Source: Saccharolobus solfataricus P2 (GTDB lineage: Archaea; Thermoproteota; Thermoprotei_A; Sulfolobales; Sulfolobaceae). From it: a DNA stretch of 64,000 nt. A program made the position numbers and the translations under genes. The notes beneath the pieces are model-generated. The model ran no database searches. It was not told where the DNA came from and saw only the letters and a program-made list of their open reading frames with translations. Below are positions 1-64,000 of the stretch, in pieces; position 1 is the first letter of the stretch; each line of letters opens with the position of its first letter. The DNA lies in assembly GCF_000007005.1 (NCBI RefSeq), contig NC_002754.1. The stretch is one strand, 5' to 3'.

Positions 1-694
1 TCACCTCCATAGAGTACTTAAGGGAGTACAACTGCTTCAGAGAGATTGTAACGAATTTCTCACCATCATAAGCATCTAGAGTATAAAGGTTGGAGTCAAT
101 AGCTAGAAAGTTCACTGGTGTTACCCACGGTAACTTGTAACGAAATGGCAAATACACTTTCTCCTCCTTAATTATAGGTTCGCCAAGTTCCAACTCCCTA
201 ACCCTTCTTGAGAACCATGACTTACTCCACGGGAAGGTGATGTACTCGTGAGGTCTTACAGTTATTCTAACGCTTTCCCCCACAACCTTCCTCAGAGTCG
301 TCTTTATCCTAACGTAAGCCTTCTTCACCCTTGGTTTTTCAATCGAAGCTCTCCCCTTTATGGCCCTTTTCCTCCACGACTTCAAGATCGAGAATGCGTC
401 ATTAATTGCCTTATCGACGTAGTGTGACGCGAGGTGGTTGATCTTCTCCAACTCTTCCCTAAGTGGTTTGTACACTTCCTTCTTCTTCGGTAGTGTTATC
501 TTGTAATTACCGTTCTTTTTTCTTACTTGTATTTTCGTTAAATTCCACAGGTAGTCAATTGCTTTCTGTAGTAGTGTTCTGTATTCTTTAATTAACTCTT
601 TGCTCTTCTCCCTCTCACTATTCTTGATAGAGTACGTGAAGTGCACGTATTCCTCTTCCGGTTCAAATTTTCTAATTCTTAAGTTCTTCAGCAC
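1..694 (-). CDS. tnpB: TnpB RNA-guided endonuclease (N-terminal part, continues beyond window start)
   Basis: Manual translation from GTG at 694 is open to base 1: MLKNLRIRKFEPEEEYVHFTYSIK…LPWVTPVNFLAIDSNLYTLDAY…. It contains a RuvC-I-like 'LAID' motif and overlaps the tnpA stop. Absent from the ORF track because there is no stop in the window. Confidence 0.85.
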   Translation of the reverse strand, partial: MLKNLRIRKFEPEEEYVHFTYSIKNSEREKSKELIKEYRTLLQKAIDYLWNLTKIQVRKKNGNYKITLPKKKEVYKPLREELEKINHLASHYVDKAINDAFSILKSWRKRAIKGRASIEKPRVKKAYVRIKTTLRKVVGESVRITVRPHEYITFPWSKSWFSRRVRELELGEPIIKEEKVYLPFRYKLPWVTPVNFLAIDSNLYTLDAYDGEKFVTISLKQLYSLKYSMEV

Positions 695-1253
695 ATTTCT
701 TCACCTTTTCGTATTTATGACTCCTCATACCATACAGTTTCCCACTGAATGAGACTAGTGTTGAGACTAAGTCTTCAACCAATTCTTCTGGTGTCTTGTC
801 CTCTTGGTTTATTACTACTATTTCACAGCCATGTGCTTTATAAGTCTCCTCTAGGATTTCGAAGCCGAATCTAACAAGTTTGTCTGGGTAAGCAACAACT
901 ACGCGTGATACTTCGTTATTTAATATCATTCTCAACAACTTCAAGAACCCCTTTCTCTTCATGTTTAACTTGGAACCTATGTCAGTGATTACTTGGTCGT
1001 ACTCCTTGACCTGTTCCTCTAGGTACTTAACTTGGTTTACTAGATCGTCTTTTTGTGTGTTTGATGATACTCTAGCGTAAAGTATTACTTTTCTTTTTCT
1101 AATAATTCCCATTAGCCTCTCTATGTCTTCTTCTCTGAATCTTTGTTTTCCGCTCTGTAGTATAACTGGTTTTATGTATCCTTTCTTAACGTATTCTCTA
1201 AGTGTTGCATAGGATATTCCTAGTCTTTGGCATGCTTCCTTAGGTCTTAGCGT
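672..1253 (-). pseudogene. tnpA: IS607 TnpA serine recombinase with MerR-like N-terminal HTH; start codon mutated to ACG
   Basis: YARVSS catalytic motif. The frame extends upstream of the track ORF (TLRPKEACQRLGISYATLREYVKKGYIKP…) to ACG at 1253, about 25-30 nt downstream of a TTTATATT box. DIGSKLN and YPDKLVR deviate from the family consensus DIGSGLN and YPDRLxR. Confidence 0.75.
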
Positions 1254-1312
1254 TGTATAAGAGTTTGTGGCAAAATAATATAAACTTTACGGTTTATCTG
1301 AAACTGTTGGCA

Positions 1313-1969
1313 ACGGCAACAAACCCCTTCTTATCACTAAATCGCCCAACATCACCAATCCTAGCCAAAATAATAGAACCCAAGGTTTTACCAATACTGG
1401 GAATAGTGAAAATCAAACTATCCTTGGGAACAAGATCCTCAAGCCTCTCCTCAATCTCCCTCTTCCTACCCTCAAGCCTCTCCAACTCGTCCAAAAGAAA
1501 CCTCAGCTAGAACCACACTATCCTCACTCTTCTCACTTAAATTCCTCCTAGACAAACTATCACTATAACCCAAGAGAATTAAATCCCTCCTCAACCTATT
1601 CTTAACCCTAGTAATACTCTTCACTACAAACTCCCATTGGCTAGTCAACTCTCTAGCATCACTCGTTATAAACTGACTACCCATATTAACAGCTAATTCC
1701 GCAAGTTTTTATCACTCTTATCATTCTTCTTCCCCCTGAAACCCTTGATTACTAAGGGATTAATAACCCTAACATCATAACACAAGTACTTAGCTTAAGT
1801 TAATATGGTAAATTCCAGTACTCTCAATACCCACTTTACAACCCTTAGGCAAGACTTGCTTTACTCCCTCAAAACCTTGCTTATTATTTTGAAATTCGTA
1901 GTATTTACCTTGGAAGTACACTACTAATTTATCTTTTGATATATCTATTCCAGCAACTGGGGCCTCCAT
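1313..1969 (-). pseudogene. IS110-family (DEDD) transposase remnant, multiply frameshifted and truncated
   Basis: From ATG 1969: MEAPVAGIDISKDKL…KVGIESTGIYHINL (IS110 N-terminal D and E motifs). Frame-broken pieces follow (VRVINPLVIK, KNDKSD, RVKNRLRRDL, IFTIPSIGKTLGSIILARIGDVGRFSDKKGFVA). RBS-like GGTGAG lies upstream. Confidence 0.85.
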
Positions 1970-2125
1970 GTATACTCACCCTTATTCGGGCTTCAAACCC
2001 AACTTCCGGTCCGAATTGGAGGAGGCTAAGTTCCCCGTCGAGCTCTAAGCTCAAGGACGCCGACGGCCTCAACCCTAGCCAGATCTATATTGCATAGATC
2101 TGACTAATATGTTTTATATAAGGGT
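1970..2125 (-). ncRNA. IS110 upstream non-coding end, candidate bridge/seek RNA region
   Basis: GC-richer, hairpin-rich non-coding stretch directly 5' of the IS110 transposase: stems ccgtcg 2035-2040/cgacgg 2061-2066 and cagatctat 2080-2088/atagatctg 2094-2102; TTATATAAA box on the minus strand at ~2113-2121. Confidence 0.45.
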
Positions 2126-2129
2126 TTGT

Positions 2130-2280
2130 CACGCCCCAATCCGAAGATTTGGCTTCATTTATCCCGTCGACCATGTTTTCCCAGCTGAGGAGAATATTAC
2201 TCTCCCCAGCTAATGTTAAAGTGCTGGCAAGGTGGGGTATGAAGCAGGAAGCCTTGTCCGTTAAGGCAAGGTAGTTTACA
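2130..2280 (+). mobile_element. Orphan right end of an IS200/IS605/IS607 tnpB element (reRNA/omegaRNA-like remnant)
   Basis: Ends in ggaagccttgtccgttaaggcaaggtagtttac, resembling the 'gaagcc…stem-loop…ggtagttcac' terminus typical of tnpB elements. An upstream hairpin agctgaggaga…tctccccagct is also present. Confidence 0.5.
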
Positions 2281-2639
2281 TAACTATCCTAATAACTCAA
2301 AATTCCTCTTTATTAGCTAGCACATTAAAAATTCAAAGGAGAACCGTATATCTGCCGTTTTTAGAATGTTGAGTTACTTTGTCGACTTATTGGATTTTTC
2401 ATATAAACAACTATTGTCTCTATTCAATTAATCTTTTAATGTGTAATTTACGTTTATGACAACTCTTAGTTCACAAAGTAATGTTAAGTTTATTAATTAC
2501 TATCTTTATCATGTGTTATTTTTAAAATATTGTTGATATTATGGTATATGATCTATCATTTTTATGCCTTAAGGAAAGTAAAGCTAAAGTTTTAATAACT
2601 TATTTGGAGTATGCTAAATCTGGCAAAGGGTGACGTAGA

Positions 2640-3317
2640 TTGGCAATAAAAATAGTGTTCTTTCATGATGTTTTATGTCCATTCTGCTTTGTAACTTCAA
2701 GACGATTAAGAAAAGTGGTAAATAAGTTTAAAGAAGAGGTGGTTGTTAAGCACAAGGCATTCATGATAATATCGTCGTTAGAAGACTTAAAAGCTGCTGC
2801 ACCTACTGAAGAAGAAGCAAAGGAGATTTTCAAACAAGAATTTTCTATCATAAAGAGATACTATCCAGATTATGATCCAGAAAAAGTGATAGGTAAAGGT
2901 AAAATAATATGGGTTTGGTCTCTCCCCCCTTTAATAGCATGTAAGGCAGCTGAATATCAAAGAGGTGATAATGGATACTGGGATTACTTTGATAAGGCTC
3001 AAGAGAAGTTCTTCTTGGAAGGTGAAAATGTTAATGACGATAATATTTTGATTCAGATTGCAGAGGAGTTAGGCCTAGATGTGGAGAAATTTAAAGAGGA
3101 TTTTAAGTCTAAAAAGGCTAGGATGTCAGTTTTCGAAGACGAAGCTGAGGCGCACGCAATGGGAATTAGGGGAGTACCAGCGCTACTGGTTAATGATTAT
3201 TGGCTTATTAGGGGAGTTCAAGAGGAGACTTATCTTGAATCGGTTATAGAGGATCTGCTATCTAATGGCGGAGAACCTAAAAAGGTGAAACTAAAAGCTT
3301 ATTGGGAAGCTACTTAA
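2640..3317 (+). CDS. DsbA/FrnE-family dithiol-disulfide oxidoreductase
   Basis: DVLCPFC CxxC motif, GIRGVP cis-Pro loop; TTG start with GGGTGA RBS. Confidence 0.85.
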   Translation: MAIKIVFFHDVLCPFCFVTSRRLRKVVNKFKEEVVVKHKAFMIISSLEDLKAAAPTEEEAKEIFKQEFSIIKRYYPDYDPEKVIGKGKIIWVWSLPPLIACKAAEYQRGDNGYWDYFDKAQEKFFLEGENVNDDNILIQIAEELGLDVEKFKEDFKSKKARMSVFEDEAEAHAMGIRGVPALLVNDYWLIRGVQEETYLESVIEDLLSNGGEPKKVKLKAYWEAT

Positions 3318-3328
3318 AATCTTTATAC

Positions 3329-3703
3329 ATGCTTAAACGGGTTAAAGATTTCATGTCAACACCAGTTTTTCAAGTTGAAGCAAATACTTCACTTCAAGAA
3401 GTATGTAAGTTAATGCTAGAGAGAGGAGTAGGATCAGTAGTAGTAACTGAGCAAGGTATTCCTAAGGGAATATTTACTGATAGGGACGCAGTTAAGGCAA
3501 TTGCTACAAGTTTAAGTTCCAGTGACGAGGTTAGATTAGCAGCTACTATGGGTAACCTAATAATTGTTGATGAGGACATAGATGTCTTCGAGGCTTTAAA
3601 AATAATGGCTGCTAATAAGATTAGACATTTACCAGTTAAGAATAAGGATGGAAATATTATAGGAATGTTCTCGATAACTGATGTGTATAAGGTTTATGGC
3701 TAG
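3329..3703 (+). CDS. Stand-alone tandem CBS-domain protein
   Basis: VKDFMSTPV…GIFTDRD…IRHLPV…IGMFSITD; ATG at 3329 preferred over the track TTG at 3302. Confidence 0.85.
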   Translation: MLKRVKDFMSTPVFQVEANTSLQEVCKLMLERGVGSVVVTEQGIPKGIFTDRDAVKAIATSLSSSDEVRLAATMGNLIIVDEDIDVFEALKIMAANKIRHLPVKNKDGNIIGMFSITDVYKVYG

Positions 3704-3740
3704 CTAAAAATATTAATTAGTATTCATATATGCTTAAAAT

Positions 3741-4313
3741 GTGAAAGTAGGTTATCTGATAGGCAGTAATGGCTACATTACTAACCTTAATAATGCAATT
3801 AAGCTAGAGGTAATAGATGGATCTAAGGAGATTATAAGCTTAGCTTACGGAAAGATATCAGATATACCTAAACTTGATGTTCTTATTGGAAGAGATTTTT
3901 TGCAAGGTGAAGTTTTATTTCTGAAAAATTACGCCAATTTTCTTATTGATAAAAATAGATTAACCAATATAATTCCGATTCAATTACCTTTACATAATCA
4001 AGACGCAATTTGTGTTGGAACTTCTAACTGTTCTGGTATATCTTTTAAGGATGTTATTTTCACATATCCATTTCCTTTTAGAGATTCATCGTTTAATTCT
4101 GCAATAATTTTTGAGGTTCTTGATCTAGATATAATTAGAGAGGTATATAGGGTAGTTAAAAGCGGCTCTAAGGTTTACATGATCTTACGTGATAAGTTAT
4201 TTGGCGGAGTTGATCCATTAGAAGGTTTAAGAAAGCTGTCCAGTAAATTTAAAGTGGCCATGGTAAAGGAGAAGGAAGGATTTTGGATAATAGAAGGTGT
4301 TAAAAAGAGGTAA
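3741..4313 (+). CDS. Protein with C-terminal class I SAM-methyltransferase-like segment
   Basis: PFRDSSFNSAI…IREVYRVVKSGS resembles methyltransferase motifs II-III; the glycine-rich motif I is not obvious. Confidence 0.5.
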   Translation: MKVGYLIGSNGYITNLNNAIKLEVIDGSKEIISLAYGKISDIPKLDVLIGRDFLQGEVLFLKNYANFLIDKNRLTNIIPIQLPLHNQDAICVGTSNCSGISFKDVIFTYPFPFRDSSFNSAIIFEVLDLDIIREVYRVVKSGSKVYMILRDKLFGGVDPLEGLRKLSSKFKVAMVKEKEGFWIIEGVKKR

Positions 4314-4339
4314 CCTACCCTTGGGACGTTTATCTTTTC

Positions 4340-5677
4340 TCATTTAGCTGTGAACCCTGGTTTAACTAGTTTGCTTAAGTCTAATATTTTATTTATCTCA
4401 TTATCGCTATATCCTAATTCCCTTAATGCTTCACGTATGGACATTCCCTTATTTAACTTCTTTCCTATTTCTGTTGCTTTATCATAGCCTATTACTGGAG
4501 ATACTATGGTTATAAGTGAAGGAGAGGATTCAGCATATCTCTTCATCTTCTCTACATTTGCTACCATTCCATCAATCACTAATCTTGACATCTTCTCTAA
4601 AGCCTCTGAGATGAAATTAACTTGGGTTACGATATTATAACCAACTAATGGAATTCCCATTGATAACTCAAATTCGCCTAACATTGATGCGAATTGGTTT
4701 GCATGATCTAATCCCACAACTTGTGCTGAGATTAGTAAAGTAGCCTCAACCGTAACTGGATTAGTTTTACCAGGCATTATTGAGCTACCAGCTATCTCCT
4801 CTTGTGTAGGTAAATCAATTTCATTTAACCCAGTTAAGGGACCGGAAAACATTAACCTTATATCTTGCCCTAATCTATATAGGTCTACTGCAATATTCCT
4901 CAGTGCTCCGCTTAATAATAAGAGATCGGTGAGCAATCTCATTGCTCTAAACCTATTAGCTGGCTTAAATCCTAAACCGGTAATTCTGTTTATTTCGTTT
5001 ATAACTCTTTCTTGGAATTCTGGGTGGCTATTTAGCCCAGTACCAGTCGCAGTACCTCCAATTGGCAATTCCTTCACATATTCCAAAATATTCATAACTT
5101 GTTCATGTTCATGCTGGAAAGCGTCTGCGTAGGCTGAAAGTTCTTGACCTAAAGTTACTGGTAATGCGTCTCTTAAATGGGTTCTACCAGCCTTTATAAC
5201 ATCCTTGTACTCCTCAGCCTTCTTATTTAAAGAGGATATTATTTGCTGTAATGCAGGCAGTAGCCTATTTGTTACCTCAGCTACTGCTGCAATTCTTATA
5301 GCTGTTGGCACAGTATCGTTTGAGGACTGACCAAAATTTACATGATCATTTGGATGTACTTTAAGATTAGAATAGCTAGAAGCTACTTCTGCTATAACCT
5401 CATTTACGTTCATATTAAGTCCGGTCCCTGAACCCGTTTGAAATACATCAAGCACTATCTTATCATCTAATTTTCCATCAATTAAATCGTCAGATGCCTT
5501 AATAATTGAATCCGCAATTTTTTTATCTAATAATCCAAGATCTGCGTTGACTTTAGCACAGGACTTCTTTAAAACTCCCATAGACCAGATAATTCTTCTA
5601 GGAAATTTGGTTCCAGTATTCATAAAAAGCTTGGGCGCAGTATCGGTATATTTCATAATTAATTGAACGTAATCCAT
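4340..5677 (-). CDS. fumC: Class II fumarate hydratase
   Basis: [11 protein letters not shown] signature, QTGSGT, HPNDHVN, SSND. Confidence 0.93.
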
Positions 5678-5745
5678 TATATTAAATCTTTACAAGGAAT
5701 TATCTTTGAAAAAATCTTTAACCCACTTTACGTAATACCCAATAT

Positions 5746-6423
5746 ATGTCCGTAATAAGACTTGAAAATGTTACCAAGATCTATGAGGGGAATGTTAAGA
5801 CTATTGCACTTAGAGATATAAACCTAAGTATTGATGAAGGGGAGTTTATTTCAATATTAGGACCTTCTGGCAGTGGAAAATCTACTCTCTTATCAATCTT
5901 AGGAATTTTGGATAGACCATCACAAGGAAAGGTATACATTTACGAAGTTGACGTAACTAAACTAAGTGATAACGAGATCTCTAAAATTAGAAACGAATAC
6001 ATAGGCTTTGTGTTTCAGAATTTCAATCTAATTCAAAGACTTAGTGTTCTACAAAACGTTGAGTTACCATTAGTAGCTAGAGGAATACCAAAAAAGAAAA
6101 GAGAGGAAATTGCGATAAATTCTCTAAAACTAGTGGGATTAGATGGATTAATAAATAAAAAACCATCTGAACTTTCTGGAGGACAGCAGCAAAGAGTTGC
6201 CATAGCTCGTGCATTAGCACAAAATCCAAAGATCATATTAGCTGATGAACCTACCGGAAATTTGGATAGTAGTAATGCAAAAATTGTAATGAACATATTC
6301 AAAAAGATTAACGAGGAGTTTAAAACTACGATAGCAGTAGTAACACATGATAGAGAAGTTGCGAGTTATACAAAGAGAAAGATATACATTAGAGATGGAA
6401 AGATAGTTGGTGAAGAAAGATGA
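5746..6423 (+). CDS. ABC ATPase, LolD/MacB (type VII) family
   Basis: GPSGSGKST, LSGGQQQRVAIARAL, ILADEPTGNLD, VVTHD. Confidence 0.93.
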   Translation: MSVIRLENVTKIYEGNVKTIALRDINLSIDEGEFISILGPSGSGKSTLLSILGILDRPSQGKVYIYEVDVTKLSDNEISKIRNEYIGFVFQNFNLIQRLSVLQNVELPLVARGIPKKKREEIAINSLKLVGLDGLINKKPSELSGGQQQRVAIARALAQNPKIILADEPTGNLDSSNAKIVMNIFKKINEEFKTTIAVVTHDREVASYTKRKIYIRDGKIVGEER

Positions 6424-8927
6424 GGAATAGGTTGATAATTATCTTATTGTTACTTTCATTAACTCTCCCAATAATTCCAGTAAACTCACAGAGTACTGTT
6501 GTCATATCCAGTTGGGGGTGGGGAACACCACAAAATCCAATAAGGGTACATCCGGGTTATAATGATACGCCATTTTATGTTATAGCCTCACAGCCATTGG
6601 GATACCAGATTATTTACGCATATTTGGTTCTATCAGGAACGCCAATAACATCTGAAGGAGGAAATACCATAGCTTATGGTTCAGTGACCTCATCGTCCTT
6701 AACAACTTCTCAAATAATGTTCTTCCTCGATGTAAGTAATAACGCTAAACCGGGGACATATAATGTACCACTAGTAGTAGTATATCAGAACGCAGTCACT
6801 GGTTTGGAAAACCAAATAGTTCAAGAGATAACTATACCCATTTATAATGTAACCTTTCCAATTTTAGATCAAGTATTTTGGGGAACTACAGAACAATTAA
6901 TATTTGCTCAAGTAGGAGAAGGCTTAATACCTCTTACCTTTAGCGTTTTTAATCCCACGACGGAACCCATGTTAAACGTAACCTTAAACGTAGTCTTACC
7001 CAAGGGAATATTTACCCAAAGTGGTAGTAGAGATTTAACAGTTACAATTCCAGCCTTACCTGCTGGAGAACCAATATTCGTATCTTCAATAGTAAATGTA
7101 AGTAACCTTGTTAAACCGGGAGTGTATAGTCTTAATTATTCCTTTTCATTTACGAACTTTCTAGAATATTTCTACAAGCAAGAATCAAATAAAAGTATAA
7201 ATATAACAATATATCCTCAAGCCAAGATTAACATTTTTTCCGATCCCATCCAGTCAACTCCAGATAATATAACTACACTCGTAATAGGAATTTCAACTAA
7301 CGTTAGTAGCTTTATAATTAGTGTAAAGCCAGAATTGCCCTCAAGCTTCCTACCAATATCCTCAAACTTTACGTCTACTTCTCTATCACCGGGAGAAAAA
7401 GTAATATATGCTTTCAAGATTTACATACCTCAAGGGGTAATACCCTCAATATACCCTATACCAATAGAGGTTAATTACAGTGCATTGGACCAAAAGCTAG
7501 CAGTAGTTTATCTAACATATGCAAATATCTACTATAATGAAACTCCTAGGGTAGTTGAGGCAATTTGGAATACTACGATAACTCCATTTCCAGGGATAGG
7601 GACAATCCCCTTAACATTGGTTATCTATAATCCATTACCAATACCAATAACTGGTGTTAATATTACATACAAATTTCCTAATGGTGTATTTCCTTTACAG
7701 CCATTCATTTTTTTACCTGGAATTCCTCAGTATTCTTCTGTACCAATAACTATCCCAGTGGAAATAACGCCAAATGCCTCAGTAGGCGTACTCAATTTCA
7801 CTTATAAGATTTCTTACAATCAAGATAAAACTGTTGATGGCGTAAATAATATTTATGTTTTGCCCCCTGCTCCAGTGATAATTGAGGCTAATCAAACAGT
7901 GATAGGCAATGGAGAGTATGCGGTAGTTCCAATTAATGTTGTGAACCTTGGAGTGGAATATGTTTATAACGTAAATCTAATAACCCTCACACAAGGCTTA
8001 GAGATAATTACATCTGTAAATAATACGGTTCCCTTTATAAAGCCCAACTCATCAGCAACATTTTATTATACATTATACGCTCCACAAGATTTACCACCAG
8101 CTATGTATCCGCTAGTAATTAAATTGACATATACCTATTTTACCAATGAAATAGTGAGGACGTTTACAATTCCAGTTCTAGTAACTTCGTCACAATCACC
8201 AATACTTATATCATTCCTTAAAACCACGCTTTATTATAACACAAACAACACCGAGATCTTAGCAATTCAAAACCTAGCTAACTTTACGATATATAACATA
8301 AGGCTTGACTTAAATTACCCCTCACAAGAAATTTACCTCTCACAAAACCAGCTTTACATTCCATATCTTCCTTCTCACTTAATTTATACTGTCCCATTAT
8401 ATGTTATACCACAAATTCCACAAACAACGTCAATACCTATCGTAGTTACCCTCAACTACGTATTAGGCCAAGGTTCTCCACAGACCTATCAATATCAATT
8501 AAACTTACTCAGCACGGGATTCGTTAAAATGGAGATAACGCAAGTTTCCGCACAGATTGTAAATGATACAGTGGTAATTAGCGGGTTATTAATAAATACT
8601 GGATCACAAAATGCACAATATGTAACAATATCCGCTAATAACTATTCCTCAATTTATATTGGAAACGTACCCCCAAATAGTCCAACACCGTTCTCTTTTA
8701 CTTTAACGTTGCCTCCGGGTTTATACAAGTTCAATATTAGTGTAAACTACGAAAATGAGTTATATCAACCTAATATGACATTTTATACATTTTCTTACGT
8801 TGTATCTTATCCAACGTCAACCAGTTCTCAAGGTAAAATATCAGCAACAACAATATTATTGATAGCGATGATAGTAATTCTCATAACTATTATAATATAT
8901 TTGAGTCTTAGAGGGTTACGCAAATGA
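6420..8927 (+). CDS. Secreted, C-terminally anchored S-layer-domain-like (COG1361-type) multi-beta-sandwich glycoprotein
   Basis: N-terminal signal peptide, repeated 'PGxYxxxLxxxY' Ig-like modules, many NxS/T sequons, S/T linker and C-terminal TM helix with basic tail; ATGA overlaps with both neighbours. Confidence 0.75.
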   Translation: MRNRLIIILLLLSLTLPIIPVNSQSTVVISSWGWGTPQNPIRVHPGYNDTPFYVIASQPLGYQIIYAYLVLSGTPITSEGGNTIAYGSVTSSSLTTSQIMFFLDVSNNAKPGTYNVPLVVVYQNAVTGLENQIVQEITIPIYNVTFPILDQVFWGTTEQLIFAQVGEGLIPLTFSVFNPTTEPMLNVTLNVVLPKGIFTQSGSRDLTVTIPALPAGEPIFVSSIVNVSNLVKPGVYSLNYSFSFTNFLEYFYKQESNKSINITIYPQAKINIFSDPIQSTPDNITTLVIGISTNVSSFIISVKPELPSSFLPISSNFTSTSLSPGEKVIYAFKIYIPQGVIPSIYPIPIEVNYSALDQKLAVVYLTYANIYYNETPRVVEAIWNTTITPFPGIGTIPLTLVIYNPLPIPITGVNITYKFPNGVFPLQPFIFLPGIPQYSSVPITIPVEITPNASVGVLNFTYKISYNQDKTVDGVNNIYVLPPAPVIIEANQTVIGNGEYAVVPINVVNLGVEYVYNVNLITLTQGLEIITSVNNTVPFIKPNSSATFYYTLYAPQDLPPAMYPLVIKLTYTYFTNEIVRTFTIPVLVTSSQSPILISFLKTTLYYNTNNTEILAIQNLANFTIYNIRLDLNYPSQEIYLSQNQLYIPYLPSHLIYTVPLYVIPQIPQTTSIPIVVTLNYVLGQGSPQTYQYQLNLLSTGFVKMEITQVSAQIVNDTVVISGLLINTGSQNAQYVTISANNYSSIYIGNVPPNSPTPFSFTLTLPPGLYKFNISVNYENELYQPNMTFYTFSYVVSYPTSTSSQGKISATTILLIAMIVILITIIIYLSLRGLRK

Positions 8928-10120
8928 AGATACTGGATTTTATATCTTATGCTTTAAACTCACTAAAAGAAAGAAAGGTTAGGGCAATACTTACTATCCT
9001 TGGGATAGTTGTCGGACCTGCTACAATAATTTCTATAAACTCCATGGTATTGGGCTACTCACACACAATAATTTCGCAAATATCCAACTTTCTCTCACCC
9101 TATGATATTATCGTGACCCCCACTGGAAGGGGTCTGCCATTATCCCAATACCTCATACTCCAACTGGAGACTATCCTTGGAGTAAAAATGGTTATTCCAT
9201 TCTATTCATTTCCGGCGTTAATTAGAACACCTAATGGCTATGAAGGGGCAACAGTATTTGCGGTTAATATAAACCAGCTTAAGATAGCAGCTCCAGCTAT
9301 AAGCTTATCATCAGGTTACTTTCCAGCTGCGGAGGTTAGCTATGAAGCTTCAATAGGCTATCAGTTGGGAAATCCGCAAGGTGGATATAGTCCAATAAGA
9401 CCAAATCAAGTGATACAAACAATTATATTCTATAACGGGAATAATTTCACTAAGACATTTCTAGTAACTGGAGTTTTGAACGAATATGGAAGTTTTCTCG
9501 GAGTTGATATAGATAAGTCAATAATAGTACCTTTATCTTTTGGTCAGTCAATCTCAAGTTCTTATAGTGGAGCCATAATAATAGTGAGCTCTCTAGGAGA
9601 AGTGAATGAAGTTGTAAATGAAATAAAACAAAAGTTTGGAAATTCTTTAGATATTGTAGTGGCGGAGGAATTTATACAATTAATAGATAATACTTTACAA
9701 TCTCTTAACGGATTGCTAGTATCTGCAGGAGCTACGTCATTCATAGTTTCGTTTATGGGAGTAACTACAACAATGTTCACAACAGTGGTGGAAAGAACTA
9801 AGGAGATAGGGATATTAAGAGCATTAGGATTTACTAGGTTTGATGTACTCACAATGTTTTTAGTTGAAGCTAGTGTGATGGGGTTCATAGGTAGTATAAC
9901 AGGGCTCGCATTAGGTTCAGTAGTTGCATTAATATTAACACAAGAACATTTCGGATTGGGATTTAGTTTTCTAAAGGGTCTTTCAGTATCACCGGTCTAT
10001 TCTCCTACCTTTATGTTGTTAGTGCTAATATTTTCTACAATTCTAAGCGTCATTGCAGCACTAGGACCTGCTTACAATGCATCCAAACTAGATCCAAATA
10101 AAGCTTTAAGATACGAGTAG
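8924..10120 (+). CDS. ABC permease, FtsX/MacB family
   Basis: R+ILTILGIVVG first TM, large extracellular domain, VVERTKEIGILRALG, C-terminal ASKLDP..ALRYE. Confidence 0.92.
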   Translation: MKILDFISYALNSLKERKVRAILTILGIVVGPATIISINSMVLGYSHTIISQISNFLSPYDIIVTPTGRGLPLSQYLILQLETILGVKMVIPFYSFPALIRTPNGYEGATVFAVNINQLKIAAPAISLSSGYFPAAEVSYEASIGYQLGNPQGGYSPIRPNQVIQTIIFYNGNNFTKTFLVTGVLNEYGSFLGVDIDKSIIVPLSFGQSISSSYSGAIIIVSSLGEVNEVVNEIKQKFGNSLDIVVAEEFIQLIDNTLQSLNGLLVSAGATSFIVSFMGVTTTMFTTVVERTKEIGILRALGFTRFDVLTMFLVEASVMGFIGSITGLALGSVVALILTQEHFGLGFSFLKGLSVSPVYSPTFMLLVLIFSTILSVIAALGPAYNASKLDPNKALRYE

Positions 10121-10540
10121 TTAGGAAAAAAGCTTACTAAAGAGTCTCTCCAGTTCTCTTATTTCATCTTCTGACAATTTGCTTAGAAAAGAAGATAAGA
10201 CATTTAAGAAGATCTTCCTACTTTCCATTAATCGTTCTCTTCCTTTTTCTGTGAGTTCAACATAAATTACCCTTCTATCACTTTCACTTCTTACCCTTCT
10301 AACAAGTTCTTTCTCTTCAAGTCTATCAATGATGCTAGTTAATCCCGCCTTTGTCAGCATATATTTTTCAGCTATTCTGCTCATTGGAACTTTTCCTTCT
10401 TCCTCTAGCGCACACATTACTTTGAACTCAAAGTATGATAGGCCTATTTGCTCAAGAGCCTTATCTGTATCCTTATTTATCTTTCTTGTCAGTCCAGTTA
10501 TTAGATCCCAAACTTCTGAGTACTTTGTAGCTAATATCAT
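10121..10540 (-). CDS. bldR2: MarR-family transcriptional regulator (probably BldR2)
   Basis: LTKAGLTSIIDRLEEKELVRRVRSESDRRVIYVELTEKG; start re-placed at ATG 10540, ~20-25 nt from a TTTATAAA box. The BldR2 name comes from recollection of the S. solfataricus literature. Confidence 0.8.
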   Translation of the reverse strand: MILATKYSEVWDLITGLTRKINKDTDKALEQIGLSYFEFKVMCALEEEGKVPMSRIAEKYMLTKAGLTSIIDRLEEKELVRRVRSESDRRVIYVELTEKGRERLMESRKIFLNVLSSFLSKLSEDEIRELERLFSKLFS

Positions 10541-10573
10541 AGTTAGATATCTAACTTTATAAACAATAAAGTT
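10541..10573. promoter_or_regulatory. MarR-type operator and promoter of the marR gene
   Basis: Perfect 16-bp palindrome AGTTAGATATCTAACT (10541-10556) abutting the start codon, plus inverted repeat AACTTTAT-N5-ATAAAGTT (10553-10573) over the TATA box. Confidence 0.7.
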
Positions 10574-10720
10574 TTTCATCATCACAAAAACTCACAAAAT
10601 CCTATCTAAAAGGAAATATTTATATTACGTCTTCATTCTCTCTTCTCGTAAACGAGAATTATATCCTAATTTTGAGTGGAGGAGGTATTTATATATATCT
10701 TTTTTGTAGAGATTATAAAT

Positions 10721-11482
10721 ATGGAAAGTAAACTTTTGAGTCTGGAAGAAGCAGTGGAAGTAGTGAAGAAAGGAGATTCTGTTACAATAAGTGGTATAAG
10801 CATACATAGAAATCCTATGGCATTTATATATGCTTTGGTGAAGAAGGGAGTTAGAGATCTGTATTTCATAGATAGAGAGCCTGGCTTTGGTCTTGAGGTC
10901 CTATTAAAATATGGATTGATAAGGAAATTGAGAATAGCCATGTCTACTTTAGAATGGTTCTCGAGTATTCCAAAGCATTTTAGGAAAATGACCGAAGAAA
11001 GAGAGGTTGAAATATTGGAAGATACTTGTGGTGCTTTTATTGCTGGGATAAGAGCAGGGAGCTTCGGTATACCGTTTATGCCGGTTAGGGGAATAATAGG
11101 GTCTGATCTAGTTAAAATTCATGAAAGAGAAGGTACATGGAAAGTTGTCGAGGATCCATTTAGTGGAGAGAAAGTTGTACTCGTAAAGGCTATCAACCCA
11201 GATGTTGCAATAATACATGTAAATAAGGCTGATGAAGAGGGAAATGCGGAAATCCTAGGTCCACTATATGAAGATGAGTACAAGGCTAAAGCAGCCAAAA
11301 AGGTGATAATAACTGCCGAAGAGATAGTTCCTAGATCTTACTTCTATGGTAGGAGACCGACTATTAATGGAGAATACGTTACTGCTGTGGTTCACGCACC
11401 AAAGGGTGCAGAGCCGACTAGTATGTTCCCACTTTATGATGCAGATTACGAGAAAATTATAGAGTTTCTAGAGCACTTCTAA
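10721..11482 (+). CDS. Family I CoA-transferase subunit A (glutaconate CoA-transferase-like)
   Basis: AVEVVKKGDSVTISG…RNPMA…IRAGSFGIPFMP…PDVAIIHVNKADEEGNA; start at ATG 10721. Confidence 0.88.
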   Translation: MESKLLSLEEAVEVVKKGDSVTISGISIHRNPMAFIYALVKKGVRDLYFIDREPGFGLEVLLKYGLIRKLRIAMSTLEWFSSIPKHFRKMTEEREVEILEDTCGAFIAGIRAGSFGIPFMPVRGIIGSDLVKIHEREGTWKVVEDPFSGEKVVLVKAINPDVAIIHVNKADEEGNAEILGPLYEDEYKAKAAKKVIITAEEIVPRSYFYGRRPTINGEYVTAVVHAPKGAEPTSMFPLYDADYEKIIEFLEHF

Positions 11483-12194
11483 GGTTATAAGGATCCATAT
11501 AATTAATGAATCTCAAATCTTCATCAGTTAGATCTATTAACCTTTCGCTATCTTTTCTCTTTACCTCAAAGTCAGTATTCTCCACTACTTTCTCATATGA
11601 GCTAAATGGATAGATTGCCTCTAAGTACCATTTCCTTTCCTCTCTATTATATGCTAAAACTCCCAAATTAGTCACCACAAATACTTTATTATTTGAAAAC
11701 TTTGCTGTTCCAGTTATGAAGTCCACCCTTCTGACAAGAGATCTTTTAGAGTGTTTTAGGTTCCATAAGATTGCCTTTCTAGAAAGAGGTAGGATAAATG
11801 CTGTAGCTGCTCCACCTGGTAATTTAACTTTAGGATTATGGTATTCATTTCCAATCATAGTTAAATTTACATTAGTTTCCTCGTCTATTTGTGCTGGACC
11901 TAAGAACATGACATCTAGTTTACCTTTCTGTGCGAGGTCGAATGCGTCAGCAGTAATCATAACTGGAGAGGCTTCCACAAAGAATGGGTTCCCTGTAGAT
12001 GGCGATAATACTACTCTTGATGGATTTGAGGCTTCTGCTACTCCTATTATTCTTATCTTTTTTCTGTAAAGGTCTCTGGCCATGAAAGACGCAATTAGTG
12101 AAGGTATTGAGTTCAGGCCAATATAGACTAATTCTCCATCTTCTAATAATGTCGAAATAGCCTTTATGACATAATCTACATTGTAACTTTTCAT
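11457..12194 (-). CDS. Family I CoA-transferase subunit B
   Basis: VYIGLNSIP, Glu54 in IIGVAE, DVMFLGPAQIDEETNVN, KLPGGAAT, VVTNLGV. Confidence 0.88.
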   Translation of the reverse strand: MKSYNVDYVIKAISTLLEDGELVYIGLNSIPSLIASFMARDLYRKKIRIIGVAEASNPSRVVLSPSTGNPFFVEASPVMITADAFDLAQKGKLDVMFLGPAQIDEETNVNLTMIGNEYHNPKVKLPGGAATAFILPLSRKAILWNLKHSKRSLVRRVDFITGTAKFSNNKVFVVTNLGVLAYNREERKWYLEAIYPFSSYEKVVENTDFEVKRKDSERLIDLTDEDLRFINYMDPYNLRSALETL

Positions 12195-12229
12195 GAATAA
12201 TTTTAAGTTTTTACGCGTTATTAAAGATA

Positions 12230-12550
12230 TTGATGGTAAAGGTTTACAAGATAGGTGATTATTACATAGCTGGTGTAGAGCACGTAATTCAAGGATATTT
12301 ACAAGATGTTGTTTTCGTTTATAAGAACAATAATAATTGGGTTAGTGTTAGCGCGGAAAGATTTAGGAGCAATGACCCTTCTATTAACAAGGTGAAAGAA
12401 GCGGTAAAGTATGCTACTCATGAGGAAGATCTAAAAAAGGCGATAGAGGAGTTACGAAGCAGTGGTATTAAGATAGAAGAAGTTAAGGAAATCCCGTTCC
12501 CCAGAAAGTTTATTGAAGGGAGGAAGAAGATTCAAGAAGAGTTTGATTGA
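12230..12550 (+). CDS. Hypothetical protein
   Basis: 106-aa ORF with typical codon usage filling an intergenic gap; no motif recognised. Confidence 0.75.
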   Translation: MMVKVYKIGDYYIAGVEHVIQGYLQDVVFVYKNNNNWVSVSAERFRSNDPSINKVKEAVKYATHEEDLKKAIEELRSSGIKIEEVKEIPFPRKFIEGRKKIQEEFD

Positions 12551-12576
12551 TATAAAAATCTAGGGCATCTATACAT

Positions 12577-13503
12577 TTAGGGGAGATGAACCCTAAATTT
12601 ACTTTTCTTTAGTGCTAATTTCAATAATCTATCATCAATTTTTAACCAATTTTTCAAATCAAGTATTGTGTTATAATCAAATTTATCTAACGTATTTAAT
12701 TCCTTAATTAACCTGCTCACTTTGTCTGCATTTGATTGTGTCGATATAATAGCCTCTTCTAGGTTATATCCCACGATTACCTTTAATAGTATTTCAATTA
12801 TTGAATTTATCCTATCTGGGACTCCAACTGTAGAGTTTCTTAACGAAATCTTGACTTGTGGTAACTCATCATATCCATATCTTCTTGATAGTTCGTAGGT
12901 AGCATTCTTAAGCCTTCTTCCCTTATCTACTATCCCCCCAATTATGAAAAACTTCGTATTCCTTATTATCTCCTCATTTGCGATAGTGTCACCATAGGGG
13001 TTTAACACAATAGCATTGTCTTTAGGAATGTAATTAAGAATTTCTATTTTATTTCTACCTTCTAATTTGAAAGAATCTGGAGTATGAGCTAACTTCAAGT
13101 TATAGTCAAACAAATACTCCCTAATGGTTTTTATTGAAACCAGTATTTGTTGTTCTAGACTTATTTTCTCCTCATCTTGTAATAAATCCATATTCCCTAA
13201 ATCTATTATGAATTGCGGATTTTCCGGTATTATATAGCTGGGTATCTTTATCTCCCCATTTTTCAAAAAAATATAATCCGTAATTTCCTCTCCTTTCCCT
13301 TTTAGAATCTTTATCCTTTCCTCAACTGATGCAAGCTTACCATAATCATGTTTTTTAGATATTCCATAATCGTAAAGAAGCATGTTTATTGCAATTGATT
13401 GCAGATATCCTGTTTTGAAAAATTTTTTTAGAGTGGTAATTTTTAATGTCTCTACACCGAGAGTGTTTGTGAGATATCTTGCGAAAGCCTTACCTAAGAT
13501 CAT
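12577..13503 (-). CDS. trm10: tRNA m1A9/m1G9 methyltransferase Trm10 (SPOUT)
   Basis: VLNPYGD, FIIGGIVDK, GVPDRINSIIEIL SPOUT knot motifs. Confidence 0.9.
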   Translation of the reverse strand: MILGKAFARYLTNTLGVETLKITTLKKFFKTGYLQSIAINMLLYDYGISKKHDYGKLASVEERIKILKGKGEEITDYIFLKNGEIKIPSYIIPENPQFIIDLGNMDLLQDEEKISLEQQILVSIKTIREYLFDYNLKLAHTPDSFKLEGRNKIEILNYIPKDNAIVLNPYGDTIANEEIIRNTKFFIIGGIVDKGRRLKNATYELSRRYGYDELPQVKISLRNSTVGVPDRINSIIEILLKVIVGYNLEEAIISTQSNADKVSRLIKELNTLDKFDYNTILDLKNWLKIDDRLLKLALKKSKFRVHLP

Positions 13504-14570
13504 TGTCGCATTTTTCTCGTTATTTCTGATAAATCACTCTTACTGTCATTACTCAACTTTTTAGTCTCCTCAATTAACTCTGGTTTTCTAGTTTCATCAG
13601 CAACTCTCTTTAACTCATTGAGAACTTTAGTCGTATCTTTTCCAGCCTCTAAAGCTTCTGAGTACTCTCTTAGTAATCTATAATATCTAATCTCTAATAT
13701 AACATCTCTATCCAGATGACTTTCCACAACTTCCGGATTACCCCTTTGTAAAATAACGCTTTTTGTTACAGTCTTCCTTTGATTATCTATAGGGTCAATA
13801 TAGTCTGCAGTGAACGTAATTGTATATGGATCCTTTCCAGCGGGTATAACAAAACTTCCGTAAACTGCAATTAGTTTTTCTACTATAGGTATTCTTATGG
13901 GGAGATCGTAGTTAAAAGGCATAAAGCCTTGAGGAACTATTAAATTCAAATTATGGGCGTATGTCGATGTGGTTCTTTGGCTTTCAAAAACATCGGGTAA
14001 TTCAGAGATATCTTTCAAATGGTAGAACTTTCCTGATGATTTGTCTGCTAATTTCTTTAGAATTCTCTCATTATAATCACTACCTATACCTATTGTAATT
14101 ATTTGAGTGTTTGGTGGGATATCGAATTTTTCATAATCCTTAACGTTCCTCTTATCAGTTGGTTTTCCATCAGTTAGCATGATGATCTTGTTAGGTACTT
14201 GTGATTGTTTTGCTAAGTTAAGGGCAAAATTAACGGCTTCATGAAGTCTAGTGGTATATCCTTTACCTACATCGAAAGTTATTATTCCTTTGGCTGGCCC
14301 TTGATACTTTATTTCCGGGTGGTTAGAGAATAGAATTAGCGTTACATAGTCTCCCTCATTTAGACTATATAAAAGCTTTTGGGCTGATTGTACTGCAGTA
14401 TTTAGCTTTTCACCACGCATTGATGGACTATTATCAATCATTATGATATAGTGTATGCTACTTGTTATTGCACCTTGCTGAGGAACTATATAAACTATAA
14501 AGCCTACTTCGGTTGGTCTATCACTATAAACGTAAGTATGTGATTGTTTCAGGCTAATAGCAATAGCCAT
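13500..14570 (-). CDS. von Willebrand A domain protein (vWA2, ArnB paralogue)
   Basis: MIDNSPSM MIDAS motif, MLTDGKPTD, IGIGSDYNE; true start at ATG 14570 (the track start at 14810 overlaps arnA). Confidence 0.88.
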   Translation of the reverse strand: MAIAISLKQSHTYVYSDRPTEVGFIVYIVPQQGAITSSIHYIIMIDNSPSMRGEKLNTAVQSAQKLLYSLNEGDYVTLILFSNHPEIKYQGPAKGIITFDVGKGYTTRLHEAVNFALNLAKQSQVPNKIIMLTDGKPTDKRNVKDYEKFDIPPNTQIITIGIGSDYNERILKKLADKSSGKFYHLKDISELPDVFESQRTTSTYAHNLNLIVPQGFMPFNYDLPIRIPIVEKLIAVYGSFVIPAGKDPYTITFTADYIDPIDNQRKTVTKSVILQRGNPEVVESHLDRDVILEIRYYRLLREYSEALEAGKDTTKVLNELKRVADETRKPELIEETKKLSNDSKSDLSEITRKMRQ

Positions 14571-14624
14571 ATCTAAGATATTATAGTAGAAATTTTTAAG
14601 TACTATGACGCCTTTTATACAAAC

Positions 14625-15254
14625 ATGACATGGAGATGTCCAGTCTGTGGTTATGAAAATGCGGACGATTCCCTCTTTTGCATCAAATGTGGTACTAAAA
14701 AACCAGAGCAACAAGTAGAGCAACCTCCAGCACCTCCCGTTGAACAACAAGCAAGCGGACAACAGTCTGTAGAGCAGCAGCCTGCAGATCAGAATCAACT
14801 CTCTCAACAATCTGCAACATCAGAACAACAGCCAGTGACTGAACAACAAGCACCTCAGCAAGTGGTAGTTGAACAACCCAGTGAAACTGCAAAAACTGAA
14901 CAACCTCAATCAGCCACAACTACTGTAAGTAAGTACTATCTTCTTTTCATTAATACTCCTAATCCAGCATTCAATAAGACTAAACTACCTTTAGATTTCG
15001 ATATATTTCCCTCAATATCGATAGGTAGAAGTCCCGAAAACGTAATAGTGATTCCAGATCCTGAAGTGTCTAGAAAACATGCAATTATTAGTTTTGAAAA
15101 TAACGAGTTGTATCTAGAGGATCTGAATAGTACTAATGGTACTTATGTTTATGATGGTAAAGTATTCCAGCCAGTAAAGGGGAAGATCAAGGTTCAGCAT
15201 AATTCAATTATAAAATTAGGTAATAACACTGTAGTGAGAATTGTGGGAGAATGA
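14625..15254 (+). CDS. arnA: Zinc-ribbon + Q-rich linker + FHA domain protein ArnA
   Basis: CPVC…CIKC, Q/E/P-rich linker, FHA motifs IGR, VSRKH, DLNSTNGT. Confidence 0.9.
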   Translation: MTWRCPVCGYENADDSLFCIKCGTKKPEQQVEQPPAPPVEQQASGQQSVEQQPADQNQLSQQSATSEQQPVTEQQAPQQVVVEQPSETAKTEQPQSATTTVSKYYLLFINTPNPAFNKTKLPLDFDIFPSISIGRSPENVIVIPDPEVSRKHAIISFENNELYLEDLNSTNGTYVYDGKVFQPVKGKIKVQHNSIIKLGNNTVVRIVGE

Positions 15255-16060
15255 TGAATTTAGACGAAGTTAAGAGCGTCGTAAGTAATGCTATAGAGAT
15301 TTATAAATCCAAGTATGATTCACCATTTGTGGGGAATTTTGAAGTTGACGGTAATGTAGTTTTTGTAGGAGATACCCACGGCGCGATTGACGTTACCAGT
15401 AAGGTTTTTTCTGATTTCGCTGAGAATGCAGATTTAGTAGTGTTTTTAGGGGATTATGTTGACAGAGGGGAGGATCAATTAGGTAACTTATTATTAATCT
15501 TACGTAAAATGATAGAGAAGCCAGATAAATATATAGTATTAAGAGGGAACCACGAGAGTCCAATAACCAATGAGTACTACGGATTTAAGGAGGAGGTTAA
15601 GGAAAAGTTAGGGGAAGAAAACTATGAAATGTTTGTGGATCTCTTCTCCTATATGCCCTATGCAGTAGTGGTCAATGGGTATTTTTGTATTCATGGAGGT
15701 TTACCAATGGGTTTAGAGAAGGTTGAGGAGATTAAGAAATTGCCCAGACCAGATGTAAATCCAGATAACCCGATAGCCTTTCAATTATTGTGGAATGATC
15801 CGAGAGAAGGAATTGACGATTTAGACTTCTTACCTAGCATAAGGGGGGAGGGGATATATTTCTTTGGAAAACGTGTCGTTGATAATTTTTTGGAGAATAA
15901 TTCTCTAAAAGGTATAATAAGAGGACATGAAGCTGCAGATGGTTTTAGAACTGACATGGGTGGTAAAGTGATTACAGTTTTTTCTAGTAGATATCATCAT
16001 ATGAGAGCTGGAATTTTAGTTTTAAAAAAGGATGGTGAATTCGATTACGCGTATGTTTAG
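15251..16060 (+). CDS. PPP-family Ser/Thr protein phosphatase (PP1-arch/PP2A-like)
   Basis: GDTHG, GDYVDRG, RGNHE, HGG, LLWNDP, RGHE, VFSS. Confidence 0.93.
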   Translation: MMNLDEVKSVVSNAIEIYKSKYDSPFVGNFEVDGNVVFVGDTHGAIDVTSKVFSDFAENADLVVFLGDYVDRGEDQLGNLLLILRKMIEKPDKYIVLRGNHESPITNEYYGFKEEVKEKLGEENYEMFVDLFSYMPYAVVVNGYFCIHGGLPMGLEKVEEIKKLPRPDVNPDNPIAFQLLWNDPREGIDDLDFLPSIRGEGIYFFGKRVVDNFLENNSLKGIIRGHEAADGFRTDMGGKVITVFSSRYHHMRAGILVLKKDGEFDYAYV

Positions 16061-16070
16061 GTGATGTGAT

Positions 16071-17213
16071 ATGACCCTTTCGTTAAGAGTAGATACAAGC
16101 CATAAGTACTCATTTAATGCAGATGTTAGGTATATCTTTAAGGTATTATTAGTTCCAGAGAAATTAGGCTCTGCAACTGGTTTCCACTACATAGTAGCCC
16201 TTGATACAAGCGGGTCTATGACGGGATATAAAATAGAGTTAGCTAAACAAGGTGCCATAGAATTATTCAAAAGAATACCTAATGGCAATAAGGTTTCCTT
16301 CATCACTTTTTCATCAAATGTGAACGTGATTAAGGAATTCGTTGATCCTTTAGACTTAACGAATGAGATATTGCAGATAACAGCAGGAGGTCAAACGGCA
16401 CTATATACAGCGATCTTAACTGCAAATAGTTTAGCTAAGAAGTATCAAATGCCAACCTATCTATTACTGTTAACTGACGGAAATCCCACAGATGAGACGA
16501 ATATTGGGAATTATCTAAAGTTACCCTATTATGAAAAAATACAGGTCTATTCATTTGGAATTGGTGACGACTATAATGAACAACTACTTCAAAGTGTTAG
16601 TGATAAGACGGGAGGGGTAATGTATCATATTTCAGATGCTAACGAAATACCGCAAAAGCTTCCTCAAAAGGCTGTAACGCAAATAGCTGCAAAGAATGTT
16701 ACGGTTGATATAACTGCTGAGGGTAACGTAAAACTTTTGAATTATGTAACAACACCAGTAAAAGTAAATGGGATAGAGAACGTTATTAAAATTTTTGGAG
16801 AAACCATTTTACCAGCCAATTATGAGGGTAACTTCTTAACTGTGAAAGTCAATTATGAAGATCCGGTAACTAATAAGCCAGAATCACTTTTGCAAGTTAT
16901 TCAAGTTAGGAAAGCACAAGATCAAAATACATTTGTATCTGGCATAAACAATGACGTGATAAATGAATATAGATACTATGAACTATTGGATAAATACGCG
17001 AAACAAGTTCAAGCCGAACAATTGGTTGAAGCTACGAAAACTCTTAACCAACTAAATGAAATAGCCCAACAGACCAGAAGAATAGACTTCATGGAGACTA
17101 CTAGAAGGTTGTCTGAAGGTTTAGAGACCACTAAAAGGATAGGTACAGTTGAACAGACTAAGAGGTTATCAAAAGAGGTTACTAGTGAGGTTACTAGAAA
17201 GCTTAGGGAATGA
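16071..17213 (+). CDS. arnB: vWA domain protein ArnB
   Basis: ALDTSGSM MIDAS motif, GGQT, LLTDGNPTD, GIGDDYNE, C-terminal helical bundle; downstream of arnA. Confidence 0.88.
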   Translation: MTLSLRVDTSHKYSFNADVRYIFKVLLVPEKLGSATGFHYIVALDTSGSMTGYKIELAKQGAIELFKRIPNGNKVSFITFSSNVNVIKEFVDPLDLTNEILQITAGGQTALYTAILTANSLAKKYQMPTYLLLLTDGNPTDETNIGNYLKLPYYEKIQVYSFGIGDDYNEQLLQSVSDKTGGVMYHISDANEIPQKLPQKAVTQIAAKNVTVDITAEGNVKLLNYVTTPVKVNGIENVIKIFGETILPANYEGNFLTVKVNYEDPVTNKPESLLQVIQVRKAQDQNTFVSGINNDVINEYRYYELLDKYAKQVQAEQLVEATKTLNQLNEIAQQTRRIDFMETTRRLSEGLETTKRIGTVEQTKRLSKEVTSEVTRKLRE

Positions 17214-17754
17214 TGGTAGCGTAATCCACATCTAAAATTCTTACATCATTTCTTTCCCTATATTCTATACCATCTACTATTATAGGTATATTAGAAACTG
17301 TAATATTGTAATTTTCTTTTAAATAACCTATTAATTTGTCGATCAATTCCCTTTTATCTGATGCTATAATTGGTACGTCATTTAAAATTAACATTCGATA
17401 GGGCTTTCCGTTCTTTAAACCAAGGAAATATAGTTTCGTCATTAATACGTTCATTTCTCCTATAACCTTTTTGTAGGCTTTCAGAGCTATCAGTACTCTA
17501 TCACTGCCTTTAAGTGAGTATAATGTTTCAGCACTCTTTTTCACCTTTATTTTATACTTGTAGTTAGGATAGAAGTTAAAACCAACTTTTGGAGGATCAA
17601 ATATTATAAGCTTTCGTAGAGCGTTATTGGTTAGATCATATGACACGTACGCTGGAAATTCCTCTGCAAAGGAATCTATGAACTCATACCTGGTTATTAT
17701 GTATCCGGTTTCAGCAGCAATTATAGACGAGATATCAATTCCATTTAGTTTCAT
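17203..17754 (-). CDS. Hypothetical protein
   Basis: 183-aa ORF convergent with arnB; no motif recognised. Confidence 0.7.
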   Translation of the reverse strand: MKLNGIDISSIIAAETGYIITRYEFIDSFAEEFPAYVSYDLTNNALRKLIIFDPPKVGFNFYPNYKYKIKVKKSAETLYSLKGSDRVLIALKAYKKVIGEMNVLMTKLYFLGLKNGKPYRMLILNDVPIIASDKRELIDKLIGYLKENYNITVSNIPIIVDGIEYRERNDVRILDVDYATIIP

Positions 17755-18083
17755 ATGTATATTCTCTCCTCGGCAATATTTAATTATTTCTTATTTATCG
17801 TTGATCAGAATAAACAAAAACCTAATTTATCATTATATATTTCCCTAGAAAGTTGAATAGTTTTTAATCGATTACGGTGTTTAATTTATAGAAGAAAGCG
17901 ATTTAGGTGTCTTTTGCGAATTGTAATTTGTAAATAATACGTTGTAAAAATGTTAATATTGGTAGTCATGTATCTCTCCTAGTTAATCGTCTTCATTCAA
18001 TTAAATTCGTAGTAATCTTTGAAATAAAGTGAATTCGCAATGGATATCTGAATCCCCATAGAAGATCTTAATCTATAATTTTA

Positions 18084-19358
18084 TCAACTCAACTTATTTT
18101 GTTGAATTCGATTTATTAGATAATTTACAACTTCCTTAGCTTTATTTACTAGCGAAGAGGGCATGTAAATACTCTTTTTATTTAGTTCATCTTCATCTAA
18201 TAATGCTATTTCTGAATCTCTAATTGCAATATCTATTTCTAGATCCAAATACCTTATTTTTCCTCTAAGTAATTCCGGTGGTGTTGATATATTAATGTAG
18301 ACTCCCTTTAGTGAGTTATCTATACCACTATAATACTTATGTATCTGATACCACTTATCAGAATTATATTCTACAATATCGTAATCACCCTCCTCTATCT
18401 TCTTACCTATACCATCTAGAATCCCGTTACCTTCAAACTCACGCCTAAGGACTATTCTATATCCGTTATCGTTAACTTCCTTTTCAATTACCTTTCCACC
18501 TCTCAAATAAATTACCTTTCCATCAGCCTTAATGTGTTCAATTTTCAAGAAATCTGAGATTAGCCCTTCCAATAATTTACCGAGAGAACCTTTCTTATCC
18601 TTTTCCAAAGAATCAACTTCCCTATTATAGCTTAACTTTAACATATGATGATACTTAACAGTATCAACTACATTCTTTCTAACCTCATCTAAATACAGTT
18701 TATCCGGTAATGAAAGAGTTATTAAATAAAAATCCTCTCCTTGATCTCTGAACTCCCTATTTTCATACCTTAATATTAACCTTTCTAGATCCTCTTTCAA
18801 TTCATTTAATGCGACATACTTTGCATTACTTCTCCACTTTACATTATATCCTTTTCTATTAAGAGGTAAACTCAAGGTTAATAGCCTCATTTTTTCTTCC
18901 TCATCAACGATGTGCTCTGAAAAAGTAGTTATTCCCTTCCCTCTCCATACAATAGCGTATTTACTTACGGCCTTAGTTTCACTTAGTATTATTTTTCCGT
19001 CATAAGGTGGTTTTATAACGATTCCCTCTCTCAAGCAAGGTTCTACTTTAAAGTTAGCGTAAGTGCAACTTTCGTCTATTTCTATTACCGAGTATAGTTT
19101 AACTGGGCTTCTCCAATGGAATGAGTATTTAAAAACGTTACGTAAGTCATCTTCTATAATTCCATTTCCCATTACGATGATCTTGCCTCTATCATCCTCA
19201 AAATCCTTTATTGTGATATCAGCTGATAAGTTATTAATTTCTTGCATAAATCGTTCTGATATTTCCACAGATTGTTGTACAATTTCGTATGAAAGAGAGG
19301 AAAAAATTGACGTTAATGCTGTAGCGTAGATTCCCCTTATTCTAACTCTTCCTTTCAT
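18084..19358 (-). CDS. fau-1: FAU-1 RNA-binding protein/ribonuclease (RNase E/G-like plus DUF402)
   Basis: VRIRGIYATALT N-terminus; YINISTPPE…RYLDLEIDI DUF402 motif. Confidence 0.88.
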   Translation of the reverse strand: MKGRVRIRGIYATALTSIFSSLSYEIVQQSVEISERFMQEINNLSADITIKDFEDDRGKIIVMGNGIIEDDLRNVFKYSFHWRSPVKLYSVIEIDESCTYANFKVEPCLREGIVIKPPYDGKIILSETKAVSKYAIVWRGKGITTFSEHIVDEEEKMRLLTLSLPLNRKGYNVKWRSNAKYVALNELKEDLERLILRYENREFRDQGEDFYLITLSLPDKLYLDEVRKNVVDTVKYHHMLKLSYNREVDSLEKDKKGSLGKLLEGLISDFLKIEHIKADGKVIYLRGGKVIEKEVNDNGYRIVLRREFEGNGILDGIGKKIEEGDYDIVEYNSDKWYQIHKYYSGIDNSLKGVYINISTPPELLRGKIRYLDLEIDIAIRDSEIALLDEDELNKKSIYMPSSLVNKAKEVVNYLINRIQQNKLS

Positions 19359-21909
19359 TTTCTAAGAATTTCTCGAGCACATAATTTAATATTCCTCCTT
19401 TCTTAACATACATTAGTTCAACGTTATTATCTATTCTTGCAACTCCCTTAGTAGTTATTTTCTCGCCATTAGATTTTACGAACTCTATGGTTAATTCCTT
19501 TTTGGGTTTGAGATCCTTAATACCCTTTATGTTAACAGTCTCATCTCCCTTTATTCCCAAGTCTCTCCAGTCTGGAATTTGTATAGGTATTACACCCATA
19601 GCTACTAAGTTACTCCTATGTATCCTCTCAAAACTTTCTGCTAAGACAGCTTTGACTCCTAACAATTTAGTCACTTTTGCCGCCCAATCTCTTGAACTTC
19701 CACTTCCATACTGTTTACCAGCTACTATTACTAGAGGTACACCTTCCTTTTTATACTGCATTGCCACTTCATACACACTAGCTATCTTTCTATCTGGGAA
19801 GTGGACAGTATACCCTCCTTCTTTTTCCACTAATAGGTTCTTCATCTTAGGATTGAAGAATCCTCCTCTTAACATTACTTCATGGTTGCCTCTTCTAGCA
19901 CCATAGGTATTTAGATCGCTCACACCAAATTGCTTTAAGTATAATCCTGCGGGTGAATCTGGAGTAATTGGTCCAGCTGGCGAAATATGATCAGTAGTTA
20001 TCTTGTCTCCCAGTAGTAAAAGTATTCTAGCGTTAGTTATATCATCTAACTCCTCTTGTTTTTCTTCACTGTACCATGGGGGCAGCCTTATGTAGGTAGA
20101 CTTCTCATCCCAACTATATATGTCTCCTTGTGGTGTCTTTAATGAGTTCCATAATTCGTTTCCTTCAAAGATGTTGGAATTCCTTTTATATAATTCTGGT
20201 TTTAAGGCCATGTTCACGTAAGCTTTTATCTCCTTTAAAGAAGGCCAGATGTCTCTTAAATATACTGGTTTCCCATTAGGATCAAATCCTATAGGCTCAT
20301 TGTAGAAATCTATATCAATTCTCCCTGCTAATGCATAAGCAACTACTAATATCGGAGAGGCTAGAAAAGTACCCTTTAGTAGCGGGTTTATTCTACCTTC
20401 AAAATTCCTATTTCCACTAATTACCGCATAGGTCTCGATACCGTTTTCCTTAATGTCTTCCTCCACATATTTTGGTAAAGGTCCTGCATTGCCTATACAC
20501 GTAGTACATCCGAAGCCAACTAAGTGAAAACCTAAGGCCTCTAAATATGGTAGTAACCCTGTTTCCTTTAAGTACTCAGCTACAACCGGTGATCCAGGTG
20601 CAGTACTCGTTTTGATGTAGGGAGGTACTCTTAATCCCATCTCAACAGCCTTTTTAGCCAAGATACCTGCACCCAACATTACAGTAGGGTTAGAAGTATT
20701 TGTACAGCTGGTAATTGCAGCCAAAACTACAGCGTTATCCTCAACATATTTGCCCTTTTTCTTCTTCTCTTTGCTCAGTTTTCCTTTAACTTCTCTTAAG
20801 CTGATTCTCTCATCAGGGTTTCTAGGTCCCGCAATTGCCGGTTCAATCTTACTTAAATCCACTTCTACTATATCACTATATCTTATCTTCCTAGAATCGT
20901 CATAAAATAGTTCTTGTAACTGGGCGTATTTCTTAACGAATTCTCCATCTCTGTTTGTGAGTTCAAGATAGCTTACCGTTACATCATCAATCGGGAAGTA
21001 CGCTGCTGTTGCACCATACTCTGGTGCCATATTAGCTATGGTCGCCCTATCCGGTACTGAAAGTAATGATAAGGATGGTCCGAAGAATTCAACAAATTTA
21101 CTTACGACGTTCTTTTTCCTTAATAACTCTGTAATGTAAAGAACCACATCAGTAGGAGTTACCCCTTCTTGAATTTCTCCAGTTAATCTCACACCTATTA
21201 CCTCTGGTACATTAAGGTAGTATGGTTCTCCTAAAAGTACAGCCTCTGCTTCTAATCCGCCAACACCCCATCCTAGGATTCCCAGACCTTCAATCATAGT
21301 AGTGTGAGAATCTGTCCCAATTATTACCTCTGGAAACGCTGTTAATAAACCTTTGACTTCAGCCTTTGCGACTACAGTACTTAGGTACTCTAAGTTTACT
21401 TGATGAATTATACCCTTACCTGGAGGAACTATTCTTAAGTTCCTAAAAGCACCTTGAGCCCATTTTAAAAACTGATATCTTTCTAAATTTCTTTCAAATT
21501 CTTTTTTCATATTAAACTCTAGCGAGTAAACTGTGCCATAATAGTCAACTTGTACTGAGTGATCTATAACTAGGTCAGCAGGGACCACTGGGTTAATCAT
21601 TTTGGGATCCCTTTTCAGTTGAATCATCTTCTCCCTCATCGCAGCTAAATCCACTAGTAAGGGAACTCCAGTGTAATCTTGCATTACAACTCTAGTTGGC
21701 ATAAAAGCTAATTCCTCTCCTATTTTCCATTTTGTTATATTCTCAAGATCTTCCTCTGTAATTTTACTCCCATCTAGATTTCTGTATACATTTTCGATAA
21801 GTATTCTTATCGAATAGGGTAGATCACTTATTTTGTAACCTTTCTCTTCCAATTCTTTTAAGGGATAATAATATATCTCTGAGCCTTTGTATGAAAATTT
21901 ATTTGGCAT
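19342..21909 (-). CDS. acnA: Aconitate hydratase A
   Basis: DHSVQVD, GTDSHT, AITSCTNTSNP, GFGCTTCIGN, TTDHISP, GSGSSRDWAAK. Confidence 0.97.
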   Translation of the reverse strand: MPNKFSYKGSEIYYYPLKELEEKGYKISDLPYSIRILIENVYRNLDGSKITEEDLENITKWKIGEELAFMPTRVVMQDYTGVPLLVDLAAMREKMIQLKRDPKMINPVVPADLVIDHSVQVDYYGTVYSLEFNMKKEFERNLERYQFLKWAQGAFRNLRIVPPGKGIIHQVNLEYLSTVVAKAEVKGLLTAFPEVIIGTDSHTTMIEGLGILGWGVGGLEAEAVLLGEPYYLNVPEVIGVRLTGEIQEGVTPTDVVLYITELLRKKNVVSKFVEFFGPSLSLLSVPDRATIANMAPEYGATAAYFPIDDVTVSYLELTNRDGEFVKKYAQLQELFYDDSRKIRYSDIVEVDLSKIEPAIAGPRNPDERISLREVKGKLSKEKKKKGKYVEDNAVVLAAITSCTNTSNPTVMLGAGILAKKAVEMGLRVPPYIKTSTAPGSPVVAEYLKETGLLPYLEALGFHLVGFGCTTCIGNAGPLPKYVEEDIKENGIETYAVISGNRNFEGRINPLLKGTFLASPILVVAYALAGRIDIDFYNEPIGFDPNGKPVYLRDIWPSLKEIKAYVNMALKPELYKRNSNIFEGNELWNSLKTPQGDIYSWDEKSTYIRLPPWYSEEKQEELDDITNARILLLLGDKITTDHISPAGPITPDSPAGLYLKQFGVSDLNTYGARRGNHEVMLRGGFFNPKMKNLLVEKEGGYTVHFPDRKIASVYEVAMQYKKEGVPLVIVAGKQYGSGSSRDWAAKVTKLLGVKAVLAESFERIHRSNLVAMGVIPIQIPDWRDLGIKGDETVNIKGIKDLKPKKELTIEFVKSNGEKITTKGVARIDNNVELMYVKKGGILNYVLEKFLENERKS

Positions 21910-21998
21910 ATATAAACAGACTCATTCAAAGCAAAAAAATTAGTTTATAAAACGATTGTCAGTGTTAAAGATATTTACGCTACATAATAGTATTATAT

Positions 21999-22727
21999 GT
22001 GAGCGAGATTTTAGAGATCTGCAAGAAAGTTAAACTACTTGCGTATTTTGGATCGTACACAAGGCAAGAGGATTTCGTAGAGGGTATCTCAGATATAAAC
22101 GTTTTCCTCATATCTGAGGATAAATACTTAATACTAGAGCTTGCGAGTTTAGGCTATTCTCCAATTGAACTTTCTGAAAAGAGTTTCATAGATCTATGTG
22201 AGAAAGGTGATCCAATCTGTTATTATTTGCTTTACGATTCTAACGTAGTCTGTGGTCAATTTCCTAAGAGCGTTAAATTCAATTTAAATGACTTTACATG
22301 TGAAAGGATTAGAAGATCAATTTTTCCCCTCTTATCATTATCAGTTTCAAGTTTTTTAAGGCAAGATGAGATTTCCGCTGTTTCAAACTCCTTTAGGGCT
22401 TTGAGAAGTATTATACAATGGAGATCGTGTACTGATCTAAAGACTATTCCATTAAGGAATGATGACTTGAGGGATAGATGTAGAGAACTAAATCTTTCAA
22501 TATGTAACGAATTTTCAGATATAGTGTTAATTAGACGTAGGAAAGCCCCACTATCGTTATGGAGTTTGGACAAGATAGTTGAGGCTATCTGTAGCGAGTT
22601 AAAAATCAGCTGTACTAAGCCATCTAAAATTTTACAAGTAGTTAAGAATCCTATACAAGTTACATACAAAGAAGATGGTAGGGTTACGGTAAAGGATAGC
22701 TTAAATAGGGAAACGAAGATAGCATAA
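21999..22727 (+). CDS. Minimal nucleotidyltransferase domain fused to a HEPN-like helical domain
   Basis: YFGSYTR…ISDINV MNT-like motif followed by a helical C-terminal region. Confidence 0.6.
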   Translation: MSEILEICKKVKLLAYFGSYTRQEDFVEGISDINVFLISEDKYLILELASLGYSPIELSEKSFIDLCEKGDPICYYLLYDSNVVCGQFPKSVKFNLNDFTCERIRRSIFPLLSLSVSSFLRQDEISAVSNSFRALRSIIQWRSCTDLKTIPLRNDDLRDRCRELNLSICNEFSDIVLIRRRKAPLSLWSLDKIVEAICSELKISCTKPSKILQVVKNPIQVTYKEDGRVTVKDSLNRETKIA

Positions 22728-22761
22728 AATTTTTTACTGTAAAATGATATTATAGTAATTG

Positions 22762-23226
22762 ATGAGCGAAGAGATTAACCGTGATATGGAAAGAGCAGAA
22801 GAATATGAACAAACAACAACTAGGGTTTCTGTGTTAGGTCAAAATAGATTTGAATTAAGTACTGGGCTCATTATTGCTGCTAGATACGCAGATAAGTTAA
22901 GAAGAGTAGCATTAGTAGCATTTAGTAAGATAGCTCCTAAGGAAGTTATTATTAGGGATGTGAGTGAGCTGAATAAGCAGTTATATACTAAAATTGTTGA
23001 GGAGATGAAGCTAGGTAAATTAGATGTTATTAGAATATCAGTAGATGCTGAATATGATGATCGAAATAAAAAATTAATTTTTAGTAATTTACGAATCTTG
23101 AGATATATTACTGAAGAACAGTGTGGGGAGAAGTATAAGGATATCATAAGTGAGAATGAAAGATTAAAAGGAGAAATTTTAGAATTAAAGAAAAAATTAG
23201 AGGATATATTATCCCTTTTAAAGTAA
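22762..23226 (+). CDS. DUF2258 / ThermoDBP-related nucleic-acid-binding protein
   Basis: ELSTGLIIAARYADKLRRV…DVIRISV motif plus C-terminal leucine zipper. Confidence 0.75.
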   Translation: MSEEINRDMERAEEYEQTTTRVSVLGQNRFELSTGLIIAARYADKLRRVALVAFSKIAPKEVIIRDVSELNKQLYTKIVEEMKLGKLDVIRISVDAEYDDRNKKLIFSNLRILRYITEEQCGEKYKDIISENERLKGEILELKKKLEDILSLLK

Positions 23227-23233
23227 AAAACAA

Positions 23234-23530
23234 TTACCCTTTTATTATCCCTATTATGAATCCTATAATGAATGTTATGGAAGTATATGGAATTACAGAT
23301 TTCAAGTTCTCTGCGCTCGAAATTACTGAAGGTAATTTTGCCGATAATGTATGTAAGAAGTTTATTACATCTTGAGGCGTTATGTAACCGACTGCGATTA
23401 GTATTATAACGATGGCAAGTAGTATGAGGCCTATTTGTATAATCTTTTTTACTAAAAAACCTATTAGTAACCCCAACAAAAATGCTATAATAATTGAAAC
23501 TATTCCGCTAGTAGTCAATATTGGTAACAT
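23234..23530 (-). CDS. FUN14-family membrane protein
   Basis: FLLGLLIGFLVKKIIQIGLILLAIVIILIAVGYIT pattern. Confidence 0.75.
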   Translation of the reverse strand: MLPILTTSGIVSIIIAFLLGLLIGFLVKKIIQIGLILLAIVIILIAVGYITPQDVINFLHTLSAKLPSVISSAENLKSVIPYTSITFIIGFIIGIIKG

Positions 23531-23583
23531 ACTAAGTATATTTTATAATCAAACTTATAACTCTGTATGGAGTAGCATGAGAT

Positions 23584-23883
23584 ATGAAAGTTGTAAAGTA
23601 CAATTTGAAGGCTAAGATTGAAAGAGCTGGGAGAGATCCTATAACCATAGAGAGGAAATTCAGAAAATTAGTTAATGCAAGAAAGTTTATAGATGAAGTA
23701 GTAGGAGAAGATCAAGTAAAGTGTACTCCATTAAGTAAGTCTGAGACTTTAATTACTAAGCAGTGTGAAGGTGATCAAGTAAAGTACTTCTTCGAAATTA
23801 CTATAGAGAGGATCAAGAAACCAAAGAAGGAGGAAAAGCCGGAGAAAGAGGAAAAGAAACAAGAACAAGGAACTACTCCTTAA
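23584..23883 (+). CDS. Hypothetical protein with charged C-terminal tail
   Basis: 99-aa ORF, KKPKKEEKPEKEEKK tail. Confidence 0.7.
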   Translation: MKVVKYNLKAKIERAGRDPITIERKFRKLVNARKFIDEVVGEDQVKCTPLSKSETLITKQCEGDQVKYFFEITIERIKKPKKEEKPEKEEKKQEQGTTP

Positions 23884-24065
23884 TCACCGTAATGTACTCT
23901 AGTTTCTCTTAACCATTTCCTAAAGCAAGATTTAGAACAAAATAAATAAGCCTTATTTTTATGTACTAAAATAAACTCAGCGTACTCTACCTCTTTCCCA
24001 CACTGAGTACAAGTACCAAAATTAGGAATAGATAAAATTTGTCTTATAGACTTGAATTCAGCCAT
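23880..24065 (-). CDS. TRASH/YHS-type metal-binding microprotein
   Basis: CTQCG…YLFCSKSC (CxxC-x19-CSxxC). Confidence 0.75.
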   Translation of the reverse strand: MAEFKSIRQILSIPNFGTCTQCGKEVEYAEFILVHKNKAYLFCSKSCFRKWLRETRVHYGD

Positions 24066-24090
24066 ATGATATAGTTTTGCTGAAAAAGGT

Positions 24091-24474
24091 TTAAATGACT
24101 ATTTCTAATGCGGTGTGCTTCTGTAATGCCTCTTTAACAGTTCCTGCAAGTTTTTCTAGATCTGCCTCCAATTTCCTATATAATCTCTCTTTTTCTACCC
24201 AGTATATGTAGTTTGGTCTTCCTTTTCTTTCCTCTTTTTCAGCTGGAGCCTTTTCCCTCTGTATTAAGCCCTTGTCAAGTAAGTTATTTAGTGCCTTGCT
24301 TATAGACGCTTTAGTTACATTTAATTTCTGGGAGAGATCATCAGTAGTCATCTTTCCATTTTGTAGTAGTATGTGTAATACTTCTACATCGCTTTTAGAT
24401 AGACCGTACATGAATGCTATGAAATCGTGTATATCTACTTCCCTTCCATCAGGGAACCTTACTTTTTCAGCCAT
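24091..24474 (-). CDS. Lrs14-family (AbfR1-like) winged-helix DNA-binding protein
   Basis: MYGLSKSDVEVL…TKASISKALNNLLDKGLI…GRPNYIY. Confidence 0.85.
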   Translation of the reverse strand: MAEKVRFPDGREVDIHDFIAFMYGLSKSDVEVLHILLQNGKMTTDDLSQKLNVTKASISKALNNLLDKGLIQREKAPAEKEERKGRPNYIYWVEKERLYRKLEADLEKLAGTVKEALQKHTALEIVI

Positions 24475-24521
24475 TTGTTTTTCACCATATATCTATTTAG
24501 CTTACTTACTTAAAAAAGTCG

Positions 24522-24559
24522 TGTATATCTAAATATACATTTGTGTATAAAAGTATACA
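24522..24559. promoter_or_regulatory. Array of alternating TGTATA/TATACA half-sites in a divergent promoter region
   Basis: TGTATA 24522-27, TATACA 24534-39, TGTATA 24544-49, TATACA 24554-59. Confidence 0.5.
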
Positions 24560-24676
24560 AATATATTTCAAATATACTCTATGAAAGCTTATTATTACGA
24601 TAAACTCCATTAATGGTCAAATATAAATATTCATAATAAATACTGTTAAATATTTTCGTGAAGAGATATAATATAT

Positions 24677-24997
24677 ATGCGTTACTCCACATATTGTGAA
24701 GATGGATATATTAATATCGTTCCGGCTCTTAAGGTTGCGTTAATAATTAGTTTGCTAAGTAAGGGCCAACCACTTCGAGAGGCTTGCAGATGTGTTAACA
24801 TGTCGATTACTGCGTATGAGAGACATAAGAAGGATAGTGTGGAAAAGATCCAGAAAATCAGAGAAGACAAAGAAATTAGTCAAATGATCGATTCTTTGTC
24901 CTCGAGAATAATTAATAAGGAGAAAATAGATCCAATGCTGTTCTGTCTAGTTTGTAGTAAGTCACGAAGGTTATTTAACTTACCAGTATGTTTTTAA
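24677..24997 (+). CDS. Small HTH transcriptional regulator with several Cys residues
   Basis: PALKVALIISLLSKGQPLREACRCVNMSITAY HTH-like segment; N-terminal YCE and C-terminal FCLVC. Confidence 0.65.
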   Translation: MRYSTYCEDGYINIVPALKVALIISLLSKGQPLREACRCVNMSITAYERHKKDSVEKIQKIREDKEISQMIDSLSSRIINKEKIDPMLFCLVCSKSRRLFNLPVCF

Positions 24998-25001
24998 AAC
25001 T

Positions 25002-26138
25002 GTGAAAGCGAAGAGAGTAATTTTTCTCTCAGCATCCTCATTTTTTCTCTCCTATTTTTCCAGAGTGACTTGGAGTATTGTAGCGCCTCTTTCTACGTTA
25101 AAAACTACTACTACTGAAGATAGTATAATATTTGCACTTTTCTTCTTGGGCTATATTCTAGTCCAAATTCCTTCTGGGATGTTAGCAGATCGTATTTCTG
25201 CAAATCACCTACTTTTCCTCTCTTTATTAGGTGTGGCAATTACGTCGTTTATCTCATCGACTTTTCCTCTCATTATGCTTGAATATGTCGCCAGTTTTCT
25301 AATGGGTTTTTCAGCTGGATGGATTTATCCTATTACAGTAAAACTCTTGAGTGCATCCTTTGATAGCAGAGACTTACCGATTGCCATGAGTATTTACAGT
25401 ATATCTTGGCCTTTATCCATCGTAGCTTCGGGAGTTATAATACCCTTTTTAGCTTTAACATTTGGTTGGGAGTTCTCGTTCTATTTTATAACTGCACTTT
25501 CTATAATTTTAGGTATTTTAGCTCTCCTCTATCTTCCTTCCTTGAAGTTATCTAAAAGTATAATTAAATTTAAGGATGTGGTTAAGGATAAAAACTCCAT
25601 ATATATCTCAGTTGGAGGTTTTTTATTCTATTTAACATATTGGATCCTTGTTCTATATCTTTACAAGTATTTACTTAGTGTAGTCGGAAACGAATACACG
25701 GCGGGTATCATTTACTCATTCACTGCATTAACTGGAATTTTCTCTACTATTCTAGCTGGTTATATAATAAAATCTTTAGGTGTTAAAAGGACTTTTCTAT
25801 CGTTTATTACTCTCTATAGTTTTTCGTTACTCCTTTTTTCGTTTTCAAAAAATGTGATAGTTATTGGTATTGACGCATTAGCCTTAGGTTTCTTTAGGTT
25901 CGTTATAACGCCAACAAGCTCTACAGCAGTTGCTGTAATCGGAGGAAAAGAAAGGAGTGGTAGTGTAACTGGCCTTGCTAACTTCTTTTGGCAATTTAGC
26001 GGTATAGTTGGGTCCATAATTGCTCCTCTTCTAATAAACTTATTTACTTATACATATTTGTGGACTTTTGTTAGCGTGTTTTCTTTTCTTTCTTTAATTT
26101 TTTACTATAAACTTAAATTTATGAGAGATTATCTTTAA
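25002..26138 (+). CDS. MFS transporter
   Basis: About 12 hydrophobic segments, QIPSGMLADR motif A. Confidence 0.9.
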   Translation: MKAKRVIFLSASSFFLSYFSRVTWSIVAPLSTLKTTTTEDSIIFALFFLGYILVQIPSGMLADRISANHLLFLSLLGVAITSFISSTFPLIMLEYVASFLMGFSAGWIYPITVKLLSASFDSRDLPIAMSIYSISWPLSIVASGVIIPFLALTFGWEFSFYFITALSIILGILALLYLPSLKLSKSIIKFKDVVKDKNSIYISVGGFLFYLTYWILVLYLYKYLLSVVGNEYTAGIIYSFTALTGIFSTILAGYIIKSLGVKRTFLSFITLYSFSLLLFSFSKNVIVIGIDALALGFFRFVITPTSSTAVAVIGGKERSGSVTGLANFFWQFSGIVGSIIAPLLINLFTYTYLWTFVSVFSFLSLIFYYKLKFMRDYL

Positions 26139-26466
26139 GATCTAAGCTCATTCGTTCCACTTCTGCGGAGGAAAGCGTATCAAGTATCTTTCTCATATAA
26201 GCTTTCACAAAATAGTATATCTTATATTTTCGAAATATCTCATCTTCTTTTTCCACTACTTGACTTAAATAATCTTCAGGGTGATATTTAACTACCTTAA
26301 ATTTCTTTCCCTCAACCTCGATTTCATTAGGAACGTTTAATGTAGTAACCAGAAGTATCTCACTACTATTTATTCCGGCAAGGTAAACGTAAAACTTATC
26401 AACCTTATCTAATGCGCTTAACAGTATTTCTTTATCATCTAACAACTCTTTTTGCCTCCTCCTCAA
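26119..26466 (-). CDS. Hypothetical protein, possibly a degenerate nucleotidyltransferase fold
   Basis: 115-aa ORF overlapping the lbpA stop; beta-strand pattern VYLAG…EILLVT resembles MNT but lacks the GS/DxD motif. Confidence 0.6.
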   Translation of the reverse strand: MRRRQKELLDDKEILLSALDKVDKFYVYLAGINSSEILLVTTLNVPNEIEVEGKKFKVVKYHPEDYLSQVVEKEDEIFRKYKIYYFVKAYMRKILDTLSSAEVERMSLDLKDNLS

Positions 26467-26857
26467 ATTGTTTGTATACCTCTTGAATTGGTTTGAAAGT
26501 TCTTTTTATAATATCCATATCCTCTACCCTTATCTTAACTATCCAACTATCATAGGGTCTTTCATTAATTATTGAAGGGTTTTTTACTACTTCTTCATTT
26601 ACGTCAAAGACTTCACCCTCTATTGGCAACCTAAACTTACCTATCCACTTTGCACTTTCAATAGAGAAGAGCACGCTTCTTCCATTTACTTTCTCACCTT
26701 TCTGCTTTGCCGTAACTTGGAATATTTTACCAGCCATATATTGTCCTAGATCAGTGACACCTATACTAACTACACTATTATCCTCTATTCTTACCCACAC
26801 ATGTTTTTCAGGTTCATAAAGTAAATCGTCAGGGAATGTAAAACCTAGGATCTTCAT
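26435..26857 (-). CDS. lbpA: GcvH-like lipoate-binding protein
   Basis: PDDLLY…HVWVR…IGVTD, lipoyl-Lys motif IESAKW, NPSIINERPY; no GcvP or GcvT in the window, but sHdr and lipoate genes are nearby. Confidence 0.85.
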   Translation of the reverse strand: MKILGFTFPDDLLYEPEKHVWVRIEDNSVVSIGVTDLGQYMAGKIFQVTAKQKGEKVNGRSVLFSIESAKWIGKFRLPIEGEVFDVNEEVVKNPSIINERPYDSWIVKIRVEDMDIIKRTFKPIQEVYKQFEEEAKRVVR

Positions 26858-26909
26858 AAATATTTGACATATTTTTAAGCTTATAAACTTTATTTAGTAA
26901 ACCATAATT

Positions 26910-27404
26910 ATGGTTAATTTCGCAGTTTGGTTAGATGGTGTAATTCTAAAAATAGACCTAACTGATTCACTTTACAAGATCTATAAGGGAGATCAAATTA
27001 GCTTACCCATTACGTATGAGGTTAATGATGACTGGATTAAAGTCTACGATAGAATTAGAGAAGCGAATTTAGCCATACTCTCTCCCTATGACGAAATCAC
27101 TACAAAGGCTATTTTGGAAAGAATTAACTTGAAACCCACTTACGTTATAGCTAATAGAGGAAAAACTAAACCATCAAGAGAGCCGTATAGGATTTTAATC
27201 GAGGTCACTGGATGGGATCCTTTACAAGTAGTAACTTTAGCTTCTTCTCCCCTAGATTTGTTATCTGCGAGGTTTTTTGATTCTAGAATTAAAGTTATTT
27301 GTGTGAAGAGATATCAAGATTGCTCTAAGTACTCTCCCTTCTTATATTCTGAAAATTTGGATGACGCTATATCCTCACTTAAGAGACTTAAAATTATAAG
27401 GTAA
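26910..27404 (+). CDS. HAD-superfamily-like protein (degenerate)
   Basis: VWLDGVI motif I remnant, KTKPSREPY motif; the nucleophile Asp region is altered. Confidence 0.55.
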   Translation: MVNFAVWLDGVILKIDLTDSLYKIYKGDQISLPITYEVNDDWIKVYDRIREANLAILSPYDEITTKAILERINLKPTYVIANRGKTKPSREPYRILIEVTGWDPLQVVTLASSPLDLLSARFFDSRIKVICVKRYQDCSKYSPFLYSENLDDAISSLKRLKIIR

Positions 27405-27453
27405 GAAAAAGAGTTTTAAATGAATTTATAATTTCTGAATAAAATATAAGAAT

Positions 27454-27804
27454 ATGTCAATTGAGAATGAGGCTAAGAAGTTAGCTGCCACTTATGCGAG
27501 ATGGTTGAGGAATCCACAAGATGCTCTCTTTGGGAAAGATGGAGAGGGAGTTGTTCTTAAAATTTATAAGAAAATAAAGCAAGCTAAAGATAAAAATGAA
27601 ATAATAGAGATATTAAGGTTAGATCAGTACACAATGGAAAAGACTACGTTTAACGATATGACCAGATTTGTAAACGATTTACTAAATAAGATTCAGCAAA
27701 TGGATGATCAACTCGCTTTGAGATTTACTGTGGAGGTATTTAGATATTTTCAAATAGCATTGGCTACTAAAATGGAGGATATGAATAAGGGTTTATGGAC
27801 GTAG
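27454..27804 (+). CDS. Hypothetical all-alpha protein
   Basis: 116-aa ORF with its own TATA-like box; helical amphipathic pattern. Confidence 0.75.
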   Translation: MSIENEAKKLAATYARWLRNPQDALFGKDGEGVVLKIYKKIKQAKDKNEIIEILRLDQYTMEKTTFNDMTRFVNDLLNKIQQMDDQLALRFTVEVFRYFQIALATKMEDMNKGLWT

Positions 27805-27882
27805 AATTTCCAAAAAATCACGTTAACTTTTTTTGCTAAAATAAGGAAAGATTTATATATACGTTTTTTCTGATATATTCAT

Positions 27883-28260
27883 ATGCAAGTAGAGAATATA
27901 AGAGTTAGGCTCCCATCTGGAAAAGAAGTTGGATTAGTAGACGCACTAAATTTCTGCTATGATATTTCAGATACGGACTTCCAGGTGTTAAAGACATTAC
28001 TAAATAGTGGACCAAAGACTGAAGACGAACTAGCTGAAATGCTTCATTTAAGTAAGGCTTCAATAAATAGATCGGTAAATAAGTTAGTTTCCTTGGGTTT
28101 TGTAGATAGGGTAAAGGACTCATCATCGAAGGGAGGTAGGCCAAGATATATATACAAACCTATAGATGCGGATAGAATTACCACGAAGATTTCAAATGAT
28201 TTCAAATATTGTGCTGACTTATTCTCTAGCGTGATACCACAAGAATTGAAAGAAAAGTAA
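27883..28260 (+). CDS. lrs14: Lrs14 DNA-binding protein
   Basis: [13 protein letters not shown]…[18 protein letters not shown]…GGRPRYIY; 125 aa, matching my recollection of S. solfataricus Lrs14. Confidence 0.8.
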
Positions 28261-28486
28261 GTAAATTTATTTTAATCTTCGTTTTTCTTACATTTAAACG
28301 TAAATCTATCTGGTTCTCTTAAAAAAGCTAACATACATATTTCGGTGTCGAAATAATACTTAATGTTACTATGATCAGTAGTATAGGGTGTGCATTCAGC
28401 TTCAAATAGCCTATTGCATACTGGGCATACGACCTTCATGCTGTCAAAATAAAATTTTTTATCTTTATAACGTTAATTCTTTGACT

Positions 28487-28753
28487 ATGATTGAAGAAAT
28501 GGATTTAACTCCGCTTGAGTGCCCGGAGCCCTTTATGAAGGTAGTTGCTAAACTAATGAAGATAGAAAATGGAGAACTTAAGATCAGGTATAAGGATCCT
28601 AAGTGCAGAGAAATGTTACTAGAGGCTATGAAGTTAATGAATTGTAAGGTTCTTGAGGATTCGCAAAATAATGGAGTATTTTTCATGCATATTAAAAAAG
28701 AAAGTGGTAGTTCTGAAAAACCTAAAAAAATTGAACTAACTGGAGGTTGCTGA
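28487..28753 (+). CDS. TusA/SirA-family sulfur carrier with C-terminal GGC tail
   Basis: DLTPLECPEP (CPxP motif); ATG at 28487 after a TTTATAA box; ends SGSSEKPKKIELTGGC. Confidence 0.8.
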   Translation: MIEEMDLTPLECPEPFMKVVAKLMKIENGELKIRYKDPKCREMLLEAMKLMNCKVLEDSQNNGVFFMHIKKESGSSEKPKKIELTGGC

Positions 28754-29071
28754 CAATATTTTAGAAGCGCAGTTAGTCAAGTCTTGTTTTATTTTAGTTT
28801 CAGCATTATGTATTACCGCATATAGATATTTAGGTCTTCCTATTCTCTTACCTTCTTCTCCATCTTTATTCCTGACTATTAACCCTATTTCTATTAATTT
28901 CTTCAGACTATTTTCAACGGTAGTTTTGCTGAGTTTCATTATCGAAGCTAACTCTTCCGCGGAAATCGGTCTGTTAAGCTCAACTAATTTAAATAGACAC
29001 TCGACATCAGTATCTGATATTTTATAACAACATCTTATTACCTCTTTACTTTCTGAAAGTTTTAAACTCAT
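28736..29071 (-). CDS. Lrs14-family winged-helix protein
   Basis: CCYKISDTDVECL…SKTTVENSLKKLIEIGLI…IGRPKYLY. Confidence 0.85.
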   Translation of the reverse strand: MSLKLSESKEVIRCCYKISDTDVECLFKLVELNRPISAEELASIMKLSKTTVENSLKKLIEIGLIVRNKDGEEGKRIGRPKYLYAVIHNAETKIKQDLTNCASKILSATSS

Positions 29072-29103
29072 AAACTTATTTTATCTTTTCTAGTATTAAA
29101 ACT

Positions 29104-29568
29104 TTAACTATTTTTTAAGGATGATACTGGGGGAGGATTATTTACATTAAATATTTTTTTCATATATTCCTTGTACATACACCTATCTTGGATAACTACA
29201 AGTCCAGCTTTTCTGGCCTTTTCCGCAGCCTCATCATTTCTAATACCTTCCTGCATCCATATTACCTTCACATCGCCAACCTTTTTCACTCTCTCCAAAA
29301 CTTGATCAACAATTTTAGGTACTTCATTTGATGGTCTAAATATCTCAACAATTTCTACCTTATCTGGTACGTCGAGAATTGAGGGATAAGACTTTTTACC
29401 TAATATTTCACTCGCGGATGGATTTACTGGGATGACATTATAACCATGATCCATTAAAAACTTAGGCACTTGAAAAGCTGCCTTGGATGGGTCTTTGGAG
29501 AAACCAACAGTTGCAATATTTTTATATTTAAGTAAAACTTCCTTTATGACTTCCTCTTCGTTCTCCAT
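29104..29568 (-). CDS. CoA-binding protein (YccU-like)
   Basis: IATVGFSKDPSK, IPVNP, VEIFRP, WMQEG, DRCM. Confidence 0.9.
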   Translation of the reverse strand: MENEEEVIKEVLLKYKNIATVGFSKDPSKAAFQVPKFLMDHGYNVIPVNPSASEILGKKSYPSILDVPDKVEIVEIFRPSNEVPKIVDQVLERVKKVGDVKVIWMQEGIRNDEAAEKARKAGLVVIQDRCMYKEYMKKIFNVNNPPPVSSLKNS

Positions 29569-29675
29569 AAAATTTACTAGTATTTTTTGGCTTTTAAATT
29601 TTTCTATATCAATTTAATGTTTTTCGAGGATTTGAGAGAAATATTTTTATATTAAGTTAACTAAAGCATTTAGGA

Positions 29676-30710
29676 ATGAGAGAATTAAGGTTCTTAATTG
29701 AACGAAATAGTCAAGCTCATATACTAGCAGGTGAAGAAGCTCTTCTTTTATCAGTCGCTAATGGTTCCCAACCAATTTTACGATTTGTAATATTTGATCC
29801 TCCAGCAGTTCTTGTAGGCTATCATCAAGCGGTTGAGCAAGAAGTAAATATAGAAGAGGTGAAAAAAAGAGGCTGGGAAATAGGTAGAAGGCCTACTGGG
29901 GGAGGTACAATTATAATGGGCCCATGGCAATTGGGTTGGGAAATCTACGCAAACAATGATCTATTAGGGTATACTCCAGAAAATGCAATAAAAATTGGTG
30001 CTGAAGGCGTTATTAGGGCACTAGACAAGTTGGGTATAAAAGCATCTTTTAGGCCAAAGAATGATGTAGAGGTAAACGGGAGGAAGATTTCTGGAATCGG
30101 AGCATTTTCTGAGGGTAATTACATTGCAGTTACCGGAACAATTCTACTAGATTTTGATGTGGACGCGATGATTTCAGTTCTTAGGTTATCTTCTGAAAAA
30201 CTTAAGGACAAACTAGCCAGAGATTTTAAGGACCGATTAACGTGGGTTAATAAGGAATTAAAACGCTCACTTGATATGGAAGAATTAATAAAAATCTCTA
30301 GAGATTCCTTTGCTGAAGTGCTAGGGATAAAGCTTTCGGATGACTACTACAATGAATTTGAAAAGAAGACCATACAAGAATTAGCGTTAAAGTATTCATC
30401 GCCCGAATGGATATTTAACTTAAGGCGACCATTAATTGGGGACGATATAAGATACGTAGAAAGGAAACTTCCAGGTGGACTGGTTAAGGTGCAAGTTAAA
30501 ATGGTCAGTAAAAATCTAATAGAATCTGTACTAGTAACTGGTGATTTCTTCATAGAACCGAGAACTGCCATATATGATTTGGAAGCTAGATTGAAATGGA
30601 GTAGAGTTGAAGATTTAGAAAACGAAATCAGAACGTGGTTTAACAGTGTGAAGGCAATTGGAATAACTGCTGATGATCTCATAAAAATAATAGAAGAGGT
30701 GGTAAGGTGA
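29676..30710 (+). CDS. lplA: Lipoate-protein ligase with fused C-terminal domain, sLpl(AB)-type
   Basis: RRPTGGGT, KNDVEVNGRKISG, KLPGGLV…VTGDFF accessory domain. Confidence 0.9.
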   Translation: MRELRFLIERNSQAHILAGEEALLLSVANGSQPILRFVIFDPPAVLVGYHQAVEQEVNIEEVKKRGWEIGRRPTGGGTIIMGPWQLGWEIYANNDLLGYTPENAIKIGAEGVIRALDKLGIKASFRPKNDVEVNGRKISGIGAFSEGNYIAVTGTILLDFDVDAMISVLRLSSEKLKDKLARDFKDRLTWVNKELKRSLDMEELIKISRDSFAEVLGIKLSDDYYNEFEKKTIQELALKYSSPEWIFNLRRPLIGDDIRYVERKLPGGLVKVQVKMVSKNLIESVLVTGDFFIEPRTAIYDLEARLKWSRVEDLENEIRTWFNSVKAIGITADDLIKIIEEVVR

Positions 30711-31612
30711 GGCCATTATTCCTTTATGCTCCCAATTTAAAGAGGTATGAGAGTGAGTTTTTAGATTCTAGAAAAGGTTGGAAATCAATATCTGTTACGG
30801 GTACTTATTGTGCATTTAACTGTAAACATTGTGGTAGGCGAGTATTAGAATCAATGATTGACGGTTCTACTCAAGGTAAAATTGAGAAAGAAATTATGGA
30901 AGCAATTAGTAGAGGAGATGAGGGAATTATACTATCTGGTGGTTCTACATCGAGAGGAGATGTTCCGATATGGAGGTATTCTAATTTATTGAAGAGATAT
31001 TCCGATAGACTTACAATAATAGCTCACACTGGTGTAGTTAAAAACGAAGAAATAGCTAGGAAATTTAAGGAAAGTGGTGTGAAAATCGCATTGTTAGATA
31101 TGGTATCCGATAATGATGCAATTAAAGATATTTTAGGGCAACCATTTACCGTAGATGACTATCTTAATTCATTTAAATATCTAAAAAAGGTTAATATAAA
31201 AATAGTTCCTCATGTGATATTAGGATTGAGCAAAAAGGGCTTAGAAGGTGACTTAGAGTCAATAAGACTGCTTCAGGAAGTTAATCCTGATGCGCTAATA
31301 ATCGTTGGACTAATGCCATTAGTTGGAACACAGATGAATGCATCTAGACCTCCGACTCCAGAGGAGATTATAGTCGCCTTAAGAACTGCGAGAGATACTT
31401 TCCCTAATATTCCGATAAACTTAGGTTGCGCAAGGCCTAGGGGTAAGTCGTATCTTGAAGTCGAGAAGTTCGCTGTGGATTACGATATTGACGCAATAGC
31501 TTTTCCCGAAGACGAAACGTACGAATACGCAAAAAGTAAGAGGGAAATATTTTTAAGTAATGCGTGTTGTGGTAATATAGTTTTTGATATATTTAAGGTG
31601 ATAACCTCATGA
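30707..31612 (+). CDS. lipS1: Radical SAM lipoyl synthase subunit LipS1
   Basis: CAFNCKHC plus the LipS1 motifs GCAR and CC (LGCARP, NACCG). Confidence 0.85.
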   Translation: MRPLFLYAPNLKRYESEFLDSRKGWKSISVTGTYCAFNCKHCGRRVLESMIDGSTQGKIEKEIMEAISRGDEGIILSGGSTSRGDVPIWRYSNLLKRYSDRLTIIAHTGVVKNEEIARKFKESGVKIALLDMVSDNDAIKDILGQPFTVDDYLNSFKYLKKVNIKIVPHVILGLSKKGLEGDLESIRLLQEVNPDALIIVGLMPLVGTQMNASRPPTPEEIIVALRTARDTFPNIPINLGCARPRGKSYLEVEKFAVDYDIDAIAFPEDETYEYAKSKREIFLSNACCGNIVFDIFKVITS

Positions 31613-32664
31613 CATTACGTCTAATTTCAAGTCCAGATTGGGTAAGACTAAGTTTTGGCGCAGATATGGTCTTAGGTTTTTCTTCTGGAGTGTTTTTAAA
31701 GGGAGCTCTGAATACCACGATAAATCTGTTGCAATATTACCCAGATGGATGCAAAGCAAATTGCTCATATTGTGGCCAAGCTAGAGAGGTCGCCAATGGT
31801 CCAGAATGTAAAACGTTAATAAGGGTAGAATGGCCACTTAGACCTCTAAATGAGGTATTAAAGAGAATTTATGAGAGACAAGGCAATCCAGAATACGGTC
31901 TTCAAAGGATATGTATAGGACAATTGGCCCATCCTAGGGCATCTCCAGATGCCATAGAGATAACGAGAAGGATAAGAAATGCGGGGATTGAGCTACAAAT
32001 TTCAGAATTAGTTACAGCAACTTATACTTTCAAACATCACATGATTGAAATGAGGAAAGCTGGAGCTGATATGATTGATGTTGCAATAGACGCGGCAAAT
32101 GAGAAGGTGTTTGAAGAGCTAAGGGGTAAGAAAGCTAGAAGCATGCACTCATGGAAGAGATATTTAGAGGCAATAGATGAAGCTGTGGAAGTATTTGGTA
32201 AAAAGAACGCTGGTATTCACTTAATAATAGGTTTAGGGGAGAGTGAGAAAGACGCAGTCAACCTTATGTGGTACGCTCATAGTAGGGGAGCTAAAATTTC
32301 ACTCTTTGCGTTTTATCCAGAGGCTGGTACTCCAATGGAAAAACGAAAACCAGTCCCAGTTCACGTCTATAGAAGGATGCAAATAGCTAGATGGCTGATT
32401 GAAAATGATATTGTCGATATTAATGCGTTCAAGTTTGACGACAAGGGAGAACTAATAGATGTAGAAATACCGTCCGATATAACCTTAAATGAATTAGCCC
32501 CAGCATTTATGACTAGTGGATGTCCAGGTTGTAACAGACCATATTCCAATGAGAGGCCAGGTAGAGTATTAAAGAACGTTCCTTGGTATCTAGACAGAGA
32601 AATGACTTTACGTTCAATTAAAGCTTCCAGATTAGATTCCTTAATAAAGAAAGTAGTAAGGTAA
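31609..32664 (+). CDS. lipS2: Radical SAM lipoyl synthase subunit LipS2
   Basis: CKANCSYC plus the LipS2 motif TSGCPGCNRP. Confidence 0.87.
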   Translation: MTLRLISSPDWVRLSFGADMVLGFSSGVFLKGALNTTINLLQYYPDGCKANCSYCGQAREVANGPECKTLIRVEWPLRPLNEVLKRIYERQGNPEYGLQRICIGQLAHPRASPDAIEITRRIRNAGIELQISELVTATYTFKHHMIEMRKAGADMIDVAIDAANEKVFEELRGKKARSMHSWKRYLEAIDEAVEVFGKKNAGIHLIIGLGESEKDAVNLMWYAHSRGAKISLFAFYPEAGTPMEKRKPVPVHVYRRMQIARWLIENDIVDINAFKFDDKGELIDVEIPSDITLNELAPAFMTSGCPGCNRPYSNERPGRVLKNVPWYLDREMTLRSIKASRLDSLIKKVVR

Positions 32665-33441
32665 AAATGTTCATAAAGGATGGCTCTTTAATAAGCTATT
32701 TTTCAAGTGGTTTTCCTTCACATGTTAGAGTTAAGGCAATAGATATCTCATCTCCAGACTATGAAGTATTTTACTCCCCGGTTAAAGGTGAGGTCGTAGA
32801 CATAGTGCGATTTGAAATAGGACGGCCAAATAGGTTCTCTACTATAAATTACGACTATATGATCTTAATTAATAGTGAAAATCAAAGAATTATTAAAGTC
32901 CTTCACGTTTTACCGTGGGTGGAGAAGGGAGAATACGTTAAAGAAGGGCGAGTAATAGGGGAGTTCCTTCAAACGCCTTATACTGGAGGTGATTTTCCTC
33001 ACGCCCATATTGAAGGTATTACAATAAGATTTCCTAAGATTTCAAATTATAGAGATTCTAAAATCGGTATAGTGCATAAGAAGGACAAGGAGTTTTTCGA
33101 TGTCATAATAAAAGATTTTGCGGAAGCTGGGAAGCTTAGAGGATTAGGTTGCTGTGGAGGGCTATTAAATGCGAGTTTACCATATGCATGCTATGGTGGA
33201 ATTATTGGCGGATTCACCGGTCAACTATCACTTTATGACCTAAATTTAGGATACTTAGCGGTTAGACGTAAAACTTACCTCTTGTTTGAAGGTAGGAAGA
33301 ACTTATTGAGAAATTGGGAAGAAGATGCGTCATTCAAGGTTCTCGTAAATAAACCTATATGTGGTTTTGCGTTTATGGAGATTGTCTTATCTCATAATGG
33401 TTATCCTATGATTAGATTCTTTTTAAACAATGTTAATTTGA

Positions 33442-36097
<2,656 letters not shown>

Positions 36098-36100
36098 GTA

Positions 36101-36616
36101 TCACAGTTGAAGGGAATCCCCTGGGATTTCCACCTTATCGTTAAATATGATTTTAGGCACACTTAAAACCCTATACTTGTCTCTTTCCTCTTCATACTCT
36201 GTTGCGTCATATATCTCCAGTTTAACATTTTCATTTATCTGAGAAACTTGATATAAGAACTCCGCGGTAATTGGACATTTAGTACAATCTGGAGTTACAA
36301 ACAATTTAACGCTTCCTCTTACTTGCTTTGCTAATTCCACCTCCCTTTCATCTAGGTTAACAACGTTATTAGAGATTCTTACCAATGAGTTAAGAAACGG
36401 CCATAATTCATTTGCTATCGGAATACCATAATAAGTATAGTAAACCCTATCTCCCCTCTTAACTTTAACAAGAGGTTTTTTACAATTATTTAGAGTTTCA
36501 ACGTTAACGTAATTTTTAAACTCGTGAAATAAACTATCTCCATTACATTGCTGTATTGTTATATCTCCCTTTTTAATCGCGTTAAGATATTCCTTGATAA
36601 CGTAATCATAGCTCAT
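36101..36616 (-). CDS. Thioredoxin-fold / protein-disulfide-oxidoreductase-like protein, probably frameshifted near the C-terminus
   Basis: [19 protein letters not shown]; the C-terminal helix continues in a shifted frame after a G4 run. Confidence 0.75.
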
Positions 36617-36957
36617 ATGAAATACCTCAAACTTTCTATACCTTCTAGTGACTTAATAATTGAGTTTTCTAAATCTTCTCTATTTTGAAACCTTTTAATA
36701 ATATAAATGGTTGTACCATTCAATTCATATTCTAGTGGTGCTCCTAATCCTTGAGAGATTCTAGATGCTCTAGCATATCTTGTTCCCATTCCTATAAGAT
36801 CATCCAAACTCTCCTTACCAGTGGGCAATGGAATTGGTAACAATATAGTTAAGTTCTCAATAAAAAACTCATAATCATCCATTACCACTCTTTCCCTTTT
36901 TCCCTCATTAACTAGGGAAAATCCCTTCTTCTTTAAATAATCCTCAAGTTTTCCCAT
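36613..36957 (-). CDS. Hypothetical protein
   Basis: ORF translationally coupled between lpdA and the thioredoxin-like gene; ATG 36957 with GATG context. Confidence 0.7.
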
Positions 36958-38284
36958 CTTTACTCTTATATTTATCCACATCTAAATCAAAAAAGCCCTT
37001 CGCTGCATTAACTATGGCCTCAGAGAATGAAGGGTGAACAAAAGACATTAGCGCTAAACTCTCGATTCTTATTCTATTATTTACTACTAACGTTAAAATA
37101 TTGATTAATTCCTCAGCCTTATCGCCAATTACTTCTCCAAAAACTATCTCATTTCTCTCATTTATTCCTAGTTTAACGTACCCATCCTTAAATCCATTGA
37201 TAATTGCTCTGGTAGTTGCAGCAAACGGAAAAACAGAAAACTCCTTAGCCTCTTTATCGTTACCTACGATACCAACTTGAGGATCAGTATATAACACTTG
37301 GGGTATCTTAAGATTATCTATTAGGGGAAGAAATGTTGCGTCCTTAAGGATATGTAGTGATGCAATTACTGCATCTAAAATTGCTGAATGTGCAGTTTTT
37401 CTCTCTTTGTCTATTACATCACCTATTGCGTATACATTGTTCTTTACTCTTCTATACTTATCAACTACTATCCCACATTCATTAATACTCAATCCAAGTA
37501 TTTCAATACCCTTAGGCAATTGCGGTCTTCTCCCTGTGGCATACACTATTACGTTTCCTTCTACCTCACCCTTTTCCGTAATCACTTTTCCATCATGAAT
37601 CTTCACTATTCTAATGTTTTCCTCTATATTTACTCCATCGAATTCCAAGGAATCCTTTATAATACTTCTAGCATCCTCTGGAAATGTTGGTAAAATTTTA
37701 CTTCTGGACAATAAGGTAACTTGTGACCCTAATCTGGAATACATTTGAGCTATCTCAACTCCTGCATAGCCTCCGCCAATAATAACCATTGAAGAAGGTA
37801 CTGAATTCAAATTAACCGCATCATCTTCACTTAAAGTATTTTCAATGCCATTAATACTTGGTACCATCGGTTTAGAACCAGTAGCTATGATTAAATTATC
37901 GAACTCCACAATTCTCCCATTTACCTTTACCGTACTAGGAGAAATTATTTCAACTTCACCTAACTCAGTTTCACCGCCCGAATCTTCAATTAGCTTTCTT
38001 CCGGCGTTTGATAAGTAGTCTATAATTTCGTTTCTTTTACTGAAAAGGAGATCTTTATATTCAATTTCACCATCTAAGCCTATATAATACACAATTTCTT
38101 TAAATCTATTTAATAAAAAGGTTGCATCAAAAAGAAAAATACTTGGTACACAGCCGAAGTTTACACAAACTCCACCAAATTTCTCTTTTTCGGCAACTAG
38201 TACCTTCTTGCCCTTTCTCGCTAATATGCTTCCAGCAACATAACCGGCAGTACCACCGCCAATTATTACGATATCATATTTCAT
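36944..38284 (-). CDS. lpdA: Dihydrolipoamide dehydrogenase-like pyridine nucleotide-disulfide oxidoreductase
   Basis: GGGTAG, GGVCVNFGCVP, GGGYAG, YAIGD, HPSFSE. Confidence 0.88.
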   Translation of the reverse strand: MKYDIVIIGGGTAGYVAGSILARKGKKVLVAEKEKFGGVCVNFGCVPSIFLFDATFLLNRFKEIVYYIGLDGEIEYKDLLFSKRNEIIDYLSNAGRKLIEDSGGETELGEVEIISPSTVKVNGRIVEFDNLIIATGSKPMVPSINGIENTLSEDDAVNLNSVPSSMVIIGGGYAGVEIAQMYSRLGSQVTLLSRSKILPTFPEDARSIIKDSLEFDGVNIEENIRIVKIHDGKVITEKGEVEGNVIVYATGRRPQLPKGIEILGLSINECGIVVDKYRRVKNNVYAIGDVIDKERKTAHSAILDAVIASLHILKDATFLPLIDNLKIPQVLYTDPQVGIVGNDKEAKEFSVFPFAATTRAIINGFKDGYVKLGINERNEIVFGEVIGDKAEELINILTLVVNNRIRIESLALMSFVHPSFSEAIVNAAKGFFDLDVDKYKSKDGKT

Positions 38285-38294
38285 GCTAGGTCAT

Positions 38295-38696
38295 TTAGAA
38301 GAATAATGTCCTATCAGCTTCCAATGTCAGATCTATTAATGTAGATCCTCCGACTAGTTCTATGCCTTCCACTACATCATCCTCTTTCATATGGCACATA
38401 TCCTTTAGGCTTTGTACACAAACATACATTTTAACTCCATTTTCTTTTGCCATATCGAAGAAGTGTATAAATGGATTTCCGCCTTTTTTCCTCTCTTCCT
38501 CTTGCCATTTCTTATCTAATAATTTTGGCCCCTTTATCATAAAGAACACTGAAGTCTCATATTCCATTGAGGCAGATATTGAAGCCATAAATAATGGGGC
38601 ATATGTCCTATCTAAATCCTCAGGACCATGGGTTACTACGATTAATATCTTCTTCTTTTGCTCTTCCTCTTGACCCTGAGTTTGAGCTTGAGCCAT
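38295..38696 (-). CDS. dsrE3A: DsrE-family sulfur carrier DsrE3A
   Basis: DsrE fold ([16 protein letters not shown]); Cys93 and Cys101 at the positions described for Metallosphaera DsrE3A. Confidence 0.85.
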
Positions 38697-38853
38697 ATTT
38701 TATTCCCAATTATAACTTCTTAAAGAACTTACTTAAATTTTTTATTAAACCATTATTCTCTTCCAATAGGTTGCAGAAAATAGGAAATAATTAAAATAAA
38801 TGAAAAGGATAAAGCTTAAATAACTTAAATGCAAAAATAAATATGGTGAAAAT

Positions 38854-39285
38854 ATGGCTGAAGAAAAGAAGAAGAAATTATCCATAATAGTCTTCTCTGG
38901 TACGATAGATAAGTTAATGCCAGTTGGAATTTTAACATCAGGTGCTGCAGCATCTGGATACGAAGTTAACTTGTTCTTCACATTTTGGGGATTACAAGCA
39001 ATCACGAAAAGGAGCCTAAATAGCCAACAACCACCTCAAATTGATAAGAACTACGAACAGATGGGTCCAATAATGATGCAAAAAATGCAAGAAATGAAAT
39101 ACCCAATGTGGCATCAACTAGTACAGCAGGCTAAGGAAATTGGAGAAGTTAAAGTGTTTGCGTGCTCAACCACTATGGAATTCTTCGGAATAAAGAGAGA
39201 AGACTTAGCGGAATTTGTAGATGATGTAGTTGGTGTTGCAACGTTTTTAGACAGAGCAGAAGGAGGAACAACTCTATTCATTTGA
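38854..39285 (+). CDS. dsrE2B: DsrE-family protein DsrE2B
   Basis: LSIIVFSGTIDK, LFFTFWG, VFACSTTM; lies between dsrE3A and tusA. Confidence 0.83.
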   Translation: MAEEKKKKLSIIVFSGTIDKLMPVGILTSGAAASGYEVNLFFTFWGLQAITKRSLNSQQPPQIDKNYEQMGPIMMQKMQEMKYPMWHQLVQQAKEIGEVKVFACSTTMEFFGIKREDLAEFVDDVVGVATFLDRAEGGTTLFI

Positions 39286-39296
39286 GGTGAGAGAAA

Positions 39297-39539
39297 GTGT
39301 CTCAAGAGGTTAGGATTGCGAAAACGTTAGATGCTAGGGGTATGTATTGCCCTGGTCCAGTTTTGGAGACAGCTAAGGCAATTAAACAAATAAATGTTGG
39401 TGAGGTTTTAGAAATATTGGCTACTGATCCAGCAGCTAAGCCAGATATTGAGGCTTGGGCTAGAAGGACTGGAAATCAAATAGTAGATATACAACAACAA
39501 GGAGGAGTAACGAGAATATTAATTAAAAGAGTGAAATAA
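39297..39539 (+). CDS. tusA: Sulfur carrier TusA
   Basis: LDARGMYCPGP (Cys18), LATDP, DIEAWAR. Confidence 0.92.
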   Translation: MSQEVRIAKTLDARGMYCPGPVLETAKAIKQINVGEVLEILATDPAAKPDIEAWARRTGNQIVDIQQQGGVTRILIKRVK

Positions 39540-39607
39540 GTTAAGCCAGAATTCTTTTTTAACAAAGTTTATAAGTATCTAATTCTTCTATTTAATTGTG
39601 AAATGGA

Positions 39608-40450
39608 ATGGCTACTAAAACTATATTACCTCCTCTTCCTGATGATCCAAGATTTCTAGACATGTCATATGATGTTCAAGCCCCACTACCAGAGGAAGAG
39701 AGGAACTTGCTAAGTAATTTAAAACCGGAAGAAAGAGAAGTTGCAGTAAAGTTTTGGGAAGCTGTTAAAAGCGATTTCAGATATAATGAGTATTTAAGAG
39801 GATGTTTGAACTGTGGTGTTTGTACCTCGGGATGTCCTGCTGCAAAATTCTACGATTTCGGTCCTAGGGAAATGATACAGTACATGATGAGGGATGAAGT
39901 AGACAAGATATGGGAGTTTGTAAATAAGAAAGTTTGGGCCTGTGTACAATGCTACACTTGCTCAATGAGATGTCCATTTAATAATGAGATCGCTGGTTTG
40001 ATAATGGTATTAAGAGAATATGCTGTAAAGTTTGGTTTACAATCAGCTAAGGAAGTATTAGCTCCTTATAGAAGAGTCTTATTAACAGTAATTACAACGG
40101 GCAACCAGGTTACACCAGATATGATCCAACCCGATGCGTTCCCGGACTGGGGACCACAAGCTGTAGAGGAGTCTAAGAATATGGATGTGTATAGGAAGGC
40201 AGTTCCAGTGGATCTTTTACAAAGGACTGATATAGGCTGGCACGCTTCATTACAGACTGCTGTTGAAATGATGACTATATTTGTAGAAGCAGGAGTTCTT
40301 GATTCCTTAAAGAACGTCGATAAGGACTTATATGATATGATCATGGATATATATGAGGAAAGGAAGCAACAATTAGAGGAGATCAAGGAGAAGTGGGAGA
40401 AAGGAGAGTTAAAGGAAGAGGATTTACCTGATAGTTGGTTAGAGTTATAG
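39608..40450 (+). CDS. hdrC1: sHdr subunit C1
   Basis: CLNCGVCTSGCP and CVQCYTCSMRCP 4Fe-4S motifs. Confidence 0.9.
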   Translation: MATKTILPPLPDDPRFLDMSYDVQAPLPEEERNLLSNLKPEEREVAVKFWEAVKSDFRYNEYLRGCLNCGVCTSGCPAAKFYDFGPREMIQYMMRDEVDKIWEFVNKKVWACVQCYTCSMRCPFNNEIAGLIMVLREYAVKFGLQSAKEVLAPYRRVLLTVITTGNQVTPDMIQPDAFPDWGPQAVEESKNMDVYRKAVPVDLLQRTDIGWHASLQTAVEMMTIFVEAGVLDSLKNVDKDLYDMIMDIYEERKQQLEEIKEKWEKGELKEEDLPDSWLEL

Positions 40451-40657
40451 TATACTTTTTCCTAATGAAAGTATTTTTTCTGTAAAATTCGTTACTATAT
40501 AAACTGTATCATAATACTAAGAGTGAGTTGGTTGTATCTGTAACTAACGTTTTTACCTCAAGTTGCGATAAAAATTATATTTACTCTTTCTTCTTGTTAG
40601 AAAGAAGTTTTAAAATAAAGTTTATAAATGTGAAATAACTAATATTAATAAGGTGGA

Positions 40658-41971
40658 ATGTTGAGTCAAGATGAGAAACAAATACAAAGGGAAGTTCGAG
40701 AAGCCTTCCCAATGTCAGATGATGTTGACTGGAATGAGGTTTATCAGAGAATAATTTATAGGTATAGCACACCTCATGGACTAGAACATGTTAAAGAGGA
40801 AATGTATAAATTAGAAGATAAGGGCGAAATTATAATACACCATATTAAGCCCTACAATAACCCAGTAGAAGCCCAAACACTAAACGGATCTCCAAAGAAA
40901 ATACCCACAACAAAATTATGGCATCATAAGAGTTGTGGACAGTGTGGCCACATACCCGGTTATCCAACCTCTGTTTTCTGGGTAATGAATAAGTTAGAAA
41001 TAGATTACCTAGATGAACCGCATCAAACATCGTGTACTGGATGGAATTATCACGCGTCTGGTGCCTCCAACCCCGTAGCCTTGGCAGGAGTATATGTAAG
41101 GAACATGTGGAGAGCTTATGAAACGGGTTACTTCCCATTAATACATTGCGGAACATCATTTGGTCATTATAAAGAAGTTAGAAACATGATAATATTACAC
41201 AAAGAGATAAGAGACAAACTTAGACCAATCATGAGAAAACTGGATATGGACATTGTAATACCAGAAGAGGTAGTTCATTATTCTGAATGGTTATATGTAA
41301 TGAGCAAGAAAGCTGCACAGCAGAAGAAATACAATCTAGATAATATTAAGGCAGCTGTACATACTCCTTGTCATGTTTATAAGTTAGTTCCAGAGGATAC
41401 TGTTTACGATCCCGAAGTATTCCAAGGTAGAAGACCAGCAGCCCCATCTGGAACTGTACAGAATTTCGGCGCTAAACTAGTGGATTACTCAACCTGGTGG
41501 GATTGCTGTGGATTCGGATTTAGACATATCCTAACAGAGAGGGAATTCAGTAGAAGTTTCGCACTATTTAAGAAGGTTATACCAGCAGTTGAGGAAGGGA
41601 ATGCTGATATCTTTGTAACCTCAGATACTGGGTGTGTTACTACTTTAGATAAGAGTCAGTGGGCTGGAAAGGCTCATGGTTTCAATTATAACTTACCAGT
41701 ATTAGCTGATGCGCAATTTGCAGCTTTAGCAATGGGCGCTGATCCATATATAATTGCTCAAATTCACTGGCACGCGACAGATGTAGAAGGTTTCTTAAGA
41801 AAGATAGGTGTTCCGGTTGATGATTATAAAGAGAAGTTCGTACAATATCTACAAGATCTAAGAGAAGGTAAGACGGAACCACAATACTTATATCCAAAGC
41901 ATAGAAAGATTGACTTCTACTTATCACTTCCAGATAGAGTAAAATGGTACAAGAAGGAGGTTCCAAAGTAA
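40658..41971 (+). CDS. hdrB1: sHdr subunit B1
   Basis: KSCGQC, HCGT, HTPCH, DCCGFG, DTGC CCG-type domains. Confidence 0.9.
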   Translation: MLSQDEKQIQREVREAFPMSDDVDWNEVYQRIIYRYSTPHGLEHVKEEMYKLEDKGEIIIHHIKPYNNPVEAQTLNGSPKKIPTTKLWHHKSCGQCGHIPGYPTSVFWVMNKLEIDYLDEPHQTSCTGWNYHASGASNPVALAGVYVRNMWRAYETGYFPLIHCGTSFGHYKEVRNMIILHKEIRDKLRPIMRKLDMDIVIPEEVVHYSEWLYVMSKKAAQQKKYNLDNIKAAVHTPCHVYKLVPEDTVYDPEVFQGRRPAAPSGTVQNFGAKLVDYSTWWDCCGFGFRHILTEREFSRSFALFKKVIPAVEEGNADIFVTSDTGCVTTLDKSQWAGKAHGFNYNLPVLADAQFAALAMGADPYIIAQIHWHATDVEGFLRKIGVPVDDYKEKFVQYLQDLREGKTEPQYLYPKHRKIDFYLSLPDRVKWYKKEVPK

Positions 41972-42028
41972 ATACAGTAAAAGCAAAGTTTTTTAAATTA
42001 AATTTACTTAATAAAAGGTGGTGATTAA

Positions 42029-43135
42029 GTGGCAAGTAAATCAGTCTTGGTTATAGGTGCTGGGCCAGCGGGTCTCTCAGCTACTAAGGAACTAGCGAAT
42101 ATGGGAGTTAATGTTGTAGTTGTTGAGAGAGAACCGTTCTTAGGTGGTACGCCCAAGAGGTTAAAGTATAGTTTATTATTCCCCGAGCTAAGACCAGCTT
42201 CTGAGGTTATCGATCCATTAGTAAAAACTGTCCAAGAGAACGGTAATGTTAAGATTTACACGGAAAGCATAGTTGATGCTGCTAAAAACACCTCTGACGG
42301 CTTTGAAATAAGTATTAAAGATAAGAATGGCAAAGTAAAGGTGGAGAAAGCTAATGCAATAATTGCAGCTTCTGGTTTTGAGCACTTCGATTCTAGAAGG
42401 AAGTATGAATACGGTTATGGTATAATTCCCAACATATACCAAATATCTGACATAGAGGGTATGCTTCACGAGAATAAGCTAGTTACCACAAAGGGAACTC
42501 CGCCTAAGAGGGTTGCAATATTATTATGTGTAGGTTCTAGAGACGCTACTGTAGGAAATACTTATTGCTCAAGAGTATGTTGTGCTGTGTCAATAAAGCA
42601 AGCTATGGAGATCAAACAGAGGATTCCAGATGCGGTAGTTCACATCTACTACATGGATATAAGAACTTATGGTCTAATGGAGGACAAATTATACTGGAAA
42701 TCGCAACTAGATTACAGGGTTGGTTATATTAGAGGTAGAATTTCAGAGTTCATGAGAGGTCCTAACGACACTGTCATAATAAAGGGAGAAGATACGATGA
42801 ACTTGAATAGGGCGCTGACTGTGCCTTATGACATGGTAATATTGGCTAATGGAATGGAGCTTGGATTGGGTTCAAAACAAGTGGCTAAGATATTGGGATT
42901 GGAGTTTGAAGAGCATGGTTTCGTTAAGCCGTTAGATCCAGATAGATTACCAGTCCAATCAACTAAGAAAGGAATATTCTTAGCTGGTGCAATAACTGGG
43001 CCTAAGACTATTTCAGATTCCATAACTGAGGGATATGCAGCAGCAATGAAAGCTTATGAATATATCACGCATGGAATATGGGAAGAGTCGGATTTCGCAA
43101 AGAAAACTGCGGAGATGAAGGTGGTACATCATTAA
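42029..43135 (+). CDS. hdrA: sHdr flavoprotein subunit A
   Basis: GAGPAG, LCVGSRD…YCSRVCC, YYMDIRTYG. Confidence 0.92.
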   Translation: MASKSVLVIGAGPAGLSATKELANMGVNVVVVEREPFLGGTPKRLKYSLLFPELRPASEVIDPLVKTVQENGNVKIYTESIVDAAKNTSDGFEISIKDKNGKVKVEKANAIIAASGFEHFDSRRKYEYGYGIIPNIYQISDIEGMLHENKLVTTKGTPPKRVAILLCVGSRDATVGNTYCSRVCCAVSIKQAMEIKQRIPDAVVHIYYMDIRTYGLMEDKLYWKSQLDYRVGYIRGRISEFMRGPNDTVIIKGEDTMNLNRALTVPYDMVILANGMELGLGSKQVAKILGLEFEEHGFVKPLDPDRLPVQSTKKGIFLAGAITGPKTISDSITEGYAAAMKAYEYITHGIWEESDFAKKTAEMKVVHH

Positions 43136-43250
43136 CATTTTTTTAAACATTGATTACGTAAGGGATATTTTTAACGCGATATTAGCTAAAGATGCAAATA
43201 ATACTGCTAAGAGCAATCCTAAGGAATCATTATCAATAATAATTAAAGCA

Positions 43251-43848
43251 ATGCAGATGAAGACTGATTTCCTTAATTCTTTAGAGATTAATACTGAGGA
43301 AGACGTAAAGAAGTTATTTGACGTAATATTTTATGCTAAGAAACATTATAGTGAAATTATAGGTAATAATGGGATTGATAAGGTTAAGCTAGCTTTCAAA
43401 ACCCTTAAAAACAAGGATTTACCTTATGATGAGAGAGTTAAAGCTTTTACTTCACTTAAGGCTAGTGAACCAGAAGATATTGAGGACATGGCTAAGGAAA
43501 TAATTCACTTCCTAGAACCTGAAAAATATCCGTTATGGACTAGATGGGTCTGGAACCCCAGTAAGAACTCTGGTTCAATCACTTATGTGTTAAAGGATGG
43601 AGTAGTGTTGAAGAATGAAAAGGAGTATTTTGACGCGGTTTCTGAGCTGAGGGAAGTTCTTTCAATCTTTGGATTAGACTCACCTAATTATTATTATACT
43701 TCAATTTTTTTAGTATACTCTTACGTTAGATATGTAGATTATGCTACTCTGCTGGCTGTAGATAGGAAGGGAGGTGGGCTTTATCCATCTCACCTTTCTA
43801 CTACAGCCATGGTTTTAGGTCTAAAGTCTTTCCTTAGGGTGATCCAAC

Positions 43849-43862
<14 letters not shown>
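43251..43862 (+). CDS. sHdr-cluster conserved hypothetical protein (sHdrH/Hyp)
   Basis: Canonical position between hdrA and hdrC2; [19 protein letters not shown] motif. Confidence 0.8.
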
Positions 43863-44537
<675 letters not shown>

Positions 44538-44541
<4 letters not shown>

Positions 44542-45455
44542 CATTACCTACACCTTATGGTAAAGTAGCATTTTATCCAGGCTGTGCTTTAGATGGATTA
44601 GGTAAATCTTATGACGTCTCATTAAAACTAGTTGCACAAGATCTAGGTATCCCGTTGGAGAAAATCGAGGACTATAACTGTTGTGGCGCATTAGAAGTAA
44701 AGAACGTAAATACTATGGCAGGAGTGTTATTACCAGCAAGGAACTTGGCATTAGCTAGGGAAATGGGGGCCGATGCGGTAGTTTCAGCTTGTCCTGGTTG
44801 TCACTATTCCTTATCTAGAACTCAATATTATCTGACTAAATACCCCAAATTAAGAGAAAAGACTAATATGTATTTAGAAAAAATGGGTACTAAGAATTAT
44901 GATCTAAAGTTAATGCTAGTTCACGCTGTTGAATATATTTACAATACTGTAGGGATTGAGGCTATTAAAACTAAGGTAAGAAGACCGCTCACTGGGTTAA
45001 AAGTAGCACCATATTATGGATGCCTATACGTTAGGCCTAAATCATATACACTAGCTGGATATATGAAAATGAGGGATGACCCAGAGAGGCCATTCTTTAT
45101 GGACGAGATACTGAAGGCCTTAGGTGCAGAAGTGGTACCATTTGAGGCTAAGACGATGTGTTGTGGTGGTCCTCATGTATACTCTGATGTAGAAGTAGCC
45201 TTACACTTAGAGGCTAGAATATTAAAGGAGGCTAAAAGAAATGGTGCGGAGATATTAGTCACAGATTGTCCTCTAGGTCACGTGGCTATTGAAACTAACA
45301 TGGAGAAAATAGCTCAAAAGTATGGCGAAGATCTAAGGACGCCATTAGCTTACTTCTCGCAACTGGTGGCCTTCGCCTTTGGCCATAGCCCAGAAGAGAC
45401 TTTGCTTACGGCAAATATTACTAATCCAATGTCAATACTCAAAAGATATTTGTAA
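44538..45455 (+). CDS. hdrB2: sHdr subunit B2
   Basis: FYPGC, NCCG, ACPGC, YYGC, MCCG, TDCPLG CCG domains. Confidence 0.92.
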
Positions 45456-45476
45456 ACCTTTTTCCATTTATTATAT

Positions 45477-46139
45477 ATGTCTTTTTTATTCATAGATTTT
45501 AACACGCATTACGGTATAAGACTTTATAATTACACGGAAGAGCCTAAGCTTACAGAAGATGAAATAGAGATAAAGCGAATTTTACTAAATCCGATTTATA
45601 AGTACTCATGCGACTGCTGTGTAGATGGTTTTTATCAGCAATATCTTTGGGGAAGGAAAGATTATACACTAAAGCTTGGTATATATAATCCGAGATGCAG
45701 AGTTCCTCCTCAGGTGGAGCTCATTAGACAAGTGGATAGGGGTATAATTGGTGTAGTTCTAAGCCCTAAACATCACAACTTTTCATTACTTCATTCATCG
45801 CTTAACTTCGTGTATGAACTAATAGATAAGAGGGGATTAATTCTGGTACTATATGATCCTTCTTTAGACGAACTAAGATGGTTATTGGATAAATATACTT
45901 TTCCCGTTGTACTCATTAATAGTGAACACGTTGTTGACAACGAGAGAGTCTATTATGTAGTGAATCATTCTTCGAAAATTATCGATCCAAGAAGAAGTAT
46001 TTATGGTAGTGATGCTCCGTATAATTCTCTTAATTTAATTCAAAGTGCAAAACTCTTTATAAAAAACCACGGCTATAATGAGGATGTTGCATATAAAAAC
46101 GCAATAGAACTATTGAACCATGTTAATGCTAATTTTTAA
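45477..46139 (+). CDS. Amidohydrolase_2-like TIM-barrel protein (degenerate)
   Basis: IDFNTH (vs DxHxH), LSPKHH, YGSDAPY. Confidence 0.65.
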   Translation: MSFLFIDFNTHYGIRLYNYTEEPKLTEDEIEIKRILLNPIYKYSCDCCVDGFYQQYLWGRKDYTLKLGIYNPRCRVPPQVELIRQVDRGIIGVVLSPKHHNFSLLHSSLNFVYELIDKRGLILVLYDPSLDELRWLLDKYTFPVVLINSEHVVDNERVYYVVNHSSKIIDPRRSIYGSDAPYNSLNLIQSAKLFIKNHGYNEDVAYKNAIELLNHVNANF

Positions 46140-46190
46140 TAAGACCAACATTAAAGGTTTTTATGATAATTCTCCTAACTTATTATTGAA

Positions 46191-46706
46191 ATGTGCGAGT
46201 TTAAAGTAGTTACTATTGAAAGACCCATAAGAGAAGATAATAATACTGTCTTAATTGACTATTATGATTTTGTTAAAATAAGTGATACTAAAATAATGAA
46301 CGTCCTTGTCAAAGATTCAAGGGAAAATTACAGTAAAAGCTATTATTATTACATAAGAGATTATCTCAATAAGTTAAGAATACTTAAGGAGAACATGATT
46401 AACGTCAAGCTAGTATTTCCTTTTGAAAAGGCTAATGGTTCGTTAAACCTTAAGAAAGGGATAATTTACGTAACTAACGACAAGCAATTAGTTTACATGA
46501 ACCTACATTCAAATGTATACGCTAATTGTGAAAATTGCATTGCGAAACCCTTCTGTACTTACTATTTAGCCAAAATCATTGGGGAAAATAGGTTAAAGAT
46601 TGGTGTAAATAAGGGCAATCCTGGAGAAAGTTGGGATAAGGCTCTATCCTCTTTACAATCTAAGTATGTAAAGACTAAAGTAATTGAACTCCCTCCTTCT
46701 GATTAG
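46191..46706 (+). CDS. Hypothetical protein with CxxCx5C motif
   Basis: ANCENCIAKPFC. Confidence 0.7.
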   Translation: MCEFKVVTIERPIREDNNTVLIDYYDFVKISDTKIMNVLVKDSRENYSKSYYYYIRDYLNKLRILKENMINVKLVFPFEKANGSLNLKKGIIYVTNDKQLVYMNLHSNVYANCENCIAKPFCTYYLAKIIGENRLKIGVNKGNPGESWDKALSSLQSKYVKTKVIELPPSD

Positions 46707-46831
46707 GGCAGAAAGTTTAATAGACGTTAATTGATATCTCAGTAATAGTGATGAGCCCAGCTCACTAGATTGGATGAAGAAGGGTACGAACGCTGAGAAA
46801 AGTTTAAGTCGTTTGTTTCCATAGTCCACAT

Positions 46832-48007
46832 ATGAATCCGATAATTCTAGCACTTTTTGATGTGTCAATTTTCATCTTGTTAGCAGAAATTTTAAGCTCC
46901 CTTGTACAGAAATACGGTTTACCTAAGCTTATAGGTGAATTATTAGCTGGAATGATAATAGGCCCTTACGCCTTAGGTTCTTTATTAAATCAGTTGCTGG
47001 GCTTCCCCCTAATAGGCATAAATAGTTATATCGAATTTTTAGCTGAGTTTTCCGTAATTCTATTGATATTCGCCTCTGGTTTAGAACATGGAATTGCACC
47101 AATAAAGTCTTCTGGCATTCTAGGATTCCTAGGAGCAACGTTTGGTGCATTATTACCCTTTTTCGCAGCATATTACTTCTATATCTCAAGTTTTGGTTTA
47201 GATTCTGCTTTGATACTCGGTACCGCGATGGGGGCTACTAGTCTTGCAGCTGTAGCGTCTATAATTGAAGAAGGGAAATTGAAAGGTAAGGGTATAAACT
47301 TTATGGTCTCCTCTGCTGCAGCAGACGATGTAGTGGATTTACTTTTATTATCGGTTGTTATAGCTATTTTACAAGGTGAGTCTACAAGCGTTACCTCTAT
47401 CAGTTTGAAAATAATCGCACTTGTAGTCATATGGGTAGTCATTTTAGTAGTTTCAATTATCTTAATTCCGAAAATAACTGATAGGATAAGCGATAAGTAC
47501 ATAGAAGAGTTCCCATTAGCAGTACTATTTGGTTTGACGCTATTAATGGTGTCACTGGGTTACTCCCCAATAATTTCGGCGTTCGTTGCGGGCGTTGCAT
47601 TTGCAAATAGTGTAAAGAACAGCAAAATAAAGGAAATAAGTAGTACGTTACTTAGTGTTTTCGGCCCATTATTTTTCGTGTACATAGGTGCCGAAGTCAA
47701 CTTTCTAACGCTTAATCTTAATACTGTAATATTATCCTTAGAACTAACTGCAATTGCCACAATTTTCAAATGGTTAGGGATATTCCCGTTTGCTCTAGCT
47801 TATTTAAGGAATGCAAAAGCAGCGAATACGGTAGCGTTAGGAATGGTACCTAGAGGTGAAACTGGATTAGTTATTGCTTCCTTAGGCCTTTCATATAACG
47901 CACTAAACCAAGAGGAATTTGAGGGTATAGTTTTCATGTCAATATTTACCACATTGATAGGTAGTGCGTTGTTTAAAATCTACGCTAAGAAGCATTTGGT
48001 CTCATGA
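46832..48007 (+). CDS. CPA2-family cation:proton antiporter
   Basis: IGELLAGMIIGP, ATSLA, AAADDVV, PLFFVYIG, MVPRGE. Confidence 0.92.
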   Translation: MNPIILALFDVSIFILLAEILSSLVQKYGLPKLIGELLAGMIIGPYALGSLLNQLLGFPLIGINSYIEFLAEFSVILLIFASGLEHGIAPIKSSGILGFLGATFGALLPFFAAYYFYISSFGLDSALILGTAMGATSLAAVASIIEEGKLKGKGINFMVSSAAADDVVDLLLLSVVIAILQGESTSVTSISLKIIALVVIWVVILVVSIILIPKITDRISDKYIEEFPLAVLFGLTLLMVSLGYSPIISAFVAGVAFANSVKNSKIKEISSTLLSVFGPLFFVYIGAEVNFLTLNLNTVILSLELTAIATIFKWLGIFPFALAYLRNAKAANTVALGMVPRGETGLVIASLGLSYNALNQEEFEGIVFMSIFTTLIGSALFKIYAKKHLVS

Positions 48008-49136
48008 TCAAGTTTAAGATTAGTGCAAAGGAGATTAACGAAGTTATAGCGGCGAATAGATACGCATATGTATAGCTTATTTGATATAAGAACCCCATTA
48101 TTACATTACCAAGAAATATCCCAATACTTCTACCTGCTGATAAGTAGCCCATACTTGTACTAAATGCTTCTTCTTTAGTTATCTTCGATATTATGGTAGG
48201 TTCAAAAGTCTCAGTTGAGGCGACACTAGTTCCCATTAAGAAAGAGAGAGGATAAAGGGAAAACACTCCAAAACTCGATAAATACGCAAACCCCAGAGAT
48301 CCTAGTGCTCCAATTAAATATCCTAGAAATGCTAAACTTTCAAATTCTTTCATTCTTATTCTACCAAATAGGTACCCAAATAAAGAGGAAGCGCCAAGAA
48401 ATATGCCATAAGATAATACTCCCAAATACTCCTTTCCAGTAATCTCTGTTGTAGTTAGAATAGGAAATCCAAAGCTGTACTGACTAAATCCGAAGAACAT
48501 TGTAGATAATATAAGAGTCCAGAAGACCCTTTTTTGGGTTATTTTACTTTCTGCTTCTTTTCTCTTCGCTTTCTCACTTTTCTTCCCAGCATTTACCATG
48601 GTTAAAACAATTGTTGACATAAGCAAAGGTATTGAGGTGAATAAAAGAACAAAAAAGATGGAAACGCGAAGGTAAAGTAATACAGTTAGATAAATTATTG
48701 CTATTAACGCACCAGCGATGTCTAAAGAATGCAAAATTCCAAATGCCTCAGATCTCTCTTCCGGTGATGTGACTTCAGCCATCATCGCCCTTCTTGGTGG
48801 TGATCTAAAGTTCCTAAACCACCACCCTATCATGAAGAATATGAGGGCTTGAATGTAATCCCTAGATAGTCCTATTAGGGAAGTAAATAGAATAAGAACA
48901 TTTCCAAGAATAGCAATCCTTTTTCTCCCAAACCTATCCCCAGCTAAACCTCCAGCATAAGCCATAACAGTACCAATCCCGTAATTTAATGCCTCAGCAA
49001 AACCATAAAGGGGAATTGGAGCTTTAAAGATCAATACGAAAATTATTGGAAAAGAGGCTACTACAGCCTGGTATCCAAGATCAGCGAAAAAGGCTGAAAA
49101 GGAGATTTTCAAGACTTCGTTTCTGTTTTTAAGCAT
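47985..49136 (-). CDS. MFS transporter
   Basis: GLAGDRFGRKR motif A, FRSPPRRAMMAE, about 12 TM segments. Confidence 0.9.
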   Translation of the reverse strand: MLKNRNEVLKISFSAFFADLGYQAVVASFPIIFVLIFKAPIPLYGFAEALNYGIGTVMAYAGGLAGDRFGRKRIAILGNVLILFTSLIGLSRDYIQALIFFMIGWWFRNFRSPPRRAMMAEVTSPEERSEAFGILHSLDIAGALIAIIYLTVLLYLRVSIFFVLLFTSIPLLMSTIVLTMVNAGKKSEKAKRKEAESKITQKRVFWTLILSTMFFGFSQYSFGFPILTTTEITGKEYLGVLSYGIFLGASSLFGYLFGRIRMKEFESLAFLGYLIGALGSLGFAYLSSFGVFSLYPLSFLMGTSVASTETFEPTIISKITKEEAFSTSMGYLSAGRSIGIFLGNVIMGFLYQISYTYAYLFAAITSLISFALILNLIMRPNAS

Positions 49137-49182
49137 ACTAAAAATAAGGAGGAAAAATAGTAATAAAAATAATGATTATATC

Positions 49183-52100
49183 TTACCTTCTCCTTCTTAC
49201 TAGAGCCAATATTGCCAGAACTATTGCTATAATACCGATCGCTAAAGATATACTCTGATATTCTAATGATGCAGTCCTTAAAGAAGATATAGAAGATGAT
49301 AAACTATTACTTACATTAGTTAATTGGTTAGATATTACATTCACCTTAGTATTTAGATTAGTTAGACCGTTTTCAAAATACAGATAACTACTATTACTAC
49401 TACTTAAACCATCACTTTGAATTGCTGTTACTGTTAAATTATACCCACCATCTGGATAATTTTGAGTATTTATAGTTACTATATGGGTCCCATTTGTTGT
49501 AAATGAATTTATCAAGTTACCATTCAAGTATACGTTAATCCTACTTACATCTTCACCAATTACATTGACGGTAACATTAACTGTTCCAGTTACGTTCTTA
49601 GAAGGTAAGTTTATCGAAATACTTGGTAATTCAGGGTATAAACCTTGGATATGAATGTTTATTGGAACTACTTTAGAGTTAACTACGTTTAATCCATTTA
49701 TACTTCCACCTATGGCGTACAGAGTTGAATTGTATAATGTAATGTTATTCGCATTACTCTGCATTATCAACACAGTGGAATTTCTAATTACTATATTAGA
49801 TATGTTCCCATTCAATATTTTTACATTGCTGTTAACGATAATAACGTTAGTAAGGAAGTCATTTAATAGATTGCCACTTACATTCAATATCTTCACGTTA
49901 ACTAAACTTGCATATGATGGTAACGTCTTATCTAAGGTTTGATTTGTAAATAAGGTATATGGCAATACGTTGATTGTATAAGCATTACCAGAATTGGTAG
50001 TGGTTGGATTACCTAAGGCTGAAATTCCGGTTATTAAGACCTTGAATGGCACTCCGAAATATCCTTGTCCAGCTAAATAAGTTAGATTTCCTGCACTAAT
50101 TGCTGAAGGCAGTGTGAAATTCCCTTCCCATTCTCCTATCTTAGGATTATACCACAGCGGTATCTCTATTATTGAACTTATCGTAGTATAATTAAATGAG
50201 AGGCTCGAGGGGTACACGGTAGCACTAAACATTCCGAACTTAATTTCATTAGTACCATTTGTTATATTAGCGTAAATGAAAACAGTTTGTCCCTCAAATG
50301 CATAGTTAACTGACTTCACTGAGATCGTGGCTTGATTAGAAACGTATATTTGACCGTAGTAGAATCCTCGAATTGTAGTGTTCAAAGTATAAGAGTAATA
50401 GGTTGCAAATAGTAGAACATTATAAAGCCCAGAGGGAGTATTTTTAGGTATGTACAAATATCCGAAGTAGATTCCATTTGGTGATAATGGTATATTAGCC
50501 TCATTTATTACGACACCATTACTACTTACCAATTTAGCAGTAATGTTAGTACCTTGTAATGCATCTTGGAATGTAGTACTGGGTAAGTTAACTGGCGGTA
50601 TAATTGATCCCTCTATTGTAATGTGTTGCCCAGGGGAAACACTGCCCGGTTCAACTACCACTTGTGGCAATATGAATAAGGTTTGCATGTATACTCCATT
50701 GGTAAATGCGTCAAATCCATAGGCATTACCTTCAGCTATAATCAATAGATCTCCTATGCTTAAGTCTGGTGGCAAATCGATAACTCCTACTCCATTCTTA
50801 ATAGGTACACTTAACGTCGTTACAAACGTGTATGCGTTTGTTGTTATGTTATAGGAGTAAATATTAAGGGTAATATTCATTACTCCAATTGGCGCCTGGA
50901 AATATGAGTTAGATAAGGTAATTCCCAGTTCAGCATTACCCAACTCTACATAAACTGGTGTAAAAGTCGTCGTATAATTGAATGTTATGTAGTATCCAGA
51001 GAAGGTCTCATAGTACCCAATTCCTCTTAATCCATCACTACTTCCATAAACGTAGACAAATAAGATACCACTAGCTTTATTGGATAAAACACCACTACCA
51101 GTCCATAATTTAGTAAGTGAATTATATGTCAGATTAAACGTAGTTAAGTTCCCAAGATAGTTCTCTATTAATGCCTTGAATTCGCCAGTTTGTACTGGAC
51201 TTCCGTTAGGATATGTTATATTAGCAGTGACTAGAATACGTTGTCCAGGATAGAATTGTTGAGGAGATACTGTGGGTATTGATGTATTGTAAACGCTAAC
51301 TATCACATTTAGCTCTTTTGATAAATTAAGTGTGGGTAGTATTTTTTCAAAATATCCTGCGTTAATTGTACCGTAGCCTGTTACCAAGTTATAGCCATAA
51401 GTTGCAACCCACGGTATGTTATAACCAAACGTTATTGGCTCTATTACCTTACCGTAGTAATTCTCAGCCATGTAAGTTAGTATAGGATTAAGTAAACCTA
51501 TTCTATGATGAGTATAGCTTTCAATTGTGGCTAGCACTCCAGCAGTTAAAGGAGAAGCCTCACTTGTGCCACCTGTTATCCCGGTTGTGTTACTTGGTAA
51601 AACGATGTATATTCCAGGATATACATTGGCGTTAGCGGAGATCTCTGGTATTAACTTACCGTTTGGATAAGTAGATGGTGTAGGTAGTCCCCATTGATAC
51701 CACGGTTTAGGCTCTATTATACTTACACCACCAGTTGAACCACCATAATTTACATTATTTGGAACGAAACCATAGTTGGACCAAGCAGTCTGATAATACG
51801 AACCGTTAGGGAATTGCACATATACAGTCGTACCTCCCACTGAAGTTACGAAAGGTGACGTTGAGGGATACCCTACAGTGCCTATTGGTCCATTACTATA
51901 CCCAGAGCCTCCAGCATCTCCAGAACTTGCTAGGAAAGTTATTCCCTCAGCTGAACCTAGTGCATAGTACTCATCACTTAATATTATACATGAATAGAAT
52001 AATGGCCCGTTGAAAAGTGAGGAAAAGAGACTTTCTGGTATGCTAAAGCTTTGGGATAACGTATCAACTTTATTTTGACTTGTAATATATGCGATAATAG

Positions 52101-52992
52101 CGGGTAAAGGAATATTTGGATTAGCGATATATAGCGTTATGTTAGCCTTTGGAGCTATTGCGTGTGCTACTTCAACATCCAGGCTAATCTCTCCAGCCCA
52201 ACCAGTTACAATACCTAAGTTAGGATTATAGGGTCCAATTGGTACTACACTAAAGTTGGGAGGATTTGGTAATCCAGTTATTTTATCAAAATACGCTAAT
52301 TGCTGTACAATGTAAGGATCGCCATAAAAGTCTAGTATTCCTATTGTAGTATTCTCTCCCTCTGTAGTAACATTGTACACTTTTTGTAACACAGTTGGCC
52401 AATAGCCTTCAAGTGGAAATGTTTGATTTATCTCTTGCTGAAAACTCTTTATTGTACTCTCTGTAATTAATGTAGATGGATGGGCGAAGAATATTGCAGA
52501 AATGTTACTGGAGTATACATAGGCGTTTATCTTGGGATATCCGTAATTAGTGTAATAGGTTACGGAACCATTAGAGTAAACCGCATACTTAGTACCTAAA
52601 TACTTCTCAACTTGCCCCACTGTACCTTTTATTACTATTACTGAGTTCGATGCAGTAAATATCACTTGAAATCCGCTACTTTTGACGTAGTTTAGAATTT
52701 GGTTATACTCTTCAGTAGGTAAGAATAACTGCTGAACCTCGTGAGGACTTAAGAATTTATGATATAATGGTGAAGCTGGATTTGAAGCTCCACTGGCGTA
52801 ATAGTATAATAGATCTAGATTTTTAAGTGGTACGAAGATTGTAACTATTACCTCTTCATTGGCATTTAGTGTTCCTATTTCTCTAAATTCTTTCAAAGTT
52901 ATTGGATTCTGGTACATATTGGGATTTGATGCAAAAACTAATGGTATAATGGAAATTAATAGCATCGACATTAAAAATATATATCGATACAT
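49183..52992 (-). CDS. Membrane-anchored S53 (sedolisin/kumamolisin) protease with pro-domain
   Basis: Signal peptide, pro-kumamolisin domain (LYHKFLSP), catalytic E-x3-D (GEISLDVE), SSGDAG, GGTSEASP; C-terminal TM helix. Confidence 0.93.
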   Translation of the reverse strand: MYRYIFLMSMLLISIIPLVFASNPNMYQNPITLKEFREIGTLNANEEVIVTIFVPLKNLDLLYYYASGASNPASPLYHKFLSPHEVQQLFLPTEEYNQILNYVKSSGFQVIFTASNSVIVIKGTVGQVEKYLGTKYAVYSNGSVTYYTNYGYPKINAYVYSSNISAIFFAHPSTLITESTIKSFQQEINQTFPLEGYWPTVLQKVYNVTTEGENTTIGILDFYGDPYIVQQLAYFDKITGLPNPPNFSVVPIGPYNPNLGIVTGWAGEISLDVEVAHAIAPKANITLYIANPNIPLPAIIAYITSQNKVDTLSQSFSIPESLFSSLFNGPLFYSCIILSDEYYALGSAEGITFLASSGDAGGSGYSNGPIGTVGYPSTSPFVTSVGGTTVYVQFPNGSYYQTAWSNYGFVPNNVNYGGSTGGVSIIEPKPWYQWGLPTPSTYPNGKLIPEISANANVYPGIYIVLPSNTTGITGGTSEASPLTAGVLATIESYTHHRIGLLNPILTYMAENYYGKVIEPITFGYNIPWVATYGYNLVTGYGTINAGYFEKILPTLNLSKELNVIVSVYNTSIPTVSPQQFYPGQRILVTANITYPNGSPVQTGEFKALIENYLGNLTTFNLTYNSLTKLWTGSGVLSNKASGILFVYVYGSSDGLRGIGYYETFSGYYITFNYTTTFTPVYVELGNAELGITLSNSYFQAPIGVMNITLNIYSYNITTNAYTFVTTLSVPIKNGVGVIDLPPDLSIGDLLIIAEGNAYGFDAFTNGVYMQTLFILPQVVVEPGSVSPGQHITIEGSIIPPVNLPSTTFQDALQGTNITAKLVSSNGVVINEANIPLSPNGIYFGYLYIPKNTPSGLYNVLLFATYYSYTLNTTIRGFYYGQIYVSNQATISVKSVNYAFEGQTVFIYANITNGTNEIKFGMFSATVYPSSLSFNYTTISSIIEIPLWYNPKIGEWEGNFTLPSAISAGNLTYLAGQGYFGVPFKVLITGISALGNPTTTNSGNAYTINVLPYTLFTNQTLDKTLPSYASLVNVKILNVSGNLLNDFLTNVIIVNSNVKILNGNISNIVIRNSTVLIMQSNANNITLYNSTLYAIGGSINGLNVVNSKVVPINIHIQGLYPELPSISINLPSKNVTGTVNVTVNVIGEDVSRINVYLNGNLINSFTTNGTHIVTINTQNYPDGGYNLTVTAIQSDGLSSSNSSYLYFENGLTNLNTKVNVISNQLTNVSNSLSSSISSLRTASLEYQSISLAIGIIAIVLAILALVRRRR

Positions 52993-53162
52993 ATTTGTTT
53001 ATACTGTTACTAATTTTTAAACTTTTCTACCAATAAGTGTACTGATCAGTGTACTAGTATCCTCTAATTCTTCTTAAATAGAGCTATATCTATTGTTCTA
53101 TCTCAATTTGGTATTATCAATTAACGTAATACTTGACAATTAGTTGGTTATAAGATAAAAAA

Positions 53163-54278
53163 TCATTGAACCTTTCTGCTCTGCTTAGTAAATAAAAGTG
53201 GCAATAAGGTAAGAACTCCTATTAGGCTACAAGACAAAGTATATATTTCAGAGGTTCTAAGACTTATCGTGTAAAGCAATGCAAATATAATACTACCTAA
53301 CACACCGCCTAAAGCCTTACCAGTATATAATATACCACTATTCACTGTGGAAAACTTAAAGCCGAATATCTCCGTGGAAACGTTAAAATAGAGTGTAATT
53401 AGTGAGCCTCCTGCAAAGCCTACTAAAATCGTTGAAAGTGCTATTTCCCCTAAAAGTAAAGAAATACTACCTAACGTTAATACAATGGTAAGAAGGAACG
53501 TTGTTCTCAATATACCTAATCTATCAGCAATATAGCCGAAAATTGGCCTTAATCCTCCACTTAATAAGGGTAAGATTGAGATCAAAGTTACTAATTCTTG
53601 TTGAGGTAAACCTTTTCCTAGTATTGGTAATTCTGAAGAAAGTACTGTTAGCGGAACTATGGAAGTTGCGAAAGAAAGGTAGATTAGCCAGAATTTGACA
53701 CTTAAAACGGCTTGCCTTGGAGTCTGACCAGATAGTTTAGGAGGATAATCTGAGATGTACAAGAGAATTGGTAATAGTACTATCTCAACTAATCCTATTG
53801 CGAGTGTTACTATTCTGTAATTACCAGCCATGGATATAAAGGGATTAGCTATGGCCGAACCTATTCCAAATCCCATTGACACAATCCCAGTTGCAAATCC
53901 CATTCTTTCCCTAAACCACTTCATTGCTAGGTTTGCAGCTATTCCGTAAAGTATGCCCTCTCCTATACTACCTATTGACCAGCTTACAAAAAAGACGTAA
54001 ATATTAGGGGAAAGATAAGTACCCAGAAAACCAATTGCTGATAAAATTGCTGAGATAACCCCTATCCTTTTTGGACCTTGTTTATCAGCAAAGTGACCCC
54101 CAATTGGTTGAAAAACAGAGGAGAATACGCTGAACAACGTAAAGCCTAAGGCTATCTCAACTACACTAACATTAAATCCCTCTCTTAAGAGAGGCTCTAA
54201 AGCGTTCCAAGAATATTGGTAAAGTGAATTAAAGCACATTATTACGAAGCCAATAATTATGTACTTGTTCCTTTTCAT
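53163..54278 (-). CDS. MFS transporter, oxalate:formate antiporter (OFA) family
   Basis: SLYQYSWN, GHFADKQGPK, KWFRERMGFATG. Confidence 0.85.
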   Translation of the reverse strand: MKRNKYIIIGFVIMCFNSLYQYSWNALEPLLREGFNVSVVEIALGFTLFSVFSSVFQPIGGHFADKQGPKRIGVISAILSAIGFLGTYLSPNIYVFFVSWSIGSIGEGILYGIAANLAMKWFRERMGFATGIVSMGFGIGSAIANPFISMAGNYRIVTLAIGLVEIVLLPILLYISDYPPKLSGQTPRQAVLSVKFWLIYLSFATSIVPLTVLSSELPILGKGLPQQELVTLISILPLLSGGLRPIFGYIADRLGILRTTFLLTIVLTLGSISLLLGEIALSTILVGFAGGSLITLYFNVSTEIFGFKFSTVNSGILYTGKALGGVLGSIIFALLYTISLRTSEIYTLSCSLIGVLTLLPLLFTKQSRKVQ

Positions 54279-54400
54279 GAGAGGATATGTTCACAATTAG
54301 TTAAAAAGCTTACTAAAGGACTAGAAAGAAGGCATGTATATTTTTTAAACCATTACGTAAGTCACCTTTGAGCGCTTGAAAGCACTATAGGACATTAAGC

Positions 54401-54424
54401 TCTGAATTCAAGGAGGAATTCAGA
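54401..54424. terminator. 9-bp perfect stem-loop immediately 3' of the ABC-2 permease gene
   Basis: TCTGAATTC-AAGGAG-GAATTCAGA, 2 nt from the stop codon at 54427. Confidence 0.35.
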
Positions 54425-54426
54425 AA

Positions 54427-55140
54427 CTATTGCCTTCTTATAACATATCTACTTAAAATGACGAAAATGAAACCGAAAATTATTATCCCTAAACTCCATA
54501 GTAAAGATAAAGGATTACCAATGAAAGCGTAGTAAAGGGCTTGAGAGACGTAAGTAGTAGGTTCAATATAAGTCAAATAGCGAAATGGTAATGGTATAAA
54601 GGCTACTGGGAAGTAAACTGGGGCGAAGAAGGAAAGTACGAAGCTTATAATTGTTGAGTATTGATTTACGGCGTATATGTTCCTAATTCCTAAGCCTAAT
54701 GCCATACCTAACATTGAAGCCATAAATAGAGACGATACCAGTGCGATAAGTAGAAAAGGAATTGATTTTATTTCTACATGAAGTAAATAACTACCTAGGA
54801 CTAGGATTATTGGTATCATAATTAGTGTGGCAATACCATTACTAAGAGCTATACTTATTGCATAGAACTCTCTCGGTATACCAGTTGCTATCATCAAGGA
54901 GAATCTGCCAGCATTTCTCTCAAATGCAAGAGATTGAGCAACAGAAGTTAAAACACCAATTGAAACGTAAAACGTTATTGTTCCAGCTACTATGAATGGC
55001 GTCAATGATCTAATTGAGATATATCCAAATACTAGCATAAATCCTATTGGGAAAAGTATTGAGAAGAAGAGAAACACCGGTAAGTACGCCCTTATCATCT
55101 TTAGTTGCATTACAATTAAGTTAAGAAATTCACTCAACAT
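54427..55140 (-). CDS. ABC-2 type permease
   Basis: Six TM segments, FAPVYFPVAFIP…YIEPTTY motif. Confidence 0.9.
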   Translation of the reverse strand: MLSEFLNLIVMQLKMIRAYLPVFLFFSILFPIGFMLVFGYISIRSLTPFIVAGTITFYVSIGVLTSVAQSLAFERNAGRFSLMIATGIPREFYAISIALSNGIATLIMIPIILVLGSYLLHVEIKSIPFLLIALVSSLFMASMLGMALGLGIRNIYAVNQYSTIISFVLSFFAPVYFPVAFIPLPFRYLTYIEPTTYVSQALYYAFIGNPLSLLWSLGIIIFGFIFVILSRYVIRRQ

Positions 55141-55957
55141 CCTTCATCACTTGAAGATATATTTCCTCTAAACTAGGCATTCTAACTTCAAATTTGCCGT
55201 TAATTGTCATTATGATTTTCTTGAGCTCCTCCTCACCCTTCACCTTATAGACCTTACCGTTAGTATAATCAATTACCTCGTACCAATCAGCGAATTTCTC
55301 CTTTATTTGTGTAGGTGTTCCCTCAACTATAATCTTCCTGCTTAGAAAATATATCTTATCGGCTAGTCTCTCTGCCTCATCCAAATAGTGAGTAGTAAGT
55401 AACATGCTCTGACCCTCCTTTCTCATGTTAAGCAATATTTCCCACACCTCCCTTCTAGCTTCAGGATCTAAACCAGTCGTGGGTTCATCAAGTATTAGGA
55501 GTTTAGGATTATTTATCAAAGCCATTGCGATTAGAGTTCTCCTCTTTAAACCTCCAGATAGATCCCTAGCCAGAGTGTTCCTTTTACTTCTCAAATCCAA
55601 TCTTTCCAATAATTCCTCTCCTCTCTTCTTAATTTCATCCTTAGAAGCTCCCTTTAATCTCCCCATGTAATATATATTATCCCATACTGTTAGATCACCA
55701 TAGGGCTCACATTCTTGCGGGATTACTCCTAAGAATTTCTTAACGTGTCTATCAGTTGGTTTCTTACCTAGAACCCTTATTTCACCCTTAGTTGGGGTTA
55801 ACTCACCGTAAATTTGCTTAACGAGGGTCGTCTTACCAGCGCCATTGGGTCCCAATAACGCTACTATTTCTCCCTCTTTAACTCTCATCGTAATGTCCTC
55901 ATTTGCAATAATCTTACCATAAGCCTTCCATACGTTATTTACCTCAATGACATACAT
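55130..55957 (-). CDS. ABC ATPase (DrrA-like)
   Basis: GPNGAGKTT, LSGGLKRR, LDEPTTGLDP, TTHYLDEAE. Confidence 0.93.
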   Translation of the reverse strand: MYVIEVNNVWKAYGKIIANEDITMRVKEGEIVALLGPNGAGKTTLVKQIYGELTPTKGEIRVLGKKPTDRHVKKFLGVIPQECEPYGDLTVWDNIYYMGRLKGASKDEIKKRGEELLERLDLRSKRNTLARDLSGGLKRRTLIAMALINNPKLLILDEPTTGLDPEARREVWEILLNMRKEGQSMLLTTHYLDEAERLADKIYFLSRKIIVEGTPTQIKEKFADWYEVIDYTNGKVYKVKGEEELKKIIMTINGKFEVRMPSLEEIYLQVMKDVE

Positions 55958-56008
55958 TACAATCCTTTTTTCTGATTGAGTCCTTTTAAATTTTTCGTTA
56001 ATAGTTAA

Positions 56009-57337
<1,329 letters not shown>

Positions 57338-57340
57338 AAA

Positions 57341-58437
57341 ATGAGGACTTTAGTAGGAAGTATACTCTTAACAATTTCCCAATGGTACGCCTTCTTTTTA
57401 TTTTCCCAGCTCTCTTTCATAGAATTTAACGTTATAATTGGCTCAATAATTTTCGTTCTGGGTTTTATAGCAAGAATGTTAGGAAGCATAATATTTGGTT
57501 ATATAGGGGATTAGGGTAAATAGGAGAGTTGCCTTAATCTTAGCTGACATTACGTTAGCAGTTTCATCCCTAATAGTGTTGATACCTAATGTCTATCCTT
57601 TAATTATTTCAAGACTTTTGCAAGGTCTTAGTTTAGGCGGGGAATGGGGTGGAGCTAGTACTATCGTCATAGAAGCGTATTCTGAACATAAATTTAGAGG
57701 GTTTATTACAAGTTTATTGCAATTATCAGTCCCAATTGGCATTATATTATCTTCACTCACTATCCTAGTAATCTATAATTACTCTGTTTACTGGCCTTAC
57801 TCATTTCTCTCAATAACCTTCCTATCGCTTCTCTCATTATTGTTAGTCAAGGATATAACTACGCAAAAGGTGACTAGAAGTGAAACACAACCACTATTAG
57901 AAGCAAAGAGACATGATTGGAAGAATATTTTAAAATCAATAGGGATTAAAGTGAGTGAAAGTGCAAACTTCTATATTTTTACCTCATATATTTTCACAAA
58001 CTCATCCTCAATTTCCTTCCTCTCGTTAATAGTACTAATCTCTATTTCCTTTCAGCTCTTCCTAAATCCCATTCTTTGGCTACCTAAGTGATCTATTTGG
58101 AAGGAGGAAGGTCGTAATTATTGGGTTAATACTAATGATCCTAGCCGGTATTGTGCTATCAAGAAGAAATTTCCTTCCAGGGGAAATACTGATGTCAATT
58201 TCGGATTCAGCTTTATATGCCCCACAATCCTCAATATTTACTGAAATATTTGATAAAAAATACAGATTCACGGTCTCAAATTTTTCCTATCAAGCAGCAA
58301 GTATACTAGGTGGTTCACTAGCACCAGTAATACTAAGAGCTAATCAATCTTCACTAGTGCTAGTCACATTATCATACGTTCTGGTGACGTTTATAAGTGT
58401 ATTGCTGATTGCAGAAACTAAGGGGAAGAAAATCTAA
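57341..58437 (+). pseudogene. MHS-family MFS transporter with two +1 frameshifts
   Basis: ATG 57341 MRTLVGSILLTISQWYAFF…GFIARMLGSIIFGYIGD; shift at gggGATTAGG (~57510); continues …SRLLQGLSLGGEWGGA…; second shift near 58066 restores PFFGYLSDLFGRRK. Confidence 0.85.
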
Positions 58438-59463
58438 TCAATCCCTCCTTATCACAGCTGTCATACAATGAATCCCACCGGCACCACCAGTCAAATTTGA
58501 AACTTCAACCTCTATTACATCATACTCTTTTTCAAGCTTCCTATTTGCGGAAATTTTAGGAGAGACAATCTTACCGTCGTCTATGGTCAAAAAATTAGTT
58601 ACATACTTTTTTGCCTCATCCACACTCACTTCAATTAAATTAAATCCCTTTTCTTTAACCACGTAATCGTATAACGTAGTCTCCCTTATGATCTTCCTAT
58701 CGTAATAGACAGCAACCCTACTCTCTTCCATGAAACTCCTAACACTAACTACTGAACTAGAAGATCCAACATTGAAGAAAGTATCCAAATGAATGAACTC
58801 TTCCCTATTCCAATGAATTATACCTATCTCTCCTCCATTCAAAATATTAAATAACTCACTTACACCCTCTAAATCAGTTCTAACTCCAACACCTACCAGA
58901 TTGAAATCACCCATTGGAAAGAAATCTCCACCTTCAAATTTACCTCTACCTATTTCCTTATATTTTATATTTAACGCTTCCCAAAACAACTTCATAACTT
59001 CAACTTCTTTTTCTCTCTGATGTGTAGCCATCCTTCCCATTATTATTCCTTTTTCCGTAGTAATCTGTTGATCCCTCATGAAATAGAGATTGGAAAGAGG
59101 GTCAGTCAGTTTAACCTCTAAGTGTGTACCTTTATCCCTCTTCTCGTAACCAAGAATAGGTCTTAAGATCAACAACTCGACAAGGAATTCGGGATCATCA
59201 TTATTAACTCCAACTTTTTCTATCACCTTCTCCCTAAATCTATCGTCTCTTCTAATCTTGTTCACAATTGTTTGTCTTAGCCTATATATTTTAACTCCTT
59301 CCTCTTTTAACACTCTTCTAAGATTATCATGTTCTCTCCTAGCTTTACTCCAATTGAATTGCCTTTCATAAAGGAAAGATGAGGGATCTAAAAGACCCAG
59401 CATTACCTCTAAGCCAGGCTTATGCATTCCTACAGCTCTAAGCTTTCCCCACTCAGCAATCAT
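58438..59463 (-). CDS. Arginine deiminase / amidinotransferase family protein
   Basis: NLYFMRDQ, FEGGD, IHLDT, GGIHCMT catalytic motifs. Confidence 0.87.
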   Translation of the reverse strand: MIAEWGKLRAVGMHKPGLEVMLGLLDPSSFLYERQFNWSKARREHDNLRRVLKEEGVKIYRLRQTIVNKIRRDDRFREKVIEKVGVNNDDPEFLVELLILRPILGYEKRDKGTHLEVKLTDPLSNLYFMRDQQITTEKGIIMGRMATHQREKEVEVMKLFWEALNIKYKEIGRGKFEGGDFFPMGDFNLVGVGVRTDLEGVSELFNILNGGEIGIIHWNREEFIHLDTFFNVGSSSSVVSVRSFMEESRVAVYYDRKIIRETTLYDYVVKEKGFNLIEVSVDEAKKYVTNFLTIDDGKIVSPKISANRKLEKEYDVIEVEVSNLTGGAGGIHCMTAVIRRD

Positions 59464-59494
59464 TAGAATAAAATCGGCGTGAATCTAAATAAAA

Positions 59495-59908
59495 TTAAGG
59501 AGATAAACTAAGGGTAGCATTTAATATCATTTCCAGTGCGTGCTCAGTACCTTCCATGAAGTGATCTCTATTCCAACCCTCTGTTAGTTTTAAAAGACCA
59601 GTCATAGTAACCTTCCATTCAGAAGAGATTTTCCCTTTAGAGATTTTCACCTTATTATATCCCCTTATTGGTCCGTCTAGATATTCAAAGGTTAAGGTTC
59701 TCTCATCGTCATTTATGATTATCCTAACTTTACCCGAAGAGGGAAACGCAAACCTGATTCTTCCCTCGTAAACATTCTTATCCACTTCCTTAACGTTTAA
59801 TTCCCTAACACCCTTCCAGTAGTTTGGAATTGAATTTACATCTCTGGCTATCCGCCATACTATATCCTCTGGCATATTGAAACTCTTCTCAATTACGAAC
59901 TCTATCAT
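59495..59908 (-). CDS. SRPBCC/START-domain protein
   Basis: VWRIARDVNSIPNYWKGV…FEYLDGP; ATG at 59908 preferred. Confidence 0.8.
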   Translation of the reverse strand: MIEFVIEKSFNMPEDIVWRIARDVNSIPNYWKGVRELNVKEVDKNVYEGRIRFAFPSSGKVRIIINDDERTLTFEYLDGPIRGYNKVKISKGKISSEWKVTMTGLLKLTEGWNRDHFMEGTEHALEMILNATLSLSP

Positions 59909-59949
59909 AATGATAATAATCTCGCTCAAGGATAAAAACATTTAATAAA

Positions 59950-60234
59950 GTGATAGGTGGTTACGCTCACGGATTGGAAGATCTAGGAAGAATAGTTGTA
60001 GCCCATATAATGAGTCAAGAGCCCTTAATAATTTCTAGAGATAATGGGATTAGTTGGGATAAGGTAAGTGTAAAGTTGCCAAGACCCACATTTGGTGTAA
60101 CAGCAATAGCTAAAAAGGATGAGAGAAAGGTAATTTACTCCACTACTGCAGTATACGAGGTCGATATAATAGAACAAAAGCCTATAGAGTTAGTTAAAGA
60201 GATACCAATGACGAGAAGAGTAATAAAGGTTTAA
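59950..60234 (+). pseudogene. Fragment of an Asp-box/BNR beta-propeller protein
   Basis: ISRDNGISW Asp-box; only 94 aa and no convincing start. Confidence 0.45.
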
Positions 60235-60542
60235 TCATAAGACGATGAAGCTTATGTATAAAAGGAAAAATTTAAATTCCAAAAAGCGAAATTAATAATT
60301 TAAGATAGAGATTTTACAACAAAAATTATTTTTTAAAATTTTTCTGTGAGCCATTCTTGTTTTCCATAATACCGGCTTCATAGTTCAGTTTCTCGTTAAC
60401 TATTTGCTTATATGTGAGATCTTAAAGCTATAAACTTTTTATTATATTGATTTTAGTGTAAACTCTCAATTTCCAAGAAATCTATTTCATTCAAATACTC
60501 ATATTTATTGGAGTCCTCACGTTTGTGACTATTGACCAAAAA

Positions 60543-60683
60543 ATGAGAGTAAACATGTACACGTTAGCCTCAAGTCAAGTAGTAAGGTATGCAATAATAA
60601 TAGCAGCAGCATCCCTACCATTAATCCTTGCAGCACTACATGTAACACACGCTGGAGAATCAATAGCACCAGGTACTGTTTAG
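60543..60683 (+). CDS. Unannotated 46-aa putative secreted peptide precursor
   Basis: MRVNMYTLASSQVVRYAIIIAAASLPLILAALHVTHAGESIAPGTV*; 28 of 46 codons end in A; hydrophobic core followed by a T-H-A SPase-I-type site; followed by a T-run. Below the ORF-track length cutoff. Confidence 0.65.
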   Translation: MRVNMYTLASSQVVRYAIIIAAASLPLILAALHVTHAGESIAPGTV

Positions 60684-60690
60684 ATACGTT

Positions 60691-60708
60691 AAATTCTTTT
60701 TAGAATTT
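60691..60708 (+). terminator. T-rich inverted repeat downstream of the small peptide ORF
   Basis: AAATTCT-TTTT-AGAATTT, 7 nt after TAG; includes TTCTTTTT, typical of Sulfolobus terminators. Confidence 0.45.
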
Positions 60709-60747
60709 TGAAGATACTATTTTTATGTATTCTCACTACTTATTCTG

Positions 60748-61818
60748 TTGAGTATGATAGATTCTACTGTTATACAAAAACTTACGAAATCATTGCATTA
60801 CGTTCAGAGGTTTGGTGACCATAATCACGAGTTGCTGGGTGAGTTAACTGGGTTAGAAAACGTTAGGAATGTCTTATCTAATCTTAAAGTATTGGTTATT
60901 CCGTCTCCCAAACTTGATTCTCTAGGATTATCGCTCTTTCATACTACTATTAAGTTGACAAGGAATTCTAAGGTCCAACCTTTAGATTTCTATTACCTAC
61001 TTGATGGCATGGTGGTTGCGTCATTGAGGGATGTTTTGACTAGTGATACTATAGTTTTGGATGTTGTGTTTCCTAGGGGTAGGTGGGATTTTGTTCAAAT
61101 TTTAGAGATGATGAGTAGGGGGGGATTAATTGATAATTATAAGACTTACTTGGAGTATAGGAGGGAGGTTTATCCAGTTGATTATTCAACTTTTAATTTC
61201 GATACTTTGACTTTTGAAAGGGTTATACTGGATAAGCCTAGGGAACCTTTCCAATTGCCGGATCTTACTGACGATTTTAAGCCGGACTGGATTGACGTTT
61301 ATACACTTGGAAAGAAACAAGAGAATCCTTTAAGGTCGTGGGATGAGATAGCAGAATCTATAGGTTTAACATCAGATGAAGTAGTAGATCATTATTTTAA
61401 TCACGTTGTTGGTAAGGGTTTGGTGGATGCGTTTTACACTTATTTAGGTAAGACTGACTTTAGAATGTCGTTGATCGTAAACGATACTAATGAGGAGATT
61501 ACTAGGGAGTTGAGTAGGATTGTTACACTTCTAAGAATATCTTATTTACATAACGATAAAATATACGCATTTATTGTTGGGCAAAGACATACATTGATAG
61601 ATATCATGGAGTTCATTAATAAACTATCCTCAGCATACCATTTTTCATATGAAATTTACGTCCATCCAATTACGCCTTTAAGGGATTTCGTTAGAACGTA
61701 TTCAATACCTTACGAACACTTCACAAAGGACAATAAGTGGTCAATTACGCTTAAAGAGTTAAAGGAGAACTTTGAGAAGGAATTGAGTAGAGTATTAGAA
61801 GAAAGGAAAAACACCTAA
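60748..61818 (+). CDS. Tandem Lrp/AsnC-like (wHTH + ligand-domain) x2 transcriptional regulator
   Basis: Second HTH PLRSWDEIAESIGLTSDEVVDHYFNHVVGKGLV; degenerate first HTH followed by an Lrp-like 'P…DSLGL' linker; TTG start ~25 nt after TTTTAT. Confidence 0.6.
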   Translation: MSMIDSTVIQKLTKSLHYVQRFGDHNHELLGELTGLENVRNVLSNLKVLVIPSPKLDSLGLSLFHTTIKLTRNSKVQPLDFYYLLDGMVVASLRDVLTSDTIVLDVVFPRGRWDFVQILEMMSRGGLIDNYKTYLEYRREVYPVDYSTFNFDTLTFERVILDKPREPFQLPDLTDDFKPDWIDVYTLGKKQENPLRSWDEIAESIGLTSDEVVDHYFNHVVGKGLVDAFYTYLGKTDFRMSLIVNDTNEEITRELSRIVTLLRISYLHNDKIYAFIVGQRHTLIDIMEFINKLSSAYHFSYEIYVHPITPLRDFVRTYSIPYEHFTKDNKWSITLKELKENFEKELSRVLEERKNT

Positions 61819-61958
61819 AAAATGCTATGGTAGTATATATTTACCACCGAAAACTTCTCGCATCAAAGGCTGGGAAAAGTCAAAATAGAAGAAAGTATTA
61901 ATATAAAGAAGAAGTTGGAGTTAGCAATCTTTTTATTTGACTAAAATTATATCATAAT

Positions 61959-63335
61959 ATGACTGATCTGCAATCTCTTTACGATAAGTTCAGATACCCT
62001 TACGTGGAGGTTAGGAGACATATCGTATCGACGTTTGGGATGTCTTTTCTTAATGGCAGATTAATGGGATCGTTTAGGTTTACAGATGATGGCTATTCAG
62101 TTAGGTATTACAAGGATGGCGTGTTATATTTTGCTTCATCAAATAATCCCAATGATCTACTGAGCAGCAACAAGGAGTATAAGATAGAGGGGTGGGAGAG
62201 CGGTTTAGATAATACTGAACCTAAGGAGGGTAGTTATGAGGTTAAAGAGGGTAAACCTTTTGATCTCATGTCAGTTGACGAGAAGATAAGCTTCTTCAAG
62301 AACCTATACGAGGCTGTAAAGGACTTCCGTTCAGTCAAAAGCGTTTCATTTTTCTATGACGAAAGTATTGAGGAGAAGGAGATTATTGTCAATGGTTCAC
62401 GTATAGTTGGAAGGGTTCCTAGGCTTTACGTAGGAATGAACTTAGTCCTTAACGAGAACAATAGGACGGCTACTGCGTTTTACGAACTTGGAGGAAGTGG
62501 TGGGCTGGAAGTATTAGAGAGGATGAATTTGAATGAGGTCGTAGTGGACAAGGTTAGATCTGTTACTGAGGTCTTGGCTAAGGGTAAGAGCTTTGGTGAG
62601 CGGACTACTGATGTAGTTTTGAGTAATATGTTAACAGGTATAATGGCTCATGAATCTGTTGGGCATCCATTTGAGGCCGATAGAGTTTTGGGTAGGGAAT
62701 TCGCCCAGGCTGGTTTGAGTTATCTAGCCGAATTGAAGGATAATAGGATAGGTAGCGATGTCGTTACTGTTATAGATGATCCTACAATACCGAACAGTGG
62801 CGGTTATTACACAACAGACGATGAGGGTGTTGAAGCTAGACCTAAATACTTAATTAAGGATGGTAAGGTTAACGAATATTTACAAAATAGGTTTAGTAGT
62901 AGTAAATTTAACGTTAAGAGTAATGGCTCGGCCAGGGCTGCGAATTTCGATAGGGAACCTTTAATTAGGATGTCTAATACTTTCTTTAAACCTGGTAACA
63001 TGACCTTTGATGAGCTTTTGGAAGACGTCAAGGAAGGCGTTTATATAAAGAGTTACATGGAGTGGAATATTGATGATATGAGACTAGGTCAACGATATGT
63101 TGGGTTGGAAGCTTATGAGATTAAGAACGGAAAGATTGGTGATCCAGTGCTATTCCCGGTTTTTCAAGGGAAGACTACTGAATTGTTAAAGGCAGTTGAT
63201 GCAGTTGACAATACTTTAGTATTTTATCCGGGTACTTGTGGCAAGGGTGATCCGGATCAAGGTATACCCGTTTGGCTAGGTGGGCCTAATATGAGATTGA
63301 GAAATGTTAGGATTAAGGTGATGGGAAATGAATGA
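61959..63335 (+). CDS. tldD: TldD-family metalloprotease
   Basis: AHESVGHPFEADR (HExxxH), DDEGV, RMSNTFF, CGKG. Confidence 0.93.
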   Translation: MTDLQSLYDKFRYPYVEVRRHIVSTFGMSFLNGRLMGSFRFTDDGYSVRYYKDGVLYFASSNNPNDLLSSNKEYKIEGWESGLDNTEPKEGSYEVKEGKPFDLMSVDEKISFFKNLYEAVKDFRSVKSVSFFYDESIEEKEIIVNGSRIVGRVPRLYVGMNLVLNENNRTATAFYELGGSGGLEVLERMNLNEVVVDKVRSVTEVLAKGKSFGERTTDVVLSNMLTGIMAHESVGHPFEADRVLGREFAQAGLSYLAELKDNRIGSDVVTVIDDPTIPNSGGYYTTDDEGVEARPKYLIKDGKVNEYLQNRFSSSKFNVKSNGSARAANFDREPLIRMSNTFFKPGNMTFDELLEDVKEGVYIKSYMEWNIDDMRLGQRYVGLEAYEIKNGKIGDPVLFPVFQGKTTELLKAVDAVDNTLVFYPGTCGKGDPDQGIPVWLGGPNMRLRNVRIKVMGNE

Positions 63336-64000
63336 GGAAATGGTAAAATACGTGCAAGAAGTAAAGGGAGAAGAAGTAGGACTATTGAGAGTGAAGACAA
63401 GGAGGATAATCATTAAGCTAGTTGAGAGTAAGGTAGCTACAATACAGAGAATGACTAACAGCTACTATTTCCTAGCGTTAAAGAAGGATAGCCAGGGGTT
63501 CTTGGGTAGGATAAACAATTTAAATGAAAAACCTAAACTAACTCCAGTAGACTTCTTCCCTATTATGAGTAAAAATGAGCGGGAATACAAAATGGTTAAG
63601 AATAACACTAACATTTTATCACTATTTGACGATTTATCACCTCTTTTATCTCTCATACAGTCGGAATATCCCCTTTACGGTATTATATCAATAGATGATG
63701 TGGAAAGATCCTTGGTTACATCTAAGGGATTCAACGGAACGGAAAGCAATCTGAGCATAAGCGGTTACTTTAGGGCTAAGAATAAAGAACATAGCGGACA
63801 GTGGGCTTTCTCGTCAACTAGCTTCTCCTCCTCTCAAGTTAAGGATAGTATAAAGAAGGCTAATGAGTTGGCATCGATTACTGGCAAATACGAGATTACC
63901 GAAGGTAAATATGATGTAATCCTCTCTCCTTTAGTAATGGGTAATTTAATGGAGAGTGTTGCGAGGATGGCTTCTGGATATGCGATAATGTCTGGTATGT
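63328..64000 (+). CDS. tldE: TldE/PmbA-family subunit (partial, runs off window end)
   Basis: Open frame from ATG 63328 overlapping the tldD stop: …SGYFRAK…SGQWA…EGKYDVILSPLVMGNL…. Confidence 0.85.
   Translation, partial: MNEEMVKYVQEVKGEEVGLLRVKTRRIIIKLVESKVATIQRMTNSYYFLALKKDSQGFLGRINNLNEKPKLTPVDFFPIMSKNEREYKMVKNNTNILSLFDDLSPLLSLIQSEYPLYGIISIDDVERSLVTSKGFNGTESNLSISGYFRAKNKEHSGQWAFSSTSFSSSQVKDSIKKANELASITGKYEITEGKYDVILSPLVMGNLMESVARMASGYAIMSGM

What the first reader, a model, noticed from the sequence alone, without database searches (positions are those of the whole stretch)
60543..60683. Hidden 46-aa precursor predicted to release a 9-mer peptide (GESIAPGTV): candidate archaeal peptide signal
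Seen: an unannotated ORF in a 500-bp gap, less AT-rich than its flanks, with strong third-position-A codon bias and a T-rich terminator. It has a basic n-region, a 17-residue hydrophobic core and a T-H-A|G site fitting the SPase I (-3,-1) rule, leaving only a 9-residue tail. Known: this leader-plus-short-tail design is how Phr, PapR, NprX and SHP pheromones are encoded beside their cognate regulators in Firmicutes; I know of no established equivalent in Crenarchaeota. Inference: a peptide-mediated quorum or kin signalling cassette in Sulfolobales.
Basis: partly seen in the sequence, partly recalled or inferred. Interest (0 to 1): 0.9.

Follow-up and report, generated by a model that had tools for sequence, protein, structure and literature searches.

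The report
Archaeal mini-gene with hypervariable peptide tail
The 46-codon ORF is a real gene found only in Sulfolobales, always beside one partner gene, encoding a signal-peptide-like membrane mini-protein whose 9-11-residue outer tail changes far faster than the rest; this fits an archaeal peptide signal, but secretion and sensing are untested.

Summary
ORF 60543-60683 (+) exists, is GC-richer than its flanks, and uses A-ending codons. It has its own TATA box and T-tract, and reads as n-region, hydrophobic core, H-x-x-H-A, then a 9-residue tail. ORF length alone is not significant; conservation is the evidence.

A homologous 39-48-aa ORF (as trimmed; most 45-47) lies 61-120 nt upstream of 15 intact Sulfolobales homologues of the 60754 gene (Saccharolobus, Sulfolobus, Acidianus, Metallosphaera). 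It is not hidden: RefSeq already lists it as a hypothetical protein.

The leader is conserved and the tail is hypervariable. There are 37 tails on 27 leaders, and up to six tails on one identical leader. In one pair the leader and both flanks differ at 1 of 248 nt while the tail is replaced.

The partner is not a proven regulator. It is a tandem Lrp/AsnC-like (HTH+RAM)x2 protein whose best structural match is the enzyme NirDL. It is acidic and has no TPR. I found no tail-partner co-variation.

Best reading (about 0.33): a precursor cut by signal peptidase, releasing a strain-variable peptide cue sensed through the partner. Nearly as likely (0.30): an uncleaved membrane microprotein working with the partner. 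No publication on this module was found.

The parts
60503..60508 (+). TATA-like box (ATTTAT; GTTTAT in the homologues) of the small gene, 40 nt upstream of the ATG. It implies a 5' UTR of roughly 10 nt.
   Evidence: It is the first conserved block in the 8-species DNA alignment; sequence further upstream is not conserved. The position matches archaeal promoter geometry (established knowledge).
60543..60653 (+). Leader (residues 1-37): cytoplasmic n-region M[KR]..L.S.Q..R (1-15), hydrophobic core (17-32), H-x-x-H-A (33-37).
   Evidence: Purifying selection: pN/pS 0.27-0.49. Differences in 8 sister pairs: 20 of 283 sites.
60654..60680 (+). Hypervariable tail (residues 38-46, GESIAPGTV), family pattern [GE]-x-S-x-x-P-x-T-x, 9-11 residues.
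   Evidence: 37 distinct tails among 41 sequences. Differences in sister pairs: 28 of 74 sites, Fisher p = 5e-10. The tail is replaced while the flanks are almost identical in L018 vs L019.
60681..60683 (+). Stop codon TAG.
   Evidence: The stop position is conserved, giving tails of 9-11 residues in all 41 sequences.
60691..60708 (+). Inverted repeat AAATTCT-TTTT-AGAATTT containing the T-tract TTCTTTTT; likely the archaeal terminator of the small gene.
   Evidence: the TTTT columns are invariant; hairpin in the fold. The bacterial-type terminator scan found nothing, which does not bear on archaeal termination.
60720..60727 (+). TATA box (TTTTTATG) of the partner gene, about 27 nt before ATG 60754, so probably a leaderless mRNA.
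   Evidence: The 70-nt spacer is 90-96% identical in four Saccharolobus species.
60754..61818 (+). Partner gene, 354 aa from ATG 60754 (ORF listing gives TTG 60748, 356 aa). Tandem (HTH+RAM)x2 Lrp/AsnC-like protein with hallmark motifs H-Y-[FY]-x-H-V and S-I-P-Y-E-H-F.
   Evidence: AlphaFold2 model: pLDDT 81, pTM 0.83. Foldseek: NirDL 4ch7, E = 1.4e-9, with Lrp/AsnC regulators matching each half. Weak HMM hit to ST1022. Homologues are 347-369 aa.

Best explanation
The ORF encodes a 46-aa precursor. Together with the adjacent tandem Lrp/AsnC-fold protein it forms a two-gene module specific to Sulfolobales.

Proposed working:
1. The small gene is transcribed from its own promoter and terminated at its own T-tract.
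2. The product inserts into the membrane N-in/C-out through its basic n-region and 16-17-residue hydrophobic core.
3. Signal peptidase I cuts after the conserved H-A (or H-G).
4. This releases a 9-11-residue peptide ([GE]-x-S-x-x-P-x-T-x) outside the cell.
5. This tail is the only fast-diversifying part of the locus and acts as a strain- or lineage-variable extracellular cue.
6. After uptake it is sensed by the RAM (ligand-binding) domains of the partner, which changes gene expression.

Shown here: the gene is real and under purifying selection. The pairing with the partner is conserved across genera. It has its own promoter and terminator. Its n/h/c architecture is compatible with a signal peptide. 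Hypervariability is confined to the tail. The partner has a tandem HTH+RAM fold.

Inferred and untested: translation level, cleavage, release, uptake, binding to the partner, and DNA binding by the partner.
For: - Conserved pairing. A small ORF of 42-47 aa lies 61-120 nt upstream of the partner in the window and in L001-L004, L006, L008-L012, L014-L019 and L023. The surrounding genes differ from locus to locus.
- Coding. The sense frame is the only frame open in 8 of 8 orthologues, and the leader has pN/pS 0.27-0.49. No RNA family or conserved RNA structure was found.
- Own promoter and terminator are conserved.
- Cleavage-site geometry. Position -1 is A in 39 and G in 2 of 41. Position -3 is T/V/I/G/A in 36 of 41. 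Position +1 is G or E.
- Tail diversification. 37 tails on 27 leaders, with up to 6 tails on one identical leader. In sister pairs the tail differs at 38% of sites and the leader at 7%, p = 5e-10.
- L018 vs L019. Upstream 1/61 nt, leader 0/111, spacer 0/76 and partner 10/1071 nt differ, yet the tail is GESKAPCTG in one and GPSDPRVPGTG in the other.
- The tail is still constrained. Its length is 9-11 residues and Ser at +3 is present in 37 of 41.
- Two complete cassettes with different tails occur in one genome, Acidianus sp. HS-5. S. shibatae B12 carries a second small-protein gene (J5U23_02336) besides J5U23_01864; the partner beside that second copy was not examined.
- The partner has two RAM-type ligand-binding domains.
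- The module meets 3 of the 5 RRNPP signature criteria of PMC10075063: peptide size, receptor size and adjacency.
Against: - No tail-partner co-variation was found. The columns that separate the tail classes are no more numerous than for random splits of the taxa. The same partner patch occurs with different tails.
- The leader is as conserved as the partner protein, and its cytoplasmic N-terminus is the most constrained part (pN/pS 0.19). His at -2 is present in 36 of 41, and a second His a few residues upstream is also conserved. A disposable signal peptide does not predict this.
- The hydrophobic stretch (16-21 residues) is also long enough for a stable transmembrane helix.
- The four sequences of the Acidianus-type group have F at -3.
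- The partner is acidic and its HTH helices are poor in K/R. Its best structural match is an enzyme.
- pS in the small ORF is far below that of the partner (0.16-0.27 against 0.64). The tail's pN/pS above 1 therefore does not by itself prove positive selection.
- Several tails contain acid-labile Asp-Pro bonds, in organisms that live in hot acid.
Confidence: 0.33

Rival explanations
1. Uncleaved single-span membrane microprotein (signal anchor, N-in/C-out). The conserved cytoplasmic N-terminus and transmembrane helix are the functional parts. They would tether or modulate the soluble tandem-Lrp partner at the membrane, or join another membrane complex. The short outer tail is simply the least constrained, surface-exposed part, possibly under diversifying pressure from outside.
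For: - The leader is conserved like a folded protein: 7% differences in sister pairs, and the N-terminal 15 residues have pN/pS 0.19.
- The core AASLPLILAALH is almost invariant even where the partner is only about 50% identical.
- His residues at the outer end of the helix are conserved.
- The hydrophobic stretch is long enough for a transmembrane helix.
- The tail does not co-vary with the partner.
- The pairing with the partner is conserved.
Against: - The H-A|[GE] junction obeys the (-3,-1) rule in 36 of 41 sequences.
- Tail length and Ser+3 / Pro+6 / Thr+8 are kept while other tail positions switch among a few alternatives. This looks like a functional peptide rather than a neutral stub.
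- Replacement of the tail alone between otherwise near-identical loci needs selection or targeted recombination.
- Distant partner homologues show no fusion to a transmembrane segment.
Confidence: 0.3
2. A conflict or addiction-type module. The small hydrophobic peptide is a membrane-active toxin or effector (type-I-toxin-like, holin-like or bacteriocin-like), and the partner is its regulator or antidote.
For: - The cassette sits in many different, often variable, neighbourhoods: Cmr genes, Csa3, PIN/VapB, AAA ATPases, PaREP1 and a transposase.
- It occurs in several copies per genome, and decayed or chimeric copies exist.
- Short mosaic gene-conversion patches are present.
Against: - No hit in PADLOC or PHROGs.
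- Not found on viral contigs, plasmids or phages.
- The two genes have separate promoters with the putative 'toxin' first.
- A hypervariable tail on a conserved helix is not typical of pore-forming toxins.
- In the window the context is housekeeping: ADI and TldD/E.
Confidence: 0.1
3. Enzyme-substrate or cofactor module. The partner is an enzyme with a NirDL-like fold, or a leader-binding protein. It would act on or with the small protein, either as a RiPP-like precursor with a conserved leader and a variable core, or as a His-containing metal- or haem-binding membrane peptide.
For: - Best structural match is the siroheme decarboxylase NirDL, E = 1.4e-9, TM-score 0.53-0.60.
- The partner has many invariant polar residues: H215, Y216, H219, H306, E323, H324, D175, D180, D183.
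- Its HTH helices are acidic.
- A conserved leader with a variable core is the RiPP pattern.
- The peptide carries conserved His residues.
Against: - Only 12-13% identity to NirDL, with no Pfam or NCBIfam enzyme hit.
- No haem or RiPP tailoring, export or immunity genes are linked consistently.
- The second His of the peptide is not invariant and its spacing varies.
- Adjacency to TldD/E is confined to three close species.
Confidence: 0.1
4. Not a protein: the conserved block is regulatory DNA (for example operators for the partner) or a small RNA, and the ORF is incidental.
For: - Synonymous sites are unusually conserved: pS 0.16-0.27 against 0.64 in the partner. Third codon positions are 70-91% identical, and the 70-nt spacer is 90-96% identical.
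- ORF length alone is not significant.
Against: - The ORF, its length (39-48 aa as trimmed, most 45-47), its start and its stop are kept across genera even where the nucleotide sequence has diverged.
- It is the only frame open in 8 of 8 orthologues.
- Amino-acid replacements are conservative.
- No Rfam match. There is no consensus structure (-1.8 kcal/mol) and the fold z-score is +0.86.
Confidence: 0.03

Closest known systems
RRNPP-type propeptide-receptor cassettes of Bacillota and their phages (Rap-Phr, PlcR-PapR, NprR-NprX, AimR-AimP)
   Same: A small ORF (46 aa) with an n/h/c signal-like leader and a short C-terminal piece. It lies directly beside a 250-500-aa cytoplasmic protein with HTH and ligand-binding domains, across a 70-nt intergenic gap. 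The peptide part is variable and several cassettes can occur per genome (criteria from PMC10075063).
   Different: The receptor has no TPR domain: it is a tandem Lrp/AsnC HTH+RAM fold. The organisms are archaea. The peptide gene is upstream with its own terminator. The leader is unusually conserved. No peptide-receptor co-variation was seen. Secretion and cleavage are not shown.
Lrp/AsnC (feast/famine) regulators, e.g. ST1022 of S. tokodaii, LysM
   Same: Each half of the partner has the HTH plus beta-alpha-beta-beta-alpha-beta RAM architecture. Foldseek probabilities are about 1.0 for 2efn, 2cyy, 2p5v and 2dbb. The profile aligns to ST1022 residues 2-70. Distant family members hit HTH_AsnC-type and HTH_24.
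   Different: Two units are fused in one chain, each followed by an aromatic extension (PxDYSxFxF and IPYEHF). The window protein has no Pfam hit. The protein is acidic and its recognition helices are poor in K/R. Neither ligand nor DNA binding is known.
Siroheme decarboxylase NirDL / AhbAB (PDB 4ch7, 4czc)
   Same: Best whole-chain structural match, and the same fused tandem Lrp-like architecture.
   Different: 12-13% identity, no family-level sequence hit, patchy accessory distribution with paralogues, and no linked haem-pathway genes.
Pherotype-polymorphic peptide loci of bacteria (comC, agrD, comX, phr); comparison from general knowledge
   Same: A conserved leader with a sharply delimited hypervariable mature-peptide segment between near-identical flanks.
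   Different: In those systems the receptor or processing gene co-varies with the peptide. Here it does not detectably do so.

Membership tests
RRNPP peptide quorum-sensing cassette (signature of PMC10075063) | Small propeptide (10-100 aa; validated examples 21-50 aa) | tested here: met
   46 aa here; 39-48 aa across the family as trimmed.
RRNPP peptide quorum-sensing cassette (signature of PMC10075063) | Propeptide secreted by Sec/SPase I (SignalP-positive) | tested here: inconclusive
   No SignalP was available. By hand: the n/h/c layout is present, -1 is A or G in 41 of 41, and -3 is small or aliphatic in 36 of 41. However, the hydrophobic region is long enough for a signal anchor.
RRNPP peptide quorum-sensing cassette (signature of PMC10075063) | Receptor of 250-500 aa directly adjacent to the propeptide gene (-50 to 191 bp) | tested here: met
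   Partner of 347-369 aa, with a gap of 61-120 nt in the 10 loci where it was measured and the same upstream position in the others.
RRNPP peptide quorum-sensing cassette (signature of PMC10075063) | Receptor carries peptide-binding TPR repeats | tested here: not met
   No TPR in Pfam or NCBIfam. The model is HTH+RAM twice.
RRNPP peptide quorum-sensing cassette (signature of PMC10075063) | Peptide and receptor co-diversify | tested here: inconclusive
   Column scan: 1-2 separating columns, against a mean of 2.1 for random splits. Partners 98.9% identical carry unrelated tails. There are too few independent pairs to decide.
Signal peptidase I substrate | Basic n-region, hydrophobic h-region, small residues at -1 and -3, no Pro at -1 or +1 | tested here: met
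   Exceptions are F at -3 in 4 sequences and P at -3 in 1. Actual cleavage cannot be tested with these tools.
Class III (prepilin-type, PibD) signal peptide | [KR]-[GAS] cleavage motif immediately before the hydrophobic stretch | tested here: not met
   The residues after the conserved R or K are Y, T, M, I or L, never G, A or S.
Lrp/AsnC (FFRP) family | N-terminal HTH followed by a RAM (beta-alpha-beta-beta-alpha-beta) domain | tested here: met
   Present twice in the model. Foldseek matches Lrp/AsnC structures. Sequence-level membership is only weak: E = 0.04 to ST1022 and no Pfam hit for the window protein.
Lrp/AsnC (FFRP) family | Sequence-specific DNA binding and effector-dependent regulation | not testable with these tools
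   Indirect doubt only: pI 5-6, and HTH2 has 3 K/R against 8 D/E.
Siroheme decarboxylase (NirDL/AhbAB) | Family-level sequence similarity and linkage to haem or haem d1 biosynthesis genes | tested here: not met
   Fold match only, at 12-13% identity. No family HMM hit. No haem genes appear in 13 neighbourhoods.
Known anti-phage defence or toxin-antitoxin families | Match to a PADLOC or PHROGs model | tested here: not met
   no family for either protein.
Known RNA families | Rfam covariance-model match or a conserved secondary structure | tested here: not met

The most novel reading that the evidence does not exclude
This would be the first peptide-pheromone system in Archaea. A Sec-type precursor would release a 9-11-residue, pherotype-like variable peptide. 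The peptide would be sensed not by a TPR receptor but by a tandem Lrp/AsnC (RAM-domain) protein, giving Sulfolobales strain- or kin-specific cell-cell signalling.
Probability: 0.25. Interest if true: 0.9.

Novelty: new variant of a known kind. Interest (0 to 1): 0.65.

Why it matters
The two archaeal quorum-sensing papers and the two RRNPP papers whose abstracts I read describe no peptide-based cell-cell signalling in Archaea, and the RRNPP papers do not mention archaea. This module gives a concrete, genetically tractable candidate in model organisms (S. islandicus, S. solfataricus). It consists of two small genes and a set of natural tail alleles that can be synthesised and swapped.

Even if the peptide is not released, the locus is useful in two ways. 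It is a clean example of a conserved microprotein paired with an uncharacterised tandem Lrp-like family (about 140 clusters at 50% identity). It is also an example of extreme, sharply bounded hypervariability in a 27-nt segment, which points to balancing or diversifying selection, or to short-tract gene conversion, in archaeal populations.

Tried and rejected
- Rfam and RNA folding or alifold: no RNA family and no conserved structure.
- Bacterial promoter/terminator scan: not informative for archaea.
- Pfam, NCBIfam, PADLOC and PHROGs on the small protein and the partner: nothing beyond chance-level hits (ssr2422 at E = 0.036; CntK at E = 0.03).
- TldD/TldE as processing partners. Adjacency holds only in S. 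islandicus, S. solfataricus and E5-1-F and is absent in L001-L004, L006, L010-L012 and L014, so they are not part of the module.
- Virus or plasmid origin: no partner homologue in IMG/VR, PLSDB or INPHARED, and no viral structural analogue.
- Rosetta-stone fusion: the N-terminal extensions of distant partner homologues contain no transmembrane segment. A distant GC-rich homologue (L013) has no small ORF.
- Class III (pilin) signal, PGF-CTERM-type sorting signal and lipobox: the motifs are absent.
- Antisense ORF 60529-60669: its length and ends are not conserved, and that frame is open in only 5 of 8 orthologues.
- Positive selection from pN/pS alone: rejected as proof, because pS in the small ORF is abnormally low.
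- Co-variation of partner patch 47-56 with the tail. It was suggested by L018 vs L019, but L003 vs L017 and L008 vs L009 share the patch and have different tails.
- Literature by locus tag (SiL_0958/0959, YN1551_1784, J5U23_01863/4, SULI_10845, SSO0659): nothing found.
- The genome-contig scan returned only 2 loci. Most loci came from exact-protein look-ups.
Full report
**1. Observation.**
The window carries an ORF from ATG 60543 to TAG 60683 encoding MRVNMYTLASSQVVRYAIIIAAASLPLILAALHVTHAGESIAPGTV. It lies in the 513-bp gap between a 94-aa ORF (end 60234) and the next gene. GC is 41% in the ORF against 26% and 22% in the flanks. A-ending codons make up 61%, whereas the neighbouring genes have 20-29% A and about 40% T at third positions. 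A T-tract inside an 18-bp inverted repeat (60691-60708) follows the stop.

ORF length is not evidence in itself: 38% of shuffles of the gap give an ORF of at least 46 aa. The gene is also not hidden in public data. The same protein is deposited as a hypothetical protein for S. islandicus, S. solfataricus, S. shibatae, S. tengchongensis, Metallosphaera and Acidianus. By its identical proteins, the window is S. islandicus-like.

**2. It is a real gene.**
I fetched loci for homologues of the neighbouring 354-aa gene. A homologous small ORF of 42-47 aa lies 61-120 nt upstream, on the same strand, in 15 intact Sulfolobales loci. These are:
- L008, Sulfolobus sp. E5-1-F
- L009, S. solfataricus
- L010, S. 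shibatae
- L011, S. tengchongensis
- L003, S. caldissimus
- L004/L005, Sulfolobus sp. B1
- L001, a MAG
- L006
- L012 and L014, Acidianus sp. HS-5
- L002, Metallosphaera javensis
- metagenomic L015-L019 and L023

.

Partner identity falls to 31-34% while the small ORF keeps its start, length and architecture. The sense frame is the only one open in 8 of 8 ungapped orthologues. In an 8-species DNA alignment, conservation starts abruptly at a TATA-like GTTTAT 40 nt before the ATG. It then runs through the ORF, the T-tract and a second TATA (TTTTTATG) about 27 nt before the partner's ATG at 60754. The two genes are therefore separate transcription units with conserved signals. No Rfam family, no consensus RNA structure (-1.8 kcal/mol) and no unusual folding energy (z = +0.86) were found.

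**3. Anatomy of the peptide family.**
I collected 41 unique sequences (tabulated). They share this layout:
- M-[KR] at the start
- an n-region of about 15 residues with a recurring L-x-S-x-Q-x-x-R
- a 16-17-residue hydrophobic core (AASLPLILAAL is nearly invariant in Saccharolobus)
- a His, then 3-4 residues, then H-A
- a tail of 9 (35 sequences), 10 (5) or 11 (1) residues

The junction residues break down as follows:
- position -1 is A in 39 and G in 2
- position -2 is H in 36
- position -3 is T, V, I, G or A in 36, F in 4 and P in 1
- position +1 is G or E
- Ser at +3 is present in 37 of 41

There is no [KR]-[GAS] prepilin motif, no lipobox and no C-terminal sorting signal.

**4. The tail is hypervariable and the leader is not.**
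There are 27 distinct leaders but 37 distinct tails, and a single identical leader carries up to six tails. In eight phylogenetically independent sister pairs, the leader differs at 20 of 283 positions and the tail at 28 of 74 (odds ratio 8, p = 5e-10). Regional pN/pS is 0.27-0.49 for the leader, with the N-terminal 15 residues lowest at 0.19. For the tail it is 1.2-1.6.

The clearest case is L018 against L019:

| Segment | Differences |
|---|---|
| Upstream | 1 of 61 nt |
| Leader | 0 of 111 nt |
| Spacer | 0 of 76 nt |
| Partner gene | 10 of 1071 nt |
| Tail | GESKAPCTG vs GPSDPRVPGTG (many substitutions plus a 6-nt indel) |

Within the islandicus/solfataricus/shibatae clade the pattern is [GE]-E-S-[IKG]-[ALG]-P-[GVDI]-T-[VIGDEY]. 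Constant and variable positions alternate, and the same tail types recur on different leader clades.

One caveat applies. Synonymous divergence in the small ORF (pS 0.16-0.27) is much lower than in the partner (0.64), so a pN/pS above 1 is not proof of positive selection. In addition, 9 of the 10 partner differences between L018 and L019 sit in one 28-nt patch that includes synonymous changes. Short-tract gene conversion is therefore active at these loci.

**5. The partner.**
The 354-aa protein has no Pfam hit. AlphaFold2 on 17 homologues gives pLDDT 81 and pTM 0.83, with two consecutive units of three helices plus a beta-alpha-beta-beta-alpha-beta domain. Foldseek against the PDB puts the fused siroheme decarboxylase NirDL first (4ch7, E = 1.4e-9, TM-score 0.53-0.60), with Lrp/AsnC regulators matching each half. 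The profile aligns weakly to the Lrp-type ST1022 (E = 0.04).

A whole-library profile search finds 141 clusters at 50% identity. Most are 330-410 aa, plus shorter partial hits. Distant members hit HTH_AsnC-type, HTH_24 and ArsR HTH models in both halves, and they share the motifs YHYxxH and IPYE[LH]F.

The Sulfolobales proteins are acidic (pI 5.1-6.4 in 10 of 11). The second HTH has 3 K/R against 8 D/E, and many polar residues are invariant. 'Regulator' is therefore plausible by fold but not shown; an enzyme or a ligand-binding scaffold remains possible.

**6. Module and context.**
Only the pair is conserved. The neighbours differ between loci:
- ADI/SRPBCC and TldD/TldE in S. islandicus, S. 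solfataricus and E5-1-F
- Cmr genes in Acidianus
- a Holliday-junction-resolvase-like gene and Csa3 in S. shibatae
- PIN/VapB and a KaiC-like ATPase in S. caldissimus
- an archaeal ATPase in S. tengchongensis
- a transposase in S. solfataricus
- PaREP1 in Acidianus

.

Acidianus sp. HS-5 has two complete cassettes. Their partners are 87% identical and their tails are EESTSPDAA and GKSTSPDGG. Orphan partner paralogues without a small ORF sit next to Csa3 (L007; L010 4502-5560, 70% identity). A chimeric copy and a decayed copy also exist. No copy was found on viral contigs, plasmids or phages. The downstream TldD is the orthologue of Sso0660, a characterised Zn-metalloprotease (PMC3497727), but it is not consistently linked to the module.

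**7.
That test is positive. The further prediction, that tails co-vary with the neighbour, is not supported. Columns of the partner that separate tail classes (1-2) are no more frequent than for random splits of the same taxa (mean 2.1). The 47-56 patch that changes together with the tail in L018 is shared by loci with different tails.

Against the five-criterion RRNPP signature (PMC10075063), the module scores as follows:
- peptide size: met
- receptor size: met
- adjacency: met
- TPR receptor: not met
- Sec secretion: undecided, because no SignalP was available

**8. Mechanism.**
Best reading, probability about 0.33: a Sec-type precursor is cut by signal peptidase I after H-A. The released 9-11-mer is a strain-variable extracellular cue, sensed through the RAM domains of the partner. 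The shown steps are gene reality, conserved pairing, own promoter and terminator, signal-like architecture, hypervariability confined to the tail, and the HTH+RAM fold. Everything from cleavage onward is inference.

Main rival, probability 0.30: the peptide stays in the membrane. Its strongly conserved N-terminus and helix work with the partner, and the tail is merely the exposed, least constrained part. The unusual conservation of the leader and the lack of co-variation favour this rival. The conserved cleavage-type junction, the fixed tail length with invariant Ser, and the replacement of the tail alone favour release.

Minor rivals:
- a conflict or toxin-type module (0.10)
- an enzyme-substrate, RiPP-like or cofactor module (0.10)
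- non-coding conservation (0.03)

**9. Novelty.**
I found no publication on either gene by locus tag or by topic. The two archaeal quorum-sensing papers and the two RRNPP papers whose abstracts I read describe no peptide pheromones in Archaea, and the RRNPP papers do not mention archaea. The module works like a propeptide-receptor cassette but is not a member of that family. I rate it a new variant of a known kind, with moderate-to-high interest because it is directly testable in genetically tractable Sulfolobales.

Noticed in passing
window 59950-60234 (+): The 94-aa ORF (weak BNR/Asp-box hit) is the C-terminal remnant of a 265-aa gene that is intact in Sulfolobus sp. E5-1-F (L008 1682-2479). 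It covers residues 169-265 at 87% identity. The 5' two-thirds and the promoter are missing here, so it is probably a truncated pseudogene.
   Followed up: partly
window 60543-60753 and homologous loci: Synonymous sites of the small ORF are unusually conserved: pS 0.16-0.27 against 0.64 in the partner. A-ending codons are kept across species although the neighbours prefer T. The 70-nt spacer is 90-96% identical in four species. This is unexplained. Possible causes are avoidance of oligo-T terminator-like runs in a hydrophobic coding region, operator DNA, or gene conversion.
   Followed up: partly
L018 vs L019 partner codons 47-56; L017 partner codons 187-196: Short mosaic patches of about 28 nt, with clustered synonymous and non-synonymous changes, occur in otherwise near-identical partner genes. 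This suggests short-tract gene conversion between paralogous cassettes.
   Followed up: partly
L007 3001-4053; L010 4502-5560: Orphan paralogues of the partner (70-74% identity) have no upstream small ORF, and each lies next to a Csa3-type (CARF-HTH) gene.
   Followed up: partly
L021 1123-2097; L026 484-813: L021 holds a chimeric ORF in which an FAD-oxidoreductase-like N-terminus is fused to the C-terminal half (HTH2-RAM2) of a partner homologue. L026 holds a decayed partner fragment. Both indicate turnover of the family.
   Followed up: no
window 61959-63335 and 63337-64000 (+): A TldD/TldE (PmbA) pair with overlapping stop and start. TldD is the orthologue of the characterised Zn-metalloprotease Sso0660 (PMC3497727). 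TldE runs off the end of the window. The pair is adjacent to the cassette in only three close species.
   Followed up: yes
window 60529-60669 (-): An antisense 46-aa hydrophobic ORF overlaps the small gene. Its length and ends are not conserved (31-69 aa in other loci) and its frame is open in only 5 of 8 orthologues. It is most likely a by-product of composition.
   Followed up: yes
window 58438-59463 (-) and 59495-59941 (-): An arginine deiminase family gene (E = 5e-84) and a small SRPBCC/polyketide-cyclase-like gene lie upstream. The same pair is present in L008.
   Followed up: no
L012 1-1769 and 4029-4343: In Acidianus sp. HS-5 one cassette lies between type III-B Cmr genes (Cmr5, a RAMP gene, Cmr7b-like) and a gene with a filamentous-virus major capsid protein domain (MCP1_SIFV). 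This looks like a variable or defence region.
   Followed up: no
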